From: Candidatus Latescibacterota bacterium
GTDB lineage: Bacteria > Latescibacterota > UBA2968
Direction of reading: 5' to 3'
Length of the DNA: 64,000 nucleotides
Assembly (NCBI GenBank): GCA_965222605.1
Contig: OZ244960.1
Span: 2,496,001-2,560,000 of the forward strand
Shown one piece after another: positions 1 to 64,000 of the stretch. The notes beneath the pieces were generated by a model. That model made no database searches. It had not been told where the DNA came from and saw nothing but the letters and a program-made list of their open reading frames with translations. Each line of letters opens with the position of its first letter. Positions within the stretch are counted from its first letter, which is position 1. The translations under genes and the position numbers were made by a program.

Positions 1-3000
1 CCCCGACTTGTCCGTGCTGGAAGGAGCTATCGCGCCGCTGGGCGTACCCAAAAATCGGTGGAAATCTCACTATTACGCGGGCGTTTTGAAGCGCTATGGT
101 GCAGATTTGCAAACGCCCTATAAACGCATTCCACCAGAGGGGCAACGGGCATTATTATACGGCATAGATAGCAAAATGACATTTGAATGGCGCCGCAGCA
201 ATGGCAGTGTGAAACGCCATCGCGATGGGTTTGAAGGCATTTTGCCACCAATGGAGCGGCAATTTGCCGAGGGGCGAAGTCCCGTGGTGCGCAAACGTCT
301 CGCGCCTTTCATGCGCGTGGGTCTGTGTCCCATATGCGAAGGTACGCGCTTGAAATCTGAAGCCCTATCCGTCAAAATCGAAGGACAGACGCTGCCCGAT
401 GTCACGGCGATGACGGTCGATCGCGCGCACGCCTTTTTTCAGAGCCTCAAATTGGCCGAGATTCAGGCGCGGATCGCCGAAGACGCCCTAAAAGAAATTC
501 GCGGGCGATTGAAATTTCTTCTGGATGTGGGTCTCGATTATCTCACACTCAATCGCACGGCACCAACGCTATCGGGCGGTGAGGCGCAACGCATTCGCCT
601 CGCCAGCCAGATCGGATCTGGATTGGTCGGTGTAACCTATGTGTTGGACGAACCGTCAATTGGCCTGCACCACCGCGACAATCGGCGGTTGCTCGACGCC
701 CTGTGCCGTCTGCGAGATGTGGGCAATACCGTAATCGTCGTCGAACACGATGAAGACACGATGCGGCGCGCGGATCGGGTGGTGGACTTTGGACCAGGTC
801 CCGGGCACCTCGGTGGTCGGGTAGTCGCCGAGGGATCGTGGAAACAGGTGGCGAGGAAGACGCGCTCGATGACAGGGGCTTATCTTTCGGGAAAGAAGAA
901 AATTGCGGTGCCCAAAAGGCGACCCGTGTCGCATCGCGGCTTATGGATTCGAGGTGCACACCACAATAATCTCAAAAATATCGACGTGAAAATTCCCGTC
1001 GGCGTGTTTACCTGTGTCACGGGCGTGTCCGGGTCGGGAAAATCATCGCTGATTGCCGATATTCTCTATCCCGCTCTCGCGCGAGAACTAAACCGCGCAG
1101 AGACGGAAACAGGCGAGCACCGCTGCATTGAGGGCATAGAGCTTCTGGATAAAGTCATCGAGATCAACCAGCAACCCATCGGGCGCACGCCGCGCAGCAA
1201 TGCAGCGACATATACGGGTGTCTTTGATCCCATCCGAAAATTATTTGCCGTGTTACCCGAGTCAAAAGTACGGGGATATAAACCCGGGCGCTTCAGTTTT
1301 AATGTAAAGGGCGGGCGGTGCGAGGCGTGTAAGGGCAATGGCGCGAATCTCGTCGAAATGGATTTCCTCGCCGATGTGTGGGTGACATGTCCCGTGTGTG
1401 AGGGGCGCCGTTTTAATCGCGAGACCCTAAGCGTAAAATACAAGGGCAAGTCCATTGCCGATGTGCTGGCGATGGAAGTCGAAGAGGCGCATCTGTTTTT
1501 TCAGGCAATCCCCGGCATTCATCGCATTCTCCAAACCCTGGTCGATGTGGGAATGGGCTACGTCAAATTGGGCCAGCCCGCGCCAACGCTTTCCGGCGGC
1601 GAAGCACAACGGGTCAAGCTGTCAAAAGAACTGTGCCGCAGAAGCACGGGCCAAACCCTGTATATCCTGGACGAGCCGACAACGGGCCTGCATTTTGCCG
1701 ATATACAAAATCTCTTAAACGTGTTGCATCGGCTCGCGGATATGGGCAATTCCGTGGTGGTTATTGAACACAATCTGGATGTGATCAAAACCGCGGATTG
1801 GGTGATTGATCTGGGGCCTGAAGGCGGCGAAGACGGGGGACAAATTATAGCAGAAGGCACACCCGAACACCTGACGCGCGCTCCCAACTCTCACACGGGC
1901 CGCGCGCTTAGCGAGGTATTGTCGCGCACGCCGCTTGTACCTGCGAAAAACGGCAAAGCGCGAAGCGCCAATGATCAAGTACACACGATTGATGTTTTGG
2001 GTGCGCGGGAGAACAATTTGCAAAATGTGGATGTATCCATTCCACGCGAAAAAATGACCGTGATTTCCGGCGTTTCGGGGTCGGGAAAATCTTCCCTGGC
2101 ACTCGATACAATTTACGCCGAAGGACAGCGGCGATATGTCGAATCCCTATCGGCTTATGCGCGGCAGTTTTTGGGACAAATGCCCAAGCCAAAGGTAGAT
2201 CGCGTGGTGGGCCTGTCGCCCGCGATTGCCATTGAGCAAAAACCCGCGAGCAAAAACCCGCGCTCAACCGTGGGCACGGTAACAGAAGTTTACGATTACC
2301 TGCGGGCACTCTACGCATTATTGGGCGATACCTATTGTCCAAATTGCGATGTGTTGGCGGGCAGTCAGTCCGTGCAGGAAATTGTGGCGCGTGTGCTGAA
2401 GATGGAACGGCGTCTCTACCTTCTCGCACCCGTAGAACTCGGCAAAGGCGAGGATTATACCAGTTTGATCAACCGCTTTCGCCGCGAAGGTTATTTGCGC
2501 GGCAGACTCAATGGCAATGTCTTCAACCTGTCAAACCCACCCGAGATCGATTACAGACAGTCTCACAGGTTCGAAATCCTGATAGATCGCGTGATCGCGC
2601 AAAAAAAGAACCGCAAACGCATCGCGGATTCCGTCGAAAGCGCGCTGGATATTTCAGGGGGCATTTTGATCGTCGCATCGCCCGATGATAGCGAAGAGAC
2701 GCGATTTAGCCAGCATCTCTCGTGTCCATCCTGCGGGCGCAGTTTTGAGACAATAACCCCTCAACATCTGTCTTTTAACAGCTCTGAAGGCTGGTGTTTG
2801 TCCTGCGAAGGACTGGGAACGCAACGCGGCATGGGCATTCACACGCTAATTCCCGATATTCACAAATCATTGTCCGAAGGTGCAGTGCTTCCGTGGGGAA
2901 AGGTGGAAGCACACACACAACTGGGCAACATGCTATCTGCGGTGGGCAAAGCCGCGGGCTTTGACTCGCATACCCCTTTTGCGCAGATAGCAGCGGAGGG

Positions 3001-4762
3001 ACGACATGCGATCTTATACGGCTTGGGAACGCAGTGGTTAAAAACCTCTAAAAATCTCTCATTCCAATTTAAGGGCTTGTTTCCGACAATTGAGACCCTG
3101 GTGCGGCAAGCGCCGCGGTTTCGGCGGCTGATGGGCGAATTTATCCAGGATGTGCCGTGTCCATCCTGCAAGGGATACCGCCTGAAGTTAGAAAGTGCTG
3201 CAATAAAGCTATTCGGCAAAACAATGCCCCAACTGGTGGCGATGCCTATCCGCGAAGTGCGCACCTGGTTTGACACAATGGTTTTGGAAGGGCAGGCGCG
3301 CGAGGCCGCCGCAGAGGTGCTATACGAAATTCAGAGTCGCTTGCGGTTTCTCGACGAAGTGGGCCTGGGATATTTGAACCTGGGACGGCGAGCACCCACG
3401 CTTTCGGGCGGCGAGGCACAGCGCATTCGCCTGGCCAGTCAGATCGGTTCCGGTCTGACCGGAGTGCTCTACGTACTCGACGAGCCGACAATTGGCCTGC
3501 ACCAGCGCGACAATCACCAGTTATTGGCGGCATTGGCGCGGTTGCGCGACCTGGGCAATTCTCTACTTGTTGTCGAACACGACCGCGAGACTCTGAACCG
3601 GGCAGATCACATTCTGGACTTTGGGCCGGGCGCGGGTGTTGAAGGCGGGCGCCTTGTAGCTGCTGGCAATCCGCACAAATTAAAGGCCGACAACGGCTCG
3701 ATAACCGCGCATTATCTCGCGGGCGATTTGCAAATTGAGGTGCCCGGTGTGCGGCGAGACCCCGGACAGGGATCGCTTTCTGTGGTAGGCGCGCGGCATA
3801 ACAATTTAAAAAATGTCGATGTCTCATTTCCGCTGGGCACCTTGACCTGCGTGACCGGCGTATCGGGTTCGGGCAAAAGTTCGCTCGTCAATGACGTGCT
3901 TTTCGGCGCGCTCGCCGCCCGCGTGAATCGCGCACAAAAAGCGTGGGGAGAACACGACGATGTGCTGGGGTTGGAACTAATCGATAAAGTGATCAATATC
4001 GACCAGACGCCAATTGGCTATTCGCCGCGCAGCAATCCGGCGACTTATGTCAAAGTATTTGACAAAATACGCACCCTATATGCCAGTTTGCCAGACGCCC
4101 AGGTGCGCGGATTTAAAACCGGGCATTTCAGCTTTAATCACAAACGCGGGCGGTGCGATGCCTGTGCGGGTTTGGGCGCGCGCTGTATTGAGATGCACTT
4201 CTTGCCCGATGTATGGGTCACATGTGAAAGTTGTGGCGGAAAACGCTACAACCGCGATGTGATTGACATAACCTATAAGGGTGCGTCAATTGCCGATGTT
4301 CTGGAGATGACAGTAGCCGAGGCCCTATCGCATTTTACCCATATACCCGGCATCCAGCGGTCGCTCCAAACCCTTTTTGACGTGGGCCTGGGCTATATCA
4401 AAATGGGACAGGCTTCGACCACGCTCTCGGGCGGCGAAGCCCAGCGCGTGAAACTGGCGCGCGAATTGGCGCGACCGAGCACGGGAAAGACCGTATATAT
4501 CCTCGATGAACCGACAACGGGACTGCACTTTGCCGATATCCAGAAATTGCTCGACGTACTCAATCGACTCGTCAACGCGGGCAATACCGCGATCGTGATC
4601 GAACACAATCTGGATGTGATCAAAACCGCCGATTGGGTGATCGACCTGGGGCCAGAAGGCGGAGAAGACGGTGGCGATTTAATTGCTTGCGGTACACCTG
4701 AAGATGTGGTATCTGTCACAGCCTCGCACACCGGGCGATTTTTGAAAGATGTGCTGGTATAA
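1..4762 (+). CDS. uvrA: Excinuclease ABC subunit A, long tandem-duplicated (four ABC-domain) form; 5' part lies outside the window
   Basis: Frame is open from the window start. Three Walker A motifs GVSGSGKSS and four LSGGEAQR signature/DEP Walker B blocks are visible. The UvrA N-terminal motif DTIYAEGQRRYVESLSAYARQFL reappears mid-protein. Multiple CxxC zinc-finger pairs. Confidence 0.95.
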   Translation, partial: PDLSVLEGAIAPLGVPKNRWKSHYYAGVLKRYGADLQTPYKRIPPEGQRALLYGIDSKMTFEWRRSNGSVKRHRDGFEGILPPMERQFAEGRSPVVRKRLAPFMRVGLCPICEGTRLKSEALSVKIEGQTLPDVTAMTVDRAHAFFQSLKLAEIQARIAEDALKEIRGRLKFLLDVGLDYLTLNRTAPTLSGGEAQRIRLASQIGSGLVGVTYVLDEPSIGLHHRDNRRLLDALCRLRDVGNTVIVVEHDEDTMRRADRVVDFGPGPGHLGGRVVAEGSWKQVARKTRSMTGAYLSGKKKIAVPKRRPVSHRGLWIRGAHHNNLKNIDVKIPVGVFTCVTGVSGSGKSSLIADILYPALARELNRAETETGEHRCIEGIELLDKVIEINQQPIGRTPRSNAATYTGVFDPIRKLFAVLPESKVRGYKPGRFSFNVKGGRCEACKGNGANLVEMDFLADVWVTCPVCEGRRFNRETLSVKYKGKSIADVLAMEVEEAHLFFQAIPGIHRILQTLVDVGMGYVKLGQPAPTLSGGEAQRVKLSKELCRRSTGQTLYILDEPTTGLHFADIQNLLNVLHRLADMGNSVVVIEHNLDVIKTADWVIDLGPEGGEDGGQIIAEGTPEHLTRAPNSHTGRALSEVLSRTPLVPAKNGKARSANDQVHTIDVLGARENNLQNVDVSIPREKMTVISGVSGSGKSSLALDTIYAEGQRRYVESLSAYARQFLGQMPKPKVDRVVGLSPAIAIEQKPASKNPRSTVGTVTEVYDYLRALYALLGDTYCPNCDVLAGSQSVQEIVARVLKMERRLYLLAPVELGKGEDYTSLINRFRREGYLRGRLNGNVFNLSNPPEIDYRQSHRFEILIDRVIAQKKNRKRIADSVESALDISGGILIVASPDDSEETRFSQHLSCPSCGRSFETITPQHLSFNSSEGWCLSCEGLGTQRGMGIHTLIPDIHKSLSEGAVLPWGKVEAHTQLGNMLSAVGKAAGFDSHTPFAQIAAEGRHAILYGLGTQWLKTSKNLSFQFKGLFPTIETLVRQAPRFRRLMGEFIQDVPCPSCKGYRLKLESAAIKLFGKTMPQLVAMPIREVRTWFDTMVLEGQAREAAAEVLYEIQSRLRFLDEVGLGYLNLGRRAPTLSGGEAQRIRLASQIGSGLTGVLYVLDEPTIGLHQRDNHQLLAALARLRDLGNSLLVVEHDRETLNRADHILDFGPGAGVEGGRLVAAGNPHKLKADNGSITAHYLAGDLQIEVPGVRRDPGQGSLSVVGARHNNLKNVDVSFPLGTLTCVTGVSGSGKSSLVNDVLFGALAARVNRAQKAWGEHDDVLGLELIDKVINIDQTPIGYSPRSNPATYVKVFDKIRTLYASLPDAQVRGFKTGHFSFNHKRGRCDACAGLGARCIEMHFLPDVWVTCESCGGKRYNRDVIDITYKGASIADVLEMTVAEALSHFTHIPGIQRSLQTLFDVGLGYIKMGQASTTLSGGEAQRVKLARELARPSTGKTVYILDEPTTGLHFADIQKLLDVLNRLVNAGNTAIVIEHNLDVIKTADWVIDLGPEGGEDGGDLIACGTPEDVVSVTASHTGRFLKDVLV

Positions 4763-4810
4763 AGATGATGTATTTTATTTATTAACGTTACGCAAGCAAC
4801 TATCGCGACC

Positions 4811-4840
4811 ATCCGTGTTCATCGGTGTTTATCTGTGGTT
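4811..4840. repeat. Three imperfect tandem 10-bp units
   Basis: atccgtgttc atcggtgttt atctgtggtt in the uvrA-SDR intergenic gap. Confidence 0.7.
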
Positions 4841-4865
4841 GCTTTTATTTACAGGAGGTTGGTTG

Positions 4866-5645
4866 ATGTCTTTGTTTTCACTCGAAGGTCGCGTCGCCAT
4901 AGTCACCGGAGCGGGGCGCGGTATTGGACGCGGTATTGCAGAGGGGTTAGCTGCACAGGGCGCGAAAATTGTATGTGCCGCGCGCACGCGGTCTCAACTG
5001 GACGAAGTCGTAGCCGCAATTCGAGAAGCGGGGGGCGACGCGATCACTTATGAAATGGACATGAAAAACCTGAATTCCGTGCGCGGAGGCGTCGATACAG
5101 CACTTGAAACGTATGGACAAATTGATATACTCGTCAACAACGCGGGAATGAATATACGCGAGCCATTTGAAGACGTAACAGAGGAACACTACGACGAAAT
5201 CATGGCCGTCAATTTGAAGGGCCTCTACTTTTTAACACAGGCCGTAGTCAAACACATGATCCCGCGCAAACAGGGCAAAATCATCCACATCGGCTCATTG
5301 ACAACGGACTGGTCTCTATCGCAAATTTCTGTTTATACCGCCACCAAAGGCGCAGTTGGGCAACTTGCAAAAGCTCAGGCATTAGAACTGGGACAGCACA
5401 ATATCCAGGTAAACACAATTTGCCCGGGCTTTGTAATCACGCCGTTGACCGAGCGGCTCTGGGAAGATGATACAATGCTCGAATGGGCCGAATCCCGTTT
5501 GCCTATAAAGCGATTGGCAACACCCGAAGACCTGGCCGGTACAGCCGTATTCCTCGCCGCGCCCGCATCGGATTACGTCACCGGACAATCCATTTACGTA
5601 GATGGCGGCTTTATGGCCGGCGAAGCCTGGCCCTTGCCAGAGTAA
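4866..5645 (+). CDS. Short-chain dehydrogenase/reductase (gluconate 5-dehydrogenase/KduD-like)
   Basis: TGAGRGIG, NNAG and YTATK motifs; RBS aggagg upstream of ATG 4866. Confidence 0.9.
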   Translation: MSLFSLEGRVAIVTGAGRGIGRGIAEGLAAQGAKIVCAARTRSQLDEVVAAIREAGGDAITYEMDMKNLNSVRGGVDTALETYGQIDILVNNAGMNIREPFEDVTEEHYDEIMAVNLKGLYFLTQAVVKHMIPRKQGKIIHIGSLTTDWSLSQISVYTATKGAVGQLAKAQALELGQHNIQVNTICPGFVITPLTERLWEDDTMLEWAESRLPIKRLATPEDLAGTAVFLAAPASDYVTGQSIYVDGGFMAGEAWPLPE

Positions 5646-5656
5646 AGGAGAGATCA

Positions 5657-6652
5657 ATGGCGAGATATGGTGTTCAACAAGAGGACTTTCACGGACACGC
5701 GCTTTACGTATTGCGGGATATTGAAACCAATCGTGAAGCCAGTATTTTGCCCTCGGTGGGCAACAATTGCATCTCCTACAAAATCCCAAAAAGCGATGGC
5801 CTGTTAGAACTGATTTATTCCCCGCCCGATCCCGACACCCTGAAAGGCCGCGCAAGTGGATACGGCATCCCCATATTATACCCCTGGCCCAACCGCATAG
5901 ATGGCGGCAAATTTTCGTTTGATGGCGCAGAATACCAGCTCGAAACCCCTGCCCCGGGCGAACACGCTTCTCACGGCTATGTTCACGAACGGCCCTGGCG
6001 CGTGGTCAATTCCGGCGCATCGGAAGGTGCGTGGGTAACCAGTGTCTTCACATCGACGGACTTTCCGGAAATCGGCGCGCATTTTCCCTTTCCCTTTGAA
6101 GCACGGGTAACATATCGGCTGAAAGACGGGATACTACACCTCGAATTTGAAGGCACCAATGCAGGCGATAGCGACATGCCCGTCGGCCTGGGCATCCATC
6201 CCTATTTCCCCCTACCACTCACTGAAAATAGCAACCGGGACCTGTGTACCGTGTGCATGCCCGCATCGACGTACTGGCCCTTGCGCGATGACCCCATCCC
6301 CACAGGAGAGATTTTATCCGTTGACGGCACAGTATTTGACGTGCGCGAAAACACGCTATTGAAAGATCGATATTACGACAACGTCTGGTCCGGCGTATCT
6401 TTAACCGATGGATGGAGCCGATGTGAATACATCGACCCAACCGAAGGCGTGACCATCGCAATGGAAGCCAACGACATATTCCGCGAACTCGTACTCTACG
6501 CCCCCGATACCCGTCCCATCGTATGCTTTGAACCCTATACCTGTGTCACCAACGCCTTCAATTTGCAAAATCAGGGCATTGATTCAGGCTTGATACGCCT
6601 CCAACCCGGTGAAAAACTAACCGGAATAATGAAAATTGTGGGGGAGGCATGA
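5657..6652 (+). CDS. Aldose 1-epimerase / galactose mutarotase-like protein
   Basis: GIPILYPWPNRI, HGY, GIHPYF and VCFEPYT motifs; RBS aaggag. Confidence 0.88.
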   Translation: MARYGVQQEDFHGHALYVLRDIETNREASILPSVGNNCISYKIPKSDGLLELIYSPPDPDTLKGRASGYGIPILYPWPNRIDGGKFSFDGAEYQLETPAPGEHASHGYVHERPWRVVNSGASEGAWVTSVFTSTDFPEIGAHFPFPFEARVTYRLKDGILHLEFEGTNAGDSDMPVGLGIHPYFPLPLTENSNRDLCTVCMPASTYWPLRDDPIPTGEILSVDGTVFDVRENTLLKDRYYDNVWSGVSLTDGWSRCEYIDPTEGVTIAMEANDIFRELVLYAPDTRPIVCFEPYTCVTNAFNLQNQGIDSGLIRLQPGEKLTGIMKIVGEA

Positions 6653-7242
6653 CCAATCGATTACAACAACAAATCGCGTTCTTGCTCGAAGTTGATAAAC
6701 TCAAGCAAATTTTTCGGCAAACCTATTTGCTCGACGAGACGCGAAAAGAAAACGACGCCGAACACTCGTGGCATTTTGCGATGTTTGCACTCATCCTCGC
6801 GGAATACGCGCCCGACCCAGTGGATATCCTGAAAGTAATCAAAATGGCGCTGGTCCACGACCTCGTGGAAATCGATGCGGGCGATACCTTTCTCTACGAC
6901 GAAGCGGGCAACGCCGACAAAGCCGAGCGCGAGACAAAAGCCGCCGACCGCATCTTTGCACTCTTGCCCGAAGAACAGGGCGGAGAACTGCGCGCATTGT
7001 GGGAGGAATTTGAAGAAAAAAAGACACCCGAGGCAAAATTTGCGGGCGCAATGGACCGATTTCAACCTTTTCTACACAATTGCAACACGCAGGGACGCGC
7101 ATGGCAAGAGCACGGGATCACTGCCGATCGCGTATTGCAAAGCAACAGCCACATCTCAATTGGCGCGCCCATTCTATGGAATCGCGTGCAAGAACTGGTT
7201 GATGAAATGGTCGCTGAGGGATATATTGATGTCGAAAAATAG
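6649..7242 (+). CDS. HD-domain hydrolase (YfbR/HD_3-like)
   Basis: ENDAEHSWH...VHDLVEIDAGD...MDRFQP; ATGA overlap with the upstream gene. Confidence 0.88.
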   Translation: MTNRLQQQIAFLLEVDKLKQIFRQTYLLDETRKENDAEHSWHFAMFALILAEYAPDPVDILKVIKMALVHDLVEIDAGDTFLYDEAGNADKAERETKAADRIFALLPEEQGGELRALWEEFEEKKTPEAKFAGAMDRFQPFLHNCNTQGRAWQEHGITADRVLQSNSHISIGAPILWNRVQELVDEMVAEGYIDVEK

Positions 7243-7275
7243 AGGCTAATAATTTTTCGCTCAACGGGAGGAAAT

Positions 7276-9132
7276 ATGAGCCAGACACTCAAGGACTTAT
7301 TAAATGACAGTTTTGAACGACATGCGGATCGCACGGCGGTTCGCGTATTGCGTCGGCCGGATCAGCCCGGCGAAAGGAGATTGCAGTATGTGCCGTTGAC
7401 ATATCTGCAGTTGAAAGCGCAACGGGACAGATTGGCTTCGGGCCTGGCGCAATTGGGATTGGAAAAGGGACAGCGTCTCGGACTTTTGACCGATGGCGGT
7501 CTGGAGTCTGTGCTGGTCTTTCTATCCTGCGATATGCTCGGATTATCGGCAGTGCCGATCTGCAATAAATTGCCCGATGATCTGCTGGTACACAGCATCA
7601 ACCACTCGGGCATCGCCTATTTGTTCACAGATGCAAAAAGTCTGGAACAGGTCGAGAGCGTGCGTGAGCAACTGAACAATCCACCCCAGATAGTCTTGAC
7701 AGAAGGGCATGTCGATGGCGTGCTCTCATTTTTTGAATTGACTCAAAAAGGCGCGGAATCACCGCCGCCAGACGTGGCAATTGAACTCGACGACGAATCG
7801 AAAATTGTGTACACATCGGGATCGTCGGGTCTGCCCAAAGGCGTGATACAAACCCATCGCAATCTCGTGGGTAATATTCTATCCGTATGGGATGCGATCA
7901 GCAACCGCGACCCGGTCATCTTATTCAAATCCGCGCCCGACTATCACACCATGGGCATTTTGAATATCTATTACCCCCTATCAAAAGGCTGGACATTAGA
8001 CCTGGCGCGGTCGCCAGATCGCGTACTGGTAGATATTCGATATTCCGAACCCCAGGGCTTTTTAACTGTCCCACTAATTTTAGACAAAGTATTTGGCAAT
8101 GTGCGAAAAGAAATTGATGCCGGTGGTGCAAAAGGCAAATTGATCGCCCGGTCAGTGCGTGCCAAACAGCGCGTTACGCGCGGTGAAGCGTCGGTCATCG
8201 ACCACCTCGTAAATGCCACACTGGGCAAAAAGGTCGTCGGACAAATCAAAGAAAAGCTCTCGCAGCGCGTGGGCAGCCGTCTCGAACTGTTAATCGTTGG
8301 CTCGGCAAAAGCCGATCCCGAAGCCCTCGACTTTTTTCAGGACGTACTGGATATCGTCTCGCTTGAAGGCTATGGCGTCACCGAATGCAGCCCACTAATT
8401 GCGGCAAACGGGCTGAAAGGACAAAAAACGGGTACCGTCGGACAGCCGTTGCAAGAAGTAAAGATCATCGCCGAGACAGGCGAGGCAATTGCCCATGGCG
8501 ACCCAAAGACAGAAACTTATAGCGGCAGTGGCGATGAGATTGGCGAATTGTGGGTACACGGCGACCACGTCATGACGGGATATCTCAATGATCCCGAACG
8601 CACCGCCGAAGTACTCGTAACCGATGAAGCCGGCAAGGTATGGTATCGCACGGGTGATTTGTTCAGCATGGACGACGAGGGATTTTTGACATTCCAGGGG
8701 CGTCTTGGACGGCAATTTAAATTGAGCAACGGCGAGTTTGTCAATCCTGAACGGCTCGAACGCATTTTTGCTCGCGCATCCCTCATCGAACACGTCTTAA
8801 TCTGCGGCGATCAGACCCGCACATTTCCACTGCCCGTTGTCACCGTAAATGCAGAAGAGGCACAGTTGCAAACAGATATTCCCGATTTGCCCACAGATGA
8901 CGAGGCAGCACTGTGTAGCCATCCCGCAATTGCCGAGCGCATCCGCGAACAATTGTTAAAAGAAGCCACGGCATTTGGCCTTCCCGCGCACGAGCGACCA
9001 CAAAAGATACTGGTCTTGCCAGACCAGTTGAGCGAAGAAATGGGAACCCTCACGCGGGGGTTAAAAAAGGTCGTACCCAAGAGAATTGTAGAAATTTACG
9101 AAAAAGAAATCGCCGCAACTTATGATGGATAA
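7276..9132 (+). CDS. AMP-binding enzyme, long-chain fatty acid-CoA ligase-like
   Basis: YTSGSSGLPKG P-loop, EGYGVTE and YRTGD motifs. Confidence 0.88.
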   Translation: MSQTLKDLLNDSFERHADRTAVRVLRRPDQPGERRLQYVPLTYLQLKAQRDRLASGLAQLGLEKGQRLGLLTDGGLESVLVFLSCDMLGLSAVPICNKLPDDLLVHSINHSGIAYLFTDAKSLEQVESVREQLNNPPQIVLTEGHVDGVLSFFELTQKGAESPPPDVAIELDDESKIVYTSGSSGLPKGVIQTHRNLVGNILSVWDAISNRDPVILFKSAPDYHTMGILNIYYPLSKGWTLDLARSPDRVLVDIRYSEPQGFLTVPLILDKVFGNVRKEIDAGGAKGKLIARSVRAKQRVTRGEASVIDHLVNATLGKKVVGQIKEKLSQRVGSRLELLIVGSAKADPEALDFFQDVLDIVSLEGYGVTECSPLIAANGLKGQKTGTVGQPLQEVKIIAETGEAIAHGDPKTETYSGSGDEIGELWVHGDHVMTGYLNDPERTAEVLVTDEAGKVWYRTGDLFSMDDEGFLTFQGRLGRQFKLSNGEFVNPERLERIFARASLIEHVLICGDQTRTFPLPVVTVNAEEAQLQTDIPDLPTDDEAALCSHPAIAERIREQLLKEATAFGLPAHERPQKILVLPDQLSEEMGTLTRGLKKVVPKRIVEIYEKEIAATYDG

Positions 9133-9137
9133 TCCCC

Positions 9138-10169
9138 ATGCCGATTTTCAATCCCGATAAATTGCGGCGCATTGGCCGCGAAGTCTTCGAACGTGTGGGC
9201 GCAACATCCGAAGAAGCCCAAATTGTGGCCGATTTGCTCGTAGCGTCCAATCTCGCGGGTCACGACTCGCACGGTGTCGTCCGCATCCCACAATACGTGT
9301 CCGGAGTTCAGGGCGGACAAATACGGCTCGGAACAACTGTGGAAATCGAGCGGGAAACCGATGCGACAGCCGTCGTGAACGGACATTGGGGATTTGGGCA
9401 TGTAACCGCAACAGAAGCCATGCACATCGCGATCCAAAAAGCCCAAAAAAGTGCCGTTGGCATCGCAACAGTACATCGGTGCAATCACATTGGGCGATTG
9501 GGTGGATATCCCGTGCTCGCCGCGGCTGAAAATATGGCTGGATTGATGAGCAGCAACGGTCACGGCGCCGATCTCTCGATGGCACCCTGGGGAGGTTTGG
9601 GGCGCATCTTACCCGCGAATTGTCTCGCTGTTGCATTTCCTTCGGACCGCGATTTTCCCATCGCACTGGACTTGACCGCCGCAACTGCGGCAGGTGGTAA
9701 AATGCGGGTCGCTCTGGCCCGGGGCGAGCGCGTACCCGAAAATTGGCTAATCGACGCCGAAGGCAAGCCCACAACTGACCCCGCCGACTACGTACACGGC
9801 AATGCCGCGCTAACGCCTTTTGGCGACCACAAAGGATATGGCCTATCATTCGTTTTTGACATCTTGTCCGGCGCCCTGTCGCCCGCTGGCTGCACCCGCG
9901 AAAATTCACCCGTAACGGGCAATGCCCTATTTGTACAGGCTATTCGCATCGATGCATTCCAGCCCATCTCCGATTTTAAAGCCGAAGTCGGGCAATTTAT
10001 CGACTACGTAAAATCGGCAAAAACCGCACCGGGATTCGACGAAATACTCGTACCGGGCGAACGCTCCTATCGCACGGGTTGTGAACGCAAAGCAAATGGG
10101 ATTCCCATAGACGAAACGACATGGGAACAAATTTGCGAAACAGCAAAAAAATTCGATGTGGAAATTTAG
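9138..10169 (+). CDS. Ldh_2 family oxidoreductase (malate/lactate/ureidoglycolate dehydrogenase)
   Basis: GHDSHG, NHIGRLG, HKGYGL and VPGE motifs. Confidence 0.9.
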   Translation: MPIFNPDKLRRIGREVFERVGATSEEAQIVADLLVASNLAGHDSHGVVRIPQYVSGVQGGQIRLGTTVEIERETDATAVVNGHWGFGHVTATEAMHIAIQKAQKSAVGIATVHRCNHIGRLGGYPVLAAAENMAGLMSSNGHGADLSMAPWGGLGRILPANCLAVAFPSDRDFPIALDLTAATAAGGKMRVALARGERVPENWLIDAEGKPTTDPADYVHGNAALTPFGDHKGYGLSFVFDILSGALSPAGCTRENSPVTGNALFVQAIRIDAFQPISDFKAEVGQFIDYVKSAKTAPGFDEILVPGERSYRTGCERKANGIPIDETTWEQICETAKKFDVEI

Positions 10170-10323
10170 CTATCAGCGATCAGCTTTACTGGCGTTGTGC
10201 TGCGCGTGCAGTTCCCAATCCAACCACCCCAGGGCAATAGCACTCCACGTCTCTACGCAGCGTATTTAACCTCAGATCGAGACATCGGAAGCGGGTCCGT
10301 TGAGACCATATAAGGTCTTTTGT

Positions 10324-10390
10324 AAGAGCCAATCCGACTATTTTGGGACGATATTATGTCTTATATCATAGTCAGATTGGCTCTTTTTTT
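10324..10390 (+). terminator. Long hairpin plus T-tract, probable intrinsic terminator
   Basis: aagagccaatccgactat (10324-10341) pairs with atagtcagattggctctt (10368-10385) with one mismatch, followed by a T run. Confidence 0.65.
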
Positions 10391-10652
10391 ATAGAAAACA
10401 ACACGTTATGGACTCTATCGAGAACTGGAGCATACGATACAGCGAGCCGTAATCGTGTGTCAGGATTCTCGAATTGAAGTTGCGGATAGCGGCTTCAGCA
10501 GTAGCTCTCCTGTTTTTACAGACCGCGAAGTCGTGCCTTTGTTTGCATACTTATCGACTTTTAGCAAGGTTTTCAATAGAGATAATCCAACCACATATTG
10601 CAAAAAACTGGAAACTGGGACAAATCCTGAACGATAGGACAAATTTTGGAAA

Positions 10653-10688
10653 TTGACTTCCTCTTATTTTCAGTCTATATAGACTGAA
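10653..10688 (+). promoter_or_regulatory. sigma70-like promoter overlapped by a perfect 20-bp palindrome (putative operator)
   Basis: TTGACT (10653)-17 bp-TATATA (10676); palindrome TTCAGTCTAT|ATAGACTGAA at 10669-10688. Confidence 0.6.
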
Positions 10689-10853
10689 GTTATCCCTTAA
10701 AGTCACAGTTGTGGAGGTTTCAACGTGGGATATCAAGTTGAGCATTTCTATTTGGAGCCACCTGAGATTTTGGGAATCCATCCCCCGCAGTGCTGTCTGA
10801 TCCATCCGGCCAGCGTCAGGTTATCCAAATCACCTGGAAACGGAAGGACAAAC

Positions 10854-13556
10854 ATGATATTTTCCAAATGGAACGCCATTTTACTCTTGTTGGTGTTCGC
10901 TTTTGCTGTTCCGACAGAATCCACACCTCAGGAGGATTCCCCTGCTCCAGGGCACATGATTCACCGATCTATTCCTCCGCCGGGAGCCAGGACCCACATG
11001 GTAATTCCAGGAGAAAGATTTCGGGCCAGTGGGTTCAAACGCTGGTTCTACGGCAGCAATTACCGGGACCTCTGGACCACCTCTATCGAGGTTGCAGTCC
11101 TCGACCTCGACAGCGTAGGAGGTGGCTTGACACCGCTTCGCACCGGCGGATTCGGACAGTCCATCTCTCTTCACTTTACAGGAAAAGACGGCCGCCGATA
11201 TACGGTCCGTTCGCTGGACAAGGATGCCACCCGAAGGGTACCGGACATAGTCAAGGATACGGTCGTGGGCGAAGTCCTCCAGGACCTGATCAGTGCGATG
11301 CTGCCCACCGCGGCGCTCGTGGTCGATCCGCTGATGGAAGCCACCGGCATCCTCCATTCCAAGCACACGCTCGTAGTGATTCCGGATGATCTTAGGCTCG
11401 GAGATTACCGCGCCAGATTTGCTGGCCTGATAGGACTGCTGCAGGAACATCCCTCCGAAGGCCCGGACAATACCGCCGGCTTCGCCGGTTCCCGGAAGGT
11501 GAGCGGAACAGACAATATACAGGACGATCTGGAAGACGGCCCCTGCGACCGTGTCGATGCCCGGGCCTTTCTCAAGGCGCGATTGATGGACTTTCTCATC
11601 GGCGACAAGGACCGTCATCACGGCCAGTGGCGATGGGCGCGGTTCCCCGACGGGGATTGCCATACCTGGCACCCGATACCCGAGGATCGCGACCAAGCCT
11701 TCATCGACTTCGACGGGTTTGCCATGGCGCTGGCGCGCCGAGCAATCCCCATCCAGATTCGGTTCGAGGACACCTATCCAAATCTGGTTGGCCTGACCAT
11801 GACCGGCTGGGAGGTGGATCGCGAATTTCTGGTCGAACTCGACAAGCCGGCGTGGGATTCGGTGGTAGCGAAGTTTCAGAGGGACCTGCCGGATCCAGTC
11901 ATCGAAGAGGCAGTCCGCCGGCTCCCACTGCCGTACTACCAGAGCATTGGCGAAGCTCTGGTCACGGTCCTCAAATCGCGGCGCGACGCGCTACCTGACT
12001 TTGCCGACAGATACTATGCGTTGATTACTCGCCAGGCCGAAATCAAAGCGACTGATCGGGACGAATACCTCCAGTGTGAGCACACGCAGAACGGCGACCT
12101 CGTCGTCCGTATCGGTCTGGCGGAAGGTCCCGACGGAGAAAGAACGGCGCCCTACTTCGAGAGGACGTTCCACCCCGAAGAAACGCAGGAGGTCCGAATA
12201 TCCCTCCGGGGCGGAAACGATAGTGTGGAGATAGCGGGGACCAGGGGACGGATTTCCGTTCGCATCGATGGTGGCGGCGGGAATGACACCTTCGTCAACG
12301 CATCCGAGGTTGGCACTTCCAGGACGGCGTTCTATGACGCTCGCGGCGAGAACCGGTTCGTCAAAGGCAAGGGAGCGCGAACCGACGAGCGTCCCTACCG
12401 GCGCCCGCCCGGCTCGCACACGCCCAACGCCAGGTACGCGCTGGACTGGGGCATGCAGGTGTCAACCGTCCCGATCGTGGAGGTCGATCGGGATCTGGGT
12501 GCGTTCGTCAGGGTGTTCCACAGCCGGCAGTACTTCGGCTATCGTCGCGCCCCTTTCGCTTCGCGGCATTCCTTCAGCCTCGGGCTCGCCACCAGCGGTC
12601 TCAAGCCCTTAGTATCCTATACCGGCACGTTTCGCCGCCTGCTGCGCGACATGGACGCAACCGTCCACGTCGAGTACTCCGGGATCGAGACTATCCGGTT
12701 CACCGGCTTCGGCAACGACACGGAGGTTCGGAGTTCGTCCTCCTTCTACAAGGTGGAACACAGTCATTTCGTTTTCGCGCCCGCCTTCGAGTTTCGACCG
12801 GAACAGCCTGCTGGAGATATGGGGGGTACGGAACCGCAGCGCTCGGAAGTAGCCATCAGTGTGGGGCCGATCATCAAGTACTCTAACACGCCACTGGCTT
12901 CCAACCAGGACAAATTCATCGGTTCTCAGGAACCCCCGGTGTACGGCACGGGTTCCTTCGGTCAAGTAGGAGCACTGGGTCGCATCCAGTACGACACGCG
13001 AAACAATCCCGCGTACCCTACTCGTGGTTTCCTGGTCCGAGGCACCGGAGCCGTTTATCCGAGTGCCTGGGATGCGGAATCGGCCTTTGGCAGCGTAGAG
13101 GGAGCGGTGCATACGTACCTGACGGCTCGCATTCCGACCACTCCGACCCTTGCCTTAAGAGCGGGTGGCAAGAAGGTGTGGGGGACCTTCCCCTTCCAGG
13201 AGAGCGCCTTCCTCGGGGGGCCAGGTTTTGGCGGCGTCGGCACCTCCAGTGGCCATCTCCGCGGTTTTCGCAAGGACCGCTTTGCCGGCGACGCCTCGCT
13301 GTATGCAAATGCCGAACTGCGCTTCGTGCTCGCCCCCTTCCAGTTTTTGATGCCTGGGGAGTTCGGCGTGTTCCTTGCCGCTGACACCGGCCGGGTGTTT
13401 TTCGCCGGGGACCCGGACGATGCCGACAAATGGCACACCGGCGTCGGGGGTGGATTCTATCTTTCGATCCTGAAGCGCCGACGAACCGTGAGCGTTGCAG
13501 TCGTAAAAGGCGATGACTTGACAGGCGTATATCTGCGCGCTGGTTTTATGTTTTAG
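10854..13556 (+). CDS. Omp85/BamA-TamA family outer-membrane protein with an N-terminal atypical kinase-like domain
   Basis: Signal peptide. Barrel motifs YDTRNNPAYPTRG, LRGFRKDRFAG, NAELRF, DTGRVF and C-terminal Phe (LRAGFMF). N-terminal region has DFLIGDKDRHHGQW. Confidence 0.85.
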   Translation: MIFSKWNAILLLLVFAFAVPTESTPQEDSPAPGHMIHRSIPPPGARTHMVIPGERFRASGFKRWFYGSNYRDLWTTSIEVAVLDLDSVGGGLTPLRTGGFGQSISLHFTGKDGRRYTVRSLDKDATRRVPDIVKDTVVGEVLQDLISAMLPTAALVVDPLMEATGILHSKHTLVVIPDDLRLGDYRARFAGLIGLLQEHPSEGPDNTAGFAGSRKVSGTDNIQDDLEDGPCDRVDARAFLKARLMDFLIGDKDRHHGQWRWARFPDGDCHTWHPIPEDRDQAFIDFDGFAMALARRAIPIQIRFEDTYPNLVGLTMTGWEVDREFLVELDKPAWDSVVAKFQRDLPDPVIEEAVRRLPLPYYQSIGEALVTVLKSRRDALPDFADRYYALITRQAEIKATDRDEYLQCEHTQNGDLVVRIGLAEGPDGERTAPYFERTFHPEETQEVRISLRGGNDSVEIAGTRGRISVRIDGGGGNDTFVNASEVGTSRTAFYDARGENRFVKGKGARTDERPYRRPPGSHTPNARYALDWGMQVSTVPIVEVDRDLGAFVRVFHSRQYFGYRRAPFASRHSFSLGLATSGLKPLVSYTGTFRRLLRDMDATVHVEYSGIETIRFTGFGNDTEVRSSSSFYKVEHSHFVFAPAFEFRPEQPAGDMGGTEPQRSEVAISVGPIIKYSNTPLASNQDKFIGSQEPPVYGTGSFGQVGALGRIQYDTRNNPAYPTRGFLVRGTGAVYPSAWDAESAFGSVEGAVHTYLTARIPTTPTLALRAGGKKVWGTFPFQESAFLGGPGFGGVGTSSGHLRGFRKDRFAGDASLYANAELRFVLAPFQFLMPGEFGVFLAADTGRVFFAGDPDDADKWHTGVGGGFYLSILKRRRTVSVAVVKGDDLTGVYLRAGFMF

Positions 13557-13574
13557 CTAATGAAGGAGGATGCT

Positions 13575-13685
13575 ATGCTCAACAACATCATCATACGTCT
13601 CGTGATTTACTATCTCGCGTGGCTTTTGATTCTCAATGCGATTTTTCACCTCTTCCCCGAAATTCTCTATTACGTCGCCATGGAG
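13575..13685 (+). pseudogene. Probable 5' fragment of a membrane-protein gene, truncated at the islet edge
   Basis: Strong RBS (aaggagg) then MLNNIIIRLVIYYLAWLLILNAIFHLFPEILYYVAME (one TM helix). The frame then loses protein-like character and runs antisense into the next gene. Confidence 0.5.
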
Positions 13686-13810
13686 GGAAAGTTGGCAGTA
13701 TATCATTGGTCAATTGACGAGAAACAGCTAAGTAAAGATGCACATACCATAATACCTGTCGCTGAATTCTCTCGGCACATCAAGGGAGCGGGGTTTTTTG
13801 TTAAACCGCG

Positions 13811-15229
13811 TTATTTTTTCGGTTCAGGAGGCTCAGGTGGTTCGGGTGGCGTGGGAGTTTCTGGCTCGTCTATCTCAATATCCTCATCTGAACGCAAGCT
13901 CAGACTGCCCCGACCGAGTTCAATCGCAACCTTGGAACCGCCGCCATTGAGTTGGCCCGTTACGACCTGTGAGGTGCGCGATACACCGGTAATAGACAGA
14001 GGCAGGTCAGTTTGGAGACGCCCGCGCCCAACATAACCGTGTACATCGACTGCCGAACCATCGGGAATAATGAGGTCAACCGCACCGTCTTTATTTTGAA
14101 TCGCGTAGTCATCGCCAATGGGTTTGTGTGGGCGCACCGCAATATTGCCGCCGCGGCTTTGTATCATTACACCCGCTTCGGGATTTTCAATTTCGATAGC
14201 TCCTCGGTCAGTCTGGACGCTAATCGCACCGGCAATGTCTGCAAGATGCGTTGTGCCGTGGCTATTTTTCACAGTAACATCGCTTCCCACACTGCCAAGT
14301 ACGATGCTACCGCGATTATTTTTTGCAACCGCACGTCCACCAACCCGCTCGGCTTTGACTGAACCGCGGTTATTTTTTGCAACAAAATCACCCCCAACAT
14401 GTTGCACCGCGATATCGCCGTGGTGATGTTTGATGCTTATATTGCCCGACGCGCCTTCAAAAATCGTTTTGCCATGGTGATTGTTGAGATTTGCTGCGCC
14501 ATCAATTGCGGGAAGCGTGATATTGCCGTGCCCGGCTCGCACATTGAGATCAACTTTTTTAGGATGATGCAACTCGAAGTCAATGCGCACAGCTCGAACG
14601 GGATCGTCTTTTTCGCGTTTGGGCACATTGGGTCGTATCTGCACAGCCCCAGATTCTCGTCGTATTTGAATATCAATTTGTTCGGCAAAGGCATTCACCG
14701 CTGCCTCATCAGTTCCCCAAACCGAGATGGTTGCGTCAATCTGAACCTCATCGCGATCCCAAATTTTTGAGGTAACATGGCCTTTTGGCGTGCTTACGGA
14801 TAGACGATCAGATACCTGGATGGGCGTTGTTTCAGCATATTGTCGCACCGCTTTTTCGGGATGCTGTCTATCTCTACCTTCCGTCCATTGTGAAAAGGCT
14901 TCAGATGCCGTTTGCATCGCTTCCTGAACGATCTTGCCCACATCGGGAATTGAGCGCGTAGCCTCGCGCACGGCGCGTCTGGCTTTGGGCATAGCCTCAC
15001 GCAGGGTATCTTGTGCTTCGCGGATGCGCTCTTGCACTTCAACCTGAATATCTGCGCCGCCAGTGCGTCGGCGTCTGCGCTGGCGCTGACGACTTCCATT
15101 GCGTCTGCGCTGGCGAGTTTGCGGTTCTTCTGCAGTATCTCCGAGTGCATCGAGTAATTTCATGGCATCTTCTGCCGTTATTTTTCCATCTTGAAGCATC
15201 TCGAGAACCTTCATGCGTTCTTCTTTCAC
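13811..15229 (-). CDS. DUF4097 (Toastrack) beta-repeat protein with N-terminal SHOCT-like helix pair, YvlB/LiaX-like
   Basis: N-terminal EERMKVLEMLQDGKITAEDAMKLLDAL; repeated xxGxIxV/xxGxVxA beta units; GTG start with aggag RBS. Confidence 0.85.
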   Translation of the reverse strand: MKEERMKVLEMLQDGKITAEDAMKLLDALGDTAEEPQTRQRRRNGSRQRQRRRRRTGGADIQVEVQERIREAQDTLREAMPKARRAVREATRSIPDVGKIVQEAMQTASEAFSQWTEGRDRQHPEKAVRQYAETTPIQVSDRLSVSTPKGHVTSKIWDRDEVQIDATISVWGTDEAAVNAFAEQIDIQIRRESGAVQIRPNVPKREKDDPVRAVRIDFELHHPKKVDLNVRAGHGNITLPAIDGAANLNNHHGKTIFEGASGNISIKHHHGDIAVQHVGGDFVAKNNRGSVKAERVGGRAVAKNNRGSIVLGSVGSDVTVKNSHGTTHLADIAGAISVQTDRGAIEIENPEAGVMIQSRGGNIAVRPHKPIGDDYAIQNKDGAVDLIIPDGSAVDVHGYVGRGRLQTDLPLSITGVSRTSQVVTGQLNGGGSKVAIELGRGSLSLRSDEDIEIDEPETPTPPEPPEPPEPKK

Positions 15230-15244
15230 AGTATACTCCTTTCT

Positions 15245-15637
15245 TTATCCTCTTTTCATTCTTTCAAGTTCTTCCGCTGCATCCTCCACTGTAATCTCAC
15301 CGGATTCGAGACGGTCGAGGACCTCTTGCTGAGACGCAGCGGACAAATCATCCACCTCGGGATGTGTTCCCGTTGCAACAAAACCGAGTTCTGCAATCAC
15401 ATCATCGAGATGGTTGCGAATCGTGCTATAGGGCACGCGAAGTTCGCGCGTCATCTCTTTGATATTGCCGCGCAATCGGACAAATGTTTCGACAAAAGTC
15501 AGGTTTTCGGGCGTCAAACGGTTAAAAATTGTGGGCTGAAACTCTCCGATAACCTCACATTCACATTGCGTGCAGCGAATGCGGGTGACAATCACATCAC
15601 TCTGGCAGGCTGGGCATTTTTCAATAATTTTACGCAT
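15245..15637 (-). CDS. DUF2089 family Zn-ribbon/HTH protein with C-terminal SHOCT-like segment
   Basis: CPAC...CTQC, RGNIKEMTRELRVPYSTIRNHLD and VLDRLESGEITVEDA; RBS aaggag. Confidence 0.88.
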   Translation of the reverse strand: MRKIIEKCPACQSDVIVTRIRCTQCECEVIGEFQPTIFNRLTPENLTFVETFVRLRGNIKEMTRELRVPYSTIRNHLDDVIAELGFVATGTHPEVDDLSAASQQEVLDRLESGEITVEDAAEELERMKRG

Positions 15638-15808
15638 TTTTCTCCTTTTTTTCATTTCAGACATCGTTTTGAACAAAATGTTTCACATAATAATAAAAAA
15701 ATTTAGTTTTAAATGCAATTTATTTTTTGAGATTATTTATTTTTATAACATTCCTTCTCATTTGACTTTTTATAATATTTTATTTGATTGTTATAGATGA
15801 CGAAACAC

Positions 15809-15834
15809 GGGACGGCACGGGGACCGTCCCCTAC
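15809..15834 (-). repeat. GTAG-type REP-like palindrome (single copy)
   Basis: Reverse complement is GTAGGGGACGGTCCCCGTGCCGTCCC; one mismatch to the copy at 26020-26045. Confidence 0.8.
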
Positions 15835-15893
15835 AACTTCATGCCGCGATCACAAAGGCACGCGCACTTATCCACCACACAACGAGGCATCCA

Positions 15894-18506
15894 ATGACGC
15901 GCCTATTGATCGTCCTCATCGCATTGATCGGTCTGAGTACACCGGCTCATGCTCGCGTTGATCTCAGCTATTACTTGCCCGAGGACATCACTTATAATCC
16001 CGACATCCCCACACCCGAAGCCTTTTTCGGATTTCAGATTGGCGATTGGCACCTGCGGCACGATCTCATCGTGAACTACATGCACACATTGGCCGAGCGC
16101 TCCGATCGCATTGTCCTCACACAATATGCCCAAACACACCAGCAACGGCCCCTTGTATTGCTCACCATCACATCGCCGCAAAACCACCAAAATCTCGAAA
16201 CCATCCAGAGACAACACCGGCAGCTCACAAACCCAGACCAGTCGCCCGCGCTCGACATCAACACAATGCCCGTGGTCGTGTACATGGGATATAGCATCCA
16301 CGGCAACGAACCCAGCGGAGGCAACGCCGCACCCTTGATTGCATATCACCTATCGGCGGCGCAAGGTCCTGCCATAGACAACCTCCTCGCCAACGCCGTC
16401 ATCTTGCTCGATCCCGTATCCAATCCCGATGGCTTCAGTCGCTTTACACACTGGGCAAATACCCACCGCAGCAAACACCTTGTTGCCGACCCCGAACACC
16501 GAGAGCATCGAGAAATCTGGCCGAGCGGACGCACCAACCACTACTGGTTTGATCTCAACCGCGACTGGGTATTTATCCAGCACCCCGAAAGCAGGGGACG
16601 AATTGAGACATATCACGCCTGGAAACCCAATATGCTCACCGACCACCATGAAATGAGCACCAATTCCACTTACTTTTTTCAACCGGGCATTCCCTCGCGC
16701 AACAATCCCCTCACGCCAGCACGCACCTATGAACTCACCGCTGCAATCGCCAAACGCCACATCAGCGCACTCGATGAAATCGGCACGCTATATTACACAC
16801 GGGAGTCATTCGACGACTTTTACATCGGCAAAGGATCGACCTATCCCGACCTCAATGGCGGCGTAGGCATTCTCTTTGAGCAAGCCAGCGCACGCGGGCT
16901 TATGCAAGAGAGCGTTCACGGACCCATCTCTTTTCCCTTTGCCATACGCAATCAGGTGAAAACTGCCCTATCAACGCTCAAAGCAGCCCATGAACTGCGT
17001 ACCGAACTGCTATCGCATCAGCGCGATTTTTATATCTCCGCAATTGAGGAAGCCGAGGGTGCCACCATCAAAGCTTATGTTTTTGGCGATCCGGATGACA
17101 TAGCGCGCACCCATCATTTTCTCGACTTACTCCAGCAGCATCACATACAAATTTACGATCTCGCGCGCCCCATGCGCATCGGCGATCAAACCTTCGAGCC
17201 TGGCTCGGCCTATATCATTCCCACCGCGCAACCGCAATACCGCTTGCTCACGAGCCTGTTTGAACGCCGCACGACCTTTCGTGACAGCTTATTTTACGAT
17301 GTCTCAGCCTGGACATTGCCCCTGGCATTTAACATGCCCCTGGTCGAGATCAAATCGTCATCTCAGGAATTTATCGGCAACCTGTTGCCGCCGTCTCAAT
17401 TTCCCCGAGGCCGTCTGTCTGTCTTCAATTCAGAGATCAATACTTATACAGGCGAGCAGAGGGCTTACGCGTACCTTTTTGAATGGAACGGACATTACGC
17501 ACCTCGCGCACTTTACCGCCTGCAAAAAGCCGGTATAAGAGCCAAAGTGGCCTCGCGACAGTTCCGCATGCGTATTCCCTCAGACTCGGAGGATATGCAT
17601 ATATTTGACTACGGCACCATACTCATCCCCATGGGCATTCAAAAAAATGATCCGCAGGCGATTCAAAACCTCATGCAAACAATCGCACGCGAAGATGCCC
17701 TCAATGTATTTGCCGTCTCCACCGGGCAAACCGACAGTGGCATTGATCTGGGCAGCCCGGGTTTTATCTCGCTCGAAACACCTCAAATAGCCCTTTTAAT
17801 TGGCAAAGGCGCCGATGTCTATAACGCCGGTGAAGTGTGGCACCTGTTAGACCAGCGCTATAATATGGCTATCAGCCTCATAGATGCCAGCCATGTGCGC
17901 GATATAGACCTCAATCGCTATAATACAATAATTGCAGCAGGCGGGTCTTATAGCGACCTCGACTCTACTGGCGTCAATGCCTTAAAACAGTGGCTGCGCC
18001 ACGGCAACACACTCATTGCCCTCAACAGTGCTGTTCGCTGGGCCATCAATTCCAGGCTCGCCAGTGCCCAATTCGTCGAGCGAGATCGAGAAAATTACAG
18101 TGAACGCAGGGCTTATATCGACGCACCCAGCGATCGTGGGGCACAGATTATTGGCGGCGCTATCTTTCGGGTTCACCTGGACCGTACCCACCCCCTCGCC
18201 TACGGGTATCGCAGTGATAGCCTGCCAGTCTTTCGGCGCGGCACACTTTTTATCCAACCCGTAAACCCTTATGCCACCCCTTTGCAATACGCCAAAAAGC
18301 CCTTGCTCGCAGGTTATGTTTCTGAACAGAACCACAATTATATCGCCGAAACCGCATCCACCCTCGTCGCCAAACAGGGCAATGGCCGCGTCATTCTCAT
18401 GCTCGACAACCCCACCTTCCGCGCCTATTGGTACGGCACCCAAAAACTCTTTGCCAACGCCCTCTTCTTCGGTCCTACCATCAGTCTTCGCACATTGGAT
18501 GAATAA
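15894..18506 (+). CDS. M14 family zinc carboxypeptidase, secreted
   Basis: Signal peptide; SIHGNEPSG, NPDG, DLNRDW and DHHEM motifs. Confidence 0.92.
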   Translation: MTRLLIVLIALIGLSTPAHARVDLSYYLPEDITYNPDIPTPEAFFGFQIGDWHLRHDLIVNYMHTLAERSDRIVLTQYAQTHQQRPLVLLTITSPQNHQNLETIQRQHRQLTNPDQSPALDINTMPVVVYMGYSIHGNEPSGGNAAPLIAYHLSAAQGPAIDNLLANAVILLDPVSNPDGFSRFTHWANTHRSKHLVADPEHREHREIWPSGRTNHYWFDLNRDWVFIQHPESRGRIETYHAWKPNMLTDHHEMSTNSTYFFQPGIPSRNNPLTPARTYELTAAIAKRHISALDEIGTLYYTRESFDDFYIGKGSTYPDLNGGVGILFEQASARGLMQESVHGPISFPFAIRNQVKTALSTLKAAHELRTELLSHQRDFYISAIEEAEGATIKAYVFGDPDDIARTHHFLDLLQQHHIQIYDLARPMRIGDQTFEPGSAYIIPTAQPQYRLLTSLFERRTTFRDSLFYDVSAWTLPLAFNMPLVEIKSSSQEFIGNLLPPSQFPRGRLSVFNSEINTYTGEQRAYAYLFEWNGHYAPRALYRLQKAGIRAKVASRQFRMRIPSDSEDMHIFDYGTILIPMGIQKNDPQAIQNLMQTIAREDALNVFAVSTGQTDSGIDLGSPGFISLETPQIALLIGKGADVYNAGEVWHLLDQRYNMAISLIDASHVRDIDLNRYNTIIAAGGSYSDLDSTGVNALKQWLRHGNTLIALNSAVRWAINSRLASAQFVERDRENYSERRAYIDAPSDRGAQIIGGAIFRVHLDRTHPLAYGYRSDSLPVFRRGTLFIQPVNPYATPLQYAKKPLLAGYVSEQNHNYIAETASTLVAKQGNGRVILMLDNPTFRAYWYGTQKLFANALFFGPTISLRTLDE

Positions 18507-18531
18507 TCGGCGCGCTCCATCAACAAATAAC

Positions 18532-18567
18532 AAAAGAGCACTGATTATAGCGAACCAGTGCTCTTTT
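18532..18567. terminator. Bidirectional intrinsic terminator between convergent genes
   Basis: aaaagagcactg...cagtgctctttt. Confidence 0.75.
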
Positions 18568-18594
18568 ATTTTGTCCGCATCAGGGCTTTTGTCT

Positions 18595-19359
18595 TTACCG
18601 TTGAATATCGTGACGCGTGGCATCTTTGGGTACGGGCAAAGCAAAGTCTTCGTCGGACAGATCCATATTGACGGTACGCGATTTTACCTGGATGAGAATA
18701 ACATCCTTGCCTTGCTGTATTTCGATGCGACGGGGTAGTGCAAAGCCTTTTTCGCTGCGGTAATCAGACAGGAGGCGCGCCGATACGAGTTGCCCATCGG
18801 CGTTATAGACTCTTTCTTCGCGCAAGAAGCCCGTACTCGCTTCAATCCAGAGACGGCGCAAATAGAGACCATGTTGCAACTCGAGAAAAATATTTTTTCC
18901 CCCAGATTCAAAGCGCACCACGCGGGAGGCGTCCAGAGAAGAGAGATTGGGCAATCCGAGAATGGCGCGATCATACGCATAGTAGGACAGATCAACGCCC
19001 GTGAGGACGTAGAGCACGTCTTCGGGATGGCCCACGAGATAGCGGTTTTCTCGAGGCAGGTGAACGTGTAGCGTATCGTTTTGGGCACGCGCGGCCATAG
19101 CCACAGTACCGAAACCGCCAACGACGAGTTTGAGATCCGAAGGTAATCGGTGGCGCACAAGTGCAGAAGCCCTGCGTTCGCGCACCCCATCGATAGTGAG
19201 ATCAATACTGGCGCGAACTTCCTGATTGCGCAGGCTGTCGTAGCGGGTAGCGGTGAGATGGAAAAATTCGGCTGAAGAGGTAATGGGCGGCAAAAGGGCA
19301 GGGCGGTTGGCGACACAGCCAGCGGTTAGAAAAAAAACAATAAGTAGAGGATTACGCAT
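18595..19359 (-). CDS. Lipoprotein of DUF4292/LolA-LolB-like type
   Basis: Lipobox LTAG-C; C-terminal ALPRRIEI...DFALPVPK; downstream of a TPR lipoprotein. Confidence 0.65.
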   Translation of the reverse strand: MRNPLLIVFFLTAGCVANRPALLPPITSSAEFFHLTATRYDSLRNQEVRASIDLTIDGVRERRASALVRHRLPSDLKLVVGGFGTVAMAARAQNDTLHVHLPRENRYLVGHPEDVLYVLTGVDLSYYAYDRAILGLPNLSSLDASRVVRFESGGKNIFLELQHGLYLRRLWIEASTGFLREERVYNADGQLVSARLLSDYRSEKGFALPRRIEIQQGKDVILIQVKSRTVNMDLSDEDFALPVPKDATRHDIQR

Positions 19360-19376
19360 TGGGGTCGGCGGAGCGT

Positions 19377-21269
19377 CTATTCATTCAAAGAACTGTCGTC
19401 TTTGGAAAGATTTTTGAATTTTTCCCGCAGGGTCTGGTTCTCGGGATCAAATTCTATAGCGCGTTCATAATGGTGACTTGCGCGGGAGAGATCGCCCATT
19501 TTTTGCGCTGCGTCTCCCGCGTGCTCGTGAATAACCGCGAGGTTTTCGCGCAAGCCATCTACAATCGGAGAATTGGGATCGGTTTGGCGAAGGGTTTCTT
19601 TCTCTACAGCGAGTGCGCGGTCCAGCCAGCGCGCGGCGTTTTCATACTGTTTGAGCTGATAATAGACCCAGCCGAGACTATCGAGATAAGCGCCGTTCTC
19701 AGGATCGATTTTCAAGGCGCGTTCAATTAACTTTTTTGCTTCGGTAAGGCGTTCTCCACGCTCGGCGAGCATATACCCCAAATAATTGCTGGCCTCTGCG
19801 TGATCCTGATCCAGTGCCAAAAGGCGTTGAAATATGGCGACAGCGCGATCGAACTGTCCCGCCCGTTCAAGGCTGCGCCCCAGATCAAAGAGCACCTGCT
19901 CGAGAAATTCGGGATTATCTTCCGTATCGGCGACGAGTGGCTCCAGCAGGGGAATGGCTTTTTCCCAGTTGCGATCAAAAAGATATGTACGCGCCAGTTC
20001 GTAGCGAAAACCCGTGTGTTCTGGCCTCGCGTCAACAGCCTGTTGATAGATATTGCGCGCACTGGTAATTTCGTTTTGGCGCAGATAAACGCGGGCGAGG
20101 TCAAACGCGATTTGATCGTAATACTCGCTTTCAGGGCGCGTATCCCGATGGAGATTTTCCAGGATCTGTTGCGCGCTTGCCCAGTTTTCTTCGATCCTGT
20201 ACGAACGGGCTATGCCGAGATGATATTCGGTTTTTTCACCCTGTAAGTTGGCGTGGCGATAGGTTTTGCGCGCATCTGCCGTACGATTGGCATCGAGCAA
20301 CAGACGAGCTTTTGTGCCCAGCAGGGTCTGATTTTCGGGATCGGTTTGCAACTGGTGATTGAGAACGCGTTCGGCCATATCGACAAATAGCATTCTCTCA
20401 TCGTGATCATGACGGCCCTTCACCATTCTGAGGAGCACATTGCCCAACCGATTGACCAGGCGGGGGTCTGGTTCTTCAAGGAGGCGATTTAGATAGTCTG
20501 TGTGGGTATAAATGTGTACTAATTGAACCCAAACCGGGACTGTTTGCTTGTTAACACTATAATCTTGCAGCGCGATTATCCGCCGAAAATATTGTTCGGC
20601 AGAGAGTGTATCGCCCTGGGAGAGCTGTGTTATGCCCAGTTGAAAAAGAAGATCGTCGTTATTGGGGTCATCTTCGAGGATATCGCGATAAATTTGCGCT
20701 GCTTTGTCAAACGCGCGCAGCCGGTGGTAGTTTTCAGCGGCAAAGAGCTTTTCGCGCGTGCCCTGTCCTGGGATAGCAACAATGCTATCGAGCACCGTTA
20801 TGACTTTGCTGCGCTGCCCCCGGGCATTGTAAATTTGGAGAAGTTGATTATAAGCACTCAGGTCTCGCGGCGCGAGCCGTACAATAGTATTTAACTGGTC
20901 AATAGCTGCGGTGGTGTCGCGGCCCTGGCTGAGGGCGTGATAATAGAGCCAGCGGTTTTGCACATTTTCGGGATCAATCTGAACGGCTCTCCGCGCGGGT
21001 TCGACCGCATCTTGGAACCGCCGAACAGCATTGAGATTGCGAGCCAGTGCGCTGTAAAGTGTCGCAGAGGTCGAGTCGTATTGCACAGCGGCTCGCAGTT
21101 CGGAAATAGCCTGATCGCGTTGGCCTGCGGCTTCTGCAAATCGCGCCCGCAAAAAGTGCGTGACGGCCTGAGGGTGAGGAGATGCTTTGGGGGGTACAGA
21201 GCGCAAGCTAAGCTGCGCTGTTGCACAGCCGATGAGCAATGTGAGCAAACAAAAAAATGTGTAACGCAT
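19377..21269 (-). CDS. Tetratricopeptide-repeat lipoprotein
   Basis: Lipobox LLIG-C; multiple TPRs; NYLGYMLAE...AYLDSLGWVYY. Confidence 0.88.
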   Translation of the reverse strand: MRYTFFCLLTLLIGCATAQLSLRSVPPKASPHPQAVTHFLRARFAEAAGQRDQAISELRAAVQYDSTSATLYSALARNLNAVRRFQDAVEPARRAVQIDPENVQNRWLYYHALSQGRDTTAAIDQLNTIVRLAPRDLSAYNQLLQIYNARGQRSKVITVLDSIVAIPGQGTREKLFAAENYHRLRAFDKAAQIYRDILEDDPNNDDLLFQLGITQLSQGDTLSAEQYFRRIIALQDYSVNKQTVPVWVQLVHIYTHTDYLNRLLEEPDPRLVNRLGNVLLRMVKGRHDHDERMLFVDMAERVLNHQLQTDPENQTLLGTKARLLLDANRTADARKTYRHANLQGEKTEYHLGIARSYRIEENWASAQQILENLHRDTRPESEYYDQIAFDLARVYLRQNEITSARNIYQQAVDARPEHTGFRYELARTYLFDRNWEKAIPLLEPLVADTEDNPEFLEQVLFDLGRSLERAGQFDRAVAIFQRLLALDQDHAEASNYLGYMLAERGERLTEAKKLIERALKIDPENGAYLDSLGWVYYQLKQYENAARWLDRALAVEKETLRQTDPNSPIVDGLRENLAVIHEHAGDAAQKMGDLSRASHHYERAIEFDPENQTLREKFKNLSKDDSSLNE

Positions 21270-21274
21270 GATCG

Positions 21275-22525
21275 TTAATCTCTGGGTGGGCGAAGTTTTG
21301 ATTTGGGTTTTTTGAACTCCCACATCAGTTCGCTACGGCCAAAATCGGTTTCGTGAGACTGCACGATGAGTTTGATGTACTTTGTACGATCTGAAACAAC
21401 CGGTGTTTTCATAACAGTGTGCGCAGAAAAATAGAGTATAAGCAATTTTTCATTTCCTACATAAGTAATATTCATGGGCGGTTCTGCAAAATAGCGCACT
21501 TTTTCACCGGGCGTATAAGTGGGAGAAATATACGTGCCGAACACATCTGTGACTTCGATTTCTCTGCCCGGTACAGAAACCTGGAGTGCTTCGAGCGGAT
21601 AAAATGCCCGCTCTTCAATTTTGGTGGGTTCATACCCGATCTCTTCGCTGTCTTCGAGGTAAATTATCCAGCGACTGAGATCGAGATACGCTTTGTCGTA
21701 AATGGTATTGAATTTTAAGCGAATTTGAATATCGTCATCGAGTCGGTTTTGGCTGGCATAGTCTTCCCATGTGTGGGCAGAAATGCTGTCGGGACCGTAG
21801 TGGGTTTGCAACATGTCAAATTCTGAACGCACGAGATCGGGGACATACAGCGTGGCTGAGATGAGCAGCGGGGAACGCACGACGCGATGGCGTTCGGAAG
21901 CGGTCAACTCGCGGAATTGCAAATCGGGATGCGCGGCAATACTCGGCGCTTGTGGCAAATTGTCTATGGGACGCACCGTGGAAATAAAGCTGCGCACAGT
22001 CCATACTTTGAGCAATTGGGGATATGTCCAGGTATTATCCGAATCGGGTTTTGAAGGCAGGGTGAGTTTATAGACTTCTTTTTTTCCTGAAAATTCGGGA
22101 AAAAGCGGAGAGTTTTGAACGTGGTAATAGGGATGTTGCGCGATGGGAATGGCAAAAACATCGCCTTTGCCAATGAGTTTATCCATGCGCTCAATTTGCT
22201 TGCTATCGAGTGTTGTTTTGAGCGCGTCAAACACGGCACTGGCACTGTCATTAGCACTTTGGCGCAGACTTTTCAGATCTTTCAGTTTGGGAATATGGCC
22301 CTGCCACAAAAGGGCTTCGTTGGTTCGGCGAGCGCGTTCGGTTTGATATTCAATCACGATATCGCGAAGTGCGGAGACGTGTTTGGCAATATGTTCTTTC
22401 TGGTCTGCCCTCGCCTTGAGGTGTTTGCCCAATCGGTCTGCTTCAAGAAGATCCCTGGTATTGGCACCCCAGGCGGTTTGGAGCGCAAAAAGTAAAAGCG
22501 CGACAAAACTTGCTCGGAAAAACAT
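21275..22525 (-). CDS. Hypothetical secreted protein
   Basis: 416-aa ORF with signal peptide (AWG-A), in line with rnr and the TPR gene; no recognised motif. Confidence 0.7.
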   Translation of the reverse strand: MFFRASFVALLLFALQTAWGANTRDLLEADRLGKHLKARADQKEHIAKHVSALRDIVIEYQTERARRTNEALLWQGHIPKLKDLKSLRQSANDSASAVFDALKTTLDSKQIERMDKLIGKGDVFAIPIAQHPYYHVQNSPLFPEFSGKKEVYKLTLPSKPDSDNTWTYPQLLKVWTVRSFISTVRPIDNLPQAPSIAAHPDLQFRELTASERHRVVRSPLLISATLYVPDLVRSEFDMLQTHYGPDSISAHTWEDYASQNRLDDDIQIRLKFNTIYDKAYLDLSRWIIYLEDSEEIGYEPTKIEERAFYPLEALQVSVPGREIEVTDVFGTYISPTYTPGEKVRYFAEPPMNITYVGNEKLLILYFSAHTVMKTPVVSDRTKYIKLIVQSHETDFGRSELMWEFKKPKSKLRPPRD

Positions 22526-22605
22526 GATATGTCCATTTTGTTGAATATTTTGATTTAAAGCCAGCCCACTATTTTAATGTTTGAGTGTCCAAAAGGTTCA
22601 TGTGT

Positions 22606-24768
22606 TTATCTTCGCCCGCGTCTCTTCCGCGAGCCTTTGGGGCGAACATTTTGCGTGTGTGACAAAAGGTGAAAGTCTATCCGCAGGCGTTGCCGGTCGA
22701 GTTGGGCGAGTTGTACTTGAACCGAATCCCCAAGTCGGAAAATCGTTCCCGTGGATTCGCCAACGAGTGCGCCTTGTAACTCGTAGTAAATATAATAATC
22801 ATCGTAGAGATATTTTACGTGAACCAGACCCTCGATGAGTACATCGTTGAGTTGAACAAAAAAGCCGATGGAACGCACATCGACGATGACGGCATCAAAA
22901 CACTCGCCTATTTTGTCTTTCAGATAGAGAATTTGCATGAGCCGAATAGCATCCCACTCGGCTTGTTGCGCGCCGATTTCGCGTTGCGTTGCCAGATCGC
23001 CAATATCGGGAAGGCGGTGTGCGCGGCGCGCCATCTGCCCGGGCGTGATCGCGTGGTTGATCGCATCGCGCAAGGTGCGGTGAAGAATCAGATCGGGGTA
23101 GCGACGAATCGGCGATGTGAAGTGCGTATAAGTATCGCAAGCCAATCCAAAATGACCGACGTTGACCGGCGTGTACACAGCCTTCTTCATTGAACGCAAC
23201 AGGCGATGGCTCAAAATATGACCGATAGGCTCATCCTTGAAATTTGCGAGAAACGCCTGGATGCTGTCTGTCCGCGAGGGATTTGAAAGGCGATACCCCA
23301 GTGTTTTGGCCAGGTCGCAAAATGCGGCGAGTTTTTCACCGTCGGGCGGTTCGTGGACGCGATAGAGAATCGGGATGCCGCCATCGGCCATGCGCCGCGC
23401 GACGATTTCATTGGCCAGGAGCATAAATTCTTCAATGAGGCGGTGACTATTCAGACGGGCGCGGGGGCGAATGTGAATGGGATGGCCCTGATCGTTGAGG
23501 ATAATATGAGGTTCGGGAATTTCAAAGTCGATCGTACCCCTTGCCATGCGTTTCTCTGTCAGACAACTTCTCAGAGCTTCCATATCCCTGAGAATATCGG
23601 CATACGGTTCGGCGGGATTTTCGTGAATTGTAAACGGCTCGCGGTCGAGCACTTGCTGAACCTCTCCGTATGACAGGCTCGCGCGGCTGCGTATCACCGT
23701 TTCTGCAATCTGAGCGTCAATCAGCTCGCCTTCGGGGGTGATATGCGCCAGAATGCTCAGAGTTAGACGATCTTCGCAGGGCTGTAAAGAACAGATATTT
23801 GCGGAGAGCTTTTCCGGCAACATAGGGATAACGCGGTCGGGCAAATACACGCTGCTGCCGCGTGTGAGGGCTTCGTGGTCGAGAGGCGAGCCTTCGGGAA
23901 CATAGTGACTGACATCGGCAATGTGAATGCCCAGACAATAGGTCTGATCATCGAGAACCTGAAGCGATACCGCATCGTCGTGATCGCGCGCATCGGCCGG
24001 ATCAATGGTAAAACAGATCAGATCGCGCAAATCGAGGCGCCGGTCAATTTCCTCTGTGGAAATGCCTTCTGGAATCGCTTCTGTAGCTTCGAGAACATGA
24101 TGGGGAAAATCGAGTGGAAGACCGCGTTTTTTAATAAGGATAAGGGTTTCAATACCCGCATCGTCCGCATTGCCCAGCACTTCGACAATCCGCCCATTGG
24201 GATGGGCACTGGGTGAGGAATATTTGAGGCGGACAACGACCTTTTGCCCCGCCTGAGCACCGTGGGTCAGGTCATCGGGGATATGAATACGTGCGCGGAT
24301 GCGGGGATCATCGGAGATGACAAGAGAAATGCCGTCATTTTCCACATACGTGCCTACCATTGTTTGCTCGGCGCGTTCGACAATGCGAACCAACTCGCCT
24401 TCTGCGCGGTCGCTGCCCTGTGCTCTGCGCGTGAGGCGCGCCACAGCGCGATCGCCGTGTCGCGCACGCCTCATGTGTCTCGCGCCAATAAAAATATCTG
24501 CGCCCCCATCTTCGGGCGCAAGCAGGCCATATCCACTGGTCTGGATACTGATGCGACCAACAACGAGATTGTGGTCAGACGGAATGCCGTAACGGCTGTG
24601 GCGCAACTTTACGAGATCACCATCGCGCACCATGCGGCGAATCAGGCGGCGAAAATCCGAATAAGCCCGATCGGAGACGCGAAGGGCGCGAGCAAGTTCC
24701 CTGATTTTGAGCGGACGTCTGGATTGTTGACGCACAAAATTCAGTACCTGATCGCGAGAGACAGACAT
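22606..24768 (-). CDS. rnr: Ribonuclease R
   Basis: TIDPADARDHDDA, IADVSHYV, YTHFTSPIRRYPD; N-terminal HTH, S1 domain and basic tail. Confidence 0.95.
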   Translation of the reverse strand: MSVSRDQVLNFVRQQSRRPLKIRELARALRVSDRAYSDFRRLIRRMVRDGDLVKLRHSRYGIPSDHNLVVGRISIQTSGYGLLAPEDGGADIFIGARHMRRARHGDRAVARLTRRAQGSDRAEGELVRIVERAEQTMVGTYVENDGISLVISDDPRIRARIHIPDDLTHGAQAGQKVVVRLKYSSPSAHPNGRIVEVLGNADDAGIETLILIKKRGLPLDFPHHVLEATEAIPEGISTEEIDRRLDLRDLICFTIDPADARDHDDAVSLQVLDDQTYCLGIHIADVSHYVPEGSPLDHEALTRGSSVYLPDRVIPMLPEKLSANICSLQPCEDRLTLSILAHITPEGELIDAQIAETVIRSRASLSYGEVQQVLDREPFTIHENPAEPYADILRDMEALRSCLTEKRMARGTIDFEIPEPHIILNDQGHPIHIRPRARLNSHRLIEEFMLLANEIVARRMADGGIPILYRVHEPPDGEKLAAFCDLAKTLGYRLSNPSRTDSIQAFLANFKDEPIGHILSHRLLRSMKKAVYTPVNVGHFGLACDTYTHFTSPIRRYPDLILHRTLRDAINHAITPGQMARRAHRLPDIGDLATQREIGAQQAEWDAIRLMQILYLKDKIGECFDAVIVDVRSIGFFVQLNDVLIEGLVHVKYLYDDYYIYYELQGALVGESTGTIFRLGDSVQVQLAQLDRQRLRIDFHLLSHTQNVRPKGSRKRRGRR

Positions 24769-24906
24769 ATTTTTATGAATAGATGAGATAGAACCAATGG
24801 CAGACAAACAGGCGGGAGATATGGTGGCGGTGCACGAGCGAAATTGTTATACTGCTGTGGGTGACTATCGTGCAAGGCAAATATACGGAAAGGGCGCGAA
24901 AAAGCA

Positions 24907-25992
24907 ATGCAAAACCTCTACTGGCTGATCACAGCGGCTCTCTTGTGCTTTGGGGGGTGCGCCGCGCAATATGTTCTGGCACCCGACGGGGAATACGATT
25001 ATCGCGTACCCGTTGGGCGGGGTGATGCCCGGGCGGGATTTGAAACCCTATTTGTTTCCACCGTAAAAGTCGTGTGGACGCCCCAATATGCCAACGTATT
25101 TTACACACATGATAGGAGAGATGACAGGGGTTTCTTGCTCCATTTGCCTTTAACAGATAAAAACAGCCCAACGGGCTATCGGCTGGCGCGAGATGGCATC
25201 CGCGAAACAGTCGATTCTTATTCCAAAGTGGGCACCGCGCTTGTGGTTGCGCGGCAATCCGCGACCAATCAATACGACGTGGCAATTGCACTGACAAATG
25301 CACATCTGGTGACGGCACCGGATACCATTCGGTACTTTATGCGGGATGCCCGAGGCCTGAAAACAAATGTACTCGAACGGATCTCCATTAAGATCAGTAC
25401 CGCATTGCACGTGGTCAATCGCGATGGGGAAAGCATCCATTCGAAAATCTTGCGCCTCGACCCCGAAGCAGACCTGGCCTTGCTCAAACTCAATATTCCC
25501 AATCTGATGAAAAAGCCATTGCCTTTTTTCTTGCGGCTGGGCAAGACATCGGATCTGCAATGGGGCAATTTTGTCTATATCGTAGGTCATCCAAAAAATA
25601 AGATGCGCCTCACCGCGGGCACAGTGAGTTTGGACGAAGATGAAGATCGGTTTTTTGTCGATGCTCCCATCCGTGCAGGCTACAGTGGCGGGCCTGTGGT
25701 TGCTGTGCGAGATGGTTTGCCCAATTTTGAACTCGTGGGCCTTTGTCGGGGAGCGACAACAGAAACATTTCGCTTGTTGGTGCCCAACCGAAAATTAAAC
25801 GAAGGCGCAGTACTATCGCCCGACTTGCTCGGTCAAATCTCGGTTGAAGAGCGCGAGGTGGTGGAACCCGGTTTGGGGTTTGTCGTGGGAACTGAAGCCG
25901 TCAAACGATTTTTATTGGATAGTCGCGATCCGCTCCGCAAGATCGGTGTAAATGTCAAAACCGATACGGCATTGCGAATGTGGGGGTTTTGA
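24907..25992 (+). CDS. Trypsin-like serine protease, lipoprotein
   Basis: Lipobox FGG-C; catalytic triad motifs TNAHLV, ADLALL, GYSGGP. Confidence 0.85.
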   Translation: MQNLYWLITAALLCFGGCAAQYVLAPDGEYDYRVPVGRGDARAGFETLFVSTVKVVWTPQYANVFYTHDRRDDRGFLLHLPLTDKNSPTGYRLARDGIRETVDSYSKVGTALVVARQSATNQYDVAIALTNAHLVTAPDTIRYFMRDARGLKTNVLERISIKISTALHVVNRDGESIHSKILRLDPEADLALLKLNIPNLMKKPLPFFLRLGKTSDLQWGNFVYIVGHPKNKMRLTAGTVSLDEDEDRFFVDAPIRAGYSGGPVVAVRDGLPNFELVGLCRGATTETFRLLVPNRKLNEGAVLSPDLLGQISVEEREVVEPGLGFVVGTEAVKRFLLDSRDPLRKIGVNVKTDTALRMWGF

Positions 25993-26019
25993 ATCCGCGG
26001 GGATATGTATTATATTGTC

Positions 26020-26096
26020 GGGACGGCACAGGGACCGTCCCCTACGATAATACTGTTAATCCGATTTTTTGTAGGGGCGACCCCCTGTGGTCGCCC
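26020..26096. repeat. Inverted pair of GTAG-type REP-like palindromes (REPIN-like)
   Basis: 26020-26045 (reverse) and GTAGGGGCGACCCCCTGTGGTCGCCC 26071-26096, 25-bp AT-rich spacer. Confidence 0.8.
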
Positions 26097-26129
26097 GCTA
26101 ACCTTACACATTTTTTAAAGGAGATCCAG

Positions 26130-26582
26130 ATGAGACATTTTACTATTTCTTTACTGAGCTTATTCCTTCTTCCCGCGCTGGTCGGGGCGCACTGCGAGAT
26201 ACCGTGTGGGATCTATGGCGATGAGGGTCGGTTTGACGCGCTATTGGAAAACGCGACCACCATTGAAAAGTCGATGAATGAAATCAAAAAATTGTCGGGA
26301 GAAAGCGAAAAAAATTACAACCAGATCGTGCGGTGGGTCGTCAACAAAGAGCACCATGCCGATCAGATTCGCGATATTGTGGCACAATATTTCCTGGCGC
26401 AACGGATCAAAGAACCCGCTGAAGGGGATGCCGCGGCTGCGAAAGCCTATACCGAAAAACTAATGGTATTGCACAAAATTATTCGCACGGCGATGCTGTG
26501 CAAACAAACCACAGACCCGAAAAACGCGCAGACCTTGCGCGATCACATAAACGCTTTTCAGACGCTTTACAACGCGAAATAG
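26130..26582 (+). CDS. sodN: Nickel superoxide dismutase precursor
   Basis: Ni-hook HCEIPCGIY after a 20-aa hydrophobic leader; NQIVRWVVNKEHHA and CKQT motifs; RBS aaggag. Confidence 0.92.
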   Translation: MRHFTISLLSLFLLPALVGAHCEIPCGIYGDEGRFDALLENATTIEKSMNEIKKLSGESEKNYNQIVRWVVNKEHHADQIRDIVAQYFLAQRIKEPAEGDAAAAKAYTEKLMVLHKIIRTAMLCKQTTDPKNAQTLRDHINAFQTLYNAK

Positions 26583-26604
26583 TTATGTTCACCATTGCTT
26601 TTTT

Positions 26605-26642
26605 AATGGGACAGTCTCAATGGAGATTGTCCCATTTTTTTT
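26605..26642 (+). terminator. Intrinsic terminator after sodN
   Basis: aatgggacagtctc-aatg-gagattgtcccatt plus T-tract. Confidence 0.8.
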
Positions 26643-26689
26643 CTTTTTTCTTGCGCTTCTGAATTGTCTTTGATATATTTTCCGCCCCA

Positions 26690-26716
26690 TTAGCACTCGA
26701 CAGGAGAGAGTGCTAA
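26690..26716 (+). promoter_or_regulatory. CIRCE element (HrcA operator)
   Basis: Perfect TTAGCACTC-N9-GAGTGCTAA directly upstream of groES. Confidence 0.97.
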
Positions 26717-26767
26717 AACATATTATCCGTTTATTTTCACTCCACCTCGCATAAGGAGGCTATAACA

Positions 26768-28730
<1,963 letters not shown>

Positions 28731-28750
28731 GCAGTCAGCTTTTCGCAACG

Positions 28751-28784
28751 AAAAAGGGACACCCAATTGGGTGTCCCTTTTTTT
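28751..28784 (+). terminator. Intrinsic terminator after groEL
   Basis: aaaaagggacaccc-aatt-gggtgtcccttttttt. Confidence 0.88.
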
Positions 28785-28863
28785 GGGGAATTATATACAA
28801 TAGTACCGAGATCAAGCAGTTCTGGACCGTAGAATCGAGGTTCGAATCCCCAAGGGGCTACCT
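28784..28863 (+). pseudogene. Degenerate, apparently chimeric tRNA remnant (Gln-CTG-like body, Glu-like 3' end)
   Basis: tggggaa...tt-CTG-ga-ccgtagaatcgaGGTTCGAATCCccaaggggctacct. T-loop is intact but the acceptor, D, anticodon and T stems do not pair, and it ends in CCT rather than CCA. Confidence 0.6.
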
Positions 28864-28893
28864 ATTTTTTCGCTGAACTTTGATTCTATCTTC

Positions 28894-28941
28894 AAAGGCC
28901 GTAAGAGTTTTTGCTCCAACTGAGCAACACTTACGGCCTTT
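28894..28941. repeat. Long inverted repeat downstream of the tRNA remnant
   Basis: aaaggccgtaagagtt / aacacttacggccttt with inner ttgctc/gagcaa stem. Confidence 0.75.
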
Positions 28942-29245
28942 TATTTTTTCCATCAAAAGTATCGAAAGCGATCAATTCTTTCACCATACCGCTAATTCAT
29001 CGTTCAAATTTTACACTTTTTTGCCAACGCTTGTCCTCCTCTATCCTCGCTTCAACAGGCAATCCACAAATTCAAGTTGTAAACAAGAGCACAATACAGC
29101 ATATTGAAAGCATAATGAAGTGCCTGAACTTCTGACAAGCCCCTTTTATCGCTCAATTTTGTGATAATTGGCCTGAGATTTGCTTGAGGTCTGAATGTTG
29201 CGTTTGTCCAAAATACGACCAACCTTCAGAACAAAGGAAGCAGAA

Positions 29246-29629
29246 GTGTCAGACGACCACAATTCAATTAAAGAATATAAAGGCATTCTGGGACAGGTCA
29301 CTTCACCTCTGGTATTTTTTGCTCTGGCACTTTTGGTCATTGAAGGAATCATTGGAATTACGGTTGTTAAATCAAAACTCGACGCTATACAGCAATTCTA
29401 CATGATTCTTGTTATGGCCTTTCTATTTCTGGCTGTTGTCGGCCTCGTTGCATGGATTACTGTGAAATATCCCTTGAACTTAATGGATAAAGTTGATGAA
29501 AGCATAGCACGCAATGAAGAGATCGAAAATTTCGTAGAAAGTGACATGTTTAGGGATACTGTCATCGACATCGTAACTGATATTGTCCAGCGGTCACAAT
29601 CAAAGGAGCGAGAAAATGGATCAAAATGA
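29246..29629 (+). CDS. Hypothetical two-TM membrane protein
   Basis: Probable GTG start after aaggaag; hydrophobic helices PLVFFALALLVIEGIIGITVV and FYMILVMAFLFLAVVGLVAWI. Confidence 0.7.
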   Translation: MSDDHNSIKEYKGILGQVTSPLVFFALALLVIEGIIGITVVKSKLDAIQQFYMILVMAFLFLAVVGLVAWITVKYPLNLMDKVDESIARNEEIENFVESDMFRDTVIDIVTDIVQRSQSKERENGSK

Positions 29630-29885
29630 ACGAGGAGCGATAAAGGATATTGTTAAAGTGATCTATCACTCCAGGGGGGATTGGCGCACGCCAGGGGGCA
29701 TTGCGAGAGATCTCCAAATTTCTTCTGAAACAGTAACCCAAATCGTCAAAAGCCACCCCGAATTTTTTATTTTAGCAGGTGATGAGCGTGCGAAATTTGC
29801 CCTTCGTCCCGGCGGTCTCGATGCCGTGTCACTCACTGATAGTGCGCGAAACTTATATCTTCAAGAGCTAACGCTGAGTGCATAG
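29616..29885 (+). CDS. Small hypothetical protein, HTH-like
   Basis: RBS aaggag; overlaps the upstream gene; WRTPGGIARDLQISSETVTQIV resembles a helix-turn-helix. Confidence 0.65.
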   Translation: MDQNERGAIKDIVKVIYHSRGDWRTPGGIARDLQISSETVTQIVKSHPEFFILAGDERAKFALRPGGLDAVSLTDSARNLYLQELTLSA

Positions 29886-29886
29886 C

Positions 29887-31188
29887 TTACGACACATCTC
29901 GCCCTATCTTCAATCTTTCAGGACAAAAAAACACCCGATTATTGATCACCTCACCTGCTTCTTTATCCGGATAACGAGACTCCCCATCAAAAAAAACAAA
30001 AGGTGGATATTGTCCCCCGGAAATGGTATTGGCGCCAGTGGGGCGTTCCAGATTCGCCTCGTTAAAAATCGTATCCTGGGGCAAAGCGAGCTGTGTTTTC
30101 CAATTCCTATCCCCCTCGTTCAAAGTCAACCAGACCAGGCGTTTGCCCTCTATTTCCCAGTTCAATCCACGCGTGGGTTTGCCATTATTCCAGCCCTTGC
30201 CGAGAGGCTGAAGTTCAAGCAAAGCATAAAGAGTACCCGCTTCATCCATACTAAATGCACCGCGGCATCCTGTTGGGCGGTGGTCTGGAAAGCCCGCATC
30301 AATAGATTCTCGCTGCCAGATACCCTTTTCATTGCGCCAGGCATGAACGATTTCACCCGGCTCATCCAAATGCGAAATATAGAGAATATGTGGTCCCTGA
30401 GAGGAAACCACGATACAACCCTGTGAGAGAACCTCGGGACGAGGCATGGGTTCGTGGCGTTCATCTTCCTCGGAACGAACAAGAATATCGAGCTGTTCGG
30501 GCCGCGCTGGCAATTCAATACGCGCGCCATCGGCTCTCTCCCATGTCTCTCCACCGTCTCGGCTGCACATATAACACACAGCCTGATATAACCCGCGCTG
30601 ATCGTGGATCCCCTTACCCTCGTAAAAGTCTATCACAAGGTGAAGAACGCCATCTGCACCAATAGCCATACCAGTCTGGAAAGCACCGTAACCAGTATAA
30701 TCCTCACGACGCACGATCAATTTTCCGCGTTCTCGCCAGGCACCATCTCTACTTTTAGAATAAAAATCCACACCATCCCAGCGATTGGGTGAACGCAACG
30801 TTAAATAAAGCGTATCGTCCAAACCGCACACAACAACGGGATAGGTCCCCGATCCAGCCGGCTGTCCCTCTGTCCATTCACCTGCGTCATTTGGTCGCAC
30901 CGACCGTCGATATGTCACTGGCGAATTGTGGCCGCTCATAACAGCTTGCAAATAGCCCTGGTGATCAACAGTTATAATCGGACGCGCGTGATTGTCGCGT
31001 CCCCTGTTAAAAGTCAGCGGCTTTGACCATTCCCCAGTATCGCGATCAAAAGTGCAAACCCTGTTGAAATAGCCCTCACCTGTAACATCCTGCCAGACCA
31101 CATGTGTTCTTCCACCGAACGTAACAACCTTATTCCCCGCGCCAGAAGTCGCGCGTTCACTGCCAATTTGAGAGATTAATCTGGGCAT
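29887..31188 (-). CDS. BNR-4 repeat (beta-propeller) protein
   Basis: DNHARP...GYLQAVMSGHN, GTYP and Asp-box SRDGGETW; RBS aaggag. Confidence 0.78.
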   Translation of the reverse strand: MPRLISQIGSERATSGAGNKVVTFGGRTHVVWQDVTGEGYFNRVCTFDRDTGEWSKPLTFNRGRDNHARPIITVDHQGYLQAVMSGHNSPVTYRRSVRPNDAGEWTEGQPAGSGTYPVVVCGLDDTLYLTLRSPNRWDGVDFYSKSRDGAWRERGKLIVRREDYTGYGAFQTGMAIGADGVLHLVIDFYEGKGIHDQRGLYQAVCYMCSRDGGETWERADGARIELPARPEQLDILVRSEEDERHEPMPRPEVLSQGCIVVSSQGPHILYISHLDEPGEIVHAWRNEKGIWQRESIDAGFPDHRPTGCRGAFSMDEAGTLYALLELQPLGKGWNNGKPTRGLNWEIEGKRLVWLTLNEGDRNWKTQLALPQDTIFNEANLERPTGANTISGGQYPPFVFFDGESRYPDKEAGEVINNRVFFCPERLKIGRDVS

Positions 31189-31242
31189 ATTGAACTCTCT
31201 CCTTAATTGGAAATTCAACGACTGGATTATATGCTAAATGGT

Positions 31243-31301
31243 CAGTCAAAACCTCTGGATTGCGGCTCAAAACCATGCCGCAATGACAGTCAAAACCTCT
31301 G
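31243..31301. repeat. Hairpin flanked by 15-bp direct repeats
   Basis: cagtcaaaacctctg at 31243 and 31287 bracket attgcggc-N10-gccgcaat. Confidence 0.8.
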
Positions 31302-31325
31302 AATTAAGTTAATAAACAAACTCTT

Positions 31326-32351
31326 TCATATTCTAAACCGCTCAAAAACCAGATACTGATACGAATGTTCTTCCCCCGCCTCATACAAACACCCAATATC
31401 CCCATCGGGTAACAGAGTTAGGCAGGAATACGCTGCGGGACCCTCGTGCAACAGCTTTTCCCGGGACCACGTCTCCCCGCCATCCTCGCTCAACCGCACA
31501 GTCATATTCACGCGCTCCCCTCTTCCCTTGCCCGGATAAAACCGTTCTCCAGCTTCGGGACTTTCTACCGGCGTGACCGACACGGGATTTGAAAAAATCA
31601 ACCGGTCGCCTTCGCCTATCAAACTCGCCTGACATTTCGGACATGGCAAATTCGCATCGTGTACAACCTCTGACCAATTGTGACCACCATCCCCACTAAC
31701 CGAAATCCCCCGCAACCCCTCACTATACGTCTGCATCCGAATATTCATCTTCAACGACCCATCCCCCAGTTCCACAACCTGACATTCATTCGCACCCGGC
31801 GTGATCAACGCACTCAACTGCCAAGTTGCCCCGTGGTCATCGCTATAAATCGTATGTGAACCATTCCCATAATTCCCATCCTCCCGATGATCGCACGGAA
31901 TCACCAGCCGCCCCCTGTGCTCCCCGCGTTGCAATTGAATCCCAACACCCGGACCCGTCGCATACCAACCCCATGCAGGCCTCTTCACAGCCGCAGTAAT
32001 ATCCACAGGATCGGCCCACGTCTCCCCATCATCTGCACTATGCGTCATGAACACATCGTCATTCTCTCGACAAAACGGCAACCAGATCACACCCGTATCA
32101 CCATCCACCACAGGACACGGATTGCCAATCGTCACCTCTCCAGGCTCGCCGTAAATCAACAACTGTTCAGACCACGTCTCCCCACCGTCCTCCGACCGCT
32201 TCACCAGCAAATCGAGATCCCCATGATCCCCGCGCCCCGTGCGCCTCCCCTCGCAAAACGCCAGCAAAGTCCCCGCCTTTGTCACCAGCAATGCGGGAAT
32301 GCGATACGTGTGATACCCATCTTCTCCACTGGTAAATACATGTGTTTTCAT
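31326..32351 (-). CDS. Sialidase family (GH33-like) protein
   Basis: YRIP motif and five Asp-boxes (e.g. SEDGGETW, SDDHGATW); AYSCL. Confidence 0.9.
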   Translation of the reverse strand: MKTHVFTSGEDGYHTYRIPALLVTKAGTLLAFCEGRRTGRGDHGDLDLLVKRSEDGGETWSEQLLIYGEPGEVTIGNPCPVVDGDTGVIWLPFCRENDDVFMTHSADDGETWADPVDITAAVKRPAWGWYATGPGVGIQLQRGEHRGRLVIPCDHREDGNYGNGSHTIYSDDHGATWQLSALITPGANECQVVELGDGSLKMNIRMQTYSEGLRGISVSGDGGHNWSEVVHDANLPCPKCQASLIGEGDRLIFSNPVSVTPVESPEAGERFYPGKGRGERVNMTVRLSEDGGETWSREKLLHEGPAAYSCLTLLPDGDIGCLYEAGEEHSYQYLVFERFRI

Positions 32352-32450
32352 TTTTTCTCCTTATTCTCTCTTGAAAGCGATGGCAAAAGAGGATATATTT
32401 ATGAAAATTGGATGCCTATTTGACACCATCAGCCAGATTGGAAATAAAAA

Positions 32451-32738
32451 ATGCTAACCGTCAAAGATGCTGTGCAGAAAGCCTTTCTATTTGTTCAAGA
32501 TATTTATGGTCCCGAAATTTATCAGCTTGAATTAGAAGAAACCGAGCTTTCAGAGGATGAAAAATATTGGTTAATCACCGTAAGTTTTGATATACCATTT
32601 GAAGCAGTACCCGCCAGCCAGTTAATACTCGGTTCAAAAGAACCGAAGACCAAGTTTAAAACAATGAAAATTGATATAGAAACTGAAAAAGTCATATCTA
32701 TGAAAATCAGGGAGGTATATGAACCAGCAAATCAATGA
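32451..32738 (+). CDS. Small hypothetical protein, partner of the PIN-domain gene
   Basis: AT-rich 95-aa ORF (LEETELSEDEKYWLITVSF...SMKIRE) overlapping the PIN gene. Confidence 0.75.
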   Translation: MLTVKDAVQKAFLFVQDIYGPEIYQLELEETELSEDEKYWLITVSFDIPFEAVPASQLILGSKEPKTKFKTMKIDIETEKVISMKIREVYEPANQ

Positions 32739-33219
32739 AATTTTTGATCGTTATAAGCAATCTGGCATTCTTATTGATACAAATATTCTTCTCCTTTACT
32801 TCGTTGGCTCTTATGATATTCAACAGATATCCAGGTTTAAACGGACAAAACAATTTGTAATAGAAGATTACAAGCTATTAACGCGCATCTGGAATTTTTT
32901 CAAAAAAATTGTTACAACACCTCATATCCTCACTGAAGTCAGCAATTGGGGTAACCAACTTGCTCAATATCACAAACCGGGCTTCTACGAACAATTTGCT
33001 TCAAAAATAAAACTCCTCGAAGAACACCATCAACCTGCTCAAGCCCTATCACAAATTGAATATTTTTCCAGATTTGGACTAACAGATACGGGAATTATAC
33101 AATTAGTTCAAGGACAATATCTCGTACTTACTGATGATTTTCGCTTGTCCCAATACCTGTCAAAAATCCAGGTAGATGCGATTAATTTTAATCACATACG
33201 TATGTATAATTGGTCTTGA
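32719..33219 (+). CDS. PIN-domain nuclease (VapC-like)
   Basis: ILIDTNILL, ILTEVSN, GLTDTGI, LVLTDDF; RBS ggagg. Confidence 0.88.
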   Translation: MNQQINEIFDRYKQSGILIDTNILLLYFVGSYDIQQISRFKRTKQFVIEDYKLLTRIWNFFKKIVTTPHILTEVSNWGNQLAQYHKPGFYEQFASKIKLLEEHHQPAQALSQIEYFSRFGLTDTGIIQLVQGQYLVLTDDFRLSQYLSKIQVDAINFNHIRMYNWS

Positions 33220-33233
33220 ATTACGTCCTGACA

Positions 33234-34109
33234 CTATGACTCCTCCAAAGGGACCAGACGCAGTGCATTCTCGCAATAAATCTTCCGCCTGACATCCCGA
33301 GGCAAATCCAACCCATCCAGATGCACCTGCAACGCATTCCCCGGAGCATCGCGCCCAAACAGCAAACGATCTTGATACTCAATCAAAAAATCCCGCCCCC
33401 CATCCGCCATCCGCTGCAACGCATTCAAACCAGAACCCGCCGACAAATCTGCCCACAGATTCGAAAATTGTGCAAACATATCGAACAAGCGCCCCCCCGG
33501 CACAATCTCTCCCGAAGGATATGTCTCCGGATCCTTGGCCTCATCCCCACTCACATGCCGCCAGAAACCAGGCGCGTGACCGACAAACGTCGTATCCGGA
33601 CACGCCTGTAATGCCTGTACCAGCGCGCCAATCTCCCCGCCATACCAGGCCTCCTGATACAACCCATTCAAAAACGGCGTATCAATATGCAAAACCACTG
33701 GCGCACCCAACTCACCCGCCTTGCGAAACAACAGAATCGCACGGGGATCATTCAACAACATCCGATAGCTCCACTCCCCGCACACCCGAACACCATGCGA
33801 ATAATACGCCGCCTCAAAAAGCCCTGCGGCATCGCCCTCTGAAGGACAAGGACAATATCCCGCCACAAAACGATCGGGATATTTCTCACACGCCCGCGAA
33901 AGATCATTCAACGTCGTTCCCGCGTGCGTGCCATCGGGCCGTGCATTGACCGGATTAAACACGCGATGGCTACTCGCGATATGCTCATCCGGCGGCAAAT
34001 ACCACGTGAGCAACCACGCCACATCATAGCCGAACTGATCCATCTCATTCAGCACGCCCTCGGCATTGAGACCGTGATAATAAATGTGATTGTGCGCATC
34101 AATAATCAT
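33234..34109 (-). CDS. Amidohydrolase_2 family metallo-hydrolase
   Basis: IIDAHNH, PVVLH, FVGHAPGFW, LLFGRD. Confidence 0.85.
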   Translation of the reverse strand: MIIDAHNHIYYHGLNAEGVLNEMDQFGYDVAWLLTWYLPPDEHIASSHRVFNPVNARPDGTHAGTTLNDLSRACEKYPDRFVAGYCPCPSEGDAAGLFEAAYYSHGVRVCGEWSYRMLLNDPRAILLFRKAGELGAPVVLHIDTPFLNGLYQEAWYGGEIGALVQALQACPDTTFVGHAPGFWRHVSGDEAKDPETYPSGEIVPGGRLFDMFAQFSNLWADLSAGSGLNALQRMADGGRDFLIEYQDRLLFGRDAPGNALQVHLDGLDLPRDVRRKIYCENALRLVPLEES

Positions 34110-34140
34110 AGTTAAAACCCCCAGCTTTTGCGATTTTTCC

Positions 34141-34169
34141 TTGACGAAGATACAATAAAAAAATAAAAT
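34141..34169 (+). promoter_or_regulatory. Putative sigma70 promoter of pyrD
   Basis: TTGACG-17 bp-TAAAAT. Confidence 0.6.
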
Positions 34170-34223
34170 TAACCCCGCGCTATTGACGCGGCCACAACGC
34201 GAAAGGAAATAACCCCAGATCAA

Positions 34224-35168
34224 ATGTCCAATACCATCAAAAAATTAGATCTCTCGACCAAAGTCGCCAAAAGGCTCACACTCAAGAACCCCGTCCTCAT
34301 GGCCTCGGGCACTTTTGGACACGGCGCCGAATACGCATCGCTCTTTGACCTGAGCAAAATCGGCGGCATCGTCACAAAAACCATCACCTATCACCCCCGA
34401 GCGGGCAACCCACCGCCGCGCACTGCCGAAACCCCATCCGGCATGCTCAACGCCATTGGACTGACCAACCCGGGCATCGACGCATTCATCGCCGAAAAAA
34501 TCCCCCCCCTATCTTCTCTCAACACGGGACGCATCGTCAGCATAGCAGGGACATCGGACCAGGAATTTGCCGACATGGCCGCCCGGTTCAACGACCTCGA
34601 AGGCGTAGATGCACTCGAACTCAACATCTCATCGCCCAACATGAAAGACGGAGGCATGCTCTTTGGCTGTTCCGAGCGCGCCGCCCACAATGTAACGCGA
34701 GCCGTCAAAGCCGTATCGCAATTACCCATCATTGTCAAACTCACCCCAAATGTAACCGACATTGCCGCCATAGCCGGCGCAGTCGAAGAAGGCGGAGCGG
34801 ACGGCATCGCCCTCATCAATACCCTGCTGGGCATGGCCATTGACATTGACACGCGACGCCCTATCCTGGGAAATATCACAGGCGGCTTATCTGGTCCCGC
34901 AATCAAACCCGTCGCCCTCGCCCTGCTCTGGAAAGTCGTCAATCGGGTCTCTGTCCCGGTCATCGGCATGGGCGGCATAGCCACAGCACGCGACGCCATC
35001 GAATTTCTCATCGTTGGCGCCTCCGCCATTCAAGTCGGAACGACAACCTTTGTTCGCCCTCTTGCAGCCCTGGAGATACTCAATGGCATTGCCAACTATT
35101 GCAAGGCAAACGAAATTGACCGCATATCCGACCTGGTCGGCAGCATGCAATTACCTGCTGCGCAATAA
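34224..35168 (+). CDS. pyrD: Dihydroorotate dehydrogenase, family 1 catalytic subunit
   Basis: NPVLMASGTFG, GNPPPR, NAIGLTNPG, VKLTPNV, INTL, GGLSGPAIKP. Confidence 0.93.
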   Translation: MSNTIKKLDLSTKVAKRLTLKNPVLMASGTFGHGAEYASLFDLSKIGGIVTKTITYHPRAGNPPPRTAETPSGMLNAIGLTNPGIDAFIAEKIPPLSSLNTGRIVSIAGTSDQEFADMAARFNDLEGVDALELNISSPNMKDGGMLFGCSERAAHNVTRAVKAVSQLPIIVKLTPNVTDIAAIAGAVEEGGADGIALINTLLGMAIDIDTRRPILGNITGGLSGPAIKPVALALLWKVVNRVSVPVIGMGGIATARDAIEFLIVGASAIQVGTTTFVRPLAALEILNGIANYCKANEIDRISDLVGSMQLPAAQ

Positions 35169-35619
35169 AATTTCTCATCTACTCTGTATCCTCCTCTGTG
35201 TCTCTATCATGGGATGTGCATCGCATCCCCGCTATCGCGGCAAACCCATCACAGACAAACCAAAAACTTCCAAACCCTCCAAACCCTCCAGGACCGTATC
35301 CCCGTCTCCAAAATACCGATCATCTCAAATTGGCTACACGTCCTACTACGCGCACAAATTTCACGGACGACCAACAGCCAGCGGTGAAATCTACGACATG
35401 AACGGCCTATCCGCTGCACACCGCGAATTGCCCCTCGGCACGATAATTCGCGTCACGCATCTAAGCAATGGCAAATCCGTCGTCGTCAAAGTAAATGACC
35501 GCGGGCCTTTTGTCAGCGGACGCATCCTCGACCTCTCCCTCGGCGCGGCCAAAAAGCTCGACATGGTCAAAGAAGGCGTTGCCAGAGTCAAAATCGAAAT
35601 TGTCAAATCCGTCAATTAG
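35155..35619 (+). CDS. rlpA: Septal ring lytic transglycosylase RlpA family lipoprotein (start uncertain)
   Basis: Lipobox IMG-C; SYY...FHGRPTASGE, AAHRELP, VNDRGPF, DLS. Confidence 0.88.
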   Translation: MLRNKISHLLCILLCVSIMGCASHPRYRGKPITDKPKTSKPSKPSRTVSPSPKYRSSQIGYTSYYAHKFHGRPTASGEIYDMNGLSAAHRELPLGTIIRVTHLSNGKSVVVKVNDRGPFVSGRILDLSLGAAKKLDMVKEGVARVKIEIVKSVN

Positions 35620-35646
35620 TTCCTTTTTCTATCGTAGGATAATTTG

Positions 35647-36024
35647 ATGAAATGGAAAGAATGGCAAACTGCAGCAGACGATGAAACTCTGTGGATAGAT
35701 AATAAAGAAAAAGGGCTACTCAAAGCCGAATATCTGACCGGTTACGTCTTGCGCCTCTGGTTTGAAGAAGACCTCGATATTTCCATTTATGATCTGGATT
35801 TTTATCCGCTCTTTGTTGAAGAGAATCCAGGAGGCGTTTTTGAGTTGCTACGCAATAAGGAGCGATTTCATCAGGCGATTGGCGACTATGCCTTGATCTG
35901 GCCCAATCCCGAAACCGGTGAATATGACGAACAAGCCATTGATCTTGCTCCCGAATGTGTACGTTTTTTTTGTGAACGTTTTGGCAAAATTGTAAAAGGC
36001 CTCCAGGAGGAACAGGTCGCCTGA
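35647..36024 (+). CDS. DUF2442-like protein
   Basis: AEYLTGYVLRLWF...GVFELL...ALIWPN...DLAPE pattern. Confidence 0.7.
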   Translation: MKWKEWQTAADDETLWIDNKEKGLLKAEYLTGYVLRLWFEEDLDISIYDLDFYPLFVEENPGGVFELLRNKERFHQAIGDYALIWPNPETGEYDEQAIDLAPECVRFFCERFGKIVKGLQEEQVA

Positions 36025-36059
36025 TACGAAGCTCGATATTTTAACAAGTCCATTCCCTC

Positions 36060-37091
36060 CTATTCCCCTTCTCCTTCCCTATTCCAATATTCATACATAT
36101 CCGCAATAACATCATCAATCGGGGCGCGGTGGGTTTCCACATCGTGAATAGTCGTTTGCTCGGCCGCTTGATCGAGCAACGTAGGTATCGGCGTTTGTGC
36201 CGCGTCGAACGTGAAGTGATGGCGATTGCTCTCGCTCTCGATAAATTGAACGCCTGAAAGTTGCGGCGGAGACGTGTCGGCAGTTTCGATAATAAGATGC
36301 CGACGGTCGCCAAATTGACCGCGCAATTGCCCAAAGTCTCCGTCAAAAGCGATATGGCCCTTATCGATCATCACAATGCGCCCCGCGAGTTGCTCAAGCT
36401 CATCCATATCATGGCTCGTGATCATGACAGTAACGCCTTTTTCGCGGTTGAGATTCTTGATAAAATCGAGAATATTGCGTTTGGCAAGCACGTCAACCCC
36501 AATGGTAGGTTCATCGAGAAAGAGAATTTCGGGTTCGTGCATAAGCATAAGCGCGAGATCTGCGCGCATCTTTTGCCCAAGACTGAGTTGACGAGCGAGA
36601 CTATTAAAAAATTCGCCAATACCCAGCAGATCTTTAACAAAATCGAGCATAGCATTATACCGGTCGCGGGGAATATCCCAGACCACGCGCTTCCACTCAA
36701 AACTGGCTGCCACGGGCTGATCCCACCACAACTCTGTTCGCTGACCAAAAACCACGCCGATGCGCTCGACATAATGGACGCGATCCTTCATAGGATCCAT
36801 GCCCAAGCATTGAACAGTTCCAGAAGTAGGTGCAAGAACACTGGAAAGGAGCTTCACAGTAGTGGATTTTCCCGCGCCATTGGGTCCCGCATAGGCGACG
36901 ATCTCGCCGTGGCGAATATCGAGAGTAACCTTCTGCAACGCGCGAATTTCTCGGATATTGGGACGAAACAAATTCTTGAAAACATCCCGAACCTTCTCCG
37001 AACGCTGGCGCTGATAAAAAATTTTATCGACCTCGGTGAGCTTAACCGCGATGTCCAAATCCGAGGTAGCGCTGTGATCCGGTCTGTTCAT
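36060..37091 (-). CDS. ABC transporter ATP-binding protein
   Basis: GPNGAGKST, VVFGQRTELWWD, LSLGQ, FLDEPTIG. Confidence 0.93.
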   Translation of the reverse strand: MNRPDHSATSDLDIAVKLTEVDKIFYQRQRSEKVRDVFKNLFRPNIREIRALQKVTLDIRHGEIVAYAGPNGAGKSTTVKLLSSVLAPTSGTVQCLGMDPMKDRVHYVERIGVVFGQRTELWWDQPVAASFEWKRVVWDIPRDRYNAMLDFVKDLLGIGEFFNSLARQLSLGQKMRADLALMLMHEPEILFLDEPTIGVDVLAKRNILDFIKNLNREKGVTVMITSHDMDELEQLAGRIVMIDKGHIAFDGDFGQLRGQFGDRRHLIIETADTSPPQLSGVQFIESESNRHHFTFDAAQTPIPTLLDQAAEQTTIHDVETHRAPIDDVIADMYEYWNREGEGE

Positions 37092-37875
37092 AGTGCTGCA
37101 TTCCTTTTTTAAATAAAATCCATGCAAAAAAACAAAAAACCATAGCGACGAGCGGCGTATGCCACAGACTCGACGGGGCAATACCCAGCAATTGGCGGCA
37201 GGGATACCACGCGACAAATCCAACGGGCAAGACAGTAAGCATACTGGCGAGCACATAGCTACTTAGCCCATCCAGTGGAAAAGATTTGAGCTGATACATA
37301 AAATTGACCGCACGACTGCTGATTTCTTCGGCGGCAACAGGTGCCCAAAATGCCAGACTCCCCCACATAAAAGAGAAGGCGAGCACAATAGCGCATGAGG
37401 ACAGGAGATTACAGGCAAACATAAGCCACCAGTACAGCGTAAACACCGTGTCGAGTTGAAAAAATGCCCAGGTCGCAATACCAATCCCGGTGAGCAAAGA
37501 CCACGAACCGGAAAAAGGCATAAAACCCTCGGTCAATAACCCCATCCACACAGGCTGGGGTTGTACGAGCGTATGATCCATCTGACCGCGCCCAATGCGA
37601 CGGCTGATATGGAGGACATTATAGCTAAACCCCATATCTAAAAGACCGCGAACAAGCGCGGCATAACCCAGCATAAAAATAATTTGATCGCGCGACCACA
37701 GACCAATACCCTGAAACCGTTCGGCCAGCAGAAAAACCGCTGTAACACCCGCGAGATTGAGAATGATATCCGAAACAATATTAATGAGAAAGAAGCGAAA
37801 ATCCCGCGTCATCCACATAAAATCCAGATAAGCCTGCACGCGCCAGCGGGCGATAAGTTTTATCAAGGTCTTCAC
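37042..37875 (-). CDS. ABC-2 type permease
   Basis: Six TM helices; IGRGQMDHTLVQP motif. Confidence 0.87.
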   Translation of the reverse strand: MKTLIKLIARWRVQAYLDFMWMTRDFRFFLINIVSDIILNLAGVTAVFLLAERFQGIGLWSRDQIIFMLGYAALVRGLLDMGFSYNVLHISRRIGRGQMDHTLVQPQPVWMGLLTEGFMPFSGSWSLLTGIGIATWAFFQLDTVFTLYWWLMFACNLLSSCAIVLAFSFMWGSLAFWAPVAAEEISSRAVNFMYQLKSFPLDGLSSYVLASMLTVLPVGFVAWYPCRQLLGIAPSSLWHTPLVAMVFCFFAWILFKKGMQHYEQTGSQRYLGFGHRG

Positions 37876-37878
37876 GAA

Positions 37879-38676
37879 TTATCCCCCATGCGAAACCAGG
37901 CGTTCGCGATTGGCATTCCAGAGCAAGTGTGCGACGGGCCAGAGAACAACAGCCCAAAAAGCTTGAAGACCAATAAGAAAAAGGGGATCACCCGTACCGG
38001 TATAAATGCGTAAAGGCGCAGAAGCCAGCGATGCAAAAGGCAAATAAACGAGCACATCTCCAATACCCCAGGGCATCAGCGCGAGCGGAATAATCGCGCC
38101 CGACAACAAAACACTGACCGCATCTCGAATCTGCGTCAAAGCATAGACATGTTGTTCCAGCACAACCATAAGACTCGCAAAAATGAAATCAAACGCCGCG
38201 CCGATGGCAATACCCAGAATCAAACTACAAAAAAATAAAACGCCCGCAAGCGCACTTTCCGGCAATGGATTAACCCCCAGAAGTGGCGCCAGACAAAAAA
38301 GCGGCAAAGAGAACAAAATCAGATTGGGCAAACCCGAACCAAACATCTCCGCAATAAACTGACCGTAAATACCCACCGGACGCAAAAAGCGATTGGCTAT
38401 ATCCCCGCGCCAGAGTGCCCCATCCAGACCTGTACGCACAGAAATCTGCCCGGCAAAAACCTCGGCAATCAGGGTATAGGTAAGCACCGCATTGCGCGTC
38501 ATCCCAGAGACCTCCCCGGACTCCGGCAACAACATGCGCCAGAGAGAAAGCAGAAACACAACGCGCAACAGGCGCAACCCAGAGCCACCAACAATAACCC
38601 ACCCCTTGTCATCCAGGGATCGGGTGGCAACCATGACAATCGTCTTGAGATGTTTATGGGCTGTAACAAACATCAT
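37879..38676 (-). CDS. ABC-2 type permease
   Basis: Multi-TM; GDIANRFLRP, LSGAIIPL, C-terminal HGG; coupled to the hemY stop (GTG 38679 or ATG 38676). Confidence 0.87.
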   Translation of the reverse strand: MMFVTAHKHLKTIVMVATRSLDDKGWVIVGGSGLRLLRVVFLLSLWRMLLPESGEVSGMTRNAVLTYTLIAEVFAGQISVRTGLDGALWRGDIANRFLRPVGIYGQFIAEMFGSGLPNLILFSLPLFCLAPLLGVNPLPESALAGVLFFCSLILGIAIGAAFDFIFASLMVVLEQHVYALTQIRDAVSVLLSGAIIPLALMPWGIGDVLVYLPFASLASAPLRIYTGTGDPLFLIGLQAFWAVVLWPVAHLLWNANRERLVSHGG

Positions 38677-40049
38677 CACTCCCCAAAAATCCGATCCACC
38701 GTATCCACCGCCTGCACAATACAATCGGGAATCGCCGATCCGCGATATGCACTCCCCGTCAAATACAACCCGCCCACCTGCCCGGCGAGATGCTCCATTT
38801 CAGCCACGCGATCCAAATGCCCCACATCGAATTGAGGGCGTCCTCTTTTCCAGCGAAAAATGCGCGCAAACACAGGATCCGCCGTCAACCCCATCAAATC
38901 CTCCAATTCTTCTCGCGACTGTGCAACCAGCACCTCATCATCCAGATCCACCAGATCTTCACGCCCTGTTCCCCCCACAAATGTACGCACCAAAACACCA
39001 TCGTCTGGCGCGCGAAAATTCAGCTTTGTCGAAACCCATGTACACGCCGTAATCCTACGCCCCTCATGCTTTGGCGACAAAAATCCAAATCCCTCAAAAT
39101 CGTGCTGTTCTTCAACATCTCTCTTCCGATACGCCAGTGAAACCGTCGCCGTTGAAACATAGCGAATACCGCGCAACATAAGACTCAAATCCGACGCGAA
39201 ATCAGCCACCAGATCAGCGGACACATAAGCGGGCGTCGCCATCACCACGGCATCCGTCTCAATCACCTCATCGCCTGCGACCACCTCAAATCCACCATCC
39301 GCTTTTCGCACAGACCCAACCGCAACCCCCCGGCGCAAATCCCCATCCAACCGCGCGACCAAAGTATCGACCATCTCCCCCAGCCCGCCGATCAGAGTTT
39401 GAAACATCGCAGGGGATTTCGCGTGCGTCTTCTTCATCGCCCGCACCCCCTTAATCAAACTGCCATAGCGCTGCTCCATCGCCACATACATCGGAAACGC
39501 GCTTTGCATGCTCAAACGCTCTGCATCTGCACTGTGGATACCCGCCAGCATCGCCCCGCCAATTTTTACAGCCTCCACGCCCAATCGCCGCCCAATAAAA
39601 CTCGCCAAACTCTCATCGCCCTCGTCTCTGCTCCGCGGAATAAACACCTCCAGCCCCATCCTCACCTTTCCACAAAACGAATACAGCGGCGAAGTCACAA
39701 GGGGCCAGAACTTTGAAGGCACCAGCGAAAAATCCTCTGGAAAAGCCACGAGTTCCCCATTCCGCACCAAAAATGTACGCTGCCGATCATTATTCGTCGG
39801 GATCAACCGATCCGCCAATCCCAGATCCTTACACAACTGAACACCCGCGGGTTTTTGCGTCAGCAACAAATCCGGCCCGCCCTCAATCAAAAATCCATCC
39901 ACGGATTCCGTCGCGATCTTCCCGCCCCACCGGTCACTGCTTTCCAGCAAAGCATACTGGATCTCACGACCCTGTTCTCTCGCTTTTTTTTCCAAATAAA
40001 AAGCGGTCGCAAGACCCGCTATGCCACCGCCAATAATAGTTATATGCAT
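38676..40049 (-). CDS. hemY: HemY-type protoporphyrinogen/coproporphyrinogen oxidase
   Basis: IIGGGIAGL FAD motif, GGKI, EGGPD, PQFDVGH, GSAIPDCI. Confidence 0.92.
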   Translation of the reverse strand: MHITIIGGGIAGLATAFYLEKKAREQGREIQYALLESSDRWGGKIATESVDGFLIEGGPDLLLTQKPAGVQLCKDLGLADRLIPTNNDRQRTFLVRNGELVAFPEDFSLVPSKFWPLVTSPLYSFCGKVRMGLEVFIPRSRDEGDESLASFIGRRLGVEAVKIGGAMLAGIHSADAERLSMQSAFPMYVAMEQRYGSLIKGVRAMKKTHAKSPAMFQTLIGGLGEMVDTLVARLDGDLRRGVAVGSVRKADGGFEVVAGDEVIETDAVVMATPAYVSADLVADFASDLSLMLRGIRYVSTATVSLAYRKRDVEEQHDFEGFGFLSPKHEGRRITACTWVSTKLNFRAPDDGVLVRTFVGGTGREDLVDLDDEVLVAQSREELEDLMGLTADPVFARIFRWKRGRPQFDVGHLDRVAEMEHLAGQVGGLYLTGSAYRGSAIPDCIVQAVDTVDRIFGE

Positions 40050-40070
40050 ATCGCTATCAGCCCCCGCCTC

Positions 40071-41003
40071 TCAAATCACCTCTTCCACCGCATCCGCAAT
40101 CGCTTCGATAAACACGGGATCGCTATTCATCATCTCGGTGCGTTCGAGGCGAATCCCGCGTTGTTGCGCAATCTCCTGGCAACCAATATCAATATCGTAA
40201 AGCACCTCCACGTGATCGCACACAAAACCAATTGGCGCGACCAGAACATCGCGATAATTGCCAGAGGCCAGTGCGGGAATCACATCTTCAATCTGCGGCC
40301 CCAACCAGGGTTCGCCCGTATTTGCGGCACTCTGATATGAAAACATCCAATCCACCGGTCCCAATTGATCCACAATCGCCTGTGCATTGCACATTAATTC
40401 ATCGTCATAAGGATCGCCCATTTTCAGCAACCGGGCCGGCAAGCTATGCGCCGAAAAAACCACCTTTGCCTTCTGCCTCGCATCCTCCGGAAATTTTTCC
40501 AATCCCGCCTTCACCTTTGCCGTCTGTGCATTGATCAACCGGGGCTGATCGCACCACGAATTGACATAGACAAATTCAATAGCACTCCCCACTTCTTTTT
40601 GGGCATCCTCGACCTTCTGTTGATAGAGCCCAATACTCATCCGCGAATAATGCGGCGCCATCACAATACCCACGGCCTTTTCAACACCATCCTCCTGCAT
40701 CTTTGCCACCGCCTCTACAATCCGCGGTTTCCAGTGACGCATCCCCGCATATGTCTTCACATTCCGCCCGCGCTTTTTCAACACCGCCTCAACATGCCCC
40801 GCCTGCTCAAACGTGCGTTCATTCAGTGGCGACTTGCCACCGATCTGTGCGTAGCGATTGCGAAACTCCGCCACAAATTCTGGCGACATCGGCCTGCCAC
40901 CCCGAATATCACTCAAATAAGCCGCCATATCGTCCAGCGAATCGGGACTGCCATAAGCCATTAAAAGCACGCCTATTGTTTTCTCATCGCGTCGTATATT
41001 CAT
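40071..41003 (-). CDS. hemH: Ferrochelatase
   Basis: VLLMAYGSP, GGKSPL, FSAHSLP, PWLGP, GFVCDHVEVLYDID. Confidence 0.93.
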   Translation of the reverse strand: MNIRRDEKTIGVLLMAYGSPDSLDDMAAYLSDIRGGRPMSPEFVAEFRNRYAQIGGKSPLNERTFEQAGHVEAVLKKRGRNVKTYAGMRHWKPRIVEAVAKMQEDGVEKAVGIVMAPHYSRMSIGLYQQKVEDAQKEVGSAIEFVYVNSWCDQPRLINAQTAKVKAGLEKFPEDARQKAKVVFSAHSLPARLLKMGDPYDDELMCNAQAIVDQLGPVDWMFSYQSAANTGEPWLGPQIEDVIPALASGNYRDVLVAPIGFVCDHVEVLYDIDIGCQEIAQQRGIRLERTEMMNSDPVFIEAIADAVEEVI

Positions 41004-42033
41004 GCACAAAATCAACCAATTTCCGCACATTCTCCACAGGTGTGCGCTGTAAAATCCCATGCCCCAAATTAAAAATATGCCCCGACTTACCCTTCACCGA
41101 ATCCAATACGCGCCCTGTCTGCCGCTCTATCTCCTCAAAAGGCGCGAACAACACAACGGGATCCAGATTGCCCTGCACACCCACATCATCGCCCAAACGA
41201 CGCCACGCCACATCCAGGTCAATGCGCCAATCAACGCCAATAACATCGCCTCCCGCTTCCTTCAACAACTCGAGAATACCCGCCGTGCCCGTGCCAAAAT
41301 GAATAAGCGGCACATCTACTTCTGCCTTCGCAATCGCAATCGCCTTCTGCGAATGCGGCAACACGTATTCGCGATAATCAGCCGGACTCAACGCCCCGAC
41401 CCAGCTATCAAACACCTGCAATACCCGAGCACCCGCCCGGACCTGCGCGATGAGATAATCGCCAATAGCTGTCGCCATCATATCCATCAAACGATGCCAT
41501 TGCTCTGTCTCGCCATACATCAACCCCTTGGCAACTTCGTAATTGCGCGACGAACCGCCTTCCACCGCATAACAAACCAGCGTAAAGGGCGCACCTGCAA
41601 AACCGATCAACGGAATGCGACCATTGAGTTCTGCTGCAGCCATCCGAATGGCGTCACCGGCATAAGGCATGGCCTCTTCGGCGGGTCTCAAGATCAAAGC
41701 ATCGATATCGGCCACTGTGCGAATCGGGTTGTGAATAACCGGACCCTCGCCTTTTACATAGTCCAGATCCAAACCCATCGATTCGAGAATCGGCAGCAAA
41801 TCCTGAAAAATAATCGCAGCATCCACATCATAAGCGTTCACAGGTTGCATCGTAATCGCCGTGGAGATCTCGGGCGTCTTCACCATATCGAGAAAACTGT
41901 AGCGATCGCGATACGTCCAATAAGCCTTCATATACCGCCCGGCCTGGCGCATAAACCAAACAGGCGTCGCATCCACACATTCACGACGACACGCTTTTAA
42001 AAAACGATCTGAACCGGGACCATCACCCATCAT
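40984..42033 (-). CDS. hemE: Uroporphyrinogen decarboxylase
   Basis: PVWFMRQAGRY, IGFAGAPFT, QVFDSW, IFNLGHG. Confidence 0.96.
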   Translation of the reverse strand: MMGDGPGSDRFLKACRRECVDATPVWFMRQAGRYMKAYWTYRDRYSFLDMVKTPEISTAITMQPVNAYDVDAAIIFQDLLPILESMGLDLDYVKGEGPVIHNPIRTVADIDALILRPAEEAMPYAGDAIRMAAAELNGRIPLIGFAGAPFTLVCYAVEGGSSRNYEVAKGLMYGETEQWHRLMDMMATAIGDYLIAQVRAGARVLQVFDSWVGALSPADYREYVLPHSQKAIAIAKAEVDVPLIHFGTGTAGILELLKEAGGDVIGVDWRIDLDVAWRRLGDDVGVQGNLDPVVLFAPFEEIERQTGRVLDSVKGKSGHIFNLGHGILQRTPVENVRKLVDFVHEYTTR

Positions 42034-42271
42034 CCAGCCCCTCCAGCACCCGCATCAAATCCTCCAGCGATACAATTTCTTCCCCAGTCCTAACAAGAAG
42101 CTCTGGCGCCGCGTCTTCCCCAGAGGTTCCAAACACAAACCACTCAAACTCGCGCAAAAACTTCAGACAATGCCACTCACCTGTGCGCGCGTAATCTTCG
42201 CTACACAACTCTCGAGGAATCGGGCATCCATCGTACAACCCGCGGGGGCAGGGTCTGCGTTTTTTCGGCAT
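42023..42271 (-). CDS. Small hypothetical Cys-containing protein
   Basis: 82 aa; gagg RBS; fills the glnA-hemE gap exactly; four Cys in the N-terminal half. Confidence 0.6.
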   Translation of the reverse strand: MPKKRRPCPRGLYDGCPIPRELCSEDYARTGEWHCLKFLREFEWFVFGTSGEDAAPELLVRTGEEIVSLEDLMRVLEGLDDG

Positions 42272-42280
42272 CTCTGTACC

Positions 42281-43615
42281 TCACAAAATCTTAAGGTGTT
42301 GATCCAGTTCGTAACCAGTCACCTGCGCCCTGTAATTGGCCCATTCGATCTTCTTGTTCGCAATAAACTTCTCAAAAATGTGATTGCCCAGGGCATTGCG
42401 AAGCAGATCGCTGCCCTCGGCGAGATCAATAGCCTGTGACAGATCCAGAGGCAGGGTTTTAATACCCGCTTTTTCTCGTTCAGCACTGGACATCTCAGCG
42501 ACATTCTTTTTCATAGGCGACGGCACTTCATAGCGTTTTTCAATACCCTCTAATCCCGCAGCCAGCATAATCGCAAATGCCAGATAGGGATTGCAGGCCG
42601 GATCGGGCGACCGGTATTCGACGCGCGTTGTACTCGCTTTATCTGGCGAATAGGCAGGCACGCGTACCAGATCTGATCGGTTGACCGCCGACCACGTTGT
42701 GTACAACGGGGCTTCGTAACCCGGCACCAATCGCTTATACGAATTTACCCACTGATTGGTCACCAGCGTCATCTCGCAGGCATGTTTGAGCAAGCCCGCG
42801 ATAAAATACCGCGCCGTAGCCGACAGATGGTATTCATCTTCAGCGTCGTAAAACGCGTTGTCTTCCCCCTGAAACAGCGACATATTCGTATGCATACCAT
42901 TGCCATTGGCACCAAAAAGAGGTTTGGGCATAAACGTCGCCCAAACGCCGTGTTTCACGGCAATCTCTTTCACCACCAAACGGTAGGTCATCGCATTGTC
43001 TGCCATAGTGAGCGCATCGGTATAAAGCAAATCGATTTCGTGTTGGCTGGGCGCGTCTTCGTGATGACTGGACGCCACCTCAATCCCCATTTTCTCCAGC
43101 GTCAATACGGTATCCCGGCGCAGATCACTCGCCACATCTAAAGATGTCTGGTCAAAATACCCACCCTCATCTAAACCTTTGAGAGGAACCTCGGGTTTTT
43201 CAAAATAGAAAAATTCCATCTCTGGACTTACGTAAAAAGCAAATCCCATATCGCCTGCGCGTTTCAAATTTTTTTTCAGCACCCAGCGCGGGTCTCCACG
43301 ATATGGTTTTCCCCCCGGCTGGAGAATATCGCAAAACATACGCGCAACTGTGCCGCCTTCCTGCGGGCGAAAGGGCAGCACCTGGAAAGTATTGGGATCG
43401 GGCATTGCGATCATATCGCTCTCGTCAATGCGCGCAAATCCCTCTACGGCCGAACCATCAAAACCGATCCCTTCGGTTAAAGCACCATCGAGTTGCTCAA
43501 CGGGAATTGCGACACTCTTTAGAAATCCCAAAATATCGGTAAACCAGAGCCTGATAAATTTGACCCCGTGTTCCGACGCGGCATTCAGCACGTATTCGCG
43601 GCTTCCATCATTCAT
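42281..43615 (-). CDS. glnA: Glutamine synthetase type I (alpha-like)
   Basis: FDGSAVEGF, HHEDAPSQHE, ATFMPKP, NSYKRLVPGYEAP, EYRSPDPACNPY. Confidence 0.92.
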   Translation of the reverse strand: MNDGSREYVLNAASEHGVKFIRLWFTDILGFLKSVAIPVEQLDGALTEGIGFDGSAVEGFARIDESDMIAMPDPNTFQVLPFRPQEGGTVARMFCDILQPGGKPYRGDPRWVLKKNLKRAGDMGFAFYVSPEMEFFYFEKPEVPLKGLDEGGYFDQTSLDVASDLRRDTVLTLEKMGIEVASSHHEDAPSQHEIDLLYTDALTMADNAMTYRLVVKEIAVKHGVWATFMPKPLFGANGNGMHTNMSLFQGEDNAFYDAEDEYHLSATARYFIAGLLKHACEMTLVTNQWVNSYKRLVPGYEAPLYTTWSAVNRSDLVRVPAYSPDKASTTRVEYRSPDPACNPYLAFAIMLAAGLEGIEKRYEVPSPMKKNVAEMSSAEREKAGIKTLPLDLSQAIDLAEGSDLLRNALGNHIFEKFIANKKIEWANYRAQVTGYELDQHLKIL

Positions 43616-43737
43616 AGTTCTAACCTGTATTTTACAGTGAAACAGCACCGAAATAACTGCCAAACTTACGCTTATTATATTTCGGGCAGGTTTCAGATAT
43701 ATTTCGCTAATATTAAAAGATAGTGATCCTACTCGGC

Positions 43738-43774
43738 AAAAAAAAAGCGCGGCTATGCCGCGCCTTATTTTTTT
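43738..43774 (-). terminator. Intrinsic terminator
   Basis: A9-gcgcggc-tat-gccgcgc followed by a T-tract. Confidence 0.78.
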
Positions 43775-43783
43775 ATCAACACC

Positions 43784-44290
43784 CTACTGAACCCGCATCC
43801 ATGTATCAACCCAGGCCCCCTCATAAGATGCCGTCATCGTATTGCCTTCAAAAACCCACTGCTGCTCATCGTGTGCAATCTCAATTTTATCGCCTTCAAC
43901 AGTAATTTTGCCCTTCACACTTCTGCCTTTGGGATAAATCGACATAGATGCTTCGGCAGAAGAGCGATACCCCTGGCGAACCAGCACATGCCTGGCTCGC
44001 GTAATCGCCGATGTAGAAATTTCATACGTGCTGGCAGCATAATTAAATCGCCGGGGCGTGCCATCTTTTAAGTCTTCGAGAAAATTGAGCGTAACATGTG
44101 CTTTTCGAGAACTGATTGGCTCCCAAAAAAGCGACCCTTTTATATGTGGGGTACTCAACACAGTACCATCTTGCAATTGGCGCTTTTGCAAGACCCAGGT
44201 ACCTGCCAGTTGTGTTTGCATATCTGACAGACGATCACTGCATCCCTGCATCGCGAACACAGACAGGAAGAATATCATCAGGCGTTTCAT
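43784..44290 (-). CDS. Hypothetical lipoprotein, lipocalin-like
   Basis: RBS ggagg; lipobox MQG-C; LAGTWVL start motif and terminal WMRV. Own promoter TTGACA-17-TATACT at 44362-44334. Confidence 0.7.
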   Translation of the reverse strand: MKRLMIFFLSVFAMQGCSDRLSDMQTQLAGTWVLQKRQLQDGTVLSTPHIKGSLFWEPISSRKAHVTLNFLEDLKDGTPRRFNYAASTYEISTSAITRARHVLVRQGYRSSAEASMSIYPKGRSVKGKITVEGDKIEIAHDEQQWVFEGNTMTASYEGAWVDTWMRVQ

Positions 44291-44365
44291 TTTGGCCTCC
44301 GTGCGAGTTATCATCTCAAAAATGAACTTCTAAAGTATATTTTTCGATTTGCGCGCTGTCAAGCT

Positions 44366-44403
44366 AAAAAAAGAAAAGAAGAGCACCCAACGGTACTCTT
44401 CTT
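44366..44403 (-). terminator. Terminator after the sigma factor gene
   Basis: aagaagagcacc-caac-ggtactcttctt with a U-tract on the minus strand. Confidence 0.7.
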
Positions 44404-44436
44404 GTGAAACTGGATTACTGGCGTAATTACAATGTA

Positions 44437-45288
44437 TCAGGTCACTTCCAACAACGGCTCAAGCTGCGAGCGACGACGCGGATGGCGCAATCTGCGAAGT
44501 GCTTTCTCCTTAATTTGTCGCACGCGCTCTCTGGTCAAATTGAACCGAACGCCAATCTCTTCAAGCGTAAGCGGCTCTTCACCGCCCAGACCAAAATACA
44601 GGCGCAAAACCTCGGTCTCCCGGTCATCCAGAGATGTGAGCACATCTCTCACCTGTTCGCGCACCGAATCTTCTACAACTTCTTCATCGGGTGCCTTTTG
44701 CGTATTATCGGGCAACACATGCAGCAAACTGTGGTCATCCTCCTCGCGGAAAGACGCATCCAGAGACCAGACATCGCGCGCGCGCATCAGCGTATCCTGA
44801 ACCATCTCCACTGATACGCCGAGTTCTTTGGCCACAGTTTCGGGTTCGGGTTCGGTCTCGCTTGCTTGCCTCAGTTCGCGCGACACCTTTGAAATATTGT
44901 GCAACAAATCAATGCGGTTAATGGGCAACCGCACAACCCGCGAATCCTGTGCCAGACTCTGGTGAATCGCCTGGCGGATCCACCAAACAGCATAGGAAAT
45001 AAACTTAAAGCCCCGCGTGCCATCAAAGCGCTCGGCAGCCGTCATCAGGCCCATATTCCCCGCACTGATTAAATCGGCCAGAGGTACCCCGTGATTTTGA
45101 TATTCCCGCGCCACGCTCACCACAAAGCGGAGGTTGGCCGAAACCAGTTTATCTCTGGATCTCTGACAACCTTTATGAATCTTTTTTGCCAGTTCAATCT
45201 CTTCTGCGCTCGAAAGGGGTTCAGACGAGGCAATGTCTCGCAGATACAAATCCAGAGACTCACTGTCTTGAATCATAATTCCAGGCAA
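44437..45288 (-). CDS. sigma70 family RpoD/SigA-like sigma factor lacking region 1.1
   Basis: SLDLYLRDI, ANLRFVVSVA, FKFISYAVWWIRQAI, TLEEIG...LTRERVRQIKEKAL; TTG start with aggagg RBS. Confidence 0.93.
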   Translation of the reverse strand: MPGIMIQDSESLDLYLRDIASSEPLSSAEEIELAKKIHKGCQRSRDKLVSANLRFVVSVAREYQNHGVPLADLISAGNMGLMTAAERFDGTRGFKFISYAVWWIRQAIHQSLAQDSRVVRLPINRIDLLHNISKVSRELRQASETEPEPETVAKELGVSVEMVQDTLMRARDVWSLDASFREEDDHSLLHVLPDNTQKAPDEEVVEDSVREQVRDVLTSLDDRETEVLRLYFGLGGEEPLTLEEIGVRFNLTRERVRQIKEKALRRLRHPRRRSQLEPLLEVT

Positions 45289-45328
45289 GGGGAACCTCCT
45301 GTAAAAGGATGGGGAGCTGATGTATATG

Positions 45329-45895
45329 CTATAAAACAGAATGGGGAGACGACACCTTGCGAATTTGCGCGAGATGTTTCGTCATAAATTGATACATGCT
45401 CATCGATGTGTCGCAGGCCATTAACCCCGCACGCACATCTGAATTTTTAAACAGCAGGGCCAAATTGCTCAAAACCGACAGATAAGGCACAGGAGCCGCA
45501 TCGGGTACTGCAACCATGCATATCACGTGAACGGGTTCTGCATCTGGGGGAAAAGCAATACCCGTCTGAGAAATGCCCAATGCCACACCGGGCTGAGCAA
45601 CGGAGCGGCATCGCGCATGGGGCAGTGCAACACCCCGGCCCAAAACAGTACTCATCTGATCTTCTCGATCCAAAATAGTTTGCAAAAACTTCAGACTATC
45701 GACCACCTTCCTGCGCCCATAGAGCCGATCAACCAGTTCTTTGATCGCCCCCATGCGATCTTGTGATTGCAGATCGGGTACAAGAAGCGAAACATCAAAA
45801 TGGAAAACGTCTTCTTCGGGTAAAATTGTCGTTTGAGTCACCTGGCCCCCACACGCAACAAAATGCAGAATTTGCATCTTCAAACTATAAGACAT
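45329..45895 (-). CDS. PTS EIIA domain protein (PtsN/fructose-mannitol type; start uncertain)
   Basis: ILDREDQMSTVLGRGVALPHAR with the phospho-His retained. Confidence 0.85.
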   Translation of the reverse strand: MSYSLKMQILHFVACGGQVTQTTILPEEDVFHFDVSLLVPDLQSQDRMGAIKELVDRLYGRRKVVDSLKFLQTILDREDQMSTVLGRGVALPHARCRSVAQPGVALGISQTGIAFPPDAEPVHVICMVAVPDAAPVPYLSVLSNLALLFKNSDVRAGLMACDTSMSMYQFMTKHLAQIRKVSSPHSVL

Positions 45896-45989
45896 TTATT
45901 AGAAATGGAGAATAACTCATTAACATCAATAAAAACATAAGGTTAATCCCCAATATCAAAAATCCGCGATAAACGCGCTCTGATGTTAC

Positions 45990-46006
45990 AGCAATATCCG
46001 TGCCAA
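45990..46006 (-). promoter_or_regulatory. sigma54 (RpoN) -24/-12 promoter
   Basis: Minus strand TTGGCACGGATATTGCT matches TGGCACG-N4-TTGCW exactly. Confidence 0.88.
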
Positions 46007-46023
46007 AAATACACCTATAGGTA

Positions 46024-46137
46024 TAACTTATTGTTTATATTGCAAAAAGATTGAAAGATCGCATCTGCATACTCTTTTTTATCTCATTTAGTATGCAAAA
46101 ATTGCACCACATTTATAATCAAAATGCAAAAATTGCG
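46024..46137 (-). promoter_or_regulatory. IHF-like site and two upstream activator (enhancer) repeats
   Basis: Minus strand AAACAATAAGTTA (46036-46024) has one mismatch to WATCAANNNNTTR; ATGCAAAAATTGC occurs at 46093 and 46124 (31-bp period). Confidence 0.72.
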
Positions 46138-46147
46138 TTTTTGAAAA

Positions 46148-47506
46148 TTAGCGCAGATTATACGCCTTGATCTTGTATTGCAACGCGCGAACACTGATCC
46201 CCAACAAAGCTGCGGCCTTTTTGCGATTTGCCGTCACATGTGCAAGTGTTTTTTCGATAAGCGCGCGCTCTACTTCTGCAAGCGATGAACCGAGTTCGAC
46301 CGTTATGGTATCTGTCGCATTCTGGGCATCGCGCACCCGAGAAGGCAAGTGATCGACATCGACTTCTTGATCCGCACAGGTTACCACAATACGCTCAATA
46401 GTATTTTTTAACTCGCGCACATTGCCGGGCCATAAATAGGCCAGAACCCTGTCCATCGCATCGGGAGTTAATTCCTTGCGCGGTTTGTGGTGCAACACAC
46501 ACAGGTTATCAAAAAACACATCGATCAAAAGCGGAATATCTTCGACGCGCTCGCGAAGCGGTGGCAAGCGAATGGGCACCACATTGATGCGGTAATACAG
46601 ATCTTCTCTAAATCGCCCTTCTGCCACTTCTCGCTCGAGATCGCGATTGGTGACAAAAATGGTTCGCACATCTGCGGCCACCGCTTTGGTACTGCCCACC
46701 GGTCGATAGGCTCTTTCTTCTAATACCCGAAGCAAATCGACTTGATTGGGCAATGGGATTTCACCCACTTCATCAAAAAAAAGCGTCCCACCTTCAGCCG
46801 CGGCAAAAAACCCCGCCTTATCCGCTGTCGCGCCCGTAAACGCGCCTTTTACATAACCGAACAACTCGCTGCCGAATAATGTCTCGGCAAATGCCCCGCA
46901 GTTCATCGCCACCAGGGGCGCGTTCCGCCGCGCACTCGCATGATGAATCGCACGCGCCACGAGTTCTTTCCCCGTGCCCGTTTCTCCGGTAATCAAAACC
47001 GGCACATCGGTCATTGCCGCCTGCTCTATAGTATCACAGACGTGCTCCATGACGGCACTTCGATGCACAATATCTCCATTTTCACCATTGGAATCCAGAC
47101 GCGCTCGCAATACGCGGTTTTCCGCCACCAGTGCCTGGTGATCGAGCAAACGCTCTAAGGACAGGCGCAATCGCTTCAGATCTACTGGCTTGGTCAAATA
47201 ATCATAAGCCCCTCGTCGCATGGCTTCAACAGCCGTCTCCACCTCTCCATAAGCCGTAATCACAATAACGCCAATTTCGCGATTTGAACCGCTCACCCAC
47301 TTCAAAAGTGCCAGACCATCCTGACCCGGCATCTTAAGATCAAAAATCGCGGCGTCATACTCATGGGCTTCCATAAGTGCTTTTGCTTTGTGACCGTCAT
47401 AAGCCACATCAACCCGATAACCGTCTTTGGTCATCGCCTCCCGCAGACCTTCGCAGATATAGTACTCATCATCTGCAATTAAAATCCGAATCTCACTCGC
47501 GTCCAT
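46148..47506 (-). CDS. sigma54-dependent response regulator (NtrC/AtoC family bEBP)
   Basis: REC domain (ADDE...FDLKMPG...YLTKP), GETGTGKE, ELFGYVKGAFTGA, FREDLYYR, WPGNVREL, Fis-type HTH. Confidence 0.95.
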   Translation of the reverse strand: MDASEIRILIADDEYYICEGLREAMTKDGYRVDVAYDGHKAKALMEAHEYDAAIFDLKMPGQDGLALLKWVSGSNREIGVIVITAYGEVETAVEAMRRGAYDYLTKPVDLKRLRLSLERLLDHQALVAENRVLRARLDSNGENGDIVHRSAVMEHVCDTIEQAAMTDVPVLITGETGTGKELVARAIHHASARRNAPLVAMNCGAFAETLFGSELFGYVKGAFTGATADKAGFFAAAEGGTLFFDEVGEIPLPNQVDLLRVLEERAYRPVGSTKAVAADVRTIFVTNRDLEREVAEGRFREDLYYRINVVPIRLPPLRERVEDIPLLIDVFFDNLCVLHHKPRKELTPDAMDRVLAYLWPGNVRELKNTIERIVVTCADQEVDVDHLPSRVRDAQNATDTITVELGSSLAEVERALIEKTLAHVTANRKKAAALLGISVRALQYKIKAYNLR

Positions 47507-48578
47507 AAGTTGCCTCTGTTTGTCTCTCAGGCACGGGCAAATACACCCGGAAGGTCGTTCCCCGTTCGGGGCGGCTCTCAACGTCAATGTGTCCATCGTG
47601 CTGATAAATGATGCGCTGGGCAATAGACAGCCCCAACCCGGTACCTTCATCTTTGGTCGTATAATAAAACTCGAAAATGCGATCCACTTCTTCTTCGGGA
47701 ATCCCGCATCCCGTATCTGTAAGCATCAAACACACCTGCCCCGACTCGGTTTGTGTTCGGGCAATCAAATCGCCACCAGCGGCCATTGACTGAAAGGCAT
47801 TCACCACAATATTGAGCACGGCTTGACCGAGTTGATCTTCATCCCCATTGATCGCGGGCAGATCGTCGGAAAGTCCCAGACGCAACACGACCTCGCGCTC
47901 GCGCGCTTCGGGCGAGACCAGATCAAAAACACGGCGAACCACGTCGTTTAAAGACATCTGCCGCAAATGGAGTTTGGGCGTGCGCGAAAAACGCAAAAAA
48001 TTATGTACAATGCGGTCGAGTCGTTTCATCTCTGTTTGCGCAATATTGAGTCGCCCCACAAGACGATCTTTTAAGGCACTTGCCAACTCGTCGAGGTCTT
48101 CTTCCAACAATTGCAATTGAATATCAATCGCCCCCAGGGGATTGCGCACCTCATGGGCAACAGAAGCGGCCAAGCGCCCCAACGCCGTCATTTTTTCAAC
48201 TTGAAAGATCTCCCACTCCATCCGCTTTATCTCAGAGACATCGCGCACCGCCAGCACCAGCCCGCACTGCGTATCTGCATCTAAAAACGACGTGCTCACG
48301 CGCAGGTGTTGCAATCCACCGTCGGCATTGTGGTGTACCAGGTCTATATCTGAGACTAATACTTTGTTTTTCATACCCTCGTTCAAAATCCGCAACAACT
48401 CGGGGCGTTGGACAAATAGCATCTCTGGCGAAGCCCCGCAAACGGCCTGTTTGTCCCACCCCATCAATGCAATCAGATGGGCATTGACCATTACGGCCCG
48501 ATGTGTCTTATCAAAAGCCACGATGCCCTCCCCCAGCCCCTCCAAAATTGAGGCACTATAATCCATAGCCATGTCCAT
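47493..48578 (-). CDS. Soluble PAS-domain sensor histidine kinase (NtrB-like architecture)
   Basis: N-terminal PAS, H-box VAHEVRNPL, NAFQ, DTGCGI, GTGLGL; no TM helix; overlaps the regulator gene. Confidence 0.93.
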   Translation of the reverse strand: MDMAMDYSASILEGLGEGIVAFDKTHRAVMVNAHLIALMGWDKQAVCGASPEMLFVQRPELLRILNEGMKNKVLVSDIDLVHHNADGGLQHLRVSTSFLDADTQCGLVLAVRDVSEIKRMEWEIFQVEKMTALGRLAASVAHEVRNPLGAIDIQLQLLEEDLDELASALKDRLVGRLNIAQTEMKRLDRIVHNFLRFSRTPKLHLRQMSLNDVVRRVFDLVSPEAREREVVLRLGLSDDLPAINGDEDQLGQAVLNIVVNAFQSMAAGGDLIARTQTESGQVCLMLTDTGCGIPEEEVDRIFEFYYTTKDEGTGLGLSIAQRIIYQHDGHIDVESRPERGTTFRVYLPVPERQTEATYGRE

Positions 48579-48657
48579 ACGCGTTCTCCCGATACAGCGA
48601 AAAAGCCTCTCACTGTTAATGTTCCATATTTCTACCCAAAGCGCAAGCCCAAATATC

Positions 48658-48687
48658 TTGACACTTATCCATTGGGCGTGATATTAT
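48658..48687 (+). promoter_or_regulatory. Putative sigma70 promoter of glnD
   Basis: TTGACA-18 bp-TATTAT with extended TG. Confidence 0.6.
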
Positions 48688-48723
48688 TAACCTCTGACGT
48701 AGCCATTTCCAAAGGATTGCCCA

Positions 48724-51387
48724 TTGAATAGAGAAATCGTCAATACCCTCCCACGCGATCTGCTCAACGCAAAAAAAAGATCAGACACCTGGCCCACCGA
48801 ACGCCTGTCGTATTTGCGAACCTATCTCGACACCACCTGGGAAACGATTTATGCACACCACCAGAGCGGTGCATCGGGCAGCACTATAGTTGCAGCACTC
48901 ACACAGCGCGTCGATACACTCATCCAGGCACTGTATGCCGAAGCAATTGAAGAACACGGTGAGCCAACCAGATTTGCCGTAATCGCGCAAGGAGGATATG
49001 GTCGGGGGGCGCTCAACCCCCGCTCGGATATCGACCTGTTATTTCTCTTTAACAAAAAAGTCCGTGAAGGCGACCCCATAACGCGCGCGATTCTCCACAC
49101 CCTGTGGGATCTGCGATTTGAAGTGGGATATAGCACACGCACCCCTTCCGATTGCATTATTGCAGCGCAAGACGACACCGATTCCATGACTGCAATGCTC
49201 GAAACGCGCCATCTCGCGGGTGATCCCACCTTAGAGACCCAACTGCAAGACGCCCTTGCGCGGCGGTTTTTTGGCAGACGCGCGAGCGGTTTTATCAACA
49301 AAAAATCTCAGGAACGCATCCAGCGACACAGCAAATTCAAATTTTCAACCCAACTCCTCGAACCCAATGTCAAAGAAAGCCCTGGGGGATTGCGAGATAT
49401 TCACACAGCGGGCTGGTTCTTAATGGCGCGCCGCGGTATTCGCGCGCCCGAAGGTTTGCAAACAAGCCATATACTCACCCACAGAAATTACGAGATCTAT
49501 ATCAAAGCCTTTGATTTCATGCTGCGCACGCGCAGCGAACTGCACTTTCACACGGGCAAACACTTTGACGTACTCGAGCACGACCTTCAACTCATTATCG
49601 CCGAAAATCTGGGCTACAAAGATCGGGACAATGAATTGGGTGTGGAACACTTTATGCGAGACTACTACACCCATGCGCGTGCTATTAAACATCTCAGCGA
49701 CCTGATATGTGAACGCCTCAAAAGCCAATCCTCCACCGGTCGGGCTGTGGGATTGCTCACGCGCCGTCAACTCGATGACGGCTCCGTACTACACCACACG
49801 CACATTGCCCTGCCCAAAAAACGACGTCATTTTTTTACTGACACGCCCCACCGCCTCTTCTCCCTTCTCCTCAATGCACAGCGATTTGGCGTTCCCCTCA
49901 ACGAAGCGGCCAAACAAGGAATCAAAGACCACCTCCATCTCATTGACGATAGCTTCAGGTCTTCTGAGCGAGCCAGCCGCATTTTTCTCGACCTCTTCCG
50001 CGCATCCGTTGGCATTGGCACCACCCTTCGCACCATGCACGAACTCGACATTTTGGGCACTTATGTACCCGAATTCGACAGCCTGACCTGCCTGGTACAA
50101 TACAATCGCTATCACATCTACACAGCAGACGAACACACCCTGGTTGCTGTGGAGCGTCTCAATTACCTCGCGCGGTCTCCTTCTCTGCCCCATGATTTGC
50201 AACACCTCAGACGCGTGTACAATGAAATCTCGAGAAAAGAGCTTCTCTATCTCGCGCTGTTGATGCACGACGTGGGAAAATCTGTTCGCGGCAAAGATCA
50301 CAGTATTGTCGGTGCAGAAATGACACAGGACTTTCTCAAACGCCTCCAATTGCCCGACGACCAGATAGAAACCGTTGTCTTTCTCGTGCGACACCATCTC
50401 GCGATGTCCGGTATTGCCCAGCGCCGCGACCTCTCAGATCAGCGCATGATCGCCGAATTTGCCAACACCTTTTCACACCCCGATGTCTTGCGTATGCTCT
50501 ATGTACTCACTTATGCCGACCTATCTGCCGTCACCCAAACTGCCTGGACCGCCTGGAAAGGTCACCTCTTGCGCGAACTCTACGAAAATACCTTTTATAT
50601 ACTCACGAAAAGTACCCATCCCGACCGCGAGCAACCCGAACAACAAGACATTCGGAAAATCCTCGCTGCTCTGGAGCCGCGCATTCCACATCAGACCCTC
50701 GTTGAACATCTCAACAACATGCCCCCGCGCTATCCCGAACAAAATAGCCCAGAAGAAATTGCACAGCACCTGCAACTCATCGACGCAATAGGCTCCTCGC
50801 TGGTCGCCGTTAGCTTACAACCCAGTGGCCTTTTTTTGGAAATCACCATCTGTACGCACGACCAGCCCTTTCGCCTCTCTGAAATTTGTGGTGTGCTGGC
50901 AACCCACGACATCAACATCTTCAGCGCACATGCCTATACGCGCAATGATGGTACAGTCATCGACATCTTTCAGGTAACTTCCGATATGGACAATGACGCC
51001 ACATTGCGAAAAAAAATTCAACAAACCCTGACCGATGTCTTTCAACAAAAAGAGCGCGTCTCAGACCTGTTCGCCAATTACAGTCAGAGGTGGTCCCTGC
51101 GGCGGCAGCCCACAGTTCCCATTTCCCCCGAAATAACATTCGACAATAATGTTTCCATGCGTTCTACCGTCATCGACATTCTCGCACGAGATGCAACAGG
51201 CCTCCTGTATCGCATCACGCGCACATTATCAGAGCTTGGCCTCGACATCTACACCGCTCGCATTGGCACCCAGGCAGATCGCGCTGTCGATGCCTTTTAC
51301 GTGCGTAAAAATGGCGATAAAATCACAGATACTGCATTGCTCGAACACATCACCCGCGAACTAACGCACGCCATAGAGAATCCGTGA
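48724..51387 (+). CDS. glnD: [Protein-PII] uridylyltransferase/uridylyl-removing enzyme
   Basis: GGYGRG...SDIDLL, LEPNVKESPGGLRD, YHIYTADEHT, HDVGK and two ACT domains. Confidence 0.95.
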   Translation: MNREIVNTLPRDLLNAKKRSDTWPTERLSYLRTYLDTTWETIYAHHQSGASGSTIVAALTQRVDTLIQALYAEAIEEHGEPTRFAVIAQGGYGRGALNPRSDIDLLFLFNKKVREGDPITRAILHTLWDLRFEVGYSTRTPSDCIIAAQDDTDSMTAMLETRHLAGDPTLETQLQDALARRFFGRRASGFINKKSQERIQRHSKFKFSTQLLEPNVKESPGGLRDIHTAGWFLMARRGIRAPEGLQTSHILTHRNYEIYIKAFDFMLRTRSELHFHTGKHFDVLEHDLQLIIAENLGYKDRDNELGVEHFMRDYYTHARAIKHLSDLICERLKSQSSTGRAVGLLTRRQLDDGSVLHHTHIALPKKRRHFFTDTPHRLFSLLLNAQRFGVPLNEAAKQGIKDHLHLIDDSFRSSERASRIFLDLFRASVGIGTTLRTMHELDILGTYVPEFDSLTCLVQYNRYHIYTADEHTLVAVERLNYLARSPSLPHDLQHLRRVYNEISRKELLYLALLMHDVGKSVRGKDHSIVGAEMTQDFLKRLQLPDDQIETVVFLVRHHLAMSGIAQRRDLSDQRMIAEFANTFSHPDVLRMLYVLTYADLSAVTQTAWTAWKGHLLRELYENTFYILTKSTHPDREQPEQQDIRKILAALEPRIPHQTLVEHLNNMPPRYPEQNSPEEIAQHLQLIDAIGSSLVAVSLQPSGLFLEITICTHDQPFRLSEICGVLATHDINIFSAHAYTRNDGTVIDIFQVTSDMDNDATLRKKIQQTLTDVFQQKERVSDLFANYSQRWSLRRQPTVPISPEITFDNNVSMRSTVIDILARDATGLLYRITRTLSELGLDIYTARIGTQADRAVDAFYVRKNGDKITDTALLEHITRELTHAIENP

Positions 51388-51639
51388 AAAGACGAATCGC
51401 GCTTTTTTCTTTTACTTGACAAGCCACATTGTTTGTTTTACGTTTAGGTCAACTTCAAAATGCATTCCCTCGCACTAATGCTCCGCATCCTACCCCTTAA
51501 TATTCCAAAACATTATTCTCCGTAGGCTTCGCAGTAATCCAATGATTTCGCACAGCGTCTGTTTTGCGCCACACACAGCATGGTATCGTTCGGGCATGTA
51601 TTACTTCTCCCCTTTCCAACCCATCAGGAACCTCAAAAA

Positions 51640-52923
51640 ATGGCAGTGACCGAAGAAAAATTGAACATGTTTGAGTTGCAGGAATTCAGCATTCCCGAAC
51701 TCAACAAACACGCGCAAGCACTCAATATTCAAGGCTACAGCAGTCTGCGAAGACAAGAACTTATCTTCGCTATTCTCCACAGCCAAACCGCAAAAAGTGG
51801 ACGTATCTTCGCACAGGGTGTTCTCGACATCCTCGAAGACGGATTTGGCTTCCTCAGATCGCCCAAGTACAATTATTTGCCCGGCCCCGACGACATTTAT
51901 GTAGGCCACTCGCAAATCAAACGCTTTAACCTGCGAACTGGAGACACCATATCGGGGCATATTCGTCCACCGAGAGGCGACGAAAAATACTTCGCACTCA
52001 TTCGCGTTGAGGCCGTCAATTTTGAAGATCCGGAAATCGCAAAACAAAAAATCCTATTTGACAATCTCACGCCTCTACACCCGGACGAACGCATCAACCT
52101 CGAGTACGATTCACAGGACCTTTCCACGCGTATCATGAATCTCCTAACGCCAATTGGCAAAGGTCAACGCGGCATGATTGTCGCGCCTCCGTTTACGGGC
52201 AAAACCATGCTCTTGCAAAAAATTGCCAACGCCATTACCAAAAACCATCCCGAAATCATGCTCATTGTCCTCCTCATCGACGAGCGCCCTGAAGAAGTCA
52301 CAGACATGATCCGTTCGGTCGAGGGCGAAGTTGTCAGTTCGACCTTTGACGAACTCCCAACCCGACATGTACAGGTCGCCGACATGGTCATTGAAAAAGC
52401 CAAGCGATTAGTCGAGCACCAGCAGGACGTGGTCATTTTGCTCGACAGCATTACCCGCTTAGCACGAGCCCATAACACCGTTGCCCCCCACAGTGGGCGC
52501 ATCCTCAGCGGGGGTCTCGATTCGACGGCTATGCAGTGGCCCAAGCGATTTTTTGGCGCAGCGCGCAACATCGAAGAAGGCGGCAGCCTGACCATCCTGG
52601 CAACTGCCCTCGTCGAAACCGGAAGCCGCATGGATGAAGTCATCTTCGAAGAATTTAAGGGCACGGGCAACATGGAACTCAAACTCGACCGTCGGCTCTC
52701 CAATCGCCGCGTCTTTCCCGCCATTGACGTATCCATGTCCAGCACGCGCAAAGAAGAACTCTTGCTCAAAGAAAAAGAACTCAACCGCGTTTGGATCTTG
52801 CGAAAACTACTCAATCAGATGCAACCTCTGGAAGCGATGGAATTTTTCACAGAACGCACCAAAGAAAACAAAACCAACGAAGACTTCCTCAATGCCATGA
52901 GTGAACCGATTCACGCCTTCTAA
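51640..52923 (+). CDS. rho: Transcription termination factor Rho
   Basis: [36 protein letters not shown]. Confidence 0.97.
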
Positions 52924-53029
52924 GAAGCGGGACTTGATTATTTCAGGGCATTTTGGTATATTTTGCGGCCTGTGGATGTCCCGCAACCTGTCTTTCTTTA
53001 TGAACATTTGAACACTTGAGGATAATCGC

Positions 53030-53308
53030 ATGAAATCTGATATTCATCCAGAATACCGCGACGTGATCTTTGAAGACGTCAGTGCCAACCCCCCATTTCG
53101 GGTCAAAACGCGTTCGACGCGCACCTCTGAAGAAACCATCCAATGGGAAGACGGCAACACCTATCCACTGATCAAAGTTGAAATCAGTTCGGCTACCCAT
53201 CCCTTCTTCACGGGTAAGATGATGCTGGTTGACACCGCCGGTATGGTCGAGCGCTATCGCCGCCGATATGGTATTAAAAACTCGGAAGAAGAAAACGCGG
53301 ACAGTTAG
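53030..53308 (+). CDS. rpmE2: 50S ribosomal protein L31 type B
   Basis: [27 protein letters not shown]; no Cys. Confidence 0.93.
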
Positions 53309-53325
53309 CAACGCGATCCACATTC

Positions 53326-53369
53326 AAAAGGGTGAAATAGTCGCCTGCCGCGACTGTTTCACCCTTTTT
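53326..53369 (+). terminator. Intrinsic terminator after rpmE2
   Basis: aaaagggtgaaatagtcgc / gcgactgtttcacccttttt. Confidence 0.82.
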
Positions 53370-53376
53370 GTATTAC

Positions 53377-53447
53377 GGGCGGGCACGGGGGCACCGCCCC
53401 TACGATGATATTGTTTTGGTTGTAGGGACAACTCCCTGTGGTTGTCC
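53377..53447. repeat. Inverted pair of GTAG-type REP-like palindromes
   Basis: gggcgggcacgggggcaccgcccctac and GTAGGGACAACTCCCTGTGGTTGTCC. Confidence 0.78.
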
Positions 53448-53473
53448 GCTCACGCCTTTCTGAAAGATCCACC

Positions 53474-54550
53474 ATGTTTGAACAACTCAAAAGCATCGAG
53501 ACCCGCTATTTCAAACTCGGCGAAGAAATGGCCAGGCCCGAAGTCGCCTCAGACCCCAACCGCATTCGCAAACTCGGCAAAGAATATAGCGACCTCGAAG
53601 AAATCGTCACAACTTATCGCGACTACAATAACGTGTGCGAAGATCTGGCCGAAGTAAATGACATCATCAGCACGTCAGATGATGCCGAGCTTGTCGATAT
53701 GGCCCAGATGGAAAAAGAGGACCTCGCGCTACGCGAATCAGATCTATCCAACAAGCTCAAAATGCTCTTGATCCCCAAAGACTCCAACGATAGCAAAGAC
53801 ACCGTCGTCGAAATACGCGCAGGCGCGGGAGGGGACGAAGCCGCCCTCTTTGCCGCCGATCTTCACCGCATGTACTCGCGCTATGCAGAAAACACGGGTG
53901 GACGCTGTGAAATCCTCAGCTCAAATCCCACGGGAATTGGTGGATACAAAGAGATCATCTTTTTAGTCGTTGGCAACGGCATCTATGGCAGGCTAAAATA
54001 CGAAAGCGGCGTACACCGGGTCCAGCGCATTCCCGAAACCGAATCCAGCGGTCGCATCCACACCTCGACAGCTACCGTAGCCGTTCTCCCCCACGCAGAA
54101 GAAGTCGATATAGACATCGCTCTCAACGATCTCAAAATTGATGTCTTTCGCTCTTCGGGTCCCGGAGGCCAAAGCGTCAACACCACCGACTCGGCGGTGC
54201 GCATCACCCACATGCCATCGGGACTTGTCGTTACGTGTCAGGACGAAAAATCCCAGCACAAAAACAGAGCCAAAGCACTCAAAGTCTTGCGCTCGCGCCT
54301 GCTCGATCAGGCCATCCGCGAACAACAGGCCAAAACCGCCGCCGACCGCCGCTCACAGATTGGCAGCGGCGACCGAAGCGCGAAAATTCGCACCTACAAT
54401 TTCCCGCAGGGGCGCGTAACCGACCACCGTATCAAACTCACCCTGCACAGACTTGAAGATATTCTGGACGGCAATATCGCAGAAATCATCGAAGCCCTTC
54501 GCCTCTCTGACCAAACGGAAAAACTCAAACAACAAGAACAGATCTTCTGA
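53474..54550 (+). CDS. prfA: Peptide chain release factor 1
   Basis: HRVQRIPET (PxT), [16 protein letters not shown]. Confidence 0.97.
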
Positions 54551-54560
54551 TCCCCACCCT

Positions 54561-55421
54561 ATGTCCTCGCCGACCTCTATTCCCCATCTCCTCATCTGGG
54601 CCAGAGATATTCTCATCAAAGCGGGTGTACCCAGTCCACAGGTAGATGCCGAATGGACACTCGCCCATGTACTCGAATGCCCGCGTTCAGAACTGCATTT
54701 GCGGGCGCGCCAGCCGCTCACACCTGCACAAAACGCGACCTTTCGCAACCTGATTCACCGCCGCGCCGATCGCATACCCCTGCAACACCTCCTGGGCAAC
54801 ACCGAATTTTACGGCCTCCCCTTTTACACCTCGCCCGATGCCCTGATTCCCCGACCAGAAACAGAGACCCTTGTCGAAGTTATCCTCAATCAATTAAAAA
54901 ACGGCATAAACCTCCGCATCCTCGATATTGGTACGGGATCGGGAATCATCGCCATTACCCTGAGCAAAGCACTTGCAGAATCGCATATAATCGCCACAGA
55001 CATATCGCGCAAAGCACTTTGCCTCGCCAGTCAAAACGCCCATCTCAACAGCGTTTCCGACCGCATTTCTTTTCTACAAACCGATCTCCTCACACCCTTT
55101 GCAACGCCAAAAAGCTTCCACGCCATCTTCTCCAATCCGCCCTATATTCCCAGCGGTGCAATCAACGCGCTACAACCCGAAGTCCGCGCCTGTGATCCTC
55201 GCCTCGCCTTAGATGGGGGCTGCGACGGCCTCGATTTTTATCGCAAAATCATTCCCGCAAGCGTCCCTTTGCTCGCGCCGGGCGGATTATTGGGTTTGGA
55301 AATCGGCCACGACCAGACCGACGCCGTCACCCAACTGATCGGTCGGCAAATTGGCCTGACCCACATCGCTACCCACACCGACCTGAGTGGATATTCCCGC
55401 GTTGTGCTTGTGCAAAGGTAA
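54561..55421 (+). CDS. prmC: Release factor glutamine methyltransferase
   Basis: LIPRPETE, DIGTGSG, SNPPY. Confidence 0.95.
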   Translation: MSSPTSIPHLLIWARDILIKAGVPSPQVDAEWTLAHVLECPRSELHLRARQPLTPAQNATFRNLIHRRADRIPLQHLLGNTEFYGLPFYTSPDALIPRPETETLVEVILNQLKNGINLRILDIGTGSGIIAITLSKALAESHIIATDISRKALCLASQNAHLNSVSDRISFLQTDLLTPFATPKSFHAIFSNPPYIPSGAINALQPEVRACDPRLALDGGCDGLDFYRKIIPASVPLLAPGGLLGLEIGHDQTDAVTQLIGRQIGLTHIATHTDLSGYSRVVLVQR

Positions 55422-55423
55422 AT

Positions 55424-55516
55424 AGCTATCAGCCATCAGCTTTCAGCTTTCAGCCCCCGCCCATCCCTCCCCATTGGATGGAAAGATTGACTGCTGACGC
55501 TGACCGCTAATCGCTA
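55424..55516. repeat. Heptamer tandem repeats in inverted arrangement
   Basis: gctatca gccatca gctttca gctttca ... tgactgc tgacgc tgaccgc taatcgc. Confidence 0.75.
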
Positions 55517-55618
55517 ATCATTGACTTTTACGACCTTTTTTGTTAATTTCTCACGCCTTAAACCCATCGCTGCGTCGATGGTTTAAATTCGTTTGTCTCA
55601 CCCCTTTACAAACGCGCC

Positions 55619-56587
55619 ATGTTAGACCAAATTTTCACGCCTATCCAATATCAGATCTCACGTTTTGAAACCCGTCTCGAAGAAATTATGACGGCCTCTG
55701 ATATCGGAGGCATACAAGAAATGGCCTATCACGCTGTTAAAAACAGGGGCAGGCGTTTTCGACCTGCCCTTGCATTCTTAACAGCGCAGGCCGTAGGCGA
55801 GTGTTCAGACGCGGTGATCGATGCTGCTGTGGGCGTTGAAATCATACAGACGGCATCGCTCATTCACGATGACGTGATCGACAACTCGGAAACGCGCCGG
55901 GGTGCCGATGTCTTGCATCTGCAATGGGGCAATCGCGCAGCCATTTTGATGGGCGATTTTCTTTTCGCCAAATCAATGCAAGTGCTCGTTGGCCTCAACT
56001 CTCTACAAGTCATGGACGCCACGACCCACGCGATTCAGCGCGTCGTCGAAGGGGAAATTCTCGAAGGCGAAATATCTTCTGCAGGTGAAGCATCGCTCTA
56101 TTTTCGCATGATCAACCAAAAAACGGCATCTCTGCTCGCGCTGGCTTGCGAATTGGGTGCTATTTTGGGAAAAGGGTCGCCTACCCAGATCGCTCGCATG
56201 GCGTCTTTTGGCAGCGAAATAGGCGTCGCCTTCCAGATTACCGACGACGTCCTCGACCTGATGGGCAGTGCAAATAACATGGGCAAGCCCACGGGAAACG
56301 ATATTCGTGAAAAAAAATTGACCTTGCCCTTAATTCGAGCCCTGGCAAACTGCAAAAATGGCGAAGCTGCCCATATTCGCAACAAAGTAATCAATGGCGT
56401 AGAAACCGACAGCGACTGGCGAGAAGTCATTCGCTTTGTCCAACGCTATCGGGGCGTAGAAGCCGCGCGAGAAGAAGCGCGTTCTTATGCCCAATCCGCT
56501 CTCGAAAACCTGAATGCGCTACACACCTCCAGCGCGCGCGACGCGCTCGCACTGGCGGTTCAACACGTGGTTGAACGCGACCAGTAA
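55619..56587 (+). CDS. Polyprenyl diphosphate synthase (IspB/HepT-like)
   Basis: GRRFRP, HDDVID...RRG, KTA, FQITDDVLD, GKPTGND. Confidence 0.92.
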   Translation: MLDQIFTPIQYQISRFETRLEEIMTASDIGGIQEMAYHAVKNRGRRFRPALAFLTAQAVGECSDAVIDAAVGVEIIQTASLIHDDVIDNSETRRGADVLHLQWGNRAAILMGDFLFAKSMQVLVGLNSLQVMDATTHAIQRVVEGEILEGEISSAGEASLYFRMINQKTASLLALACELGAILGKGSPTQIARMASFGSEIGVAFQITDDVLDLMGSANNMGKPTGNDIREKKLTLPLIRALANCKNGEAAHIRNKVINGVETDSDWREVIRFVQRYRGVEAAREEARSYAQSALENLNALHTSSARDALALAVQHVVERDQ

Positions 56588-56617
56588 ATCACACTATAAA
56601 CGGAGTAACTCCCTGCG

Positions 56618-59146
56618 ATGACCCGAGAATACTGGCGTTTGTTAATTATAGGTGCGACCATAGTGCTCGCACTTTTTTATCTCTATCCCACCTATCAATT
56701 TTACTACGCACCTCCGGAAAATTTAGACCAGCGAGAGCGCGTAAAACAGCAAGCCATCAACCTGGGATTGGACCTGCAAGGGGGTATCCACCTCGTCCTC
56801 GAAGTGGATCAATCCAATCTATCAGAAGATGAAAAAACAGACGTGGTTGCGCGCGCCCTCGAAATTATCCGCAATCGCATTGACCAATTTGGCGTCTCTG
56901 AACCCATCATTCACCGCGAAGGCGATTGGCGCATCGTGGTCGAATTGCCGGGTGTGCAAGACATCGAACGCGCCAAGGGCCTGATCGGCAAAACCGCGCG
57001 TCTCGAATTTAAAATCCTCAAATCCGACGCCAACCGCGCCGGCATAATCGAAAAAATTGACCGATACCTCGCGGCGCAAGCACCTGTTGATATCGCGAAA
57101 ACCGAAGACCCGCTCCTCGGACAAATAGCTGAAGCCACCCCATCCCTCGCGCGCTATGTGCGCTCTTATGGGCCAAATTTCGTGGTAATGGAAGACAATA
57201 TACTGACCGTGCGGGAACTTCTGAATCGCCCGGATATAACAAAGCTCCTGCCACCCGACGCGCAATTCCTGTGGAATTCCAAAGTCGAAGAAATGGGCGA
57301 TGGGCAGTTCTACCGCGCCCTCTATTATCTCAAAAGACGCGTGGAAATGACGGGTGAAATCCTCTCCGACGCCTCTGTCACAACCGGGCAATCTTTTGAA
57401 AACGCCGGTCAACCCATTGTCAATTTTACCACCACCAGCCAGGGCGTGCGCCTCTTTGGACGGGTCACGGGCGCCAATGTGGGCGAACGCATGGCCATCA
57501 TTCTCGATGATCAGGTCTATTCCGCGCCCACTATCCGCTCCAAAATCAGCCAGGGATCGGGCATTATTGAAGGCACTGGCACCATTGACGAAGCCAAAGA
57601 CCTCGCCATTGTCTTGCGCGCGGGTGCGCTGCCCGCCGATGTCAATATCGTAGAAGATCGCACGGTAGGACCTTCGCTTGGGCGCGACTCCATAGAGCAG
57701 GGCAAAAATGCAGCCCTCATTGGCCTGGTCATAGTCATCATCTTCATGGTCATCTACTACGGTTTCTCGGGCCTCGTCGCAGACCTCGCGCTCGTGCTCA
57801 ACCTCGTCTTTGTCATGGCCATTCTCGCGGCTTTTCAAGGCACGCTCACCCTGCCCGGCATAGCGGGTATTATTTTGACCATTGGTATGGCAGTGGATGC
57901 CAATGTGCTGATTCTCGAACGCATCCGCGAGGAATTGCGCGCGGAAAAAACCTTGCGAATAGCCATTGAAAATGGTTATGCGCGCGCCGTCCAGACCATT
58001 GTAGATGCCAACGTGACCACCATCATCACGGCCATCGTGCTCTACCAATACGGCACCGGACCCATCAAGGGTTTTGCACTCACCTTGATAATCGGTATTA
58101 TCTCCTCGATGTTTACCTCCATCTTTGTCACGCGCACCGTTTACGACACCATTGTCTCGCGCCAGGTCAATCCCCGCCTCAGCATTGGCAGGCTGCGCGT
58201 ATTTGGCGATACCAGCATCAACTTTCTCGGTGTTCGACGGGGTGCGTTCATCTTTTCCGCTGTTCTCATCCTGATCGGTCTGGGTTCCACCGTCACCAAA
58301 GGCGGTTATAACCTGGGCATCGACTTTGCCGGGGGCACATTGCTCGAATTGCACTTTGATCCCCCGGCCTCTGTCGGCGACATCCGCCAGTCTCTGGGCG
58401 ATGTTCGCGTTGGGGATCAAAGCATGGACTTGCGCAACAGCGAGATTAAAGAATTTGGCTCGGTCAACGATATTCTCATTCGCGTGGAAGAAGAGGCAGA
58501 AGGCACAGCCATCGCAGATGCCATAAAAACCAGACTCAAGTCCGATTTCTCTGGCAATATTCGCGATGCAACCGAGTGGTTGCGGCGTCAGGAAGCCGTC
58601 GGTCCCAAAATAGGTGAAGAACTCAAGACCAATGCCGTATATGCCATCCTCGTCTCAATGATTCTCATTATCATTTACGTGTGGTGGCGCTTCAGGCAGA
58701 TTGAGTTTGGGATTGCAGCCGTCATCGCCCTTTTCCACGACGTCATGATCACCATGGGGATCTTTTCAGTTCTAAATTGGGAGATCTCCCTGGCCATTGT
58801 GGCGGCCTTGCTCACCATTGTGGGGTACTCCCTCAACGATACGATCGTGGTCTATGACCGCATCCGTGAAGATATCAAATTGTATCGCCGCGATACATTT
58901 AGCACCGTAATCAACCGCGCCATCAACGAGTGTCTCAACCGCACAGTAATCACCTCGGGCACCACCATGCTGGTTGTGCTCTCTCTCATCTTCCTCGGCG
59001 GAGAAGTCATCCGCGACTTTGCATGCGCCCTGCTCATCGGCGTTATCGTGGGAACGTACTCTTCGGCATTTGTCGCATCGCCCATAGTGGTTGAATGGCA
59101 CAACCGCCGGGAAGCAAAAGCGGGACGCGGACGGAATGCGGCGTAG
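56618..59146 (+). CDS. secDF: Fused protein translocase subunit SecDF
   Basis: LGLDLQGG, GMAVDANV, LGIDFAGG and GYSLNDTIVVYDRIRE in one ORF. Confidence 0.96.
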   Translation: MTREYWRLLIIGATIVLALFYLYPTYQFYYAPPENLDQRERVKQQAINLGLDLQGGIHLVLEVDQSNLSEDEKTDVVARALEIIRNRIDQFGVSEPIIHREGDWRIVVELPGVQDIERAKGLIGKTARLEFKILKSDANRAGIIEKIDRYLAAQAPVDIAKTEDPLLGQIAEATPSLARYVRSYGPNFVVMEDNILTVRELLNRPDITKLLPPDAQFLWNSKVEEMGDGQFYRALYYLKRRVEMTGEILSDASVTTGQSFENAGQPIVNFTTTSQGVRLFGRVTGANVGERMAIILDDQVYSAPTIRSKISQGSGIIEGTGTIDEAKDLAIVLRAGALPADVNIVEDRTVGPSLGRDSIEQGKNAALIGLVIVIIFMVIYYGFSGLVADLALVLNLVFVMAILAAFQGTLTLPGIAGIILTIGMAVDANVLILERIREELRAEKTLRIAIENGYARAVQTIVDANVTTIITAIVLYQYGTGPIKGFALTLIIGIISSMFTSIFVTRTVYDTIVSRQVNPRLSIGRLRVFGDTSINFLGVRRGAFIFSAVLILIGLGSTVTKGGYNLGIDFAGGTLLELHFDPPASVGDIRQSLGDVRVGDQSMDLRNSEIKEFGSVNDILIRVEEEAEGTAIADAIKTRLKSDFSGNIRDATEWLRRQEAVGPKIGEELKTNAVYAILVSMILIIIYVWWRFRQIEFGIAAVIALFHDVMITMGIFSVLNWEISLAIVAALLTIVGYSLNDTIVVYDRIREDIKLYRRDTFSTVINRAINECLNRTVITSGTTMLVVLSLIFLGGEVIRDFACALLIGVIVGTYSSAFVASPIVVEWHNRREAKAGRGRNAA

Positions 59147-59164
59147 GTTGAGCTAAATTAAATG

Positions 59165-59208
59165 AAAGAAGCACCTGATCAGATGAGTGATCGGGTGCTT
59201 CTTTTTTT
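59165..59208. terminator. Intrinsic terminator after secDF
   Basis: aaagaagcacctgatca / tgatcgggtgcttcttt plus T-tract. Confidence 0.82.
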
Positions 59209-59226
59209 CAAAACCAACTTGATTAA

Positions 59227-59553
59227 CTATATCGCAATAACCTTTTTGGCACCTTCACTCTCCGGCCAGGCAATATGAATACTCACCTCGCAATTGAGGC
59301 GATTGAGGAACCGCATCAACCGTTCCACGCTGTAATAGGAAAATTTACCGCTTTTAAGCCGAGAAATTTCTGGTTGCTTAACTTTAAGAATGCTCGCGGC
59401 CTTTGTCTGAGTCAGCTTGCGGTGTTCAAGAATTCGAAAAATCTCCGCACCGAGTTGGGCTTTGAGCAACTCGTCTTTTGCTTCCTCTTCACCAAAGCCC
59501 AAATCTAAAAAGATATTGCCACTACTCTCCTCAATTTTAATATCCTCACCCAT
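59227..59553 (-). CDS. XRE/HTH antitoxin (HigA-like)
   Basis: SSGNIFLDLGF, LTQTKAASILKVKQPEISRL, SVERLMRFL. Confidence 0.9.
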   Translation of the reverse strand: MGEDIKIEESSGNIFLDLGFGEEEAKDELLKAQLGAEIFRILEHRKLTQTKAASILKVKQPEISRLKSGKFSYYSVERLMRFLNRLNCEVSIHIAWPESEGAKKVIAI

Positions 59554-59920
59554 GGCCTTCCTCCTGTTTAGCCAACTCCTTAGCGCGTCCCAATCGTCTT
59601 TTAATTAAGTCGATATCTTTCTTAGGGGTGGCGATTCCTCTTTTCGATTTCTTCTGAAATGCATGGAGCACATAAAGACTTCTGCCAATCTTGACCGTGT
59701 AAACAGCGCGGTAGGTATTTGTAGCATAATCACTGACAATCTCAAATACGCCGGATTCAATACCCCTCATCGGCTTGGTAGAGGGCGGCGTTTGTCCGGT
59801 CTGCACCAGATAGAGCAAATGTCCAATATCTTTGCGGACCTGGTTGGGAAAACGCTGTAGTTGCTCTCTCGAATCTCCAATCCACCGGACATTTCTGAGG
59901 AATATTCCTTCACGTTCCAT
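59546..59920 (-). CDS. RelE/ParE-superfamily toxin (HigB/Gp49-like)
   Basis: WIGDS...KPMRGIESGVFEI...YRAVY...YVLHAFQKKS; toxin-first order. Confidence 0.9.
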   Translation of the reverse strand: MEREGIFLRNVRWIGDSREQLQRFPNQVRKDIGHLLYLVQTGQTPPSTKPMRGIESGVFEIVSDYATNTYRAVYTVKIGRSLYVLHAFQKKSKRGIATPKKDIDLIKRRLGRAKELAKQEEGHG

Positions 59921-59926
59921 GCCCTG

Positions 59927-59955
59927 ATTATATCTAATTAGTTATATTATGTCAA
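59927..59955 (-). promoter_or_regulatory. Consensus sigma70 promoter with overlapping palindromic operator
   Basis: TTGACA-17 bp-TATAAT; near-palindrome TATAACTAATTAGATATA at 59946-59929. Confidence 0.85.
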
Positions 59956-60106
59956 TCCTTTTGATATTGACTCGTAAACTGTAGTTTTTAAATTAATACA
60001 AACCTATGCCAGGTAAAGATTTTGCCGGACAAACCTCTTTGATCCATTTGAGATAGGTAAGTATTCTTAGACGCCAGAACAGTTCAACCCTTGAAAGGGT
60101 AACATC

Positions 60107-62689
60107 ATGGCAGCAAAAACATATCTCCGTATCTCTAAATTTGCGTCCCTGAGCAGCATGATCCTCCTGCTGACACTCATCTTCAGTGGACACGCTTTTG
60201 CACAATTCACCTATCAATGGAAAACTGATACAACCCCTGAAGGGGTAGAATCGGCAACCCTCGTTCAACCCGTGCAGGTGCTGTTCTTGGACGAGCCAAT
60301 ACAGGTTGTGCCGCACAGCTCATCATTGCGTCTCATGCAACAATACTCTGTATTACTCGGCACCGAATGGAGTGATGGTCAGGCATACCGGCTGCTCCAG
60401 ACCTTTGAGTCCATACCGCAATTGAATAACGACGTGAACAAAGGGAGACCCAGCGTTCCATCCTCGTTATGGCAATTGACAGACCAGCATATTCAAAATG
60501 ACATAGAGATTCGCATCCAGGATGGGCAGAAAATCGTCACCTTGTCTCGGGAGGCTTTTACTTATGCCGATCCATTGCTGGCTGAAATAGAAGGTGTGAG
60601 AGGCCGCTTTTTCTCCAAAAGACTCCACCATGCCGTCGTTCGCTATGTAACCGACCATGGCAGAGATAGACACGCGCTAAAGCGGATTTTGGAGAAACGC
60701 TATGGCGTAAGTATAGATGTGCCGGACTATACCGAACTTACGCGGAACACAACAAAAGAACACGCAGGTCGTTTTGGAGAGTTCAAAAACGAAGAATTGA
60801 TGACACTTGTGAGTATGCTTGAAGAATACCCACAAGGCATGCTCAGCACGCCAGGGCTGCGATATTTGGTTCGACGATTAGATGGGACACCAAATCCGCT
60901 TAAACCGACTGTGCCTGCTATAGCATGGGCGACCGAGGGCTATATTGAGTTCATGGAAAGAGCTTTTAAGGACCAAGGACTCGACTATATCCACCGCTTA
61001 ATTCTCCATGAAAAAGCACACTTCTTATGGGAACATCTCTTTGACGACCAACTCAAACAGGATTGGATTGACCTCGGCGGCTGGTATGAAAATCCGGACG
61101 ATGGAGATGGTTGGTCAACGACCAAACAGGTCGAATTTGTATCTGCTTATGCACACGCTGTGAATCCGAATGAGGATATGGCGGAAACGATCAGTTATTA
61201 CATCGTAAACCCCGACAAATTGCGCTCGCGCTCCCCTGCCAAATACGAATTTATTCGGGATCGGGTCATGCACGGCACGCAGTACATATCTCGGATACGC
61301 GAAGACCTGACATTTCAGGTCTATAATCTGTATCCCGATGTGGTATATCCCGGTCGGATCATACGGGTGGCTATACAGGTTGCGGGCGAACCGGAAGAGG
61401 ATAAGGAGATAACAATAGAGCTTGAAATTCACCGGGAGAATAGTTTCGACAATGCCCAAGCAACATCTATCAGGATTCACAGTACAAAAGGCACCTATTT
61501 TAACATTTGGCTTCATCCTGTAAGTTCCGATGGTAGTCGCATCAATGCAGGACACATTTTGCGGGGCACTAAAACACTATCAAAGCACGCAGCTTATGGC
61601 TATTGGGGTCCAGATCAAATTACCCTCAAGGATGCCCAGGGCAATGAACGCCACGAATCTCAGGCGGACTTCGGATGGAAGCTCTATCTCAACAACCCGC
61701 TCGCAGATAATGAACCGCCGGAGTACATCAAAAATTCAATGCAACTCTCATTGTCACAAAGTACAGCAGAAGGCAGATCCTTGCAAATTCTCGCCGCTCG
61801 TTGGAAGATTTTTGAAGAAATCGGTATGCAGGAAAGGGGAGTCTATGCAACTCTAAACGATGCAAATACCGAGACCTATTCTCGGCGCTCGACAAGCTGG
61901 GGAGAATATAATCCACAGACCAGTGAAGCGAGTGTTGAACTTAAAATTCCGAATTATTTCCCCGGCGGGACGTACGCTGTTAACTATATTGAGATGAGGG
62001 ATAGGGCATTAAACATGCGAGGGGTGCACTTTACCGATCCAGGGACAAGCTTAAGGAATAGATCAGTAATAATAGATGAAGCACCTGCCACCATTAACAT
62101 TCAAACGACAAATCCGGATGACACTCCACCCGTGCTCGATCTAAATCAGATCACAATTCAGGCAGAACCGACCAACCCAGAAGCACCAAATGGCGAAACA
62201 CAGGTCGATATTACCTTTAGAATCAAGGACAACATCAGTGGACATAGTTTTACAGACATGTATTTACGCGACCCGAACGGTGTGAGGCACAACTTTAGAC
62301 ATTACGATCCGGATATTTACAAAGTCTATTTTACTCGCAATCCGGCTGTCTATCAAACCTACCATAAAACGATCATCTTACCTGTTGGCAGTATTCCCGG
62401 AACATGGGGACTTGCTCAAATGAAGGTATGGGATAAGGCACGGAATATCCTTCGGGCGAACTTTACTGAAATCATCCGCTTTGAGGTACAGGATACCCTC
62501 ACCTCTGCCGACTTTGATGGCGATGGACAGGTCGGGATCGCAGACTTTTTGCTCTTTGTTGAAGCGTTTGGAACCCAGAGCGGACAGGAGAACTTCGATT
62601 CCAAATTTGACCTCGACAACAATGGAATCGTTGACATATCCGACTTCCTCATCTTCGTGGATTCTTTTGGCAAACCTGTCAGTGGATAG
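60107..62689 (+). CDS. Secreted zincin-like metallopeptidase with beta-rich repeats and a C-terminal dockerin-like double EF-hand
   Basis: Signal peptide (AFA-Q); ILHEKAH and YA...NEDMAE; DFDGDGQVGIADF and DLDNNGIVDISDF. Confidence 0.75.
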   Translation: MAAKTYLRISKFASLSSMILLLTLIFSGHAFAQFTYQWKTDTTPEGVESATLVQPVQVLFLDEPIQVVPHSSSLRLMQQYSVLLGTEWSDGQAYRLLQTFESIPQLNNDVNKGRPSVPSSLWQLTDQHIQNDIEIRIQDGQKIVTLSREAFTYADPLLAEIEGVRGRFFSKRLHHAVVRYVTDHGRDRHALKRILEKRYGVSIDVPDYTELTRNTTKEHAGRFGEFKNEELMTLVSMLEEYPQGMLSTPGLRYLVRRLDGTPNPLKPTVPAIAWATEGYIEFMERAFKDQGLDYIHRLILHEKAHFLWEHLFDDQLKQDWIDLGGWYENPDDGDGWSTTKQVEFVSAYAHAVNPNEDMAETISYYIVNPDKLRSRSPAKYEFIRDRVMHGTQYISRIREDLTFQVYNLYPDVVYPGRIIRVAIQVAGEPEEDKEITIELEIHRENSFDNAQATSIRIHSTKGTYFNIWLHPVSSDGSRINAGHILRGTKTLSKHAAYGYWGPDQITLKDAQGNERHESQADFGWKLYLNNPLADNEPPEYIKNSMQLSLSQSTAEGRSLQILAARWKIFEEIGMQERGVYATLNDANTETYSRRSTSWGEYNPQTSEASVELKIPNYFPGGTYAVNYIEMRDRALNMRGVHFTDPGTSLRNRSVIIDEAPATINIQTTNPDDTPPVLDLNQITIQAEPTNPEAPNGETQVDITFRIKDNISGHSFTDMYLRDPNGVRHNFRHYDPDIYKVYFTRNPAVYQTYHKTIILPVGSIPGTWGLAQMKVWDKARNILRANFTEIIRFEVQDTLTSADFDGDGQVGIADFLLFVEAFGTQSGQENFDSKFDLDNNGIVDISDFLIFVDSFGKPVSG

Positions 62690-62710
62690 CCGCCACGCGG
62701 TCAACATCAC

Positions 62711-62748
62711 AAAGCCCGTCAATCACATAAGCATTGACGGGCTATTTT
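62711..62748. terminator. Terminator hairpin between convergent genes
   Basis: agcccgtcaat / attgacgggct. Confidence 0.7.
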
Positions 62749-62773
62749 CTGTACCTGAAGGTGTGATTTTTAT

Positions 62774-63859
62774 TTATCCACACCCCCCATCCAAATACCC
62801 CCGCGTAATATCAATAATCAACGCGATATCATACCGCGCATCCTCCACGGGTGTGCGGCACGGCTCGCCATCTGTAATACAGGTGTGAAAATGCCGGAGT
62901 TCTCGCACAAAAGGACTTTCCCAATCAATTTCGGGACTGCGCGTACCGTGTGATCCACTGGCGTGAATTTCCAGTACATCGAGCGTTGACAAAATACCCC
63001 GCGCAAAACCCGTGGGATACGACAGGATAATGCGCTTGTCATCTTTGTGGACCTCGAGCGTCTCCTTAAAATGCCACAGATCGGGCAAATCGATCCATGT
63101 AGCCACACACCGCGCCCTCGATGCATATTGCAGAATCGTCGTCATAGCCCGCCCGCCTTGCCACACCTCGGTACTCACCACGCGCGTCGGATTGCCCAGC
63201 ATGAGACGCAAACCGTACAAATCGTGAATCATACTCCCCGACAGCGTAAAAAACGCCCGCGCAACATCATCCGACACATCGCCCACCGCCTGATTCAAAG
63301 CAACCTGCCGCGCTTCGTTTCTCTCGGCTGCGGCTTCGGGCGGCAAATCGTCAAAATAGGTCAACTCAAACTGTTTCAGATGCAAGTTATTATTCGGATG
63401 CAAATGATTCACCTGCACAAAACGCACATCGCCCGCATCCCCCACCTCTTCCCGAGCCAATTCATACGCCGGATCGTAAACCTTCATATAGCCCACCTGT
63501 CCCACCGTCCCCGCTTTCTCCTTCGCAGCGCATATCGCATCGACTTCCTCGAGCGAATAACACATCGGCTTTTCAATAAAAACGTGCTTACCCGCCGCAA
63601 ATGCCGCCACCGCCAGTTCCGTCTTCGGATCCGCATGGCACAGAATCACCGCATCTACATCCCGCGCATTTAACAACTCATGCGGATCCGTGGTATAATT
63701 CGGCACGCCAAAAACCTCTGCCAGCCACCTCGCCAACCCCGGCGAAATATCACATACCCACGTCACCTCATATAGCGCGTGTAAAATCGCCAAATTTGGC
63801 ATATGCTGCACCTGTGCAATCGCGCCGCATCCAATAATCCCCATCCTGATCTTCGACAT
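62774..63859 (-). CDS. Gfo/Idh/MocA family oxidoreductase
   Basis: GIIGCGAIA, GKHVFIEKPM, QVGYMK, MIHDL; RBS aggagg. Confidence 0.9.
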   Translation of the reverse strand: MSKIRMGIIGCGAIAQVQHMPNLAILHALYEVTWVCDISPGLARWLAEVFGVPNYTTDPHELLNARDVDAVILCHADPKTELAVAAFAAGKHVFIEKPMCYSLEEVDAICAAKEKAGTVGQVGYMKVYDPAYELAREEVGDAGDVRFVQVNHLHPNNNLHLKQFELTYFDDLPPEAAAERNEARQVALNQAVGDVSDDVARAFFTLSGSMIHDLYGLRLMLGNPTRVVSTEVWQGGRAMTTILQYASRARCVATWIDLPDLWHFKETLEVHKDDKRIILSYPTGFARGILSTLDVLEIHASGSHGTRSPEIDWESPFVRELRHFHTCITDGEPCRTPVEDARYDIALIIDITRGYLDGGCG

Positions 63860-63874
63860 TATACCCTCCTGCAT

Positions 63875-64000
63875 TTATGCAACCGTCAAATTTTCCACCA
63901 CAGCACTAACCCCGGCAACCACACCTGTACGAATCGTCTCTAACGCCATACTCGGTTGCGACCTGTCCAGTTCCGCAACAAGTTCTGGCGTAGGCGGCAC
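63875..64000 (-). CDS. C-terminal end of a gene, possibly pyroglutamyl-peptidase I
   Basis: Own translation VPPTPELVAELDRSQPSMALETIRTGVVAGVSAVVENLTVA* resembles the (H)VP..PE...PSM.LE tail of peptidase C15. Confidence 0.5.
   Translation of the reverse strand: MPPTPELVAELDRSQPSMALETIRTGVVAGVSAVVENLTVA

Follow-up and report, generated by a model that had tools for sequence, protein, structure and literature searches.

The window, i.e., the whole stretch of 64,000 nucleotides analysed, comes from the 6.3-Mb metagenome-assembled genome (MAG) of an uncultured Candidatus Latescibacterota bacterium. The minus strand carries every element of the locus, which in order of transcription comprises the genes of a sensor histidine kinase (HK) and of an enhancer-binding response regulator (EBP), a pair of activator-type sites, a sigma-54 promoter, an EIIA gene of the phosphotransferase system (PTS), a sigma factor gene and a terminator. 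The features are presented in Table 1.

Table 1. Positions in the window of the locus features and of the neighbouring genes.
Feature	Coordinates	Strand	Remarks
HK, soluble sensor histidine kinase, 361 aa	47493..48578	-	PAS-HisKA-HATPase_c (Pfam)
EBP, NtrC-family sigma-54 enhancer-binding response regulator	46148..47506	-	Response_reg, Sigma54_activat, AAA_lid_14, HTH_8 (Pfam)
Activator-type site 1, cGCAATTTTTGCAt	46124..46136		TGCAA-N3-TTGCA palindrome with 1 mismatch; centre ~-151
Activator-type site 2, TGCAATTTTTGCA	46093..46105		exact palindrome; centre ~-120
IHF-like block, AAACAATAAGTTA	46024..46036	-	WAAYAA-N4-TTR; ~-57..-45; position conserved
Sigma-54 promoter, TGGCACGGATATTGCT	45990..46005	-	-24 GG, -12 GC
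Activator-type site 3, TGCAAATTCTGCA	45863..45875		~+105..+117 from predicted start
PtsN-like PTS EIIA	45329..45895	-	PF00359, PTS_EIIA_2 (Pfam, 102 bits)
RpoD-family alternative sigma, 283 aa	44437..45288	-	regions 1.2, 2, 3, 4; no region 1.1
Strong intrinsic terminator closing the EIIA-sigma operon	44376..44403	-	12-pair stem, then T-run
Promoter-like motif before lipoprotein gene	44362..44334	-	TTGACA-N17-TATACT; kept order-wide
Lipoprotein gene, syntenic	43784..44362	-	without Pfam family; flank, possible target
glnA, downstream	43663..42281	-	context only
glnD (PII uridylyltransferase), divergent	48724..51387	+	context only

An earlier note on this DNA, made from the sequence alone, had described the first two products as a soluble PAS kinase and a REC-GAFTGA-Fis activator, and the domain assignments bear this out. 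Given that its highest 19-residue Kyte-Doolittle mean is only 1.25, the kinase has no membrane segment, and GAFTGA is readable in the translation of the activator. The reading frame of the latter opens at 47650, but translation probably begins with the ATG at 47506 (MDASEIRIL...), giving a 14-nt overlap with the kinase stop. The best NCBIfam matches are AtoS for the kinase (293 bits, cut-off 646) and AtoC for the activator (427, cut-off 714); the NR(II) (124 bits, cut-off 240) and NtrC (386, cut-off 558.6) models are likewise matched under cut-off. The kinase matches the NR(II) model over practically its whole length (residues 5-349 to positions 6-347 of 349) and covers just positions 268-613 of the 616 of AtoS, i.e., about half the length of that model. 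The solved chain nearest to the activator is 4l4u, deposited as 'Transcriptional regulator (NtrC family)'.

The EIIA gene into which the promoter leads, as had been proposed, has start candidates at 45895 and 45877. Its phospho-acceptor His93, within G[VI]A[LF]PHAR, is invariant in 20/20 orthologues. The product scores 38 bits against the PtsN NCBIfam model (cut-off 138.7), and the solved structures closest to its profile are the PtsN proteins 2a0j, 3urr and 1a6j. A second EIIA of 153 aa, more PtsN-like, is encoded elsewhere in the genome, which holds one HPr-EI operon.

The sigma gene starts with a TTG located 6 nt after AGGAGG, and its product is RpoD/SigA-like, as the earlier note had it. 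Region 4.2 reads TRERVRQI, identical to that of the primary-like sigma of the genome (TRERIRQI in E. coli RpoD). Seven RpoD-like paralogues, including the operon sigma, are found in the genome, and the outgroup primary sigmas have another paralogue as their best match (71-77% for Ignavibacteria/Zixibacteria and ~51% for Bacteroidota, versus 55-59% and ~44%, respectively, with the operon sigma). In the tree, the operon sigma falls inside a Latescibacterota-only clade with support 96/94. Judged by these comparisons, the operon encodes an alternative sigma, an RpoD paralogue specific to the lineage, and not the housekeeping (primary) one.

The promoter matches TGGCACG-N4-TTGCT exactly, as claimed earlier, and taking the C of the -12 GC as 45991 places the predicted transcription start at 45979. 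TGGCACGGATATTGCT is the single match to TGGCACG-N4-TTGCW in the window, even when 1 mismatch is allowed, where ~0.95 would be expected by chance. A lone match close to chance level is weak proof, hence the evidence lies in its conservation. The same holds in part for the IHF-like site: its position and its WAAYAA-N4-TTR pattern are conserved, but AAACAATAAGTTA carries 1 mismatch and matches of that kind occur in the window at chance frequency (57 versus 55.8 expected). The two repeats proposed in the earlier note were located as exact copies of ATGCAAAAATTGC at sites 1 and 2, with 31 bp from start to start. Genome-wide, 319 sites match the palindrome with at most 1 mismatch, and among them the only triple and the only ~31-bp pair lie at this locus, in keeping with its description as self-contained. 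In the source genus, site 3 overlaps the second ATG in frame within the EIIA gene, and in other genera it lies in the 5' leader.

The locus organisation recurs throughout a single order. Conservation was evaluated on three locus sets, which share some genomes: 20 loci from the source genome and 19 others of its genus; 19 more loci, one from this genus and the remaining 18 from further genera within its family and order; and 80 loci, of which the 48 with a sigma at ≥77% identity were considered orthologous. Throughout the first set (20/20), the promoter and both repeats are retained. In the second, the four genes are kept together wherever the contig extends far enough, and the strict -24/-12 motif is present in 18/19. 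Among the orthologous loci, the strict motif appears in 45 of the 46 with upstream DNA (the other, L067, has the relaxed TGGCACCAAACTTGCG), and the site pair keeps a spacing of 30-33 bp throughout. When 21 diverged intergenic regions were aligned with MAFFT, the conserved blocks were only site 1, site 2, the IHF-like block, TGGCA-N6-TTGC-T and site 3. It is very improbable that these motifs are due to chance or serve another factor, with no sigma-54 control: although one promoter match per window is no more than chance would give, the -24/-12 spacing is exact and the site pairs are retained across two families whose intervening DNA has diverged beyond alignment, and a GAFTGA activator lies immediately upstream in every orthologous locus with sufficient flank. 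The rpoN gene, a single copy without a neighbouring EIIA gene in the source genome, was found in 50/53 genomes of the order, the three misses being fragmented assemblies (82-92% complete). The source genome also has four genes of the HU/IHF family.

The EIIA gene is beside the sigma gene in 48/48 orthologous loci, on the upstream side in 45 and exclusively downstream in 3, and EIIA genes flank the sigma gene on both sides in at least four (L064, L065, L067 and L068); hence, the adjacency is kept while the gene order is not. In one genus (L086) there is no adjacent kinase, and EIIA comes after the sigma gene rather than before, so the four-gene block is not rigid. The same promoter and sites directly precede the sigma gene in L086, suggesting that the sigma is the part of the cargo that stays constant.

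The gap between the EIIA and sigma genes is 40 nt in the window, as the earlier note stated along with the terminator after the sigma gene, and in 14/16 related loci it measures 24-62 nt and carries a conserved GGAGG; a terminator-like site was sought in the 40-nt gap of the window and none was found. RNA-library contigs, which cannot prove a single transcript and may derive from libraries containing DNA, span the junction in 3/4 runs (X2, 44996-45436; X3, 45156-45367; X4, 45182-45358), while those of run X1 cover 44422-45278, 45287-45660 and 45703-45914. These gaps and contigs, together with the promoter and sites directly before the sigma gene in L086, make it improbable that the sigma-54 promoter serves EIIA only and that the sigma gene has a separate promoter. 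Such an arrangement would agree with the strong ribosome-binding site of the sigma gene, with L086, where EIIA is outside the interval between promoter and sigma gene and the two are thus separable, and with the locus L075, where a strongly folded gap of 204 nt could uncouple them. A promoter within the EIIA coding region may also exist.

Taken together, the sequence parts with their domains and conservation, the rpoN gene and the finding that the sigma is one of several paralogues are best explained by a dedicated cascade from a two-component system through sigma-54 to a sigma-70-family factor, to which we assign a probability of roughly 0.8. The sigma-54 promoter very probably switches on EIIA and the RpoD-like sigma; the earlier note had already proposed the adjacent activator as the switch, and the computational checks suggested there came out in its favour. 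In this cascade, the soluble kinase would phosphorylate the neighbouring activator, which would bind the two upstream palindromes. A DNA bend at the IHF-like block would help the activator to reach the sigma-54 holoenzyme, and their contact would open the promoter, with transcription starting near 45979. A single mRNA would then encode EIIA and the sigma with its own AGGAGG, and end at the terminator. Site 3 probably tunes the output, acting as a downstream enhancer or looping site, or else capping expression when the activator is abundant. The new sigma would redirect RNA polymerase to a further regulon.

Two refinements are compatible with this cascade. In the first, which we regard as tentative, the PtsN-like EIIA partners the sigma as an anti-sigma or a helper, under the control of its own phosphorylation. 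If so, the kinase would set the timing of synthesis of the two proteins, and the EI-HPr relay (PEP supply) would determine whether the sigma is active. The constant adjacency despite varying gene order, the invariant His93, the HPr-EI operon and the PtsN relatives of the EIIA profile are consistent with it, yet gene adjacency alone is weak evidence for binding. Outside the genus, moreover, EIIA identity is 41-59% versus 78-92% for the sigma, a divergence that a tight interface might resist. We know of no direct sigma-binding role for PtsN proteins, and the effect of E. coli PtsN on sigma selectivity runs through potassium. Co-folding of EIIA and sigma, a check named in the earlier note, lends weak support. 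With author-built alignments, a median of 0.57 was obtained against 0.00 for the best of three controls, contacts agreeing at ≥69% between runs and partner pLDDT being ≥71; however, the runs scored 0.57, 0.01 and 0.61, and the co-fold returned no interface. In the calibration, the mark was reached by 116/157 solved complexes and 2/215 mismatched pairs, and at ≤0.60 by 18/157 complexes and both passing mismatches; the tool rates passes in this band as wrong in most cases, except where the pairing was already likely.

In the second refinement, likewise tentative, the kinase and activator are the NtrB/NtrC-like nitrogen sensor of the lineage, and the cell makes the sigma and EIIA when nitrogen is limiting. 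The divergent glnD upstream and the same-strand glnA downstream suggest this, and within 6-kb flanks of the 48 loci, in several genera, glnA is downstream in 28 and glnD upstream in 10. The kinase is also soluble and NtrB-like in size, architecture and model alignment. However, both proteins are under the NtrB and NtrC cut-offs and score higher as AtoS and AtoC. The genome encodes three other activators with better, full-length matches to the NtrC model, although they have no obvious nitrogen genes as neighbours. Furthermore, neither glnA nor any other place beyond the locus itself has a cluster of activator-type sites, the PII genes are located elsewhere in the genome, and the largest genus of the sister family has rho in the upstream place of glnD and no glnA within 6 kb.

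The idea of a sigma-54 to sigma cascade has precedents. The Hk2-Rrp2-RpoN-RpoS cascade of Borrelia burgdorferi, cited as a precedent in the earlier note, follows the same plan, with a two-component NtrC-type activator, a -24/-12 promoter and an alternative sigma gene of the sigma-70 family under sigma-54 control (PMC11109971, PMC4014564, PMC2940757). The sigma studied here, in contrast, is not RpoS (264 bits against TIGR02394, cut-off 378.7). Rrp2 is not known to use a defined enhancer, and the Borrelia cascade additionally needs BosR, whereas here kinase, activator, promoter and sigma gene lie side by side with an enhancer of the classical two-site type, an EIIA gene is on the same predicted mRNA, and there is a third, downstream site.

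The AtoS-AtoC/atoDAEB system of E. coli has the same plan: in the atoC-atoD spacer, a palindromic ATGCAGAAATTTGCA pair is followed by TGGCACTCCCCTTGCT, i.e., TGGCAC-N5-TTGCT. The likeness of the repeat to the AtoC site, proposed in the earlier note, is real, but the string given there was slightly wrong and the half-site spacing is one base off: the E. coli site (NC_000913) is GCTATGCAGAAATTTGCACA plus its inverse, giving TGCA-N6-TGCA versus TGCA-N5-TGCA here. The present proteins differ in being under the AtoS and AtoC equivalog cut-offs, the kinase is soluble and far shorter than AtoS, and the cargo consists of regulatory genes instead of acetoacetate catabolism.

In the proteobacterial rpoN-hpf-ptsN operon, as here, an EIIA of the PtsN type is encoded together with a sigma factor. 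Here, however, the partner is of the sigma-70 family, rpoN has no EIIA neighbour, and the EIIA is under the PtsN cut-off, with a more PtsN-like protein elsewhere. As in the nitrogen PTS (cf. PMC4635465), a transport-free EI-HPr-EIIA relay could be purely regulatory.

Sigma-54 and an activator also control another sigma gene in the HrpR/HrpS-sigma-54-HrpL and flagellar FleQ/FlrA-sigma-54-FliA hierarchies. Compared with such hierarchies (cf. PMC12285254), where the sigmas are of ECF or sigma-28 type, the protein here is a full RpoD-like one with regions 1.2-4. This locus further shares an activator-type site on the transcribed side of the promoter with known downstream sigma-54 enhancers. Downstream activator sites at sigma-54 promoters include the FlbD ftr sites of Caulobacter and the NtrC 'governor' sites of glnAp2. 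Another is the downstream RocR enhancer at B. subtilis rocG (Belitsky and Sonenshein 1999, as cited in PMC3162934). What distinguishes the present locus from these cases is that one predicted downstream site joins a normal upstream pair, an arrangement kept across the order.

Every part of the layout described in the earlier note (kinase, activator, repeats, promoter, EIIA, sigma and terminator) is present in the window, with domains and motifs checked. Given that the parts, domains, repeats, promoter, 40-nt gap and terminator were all found there, that observation is correct, and the module is real as a sequence feature. Its interpretation as a sigma-54 cascade is given a probability of about 0.8.

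Features of the module, conserved blocks of its activator-EIIA intergenic region, and the primary-like sigma gene of the same genome
Feature	Position	Strand	Description
Sensor kinase, 361 aa	48578..47493	minus	PAS, HisKA, HATPase_c (Pfam)
Activator ORF	opens at 47650	minus	Response_reg, Sigma54_activat, AAA_lid_14, HTH_8
Sigma-54 promoter	46005..45990	minus	TGGCACGGATATTGCT, exact match to TGGCACG-N4-TTGCW
PTS_EIIA_2 gene	45895..45329	minus	PF00359, 102 bits vs gathering score 27
Sigma, 283 aa	TTG start 40 nt past EIIA, 6 nt after AGGAGG	minus	regions 1.2, 2, 3, 4
Terminator	44403..44376	minus	12-pair hairpin + T-run, 3' of sigma gene
Block 1 (site 1)	MAFFT alignment, 21 regions		tGCAA-N3-TTGC
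Block 2 (site 2)	MAFFT alignment, 30-33 bp from site 1		TGCAA-N3-TTGCa
Block 3 (IHF-like)	MAFFT alignment, ~31 bp upstream of TGG		WAAYAA-N4-TTR
Block 4	MAFFT alignment		TGGCA-N6-TTGC-T
Block 5 (third site)	MAFFT alignment		TGCAA-N3-(T/C)TGC(A/G)
Primary-like sigma paralogue	2901239-2901946 of the window's genome		best match of outgroup sigmas

The kinase has no hydrophobic segment (highest 19-residue Kyte-Doolittle mean 1.25), and the REC domain of the activator starts just past an ATG at 47506 that overlaps the kinase stop by 14 nt. The activator is of the NtrC family, with PF00072, PF00158 (224 bits) and PF02954 detected and GAFTGA in the translation. Scores against the AtoS/AtoC equivalogs (NF008468 and NF008469) are under cut-off, at 293 vs 646 and 427 vs 714. 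A pair that senses nitrogen is possible, on the unlikely side: the kinase resembles NtrB in size and architecture, yet both proteins score under the NtrB and NtrC cut-offs (NF008293 and TIGR01818; 124 vs 240 and 386 vs 558.6), and three other activators of the genome score higher on the NtrC model. The flanking genes point towards nitrogen, since glnD lies divergently upstream of the module and glnA downstream on the same strand, and both recur among the orthologous loci, i.e., those with a sigma at least 77% identical to the window's (within 6-kb flanks, 28 of the 48 loci have glnA and 10 have glnD); glnA, however, has no activator-site cluster. One flank in the window (48724-52923) holds rho and glnD, the other (40071-43663) glnA, hemE, hemH and a protoporphyrinogen-oxidase-like gene, and the glnD and glnA flanks recur across several genera.

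The 252-nt spacer between activator and EIIA genes contains ATGCAAAAATTGC twice, as exact copies spaced by 31 bp. These palindromes are centred at -151 and -120, and both are found in 21 of 21 aligned loci. The promoter, which is directed into the EIIA gene, is the only match to TGGCACG-N4-TTGCW in the window, even at one mismatch, with about 1 expected by chance. The layout proposed earlier calls for RpoN and for IHF or HU, and the genome encodes both: one copy of rpoN (424 bits vs a cut-off of 277) and four genes of the HU/IHF family. Within the order, rpoN was detected in 50 of 53 genomes, the three misses being fragmented assemblies, 82-92% complete.

Gene order, -24/-12 motif and repeats, whose conservation the earlier note proposed to test, are all kept in related genomes. 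In a first set of loci, comprising the window's genome and 19 others of its genus, the promoter and both repeats are kept in 20 of 20. A second set adds 19 loci, one of them again from the genus and the other 18 from different genera within the family and order; here, the kinase-activator-EIIA-sigma order is kept wherever the contig extends far enough, and a strict -24/-12 motif lies between activator and EIIA in 18. When the sigma was used as query, 48 of the 80 loci returned carried it at an identity of at least 77%, with an adjoining EIIA gene in all 48. The strict motif is found in 45 of the 46 orthologous loci with upstream DNA, and the remaining one (L067) presents the relaxed form TGGCACCAAACTTGCG. 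Given that the locus sets share genomes, they together represent about 50 species.

Aligned with MAFFT, the 21 diverged intergenic regions share only five conserved blocks. The third block coincides with the IHF-like site of the earlier note; the frequency of such lone matches is what chance predicts (57 found vs 55.8 expected), and the site is retained solely for its conserved position. Related loci have the third site 116-154 bp past the TGG; in the window it is at 45875..45863, approximately +105..+117. Within the window's genus, the site and the second in-frame ATG of the EIIA ORF overlap, whereas in other genera the site precedes the start codon by about 100 nt, with stop codons in between, so it is conserved as DNA and not as protein. 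A CRP/FNR-like palindrome (e.g., TGTGACCGGGATCACA and TGTGATCTTGGTCACA) occurs in the stretch that separates site 2 from the IHF-like block in six of the 21 aligned loci (L062, L064, L065, L068, L071 and L085). It is absent from this stretch in the window's genus, and in the sister family's largest genus its place is taken by another palindrome, rich in GC.

At the genome scale, 319 sites lie within one mismatch of the palindrome, and the only triple and the only pair spaced by about 31 bp are those of this locus. Similarly, GCAATTTTTGCA has six copies in the genome and is paired at this locus only. Further activator targets were sought, and no second site cluster was found anywhere in the genome. 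Strict -24/-12 motifs number 47 in the genome, against a calculated chance expectation of about 12. Sigma-54 control of the other six RpoD-like genes was rejected, as no strict motif lies within 1.5 kb upstream of any of them. One strict motif, TGGCACGCGATTTGCA, is located approximately 1 kb downstream of rpoN (position 3973 of locus L001; about C1 31792 of the window's genome, G000, plus strand). This 6.3-Mb genome encodes at least 17 sigma-54 activators alongside its seven short RpoD-like sigma genes.

The EIIA-sigma gap of 40 nt in the window contains no terminator-like site. Among 16 related loci, 14 have a gap of 24-62 nt, and all 16 have GGAGG ahead of the sigma start. The two outlying gaps are one of 86 nt and one of 204 nt, strongly folded. 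The latter (L075, 5797-6000) is an insertion seen in one species; it contains a long, highly stable hairpin (-75 kcal/mol) and resembles a small mobile element or repeat. In locus L086, the activator sites and promoter immediately precede the sigma gene, with EIIA 3' of it; a promoter leading straight into sigma indicates that the sigma is the constant cargo.

RNA data consist of near-identical contigs from four sponge metatranscriptome libraries of one study. The EIIA-sigma junction is bridged in three of the four (contigs 44996-45436, 45156-45367 and 45182-45358), although assembled contigs are no proof of one continuous transcript, nor can they show where it starts, and libraries of this kind may include DNA. 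The fourth library yielded contigs 44422-45278, 45287-45660 and 45703-45914. Cover of the kinase and activator genes is patchy, from two libraries, and no contig of the four covers 45923-46435; missing cover is no evidence on the start or on expression of kinase and activator. Searching for a leader RNA family in Rfam returned no match except a sub-threshold one on the terminator.

The genome is a single 6.34-Mb contig whose seven RpoD-like genes are all short and all under the RpoD cut-off. The module's sigma has the full set of sigma-70 regions and is group-2-like, with PF00140, PF04542, PF04539 and PF04545. Outgroup sigmas from Ignavibacteria, Zixibacteria, Chitinispirillia and Bacteroidota have a different paralogue as best match, at 47-77% identity vs 44-59% for the module's sigma. 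In a maximum-likelihood tree of 41 rows, that primary-like paralogue groups with the outgroups (support 81/94), and the module's sigma falls in a Latescibacterota-only clade (96/94), subclade 97/99. The closer outgroup identity of another paralogue and the tree rule out a housekeeping sigma, and RpoS (TIGR02394) is ruled out by a score of 264.3 bits vs a cut-off of 378.7. Hence, given the paralogue identities, the tree, the domains and the RpoS score, the comparisons class this sigma as an alternative RpoD paralogue with full regions, apart from the primary-like copy, which bears out the alternative sigma factor of the earlier note. Orthologues across the order are 78-98% identical to the window's sigma. 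Region 4.2 reads TRERVRQI in both the module's sigma and the primary-like one (TRERIRQI in E. coli RpoD), and region 2.4 has an invariant His where the primary-like copy has Leu.

Genome G080 (8.1 Mb; loci L087, L134 and L135) has three extra sigma copies at 63-65% identity. One is preceded at 109 nt by TGGCACGTTCCTTGCC, without palindromic sites, and another is in convergent orientation with an activator gene of 45% identity accompanied by kinase genes. In the window's genome, TTGACA-N17-TATATT occurs 43 times vs 10 times for the TATAAT form, counts that hint at TATATT as the usual -10 element.

A motif CTTGACA-N17-TATACT (44362..44334, minus strand) at a lipoprotein gene without a Pfam family is present in the window and in each of 15 related loci checked, 16 of 16 in all, despite divergence of the surrounding DNA. 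At most of these loci it comes right after a terminator-like hairpin and T-run, which in the window is the sigma terminator. The neighbouring sigma may have this promoter-like motif as a target. With only four copies of TTGACA-N17-TATACT in the genome, no regulon is definable from it.

The EIIA protein is of PTS EIIA type 2, with PF00359 above its gathering score and a phospho-acceptor histidine (H93, in G[VI]A[LF]PHAR) that is invariant in 20 of 20 orthologues; outside the genus, identity is 41-59%. Its score for PtsN/EIIA-Ntr (TIGR01419) is under cut-off (38.3 vs 138.7 bits), and PtsN proteins are the closest solved relatives of its profile. The genome has HPr and EI genes in one operon, and a second EIIA elsewhere (153 aa) is more PtsN-like. 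A third EIIA type, 24-34% identical to the upstream EIIA and to the PtsN-like copy, is encoded just 3' of the sigma gene in L061, L063, L064, L065, L067, L068 and L086, and in L086 it is the only EIIA adjoining sigma.

The earlier note had proposed co-folding of EIIA and sigma. The median score was 0.57 (runs 0.57, 0.01 and 0.61) vs 0.00 for the best of three controls. In calibration, 116 of the 157 solved complexes attained the mark, as did 2 of the 215 mismatches; scores at the mark of 0.60 or less take in 18 of the 157 complexes and both mismatches that passed. Runs share at least 69% of contacts, and partner pLDDT is at least 71. This lends weak support, and binding of sigma by EIIA is rather doubtful. 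EIIA is unlikely to be a sigma regulator of a new type, i.e., a PtsN-like protein that would be phosphorylated by HPr on His93 and would bind and gate the co-transcribed RpoD-like sigma. If so, sigma activity would need two inputs: the kinase signal, possibly nitrogen given the glnD and glnA flanks, would make the EIIA-sigma pair, the PEP/pyruvate state would release or arm the sigma, and the third site would cap the amount of the pair. The constant sigma-EIIA pairing raises the testable idea that a phosphotransferase relay speaks directly to a sigma factor, a link of which no description was found in the literature searched.

In a survey of 168 genomes of the phylum Latescibacterota, sigma orthologues at an identity of at least 78% were found in two families of one order only: 28 of 30 genomes plus the window's own in one family and 22 of 22 in the other. 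The two genomes without an orthologue are assemblies approximately 90-91% complete. In the largest other family, nine loci with the nearest sigma (62-64%) have no activator gene, EIIA gene or strict motif nearby. The two-family restriction and these bare loci rule out a phylum-wide module and indicate an order-wide one.

To our knowledge, Latescibacterota have no cultured members, so next to nothing is known of their gene regulation. The module is a compact, fully specified circuit of sensor, activator, three operator sites, bend site, promoter and two cargo genes, and could be reassembled in E. coli without culturing these bacteria. If the cascade reading is true, sigma-54 control over a second sigma arose again outside spirochaetes and proteobacteria, and the sigma placed under it here is a duplicate of a short primary sigma of FCB type. 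The third site, conserved across the order, offers a natural case for the role of downstream activator sites at sigma-54 promoters.

In the accessible text of the literature searched, which included PMC12316311 and PMC3162934 and lay outside subscription journals, neither this arrangement nor Latescibacterota sigma factors are described. The proposed circuit would work in the manner of the Hk2-Rrp2-RpoN-RpoS cascade of Borrelia. The E. coli atoDAEB promoter (NC_000913) has a similar plan, a palindromic pair of ATGCAGAAATTTGCA followed by TGGCACTCCCCTTGCT, although its palindromes are one base wider than the module's sites. By curated score cut-offs, the module belongs to neither the RpoS nor the AtoS/AtoC family. 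In comparison with these systems, what appears new is an EIIA predicted to share the mRNA of the sigma, a third site downstream, and a sigma derived by duplication of a short sigma of FCB type.
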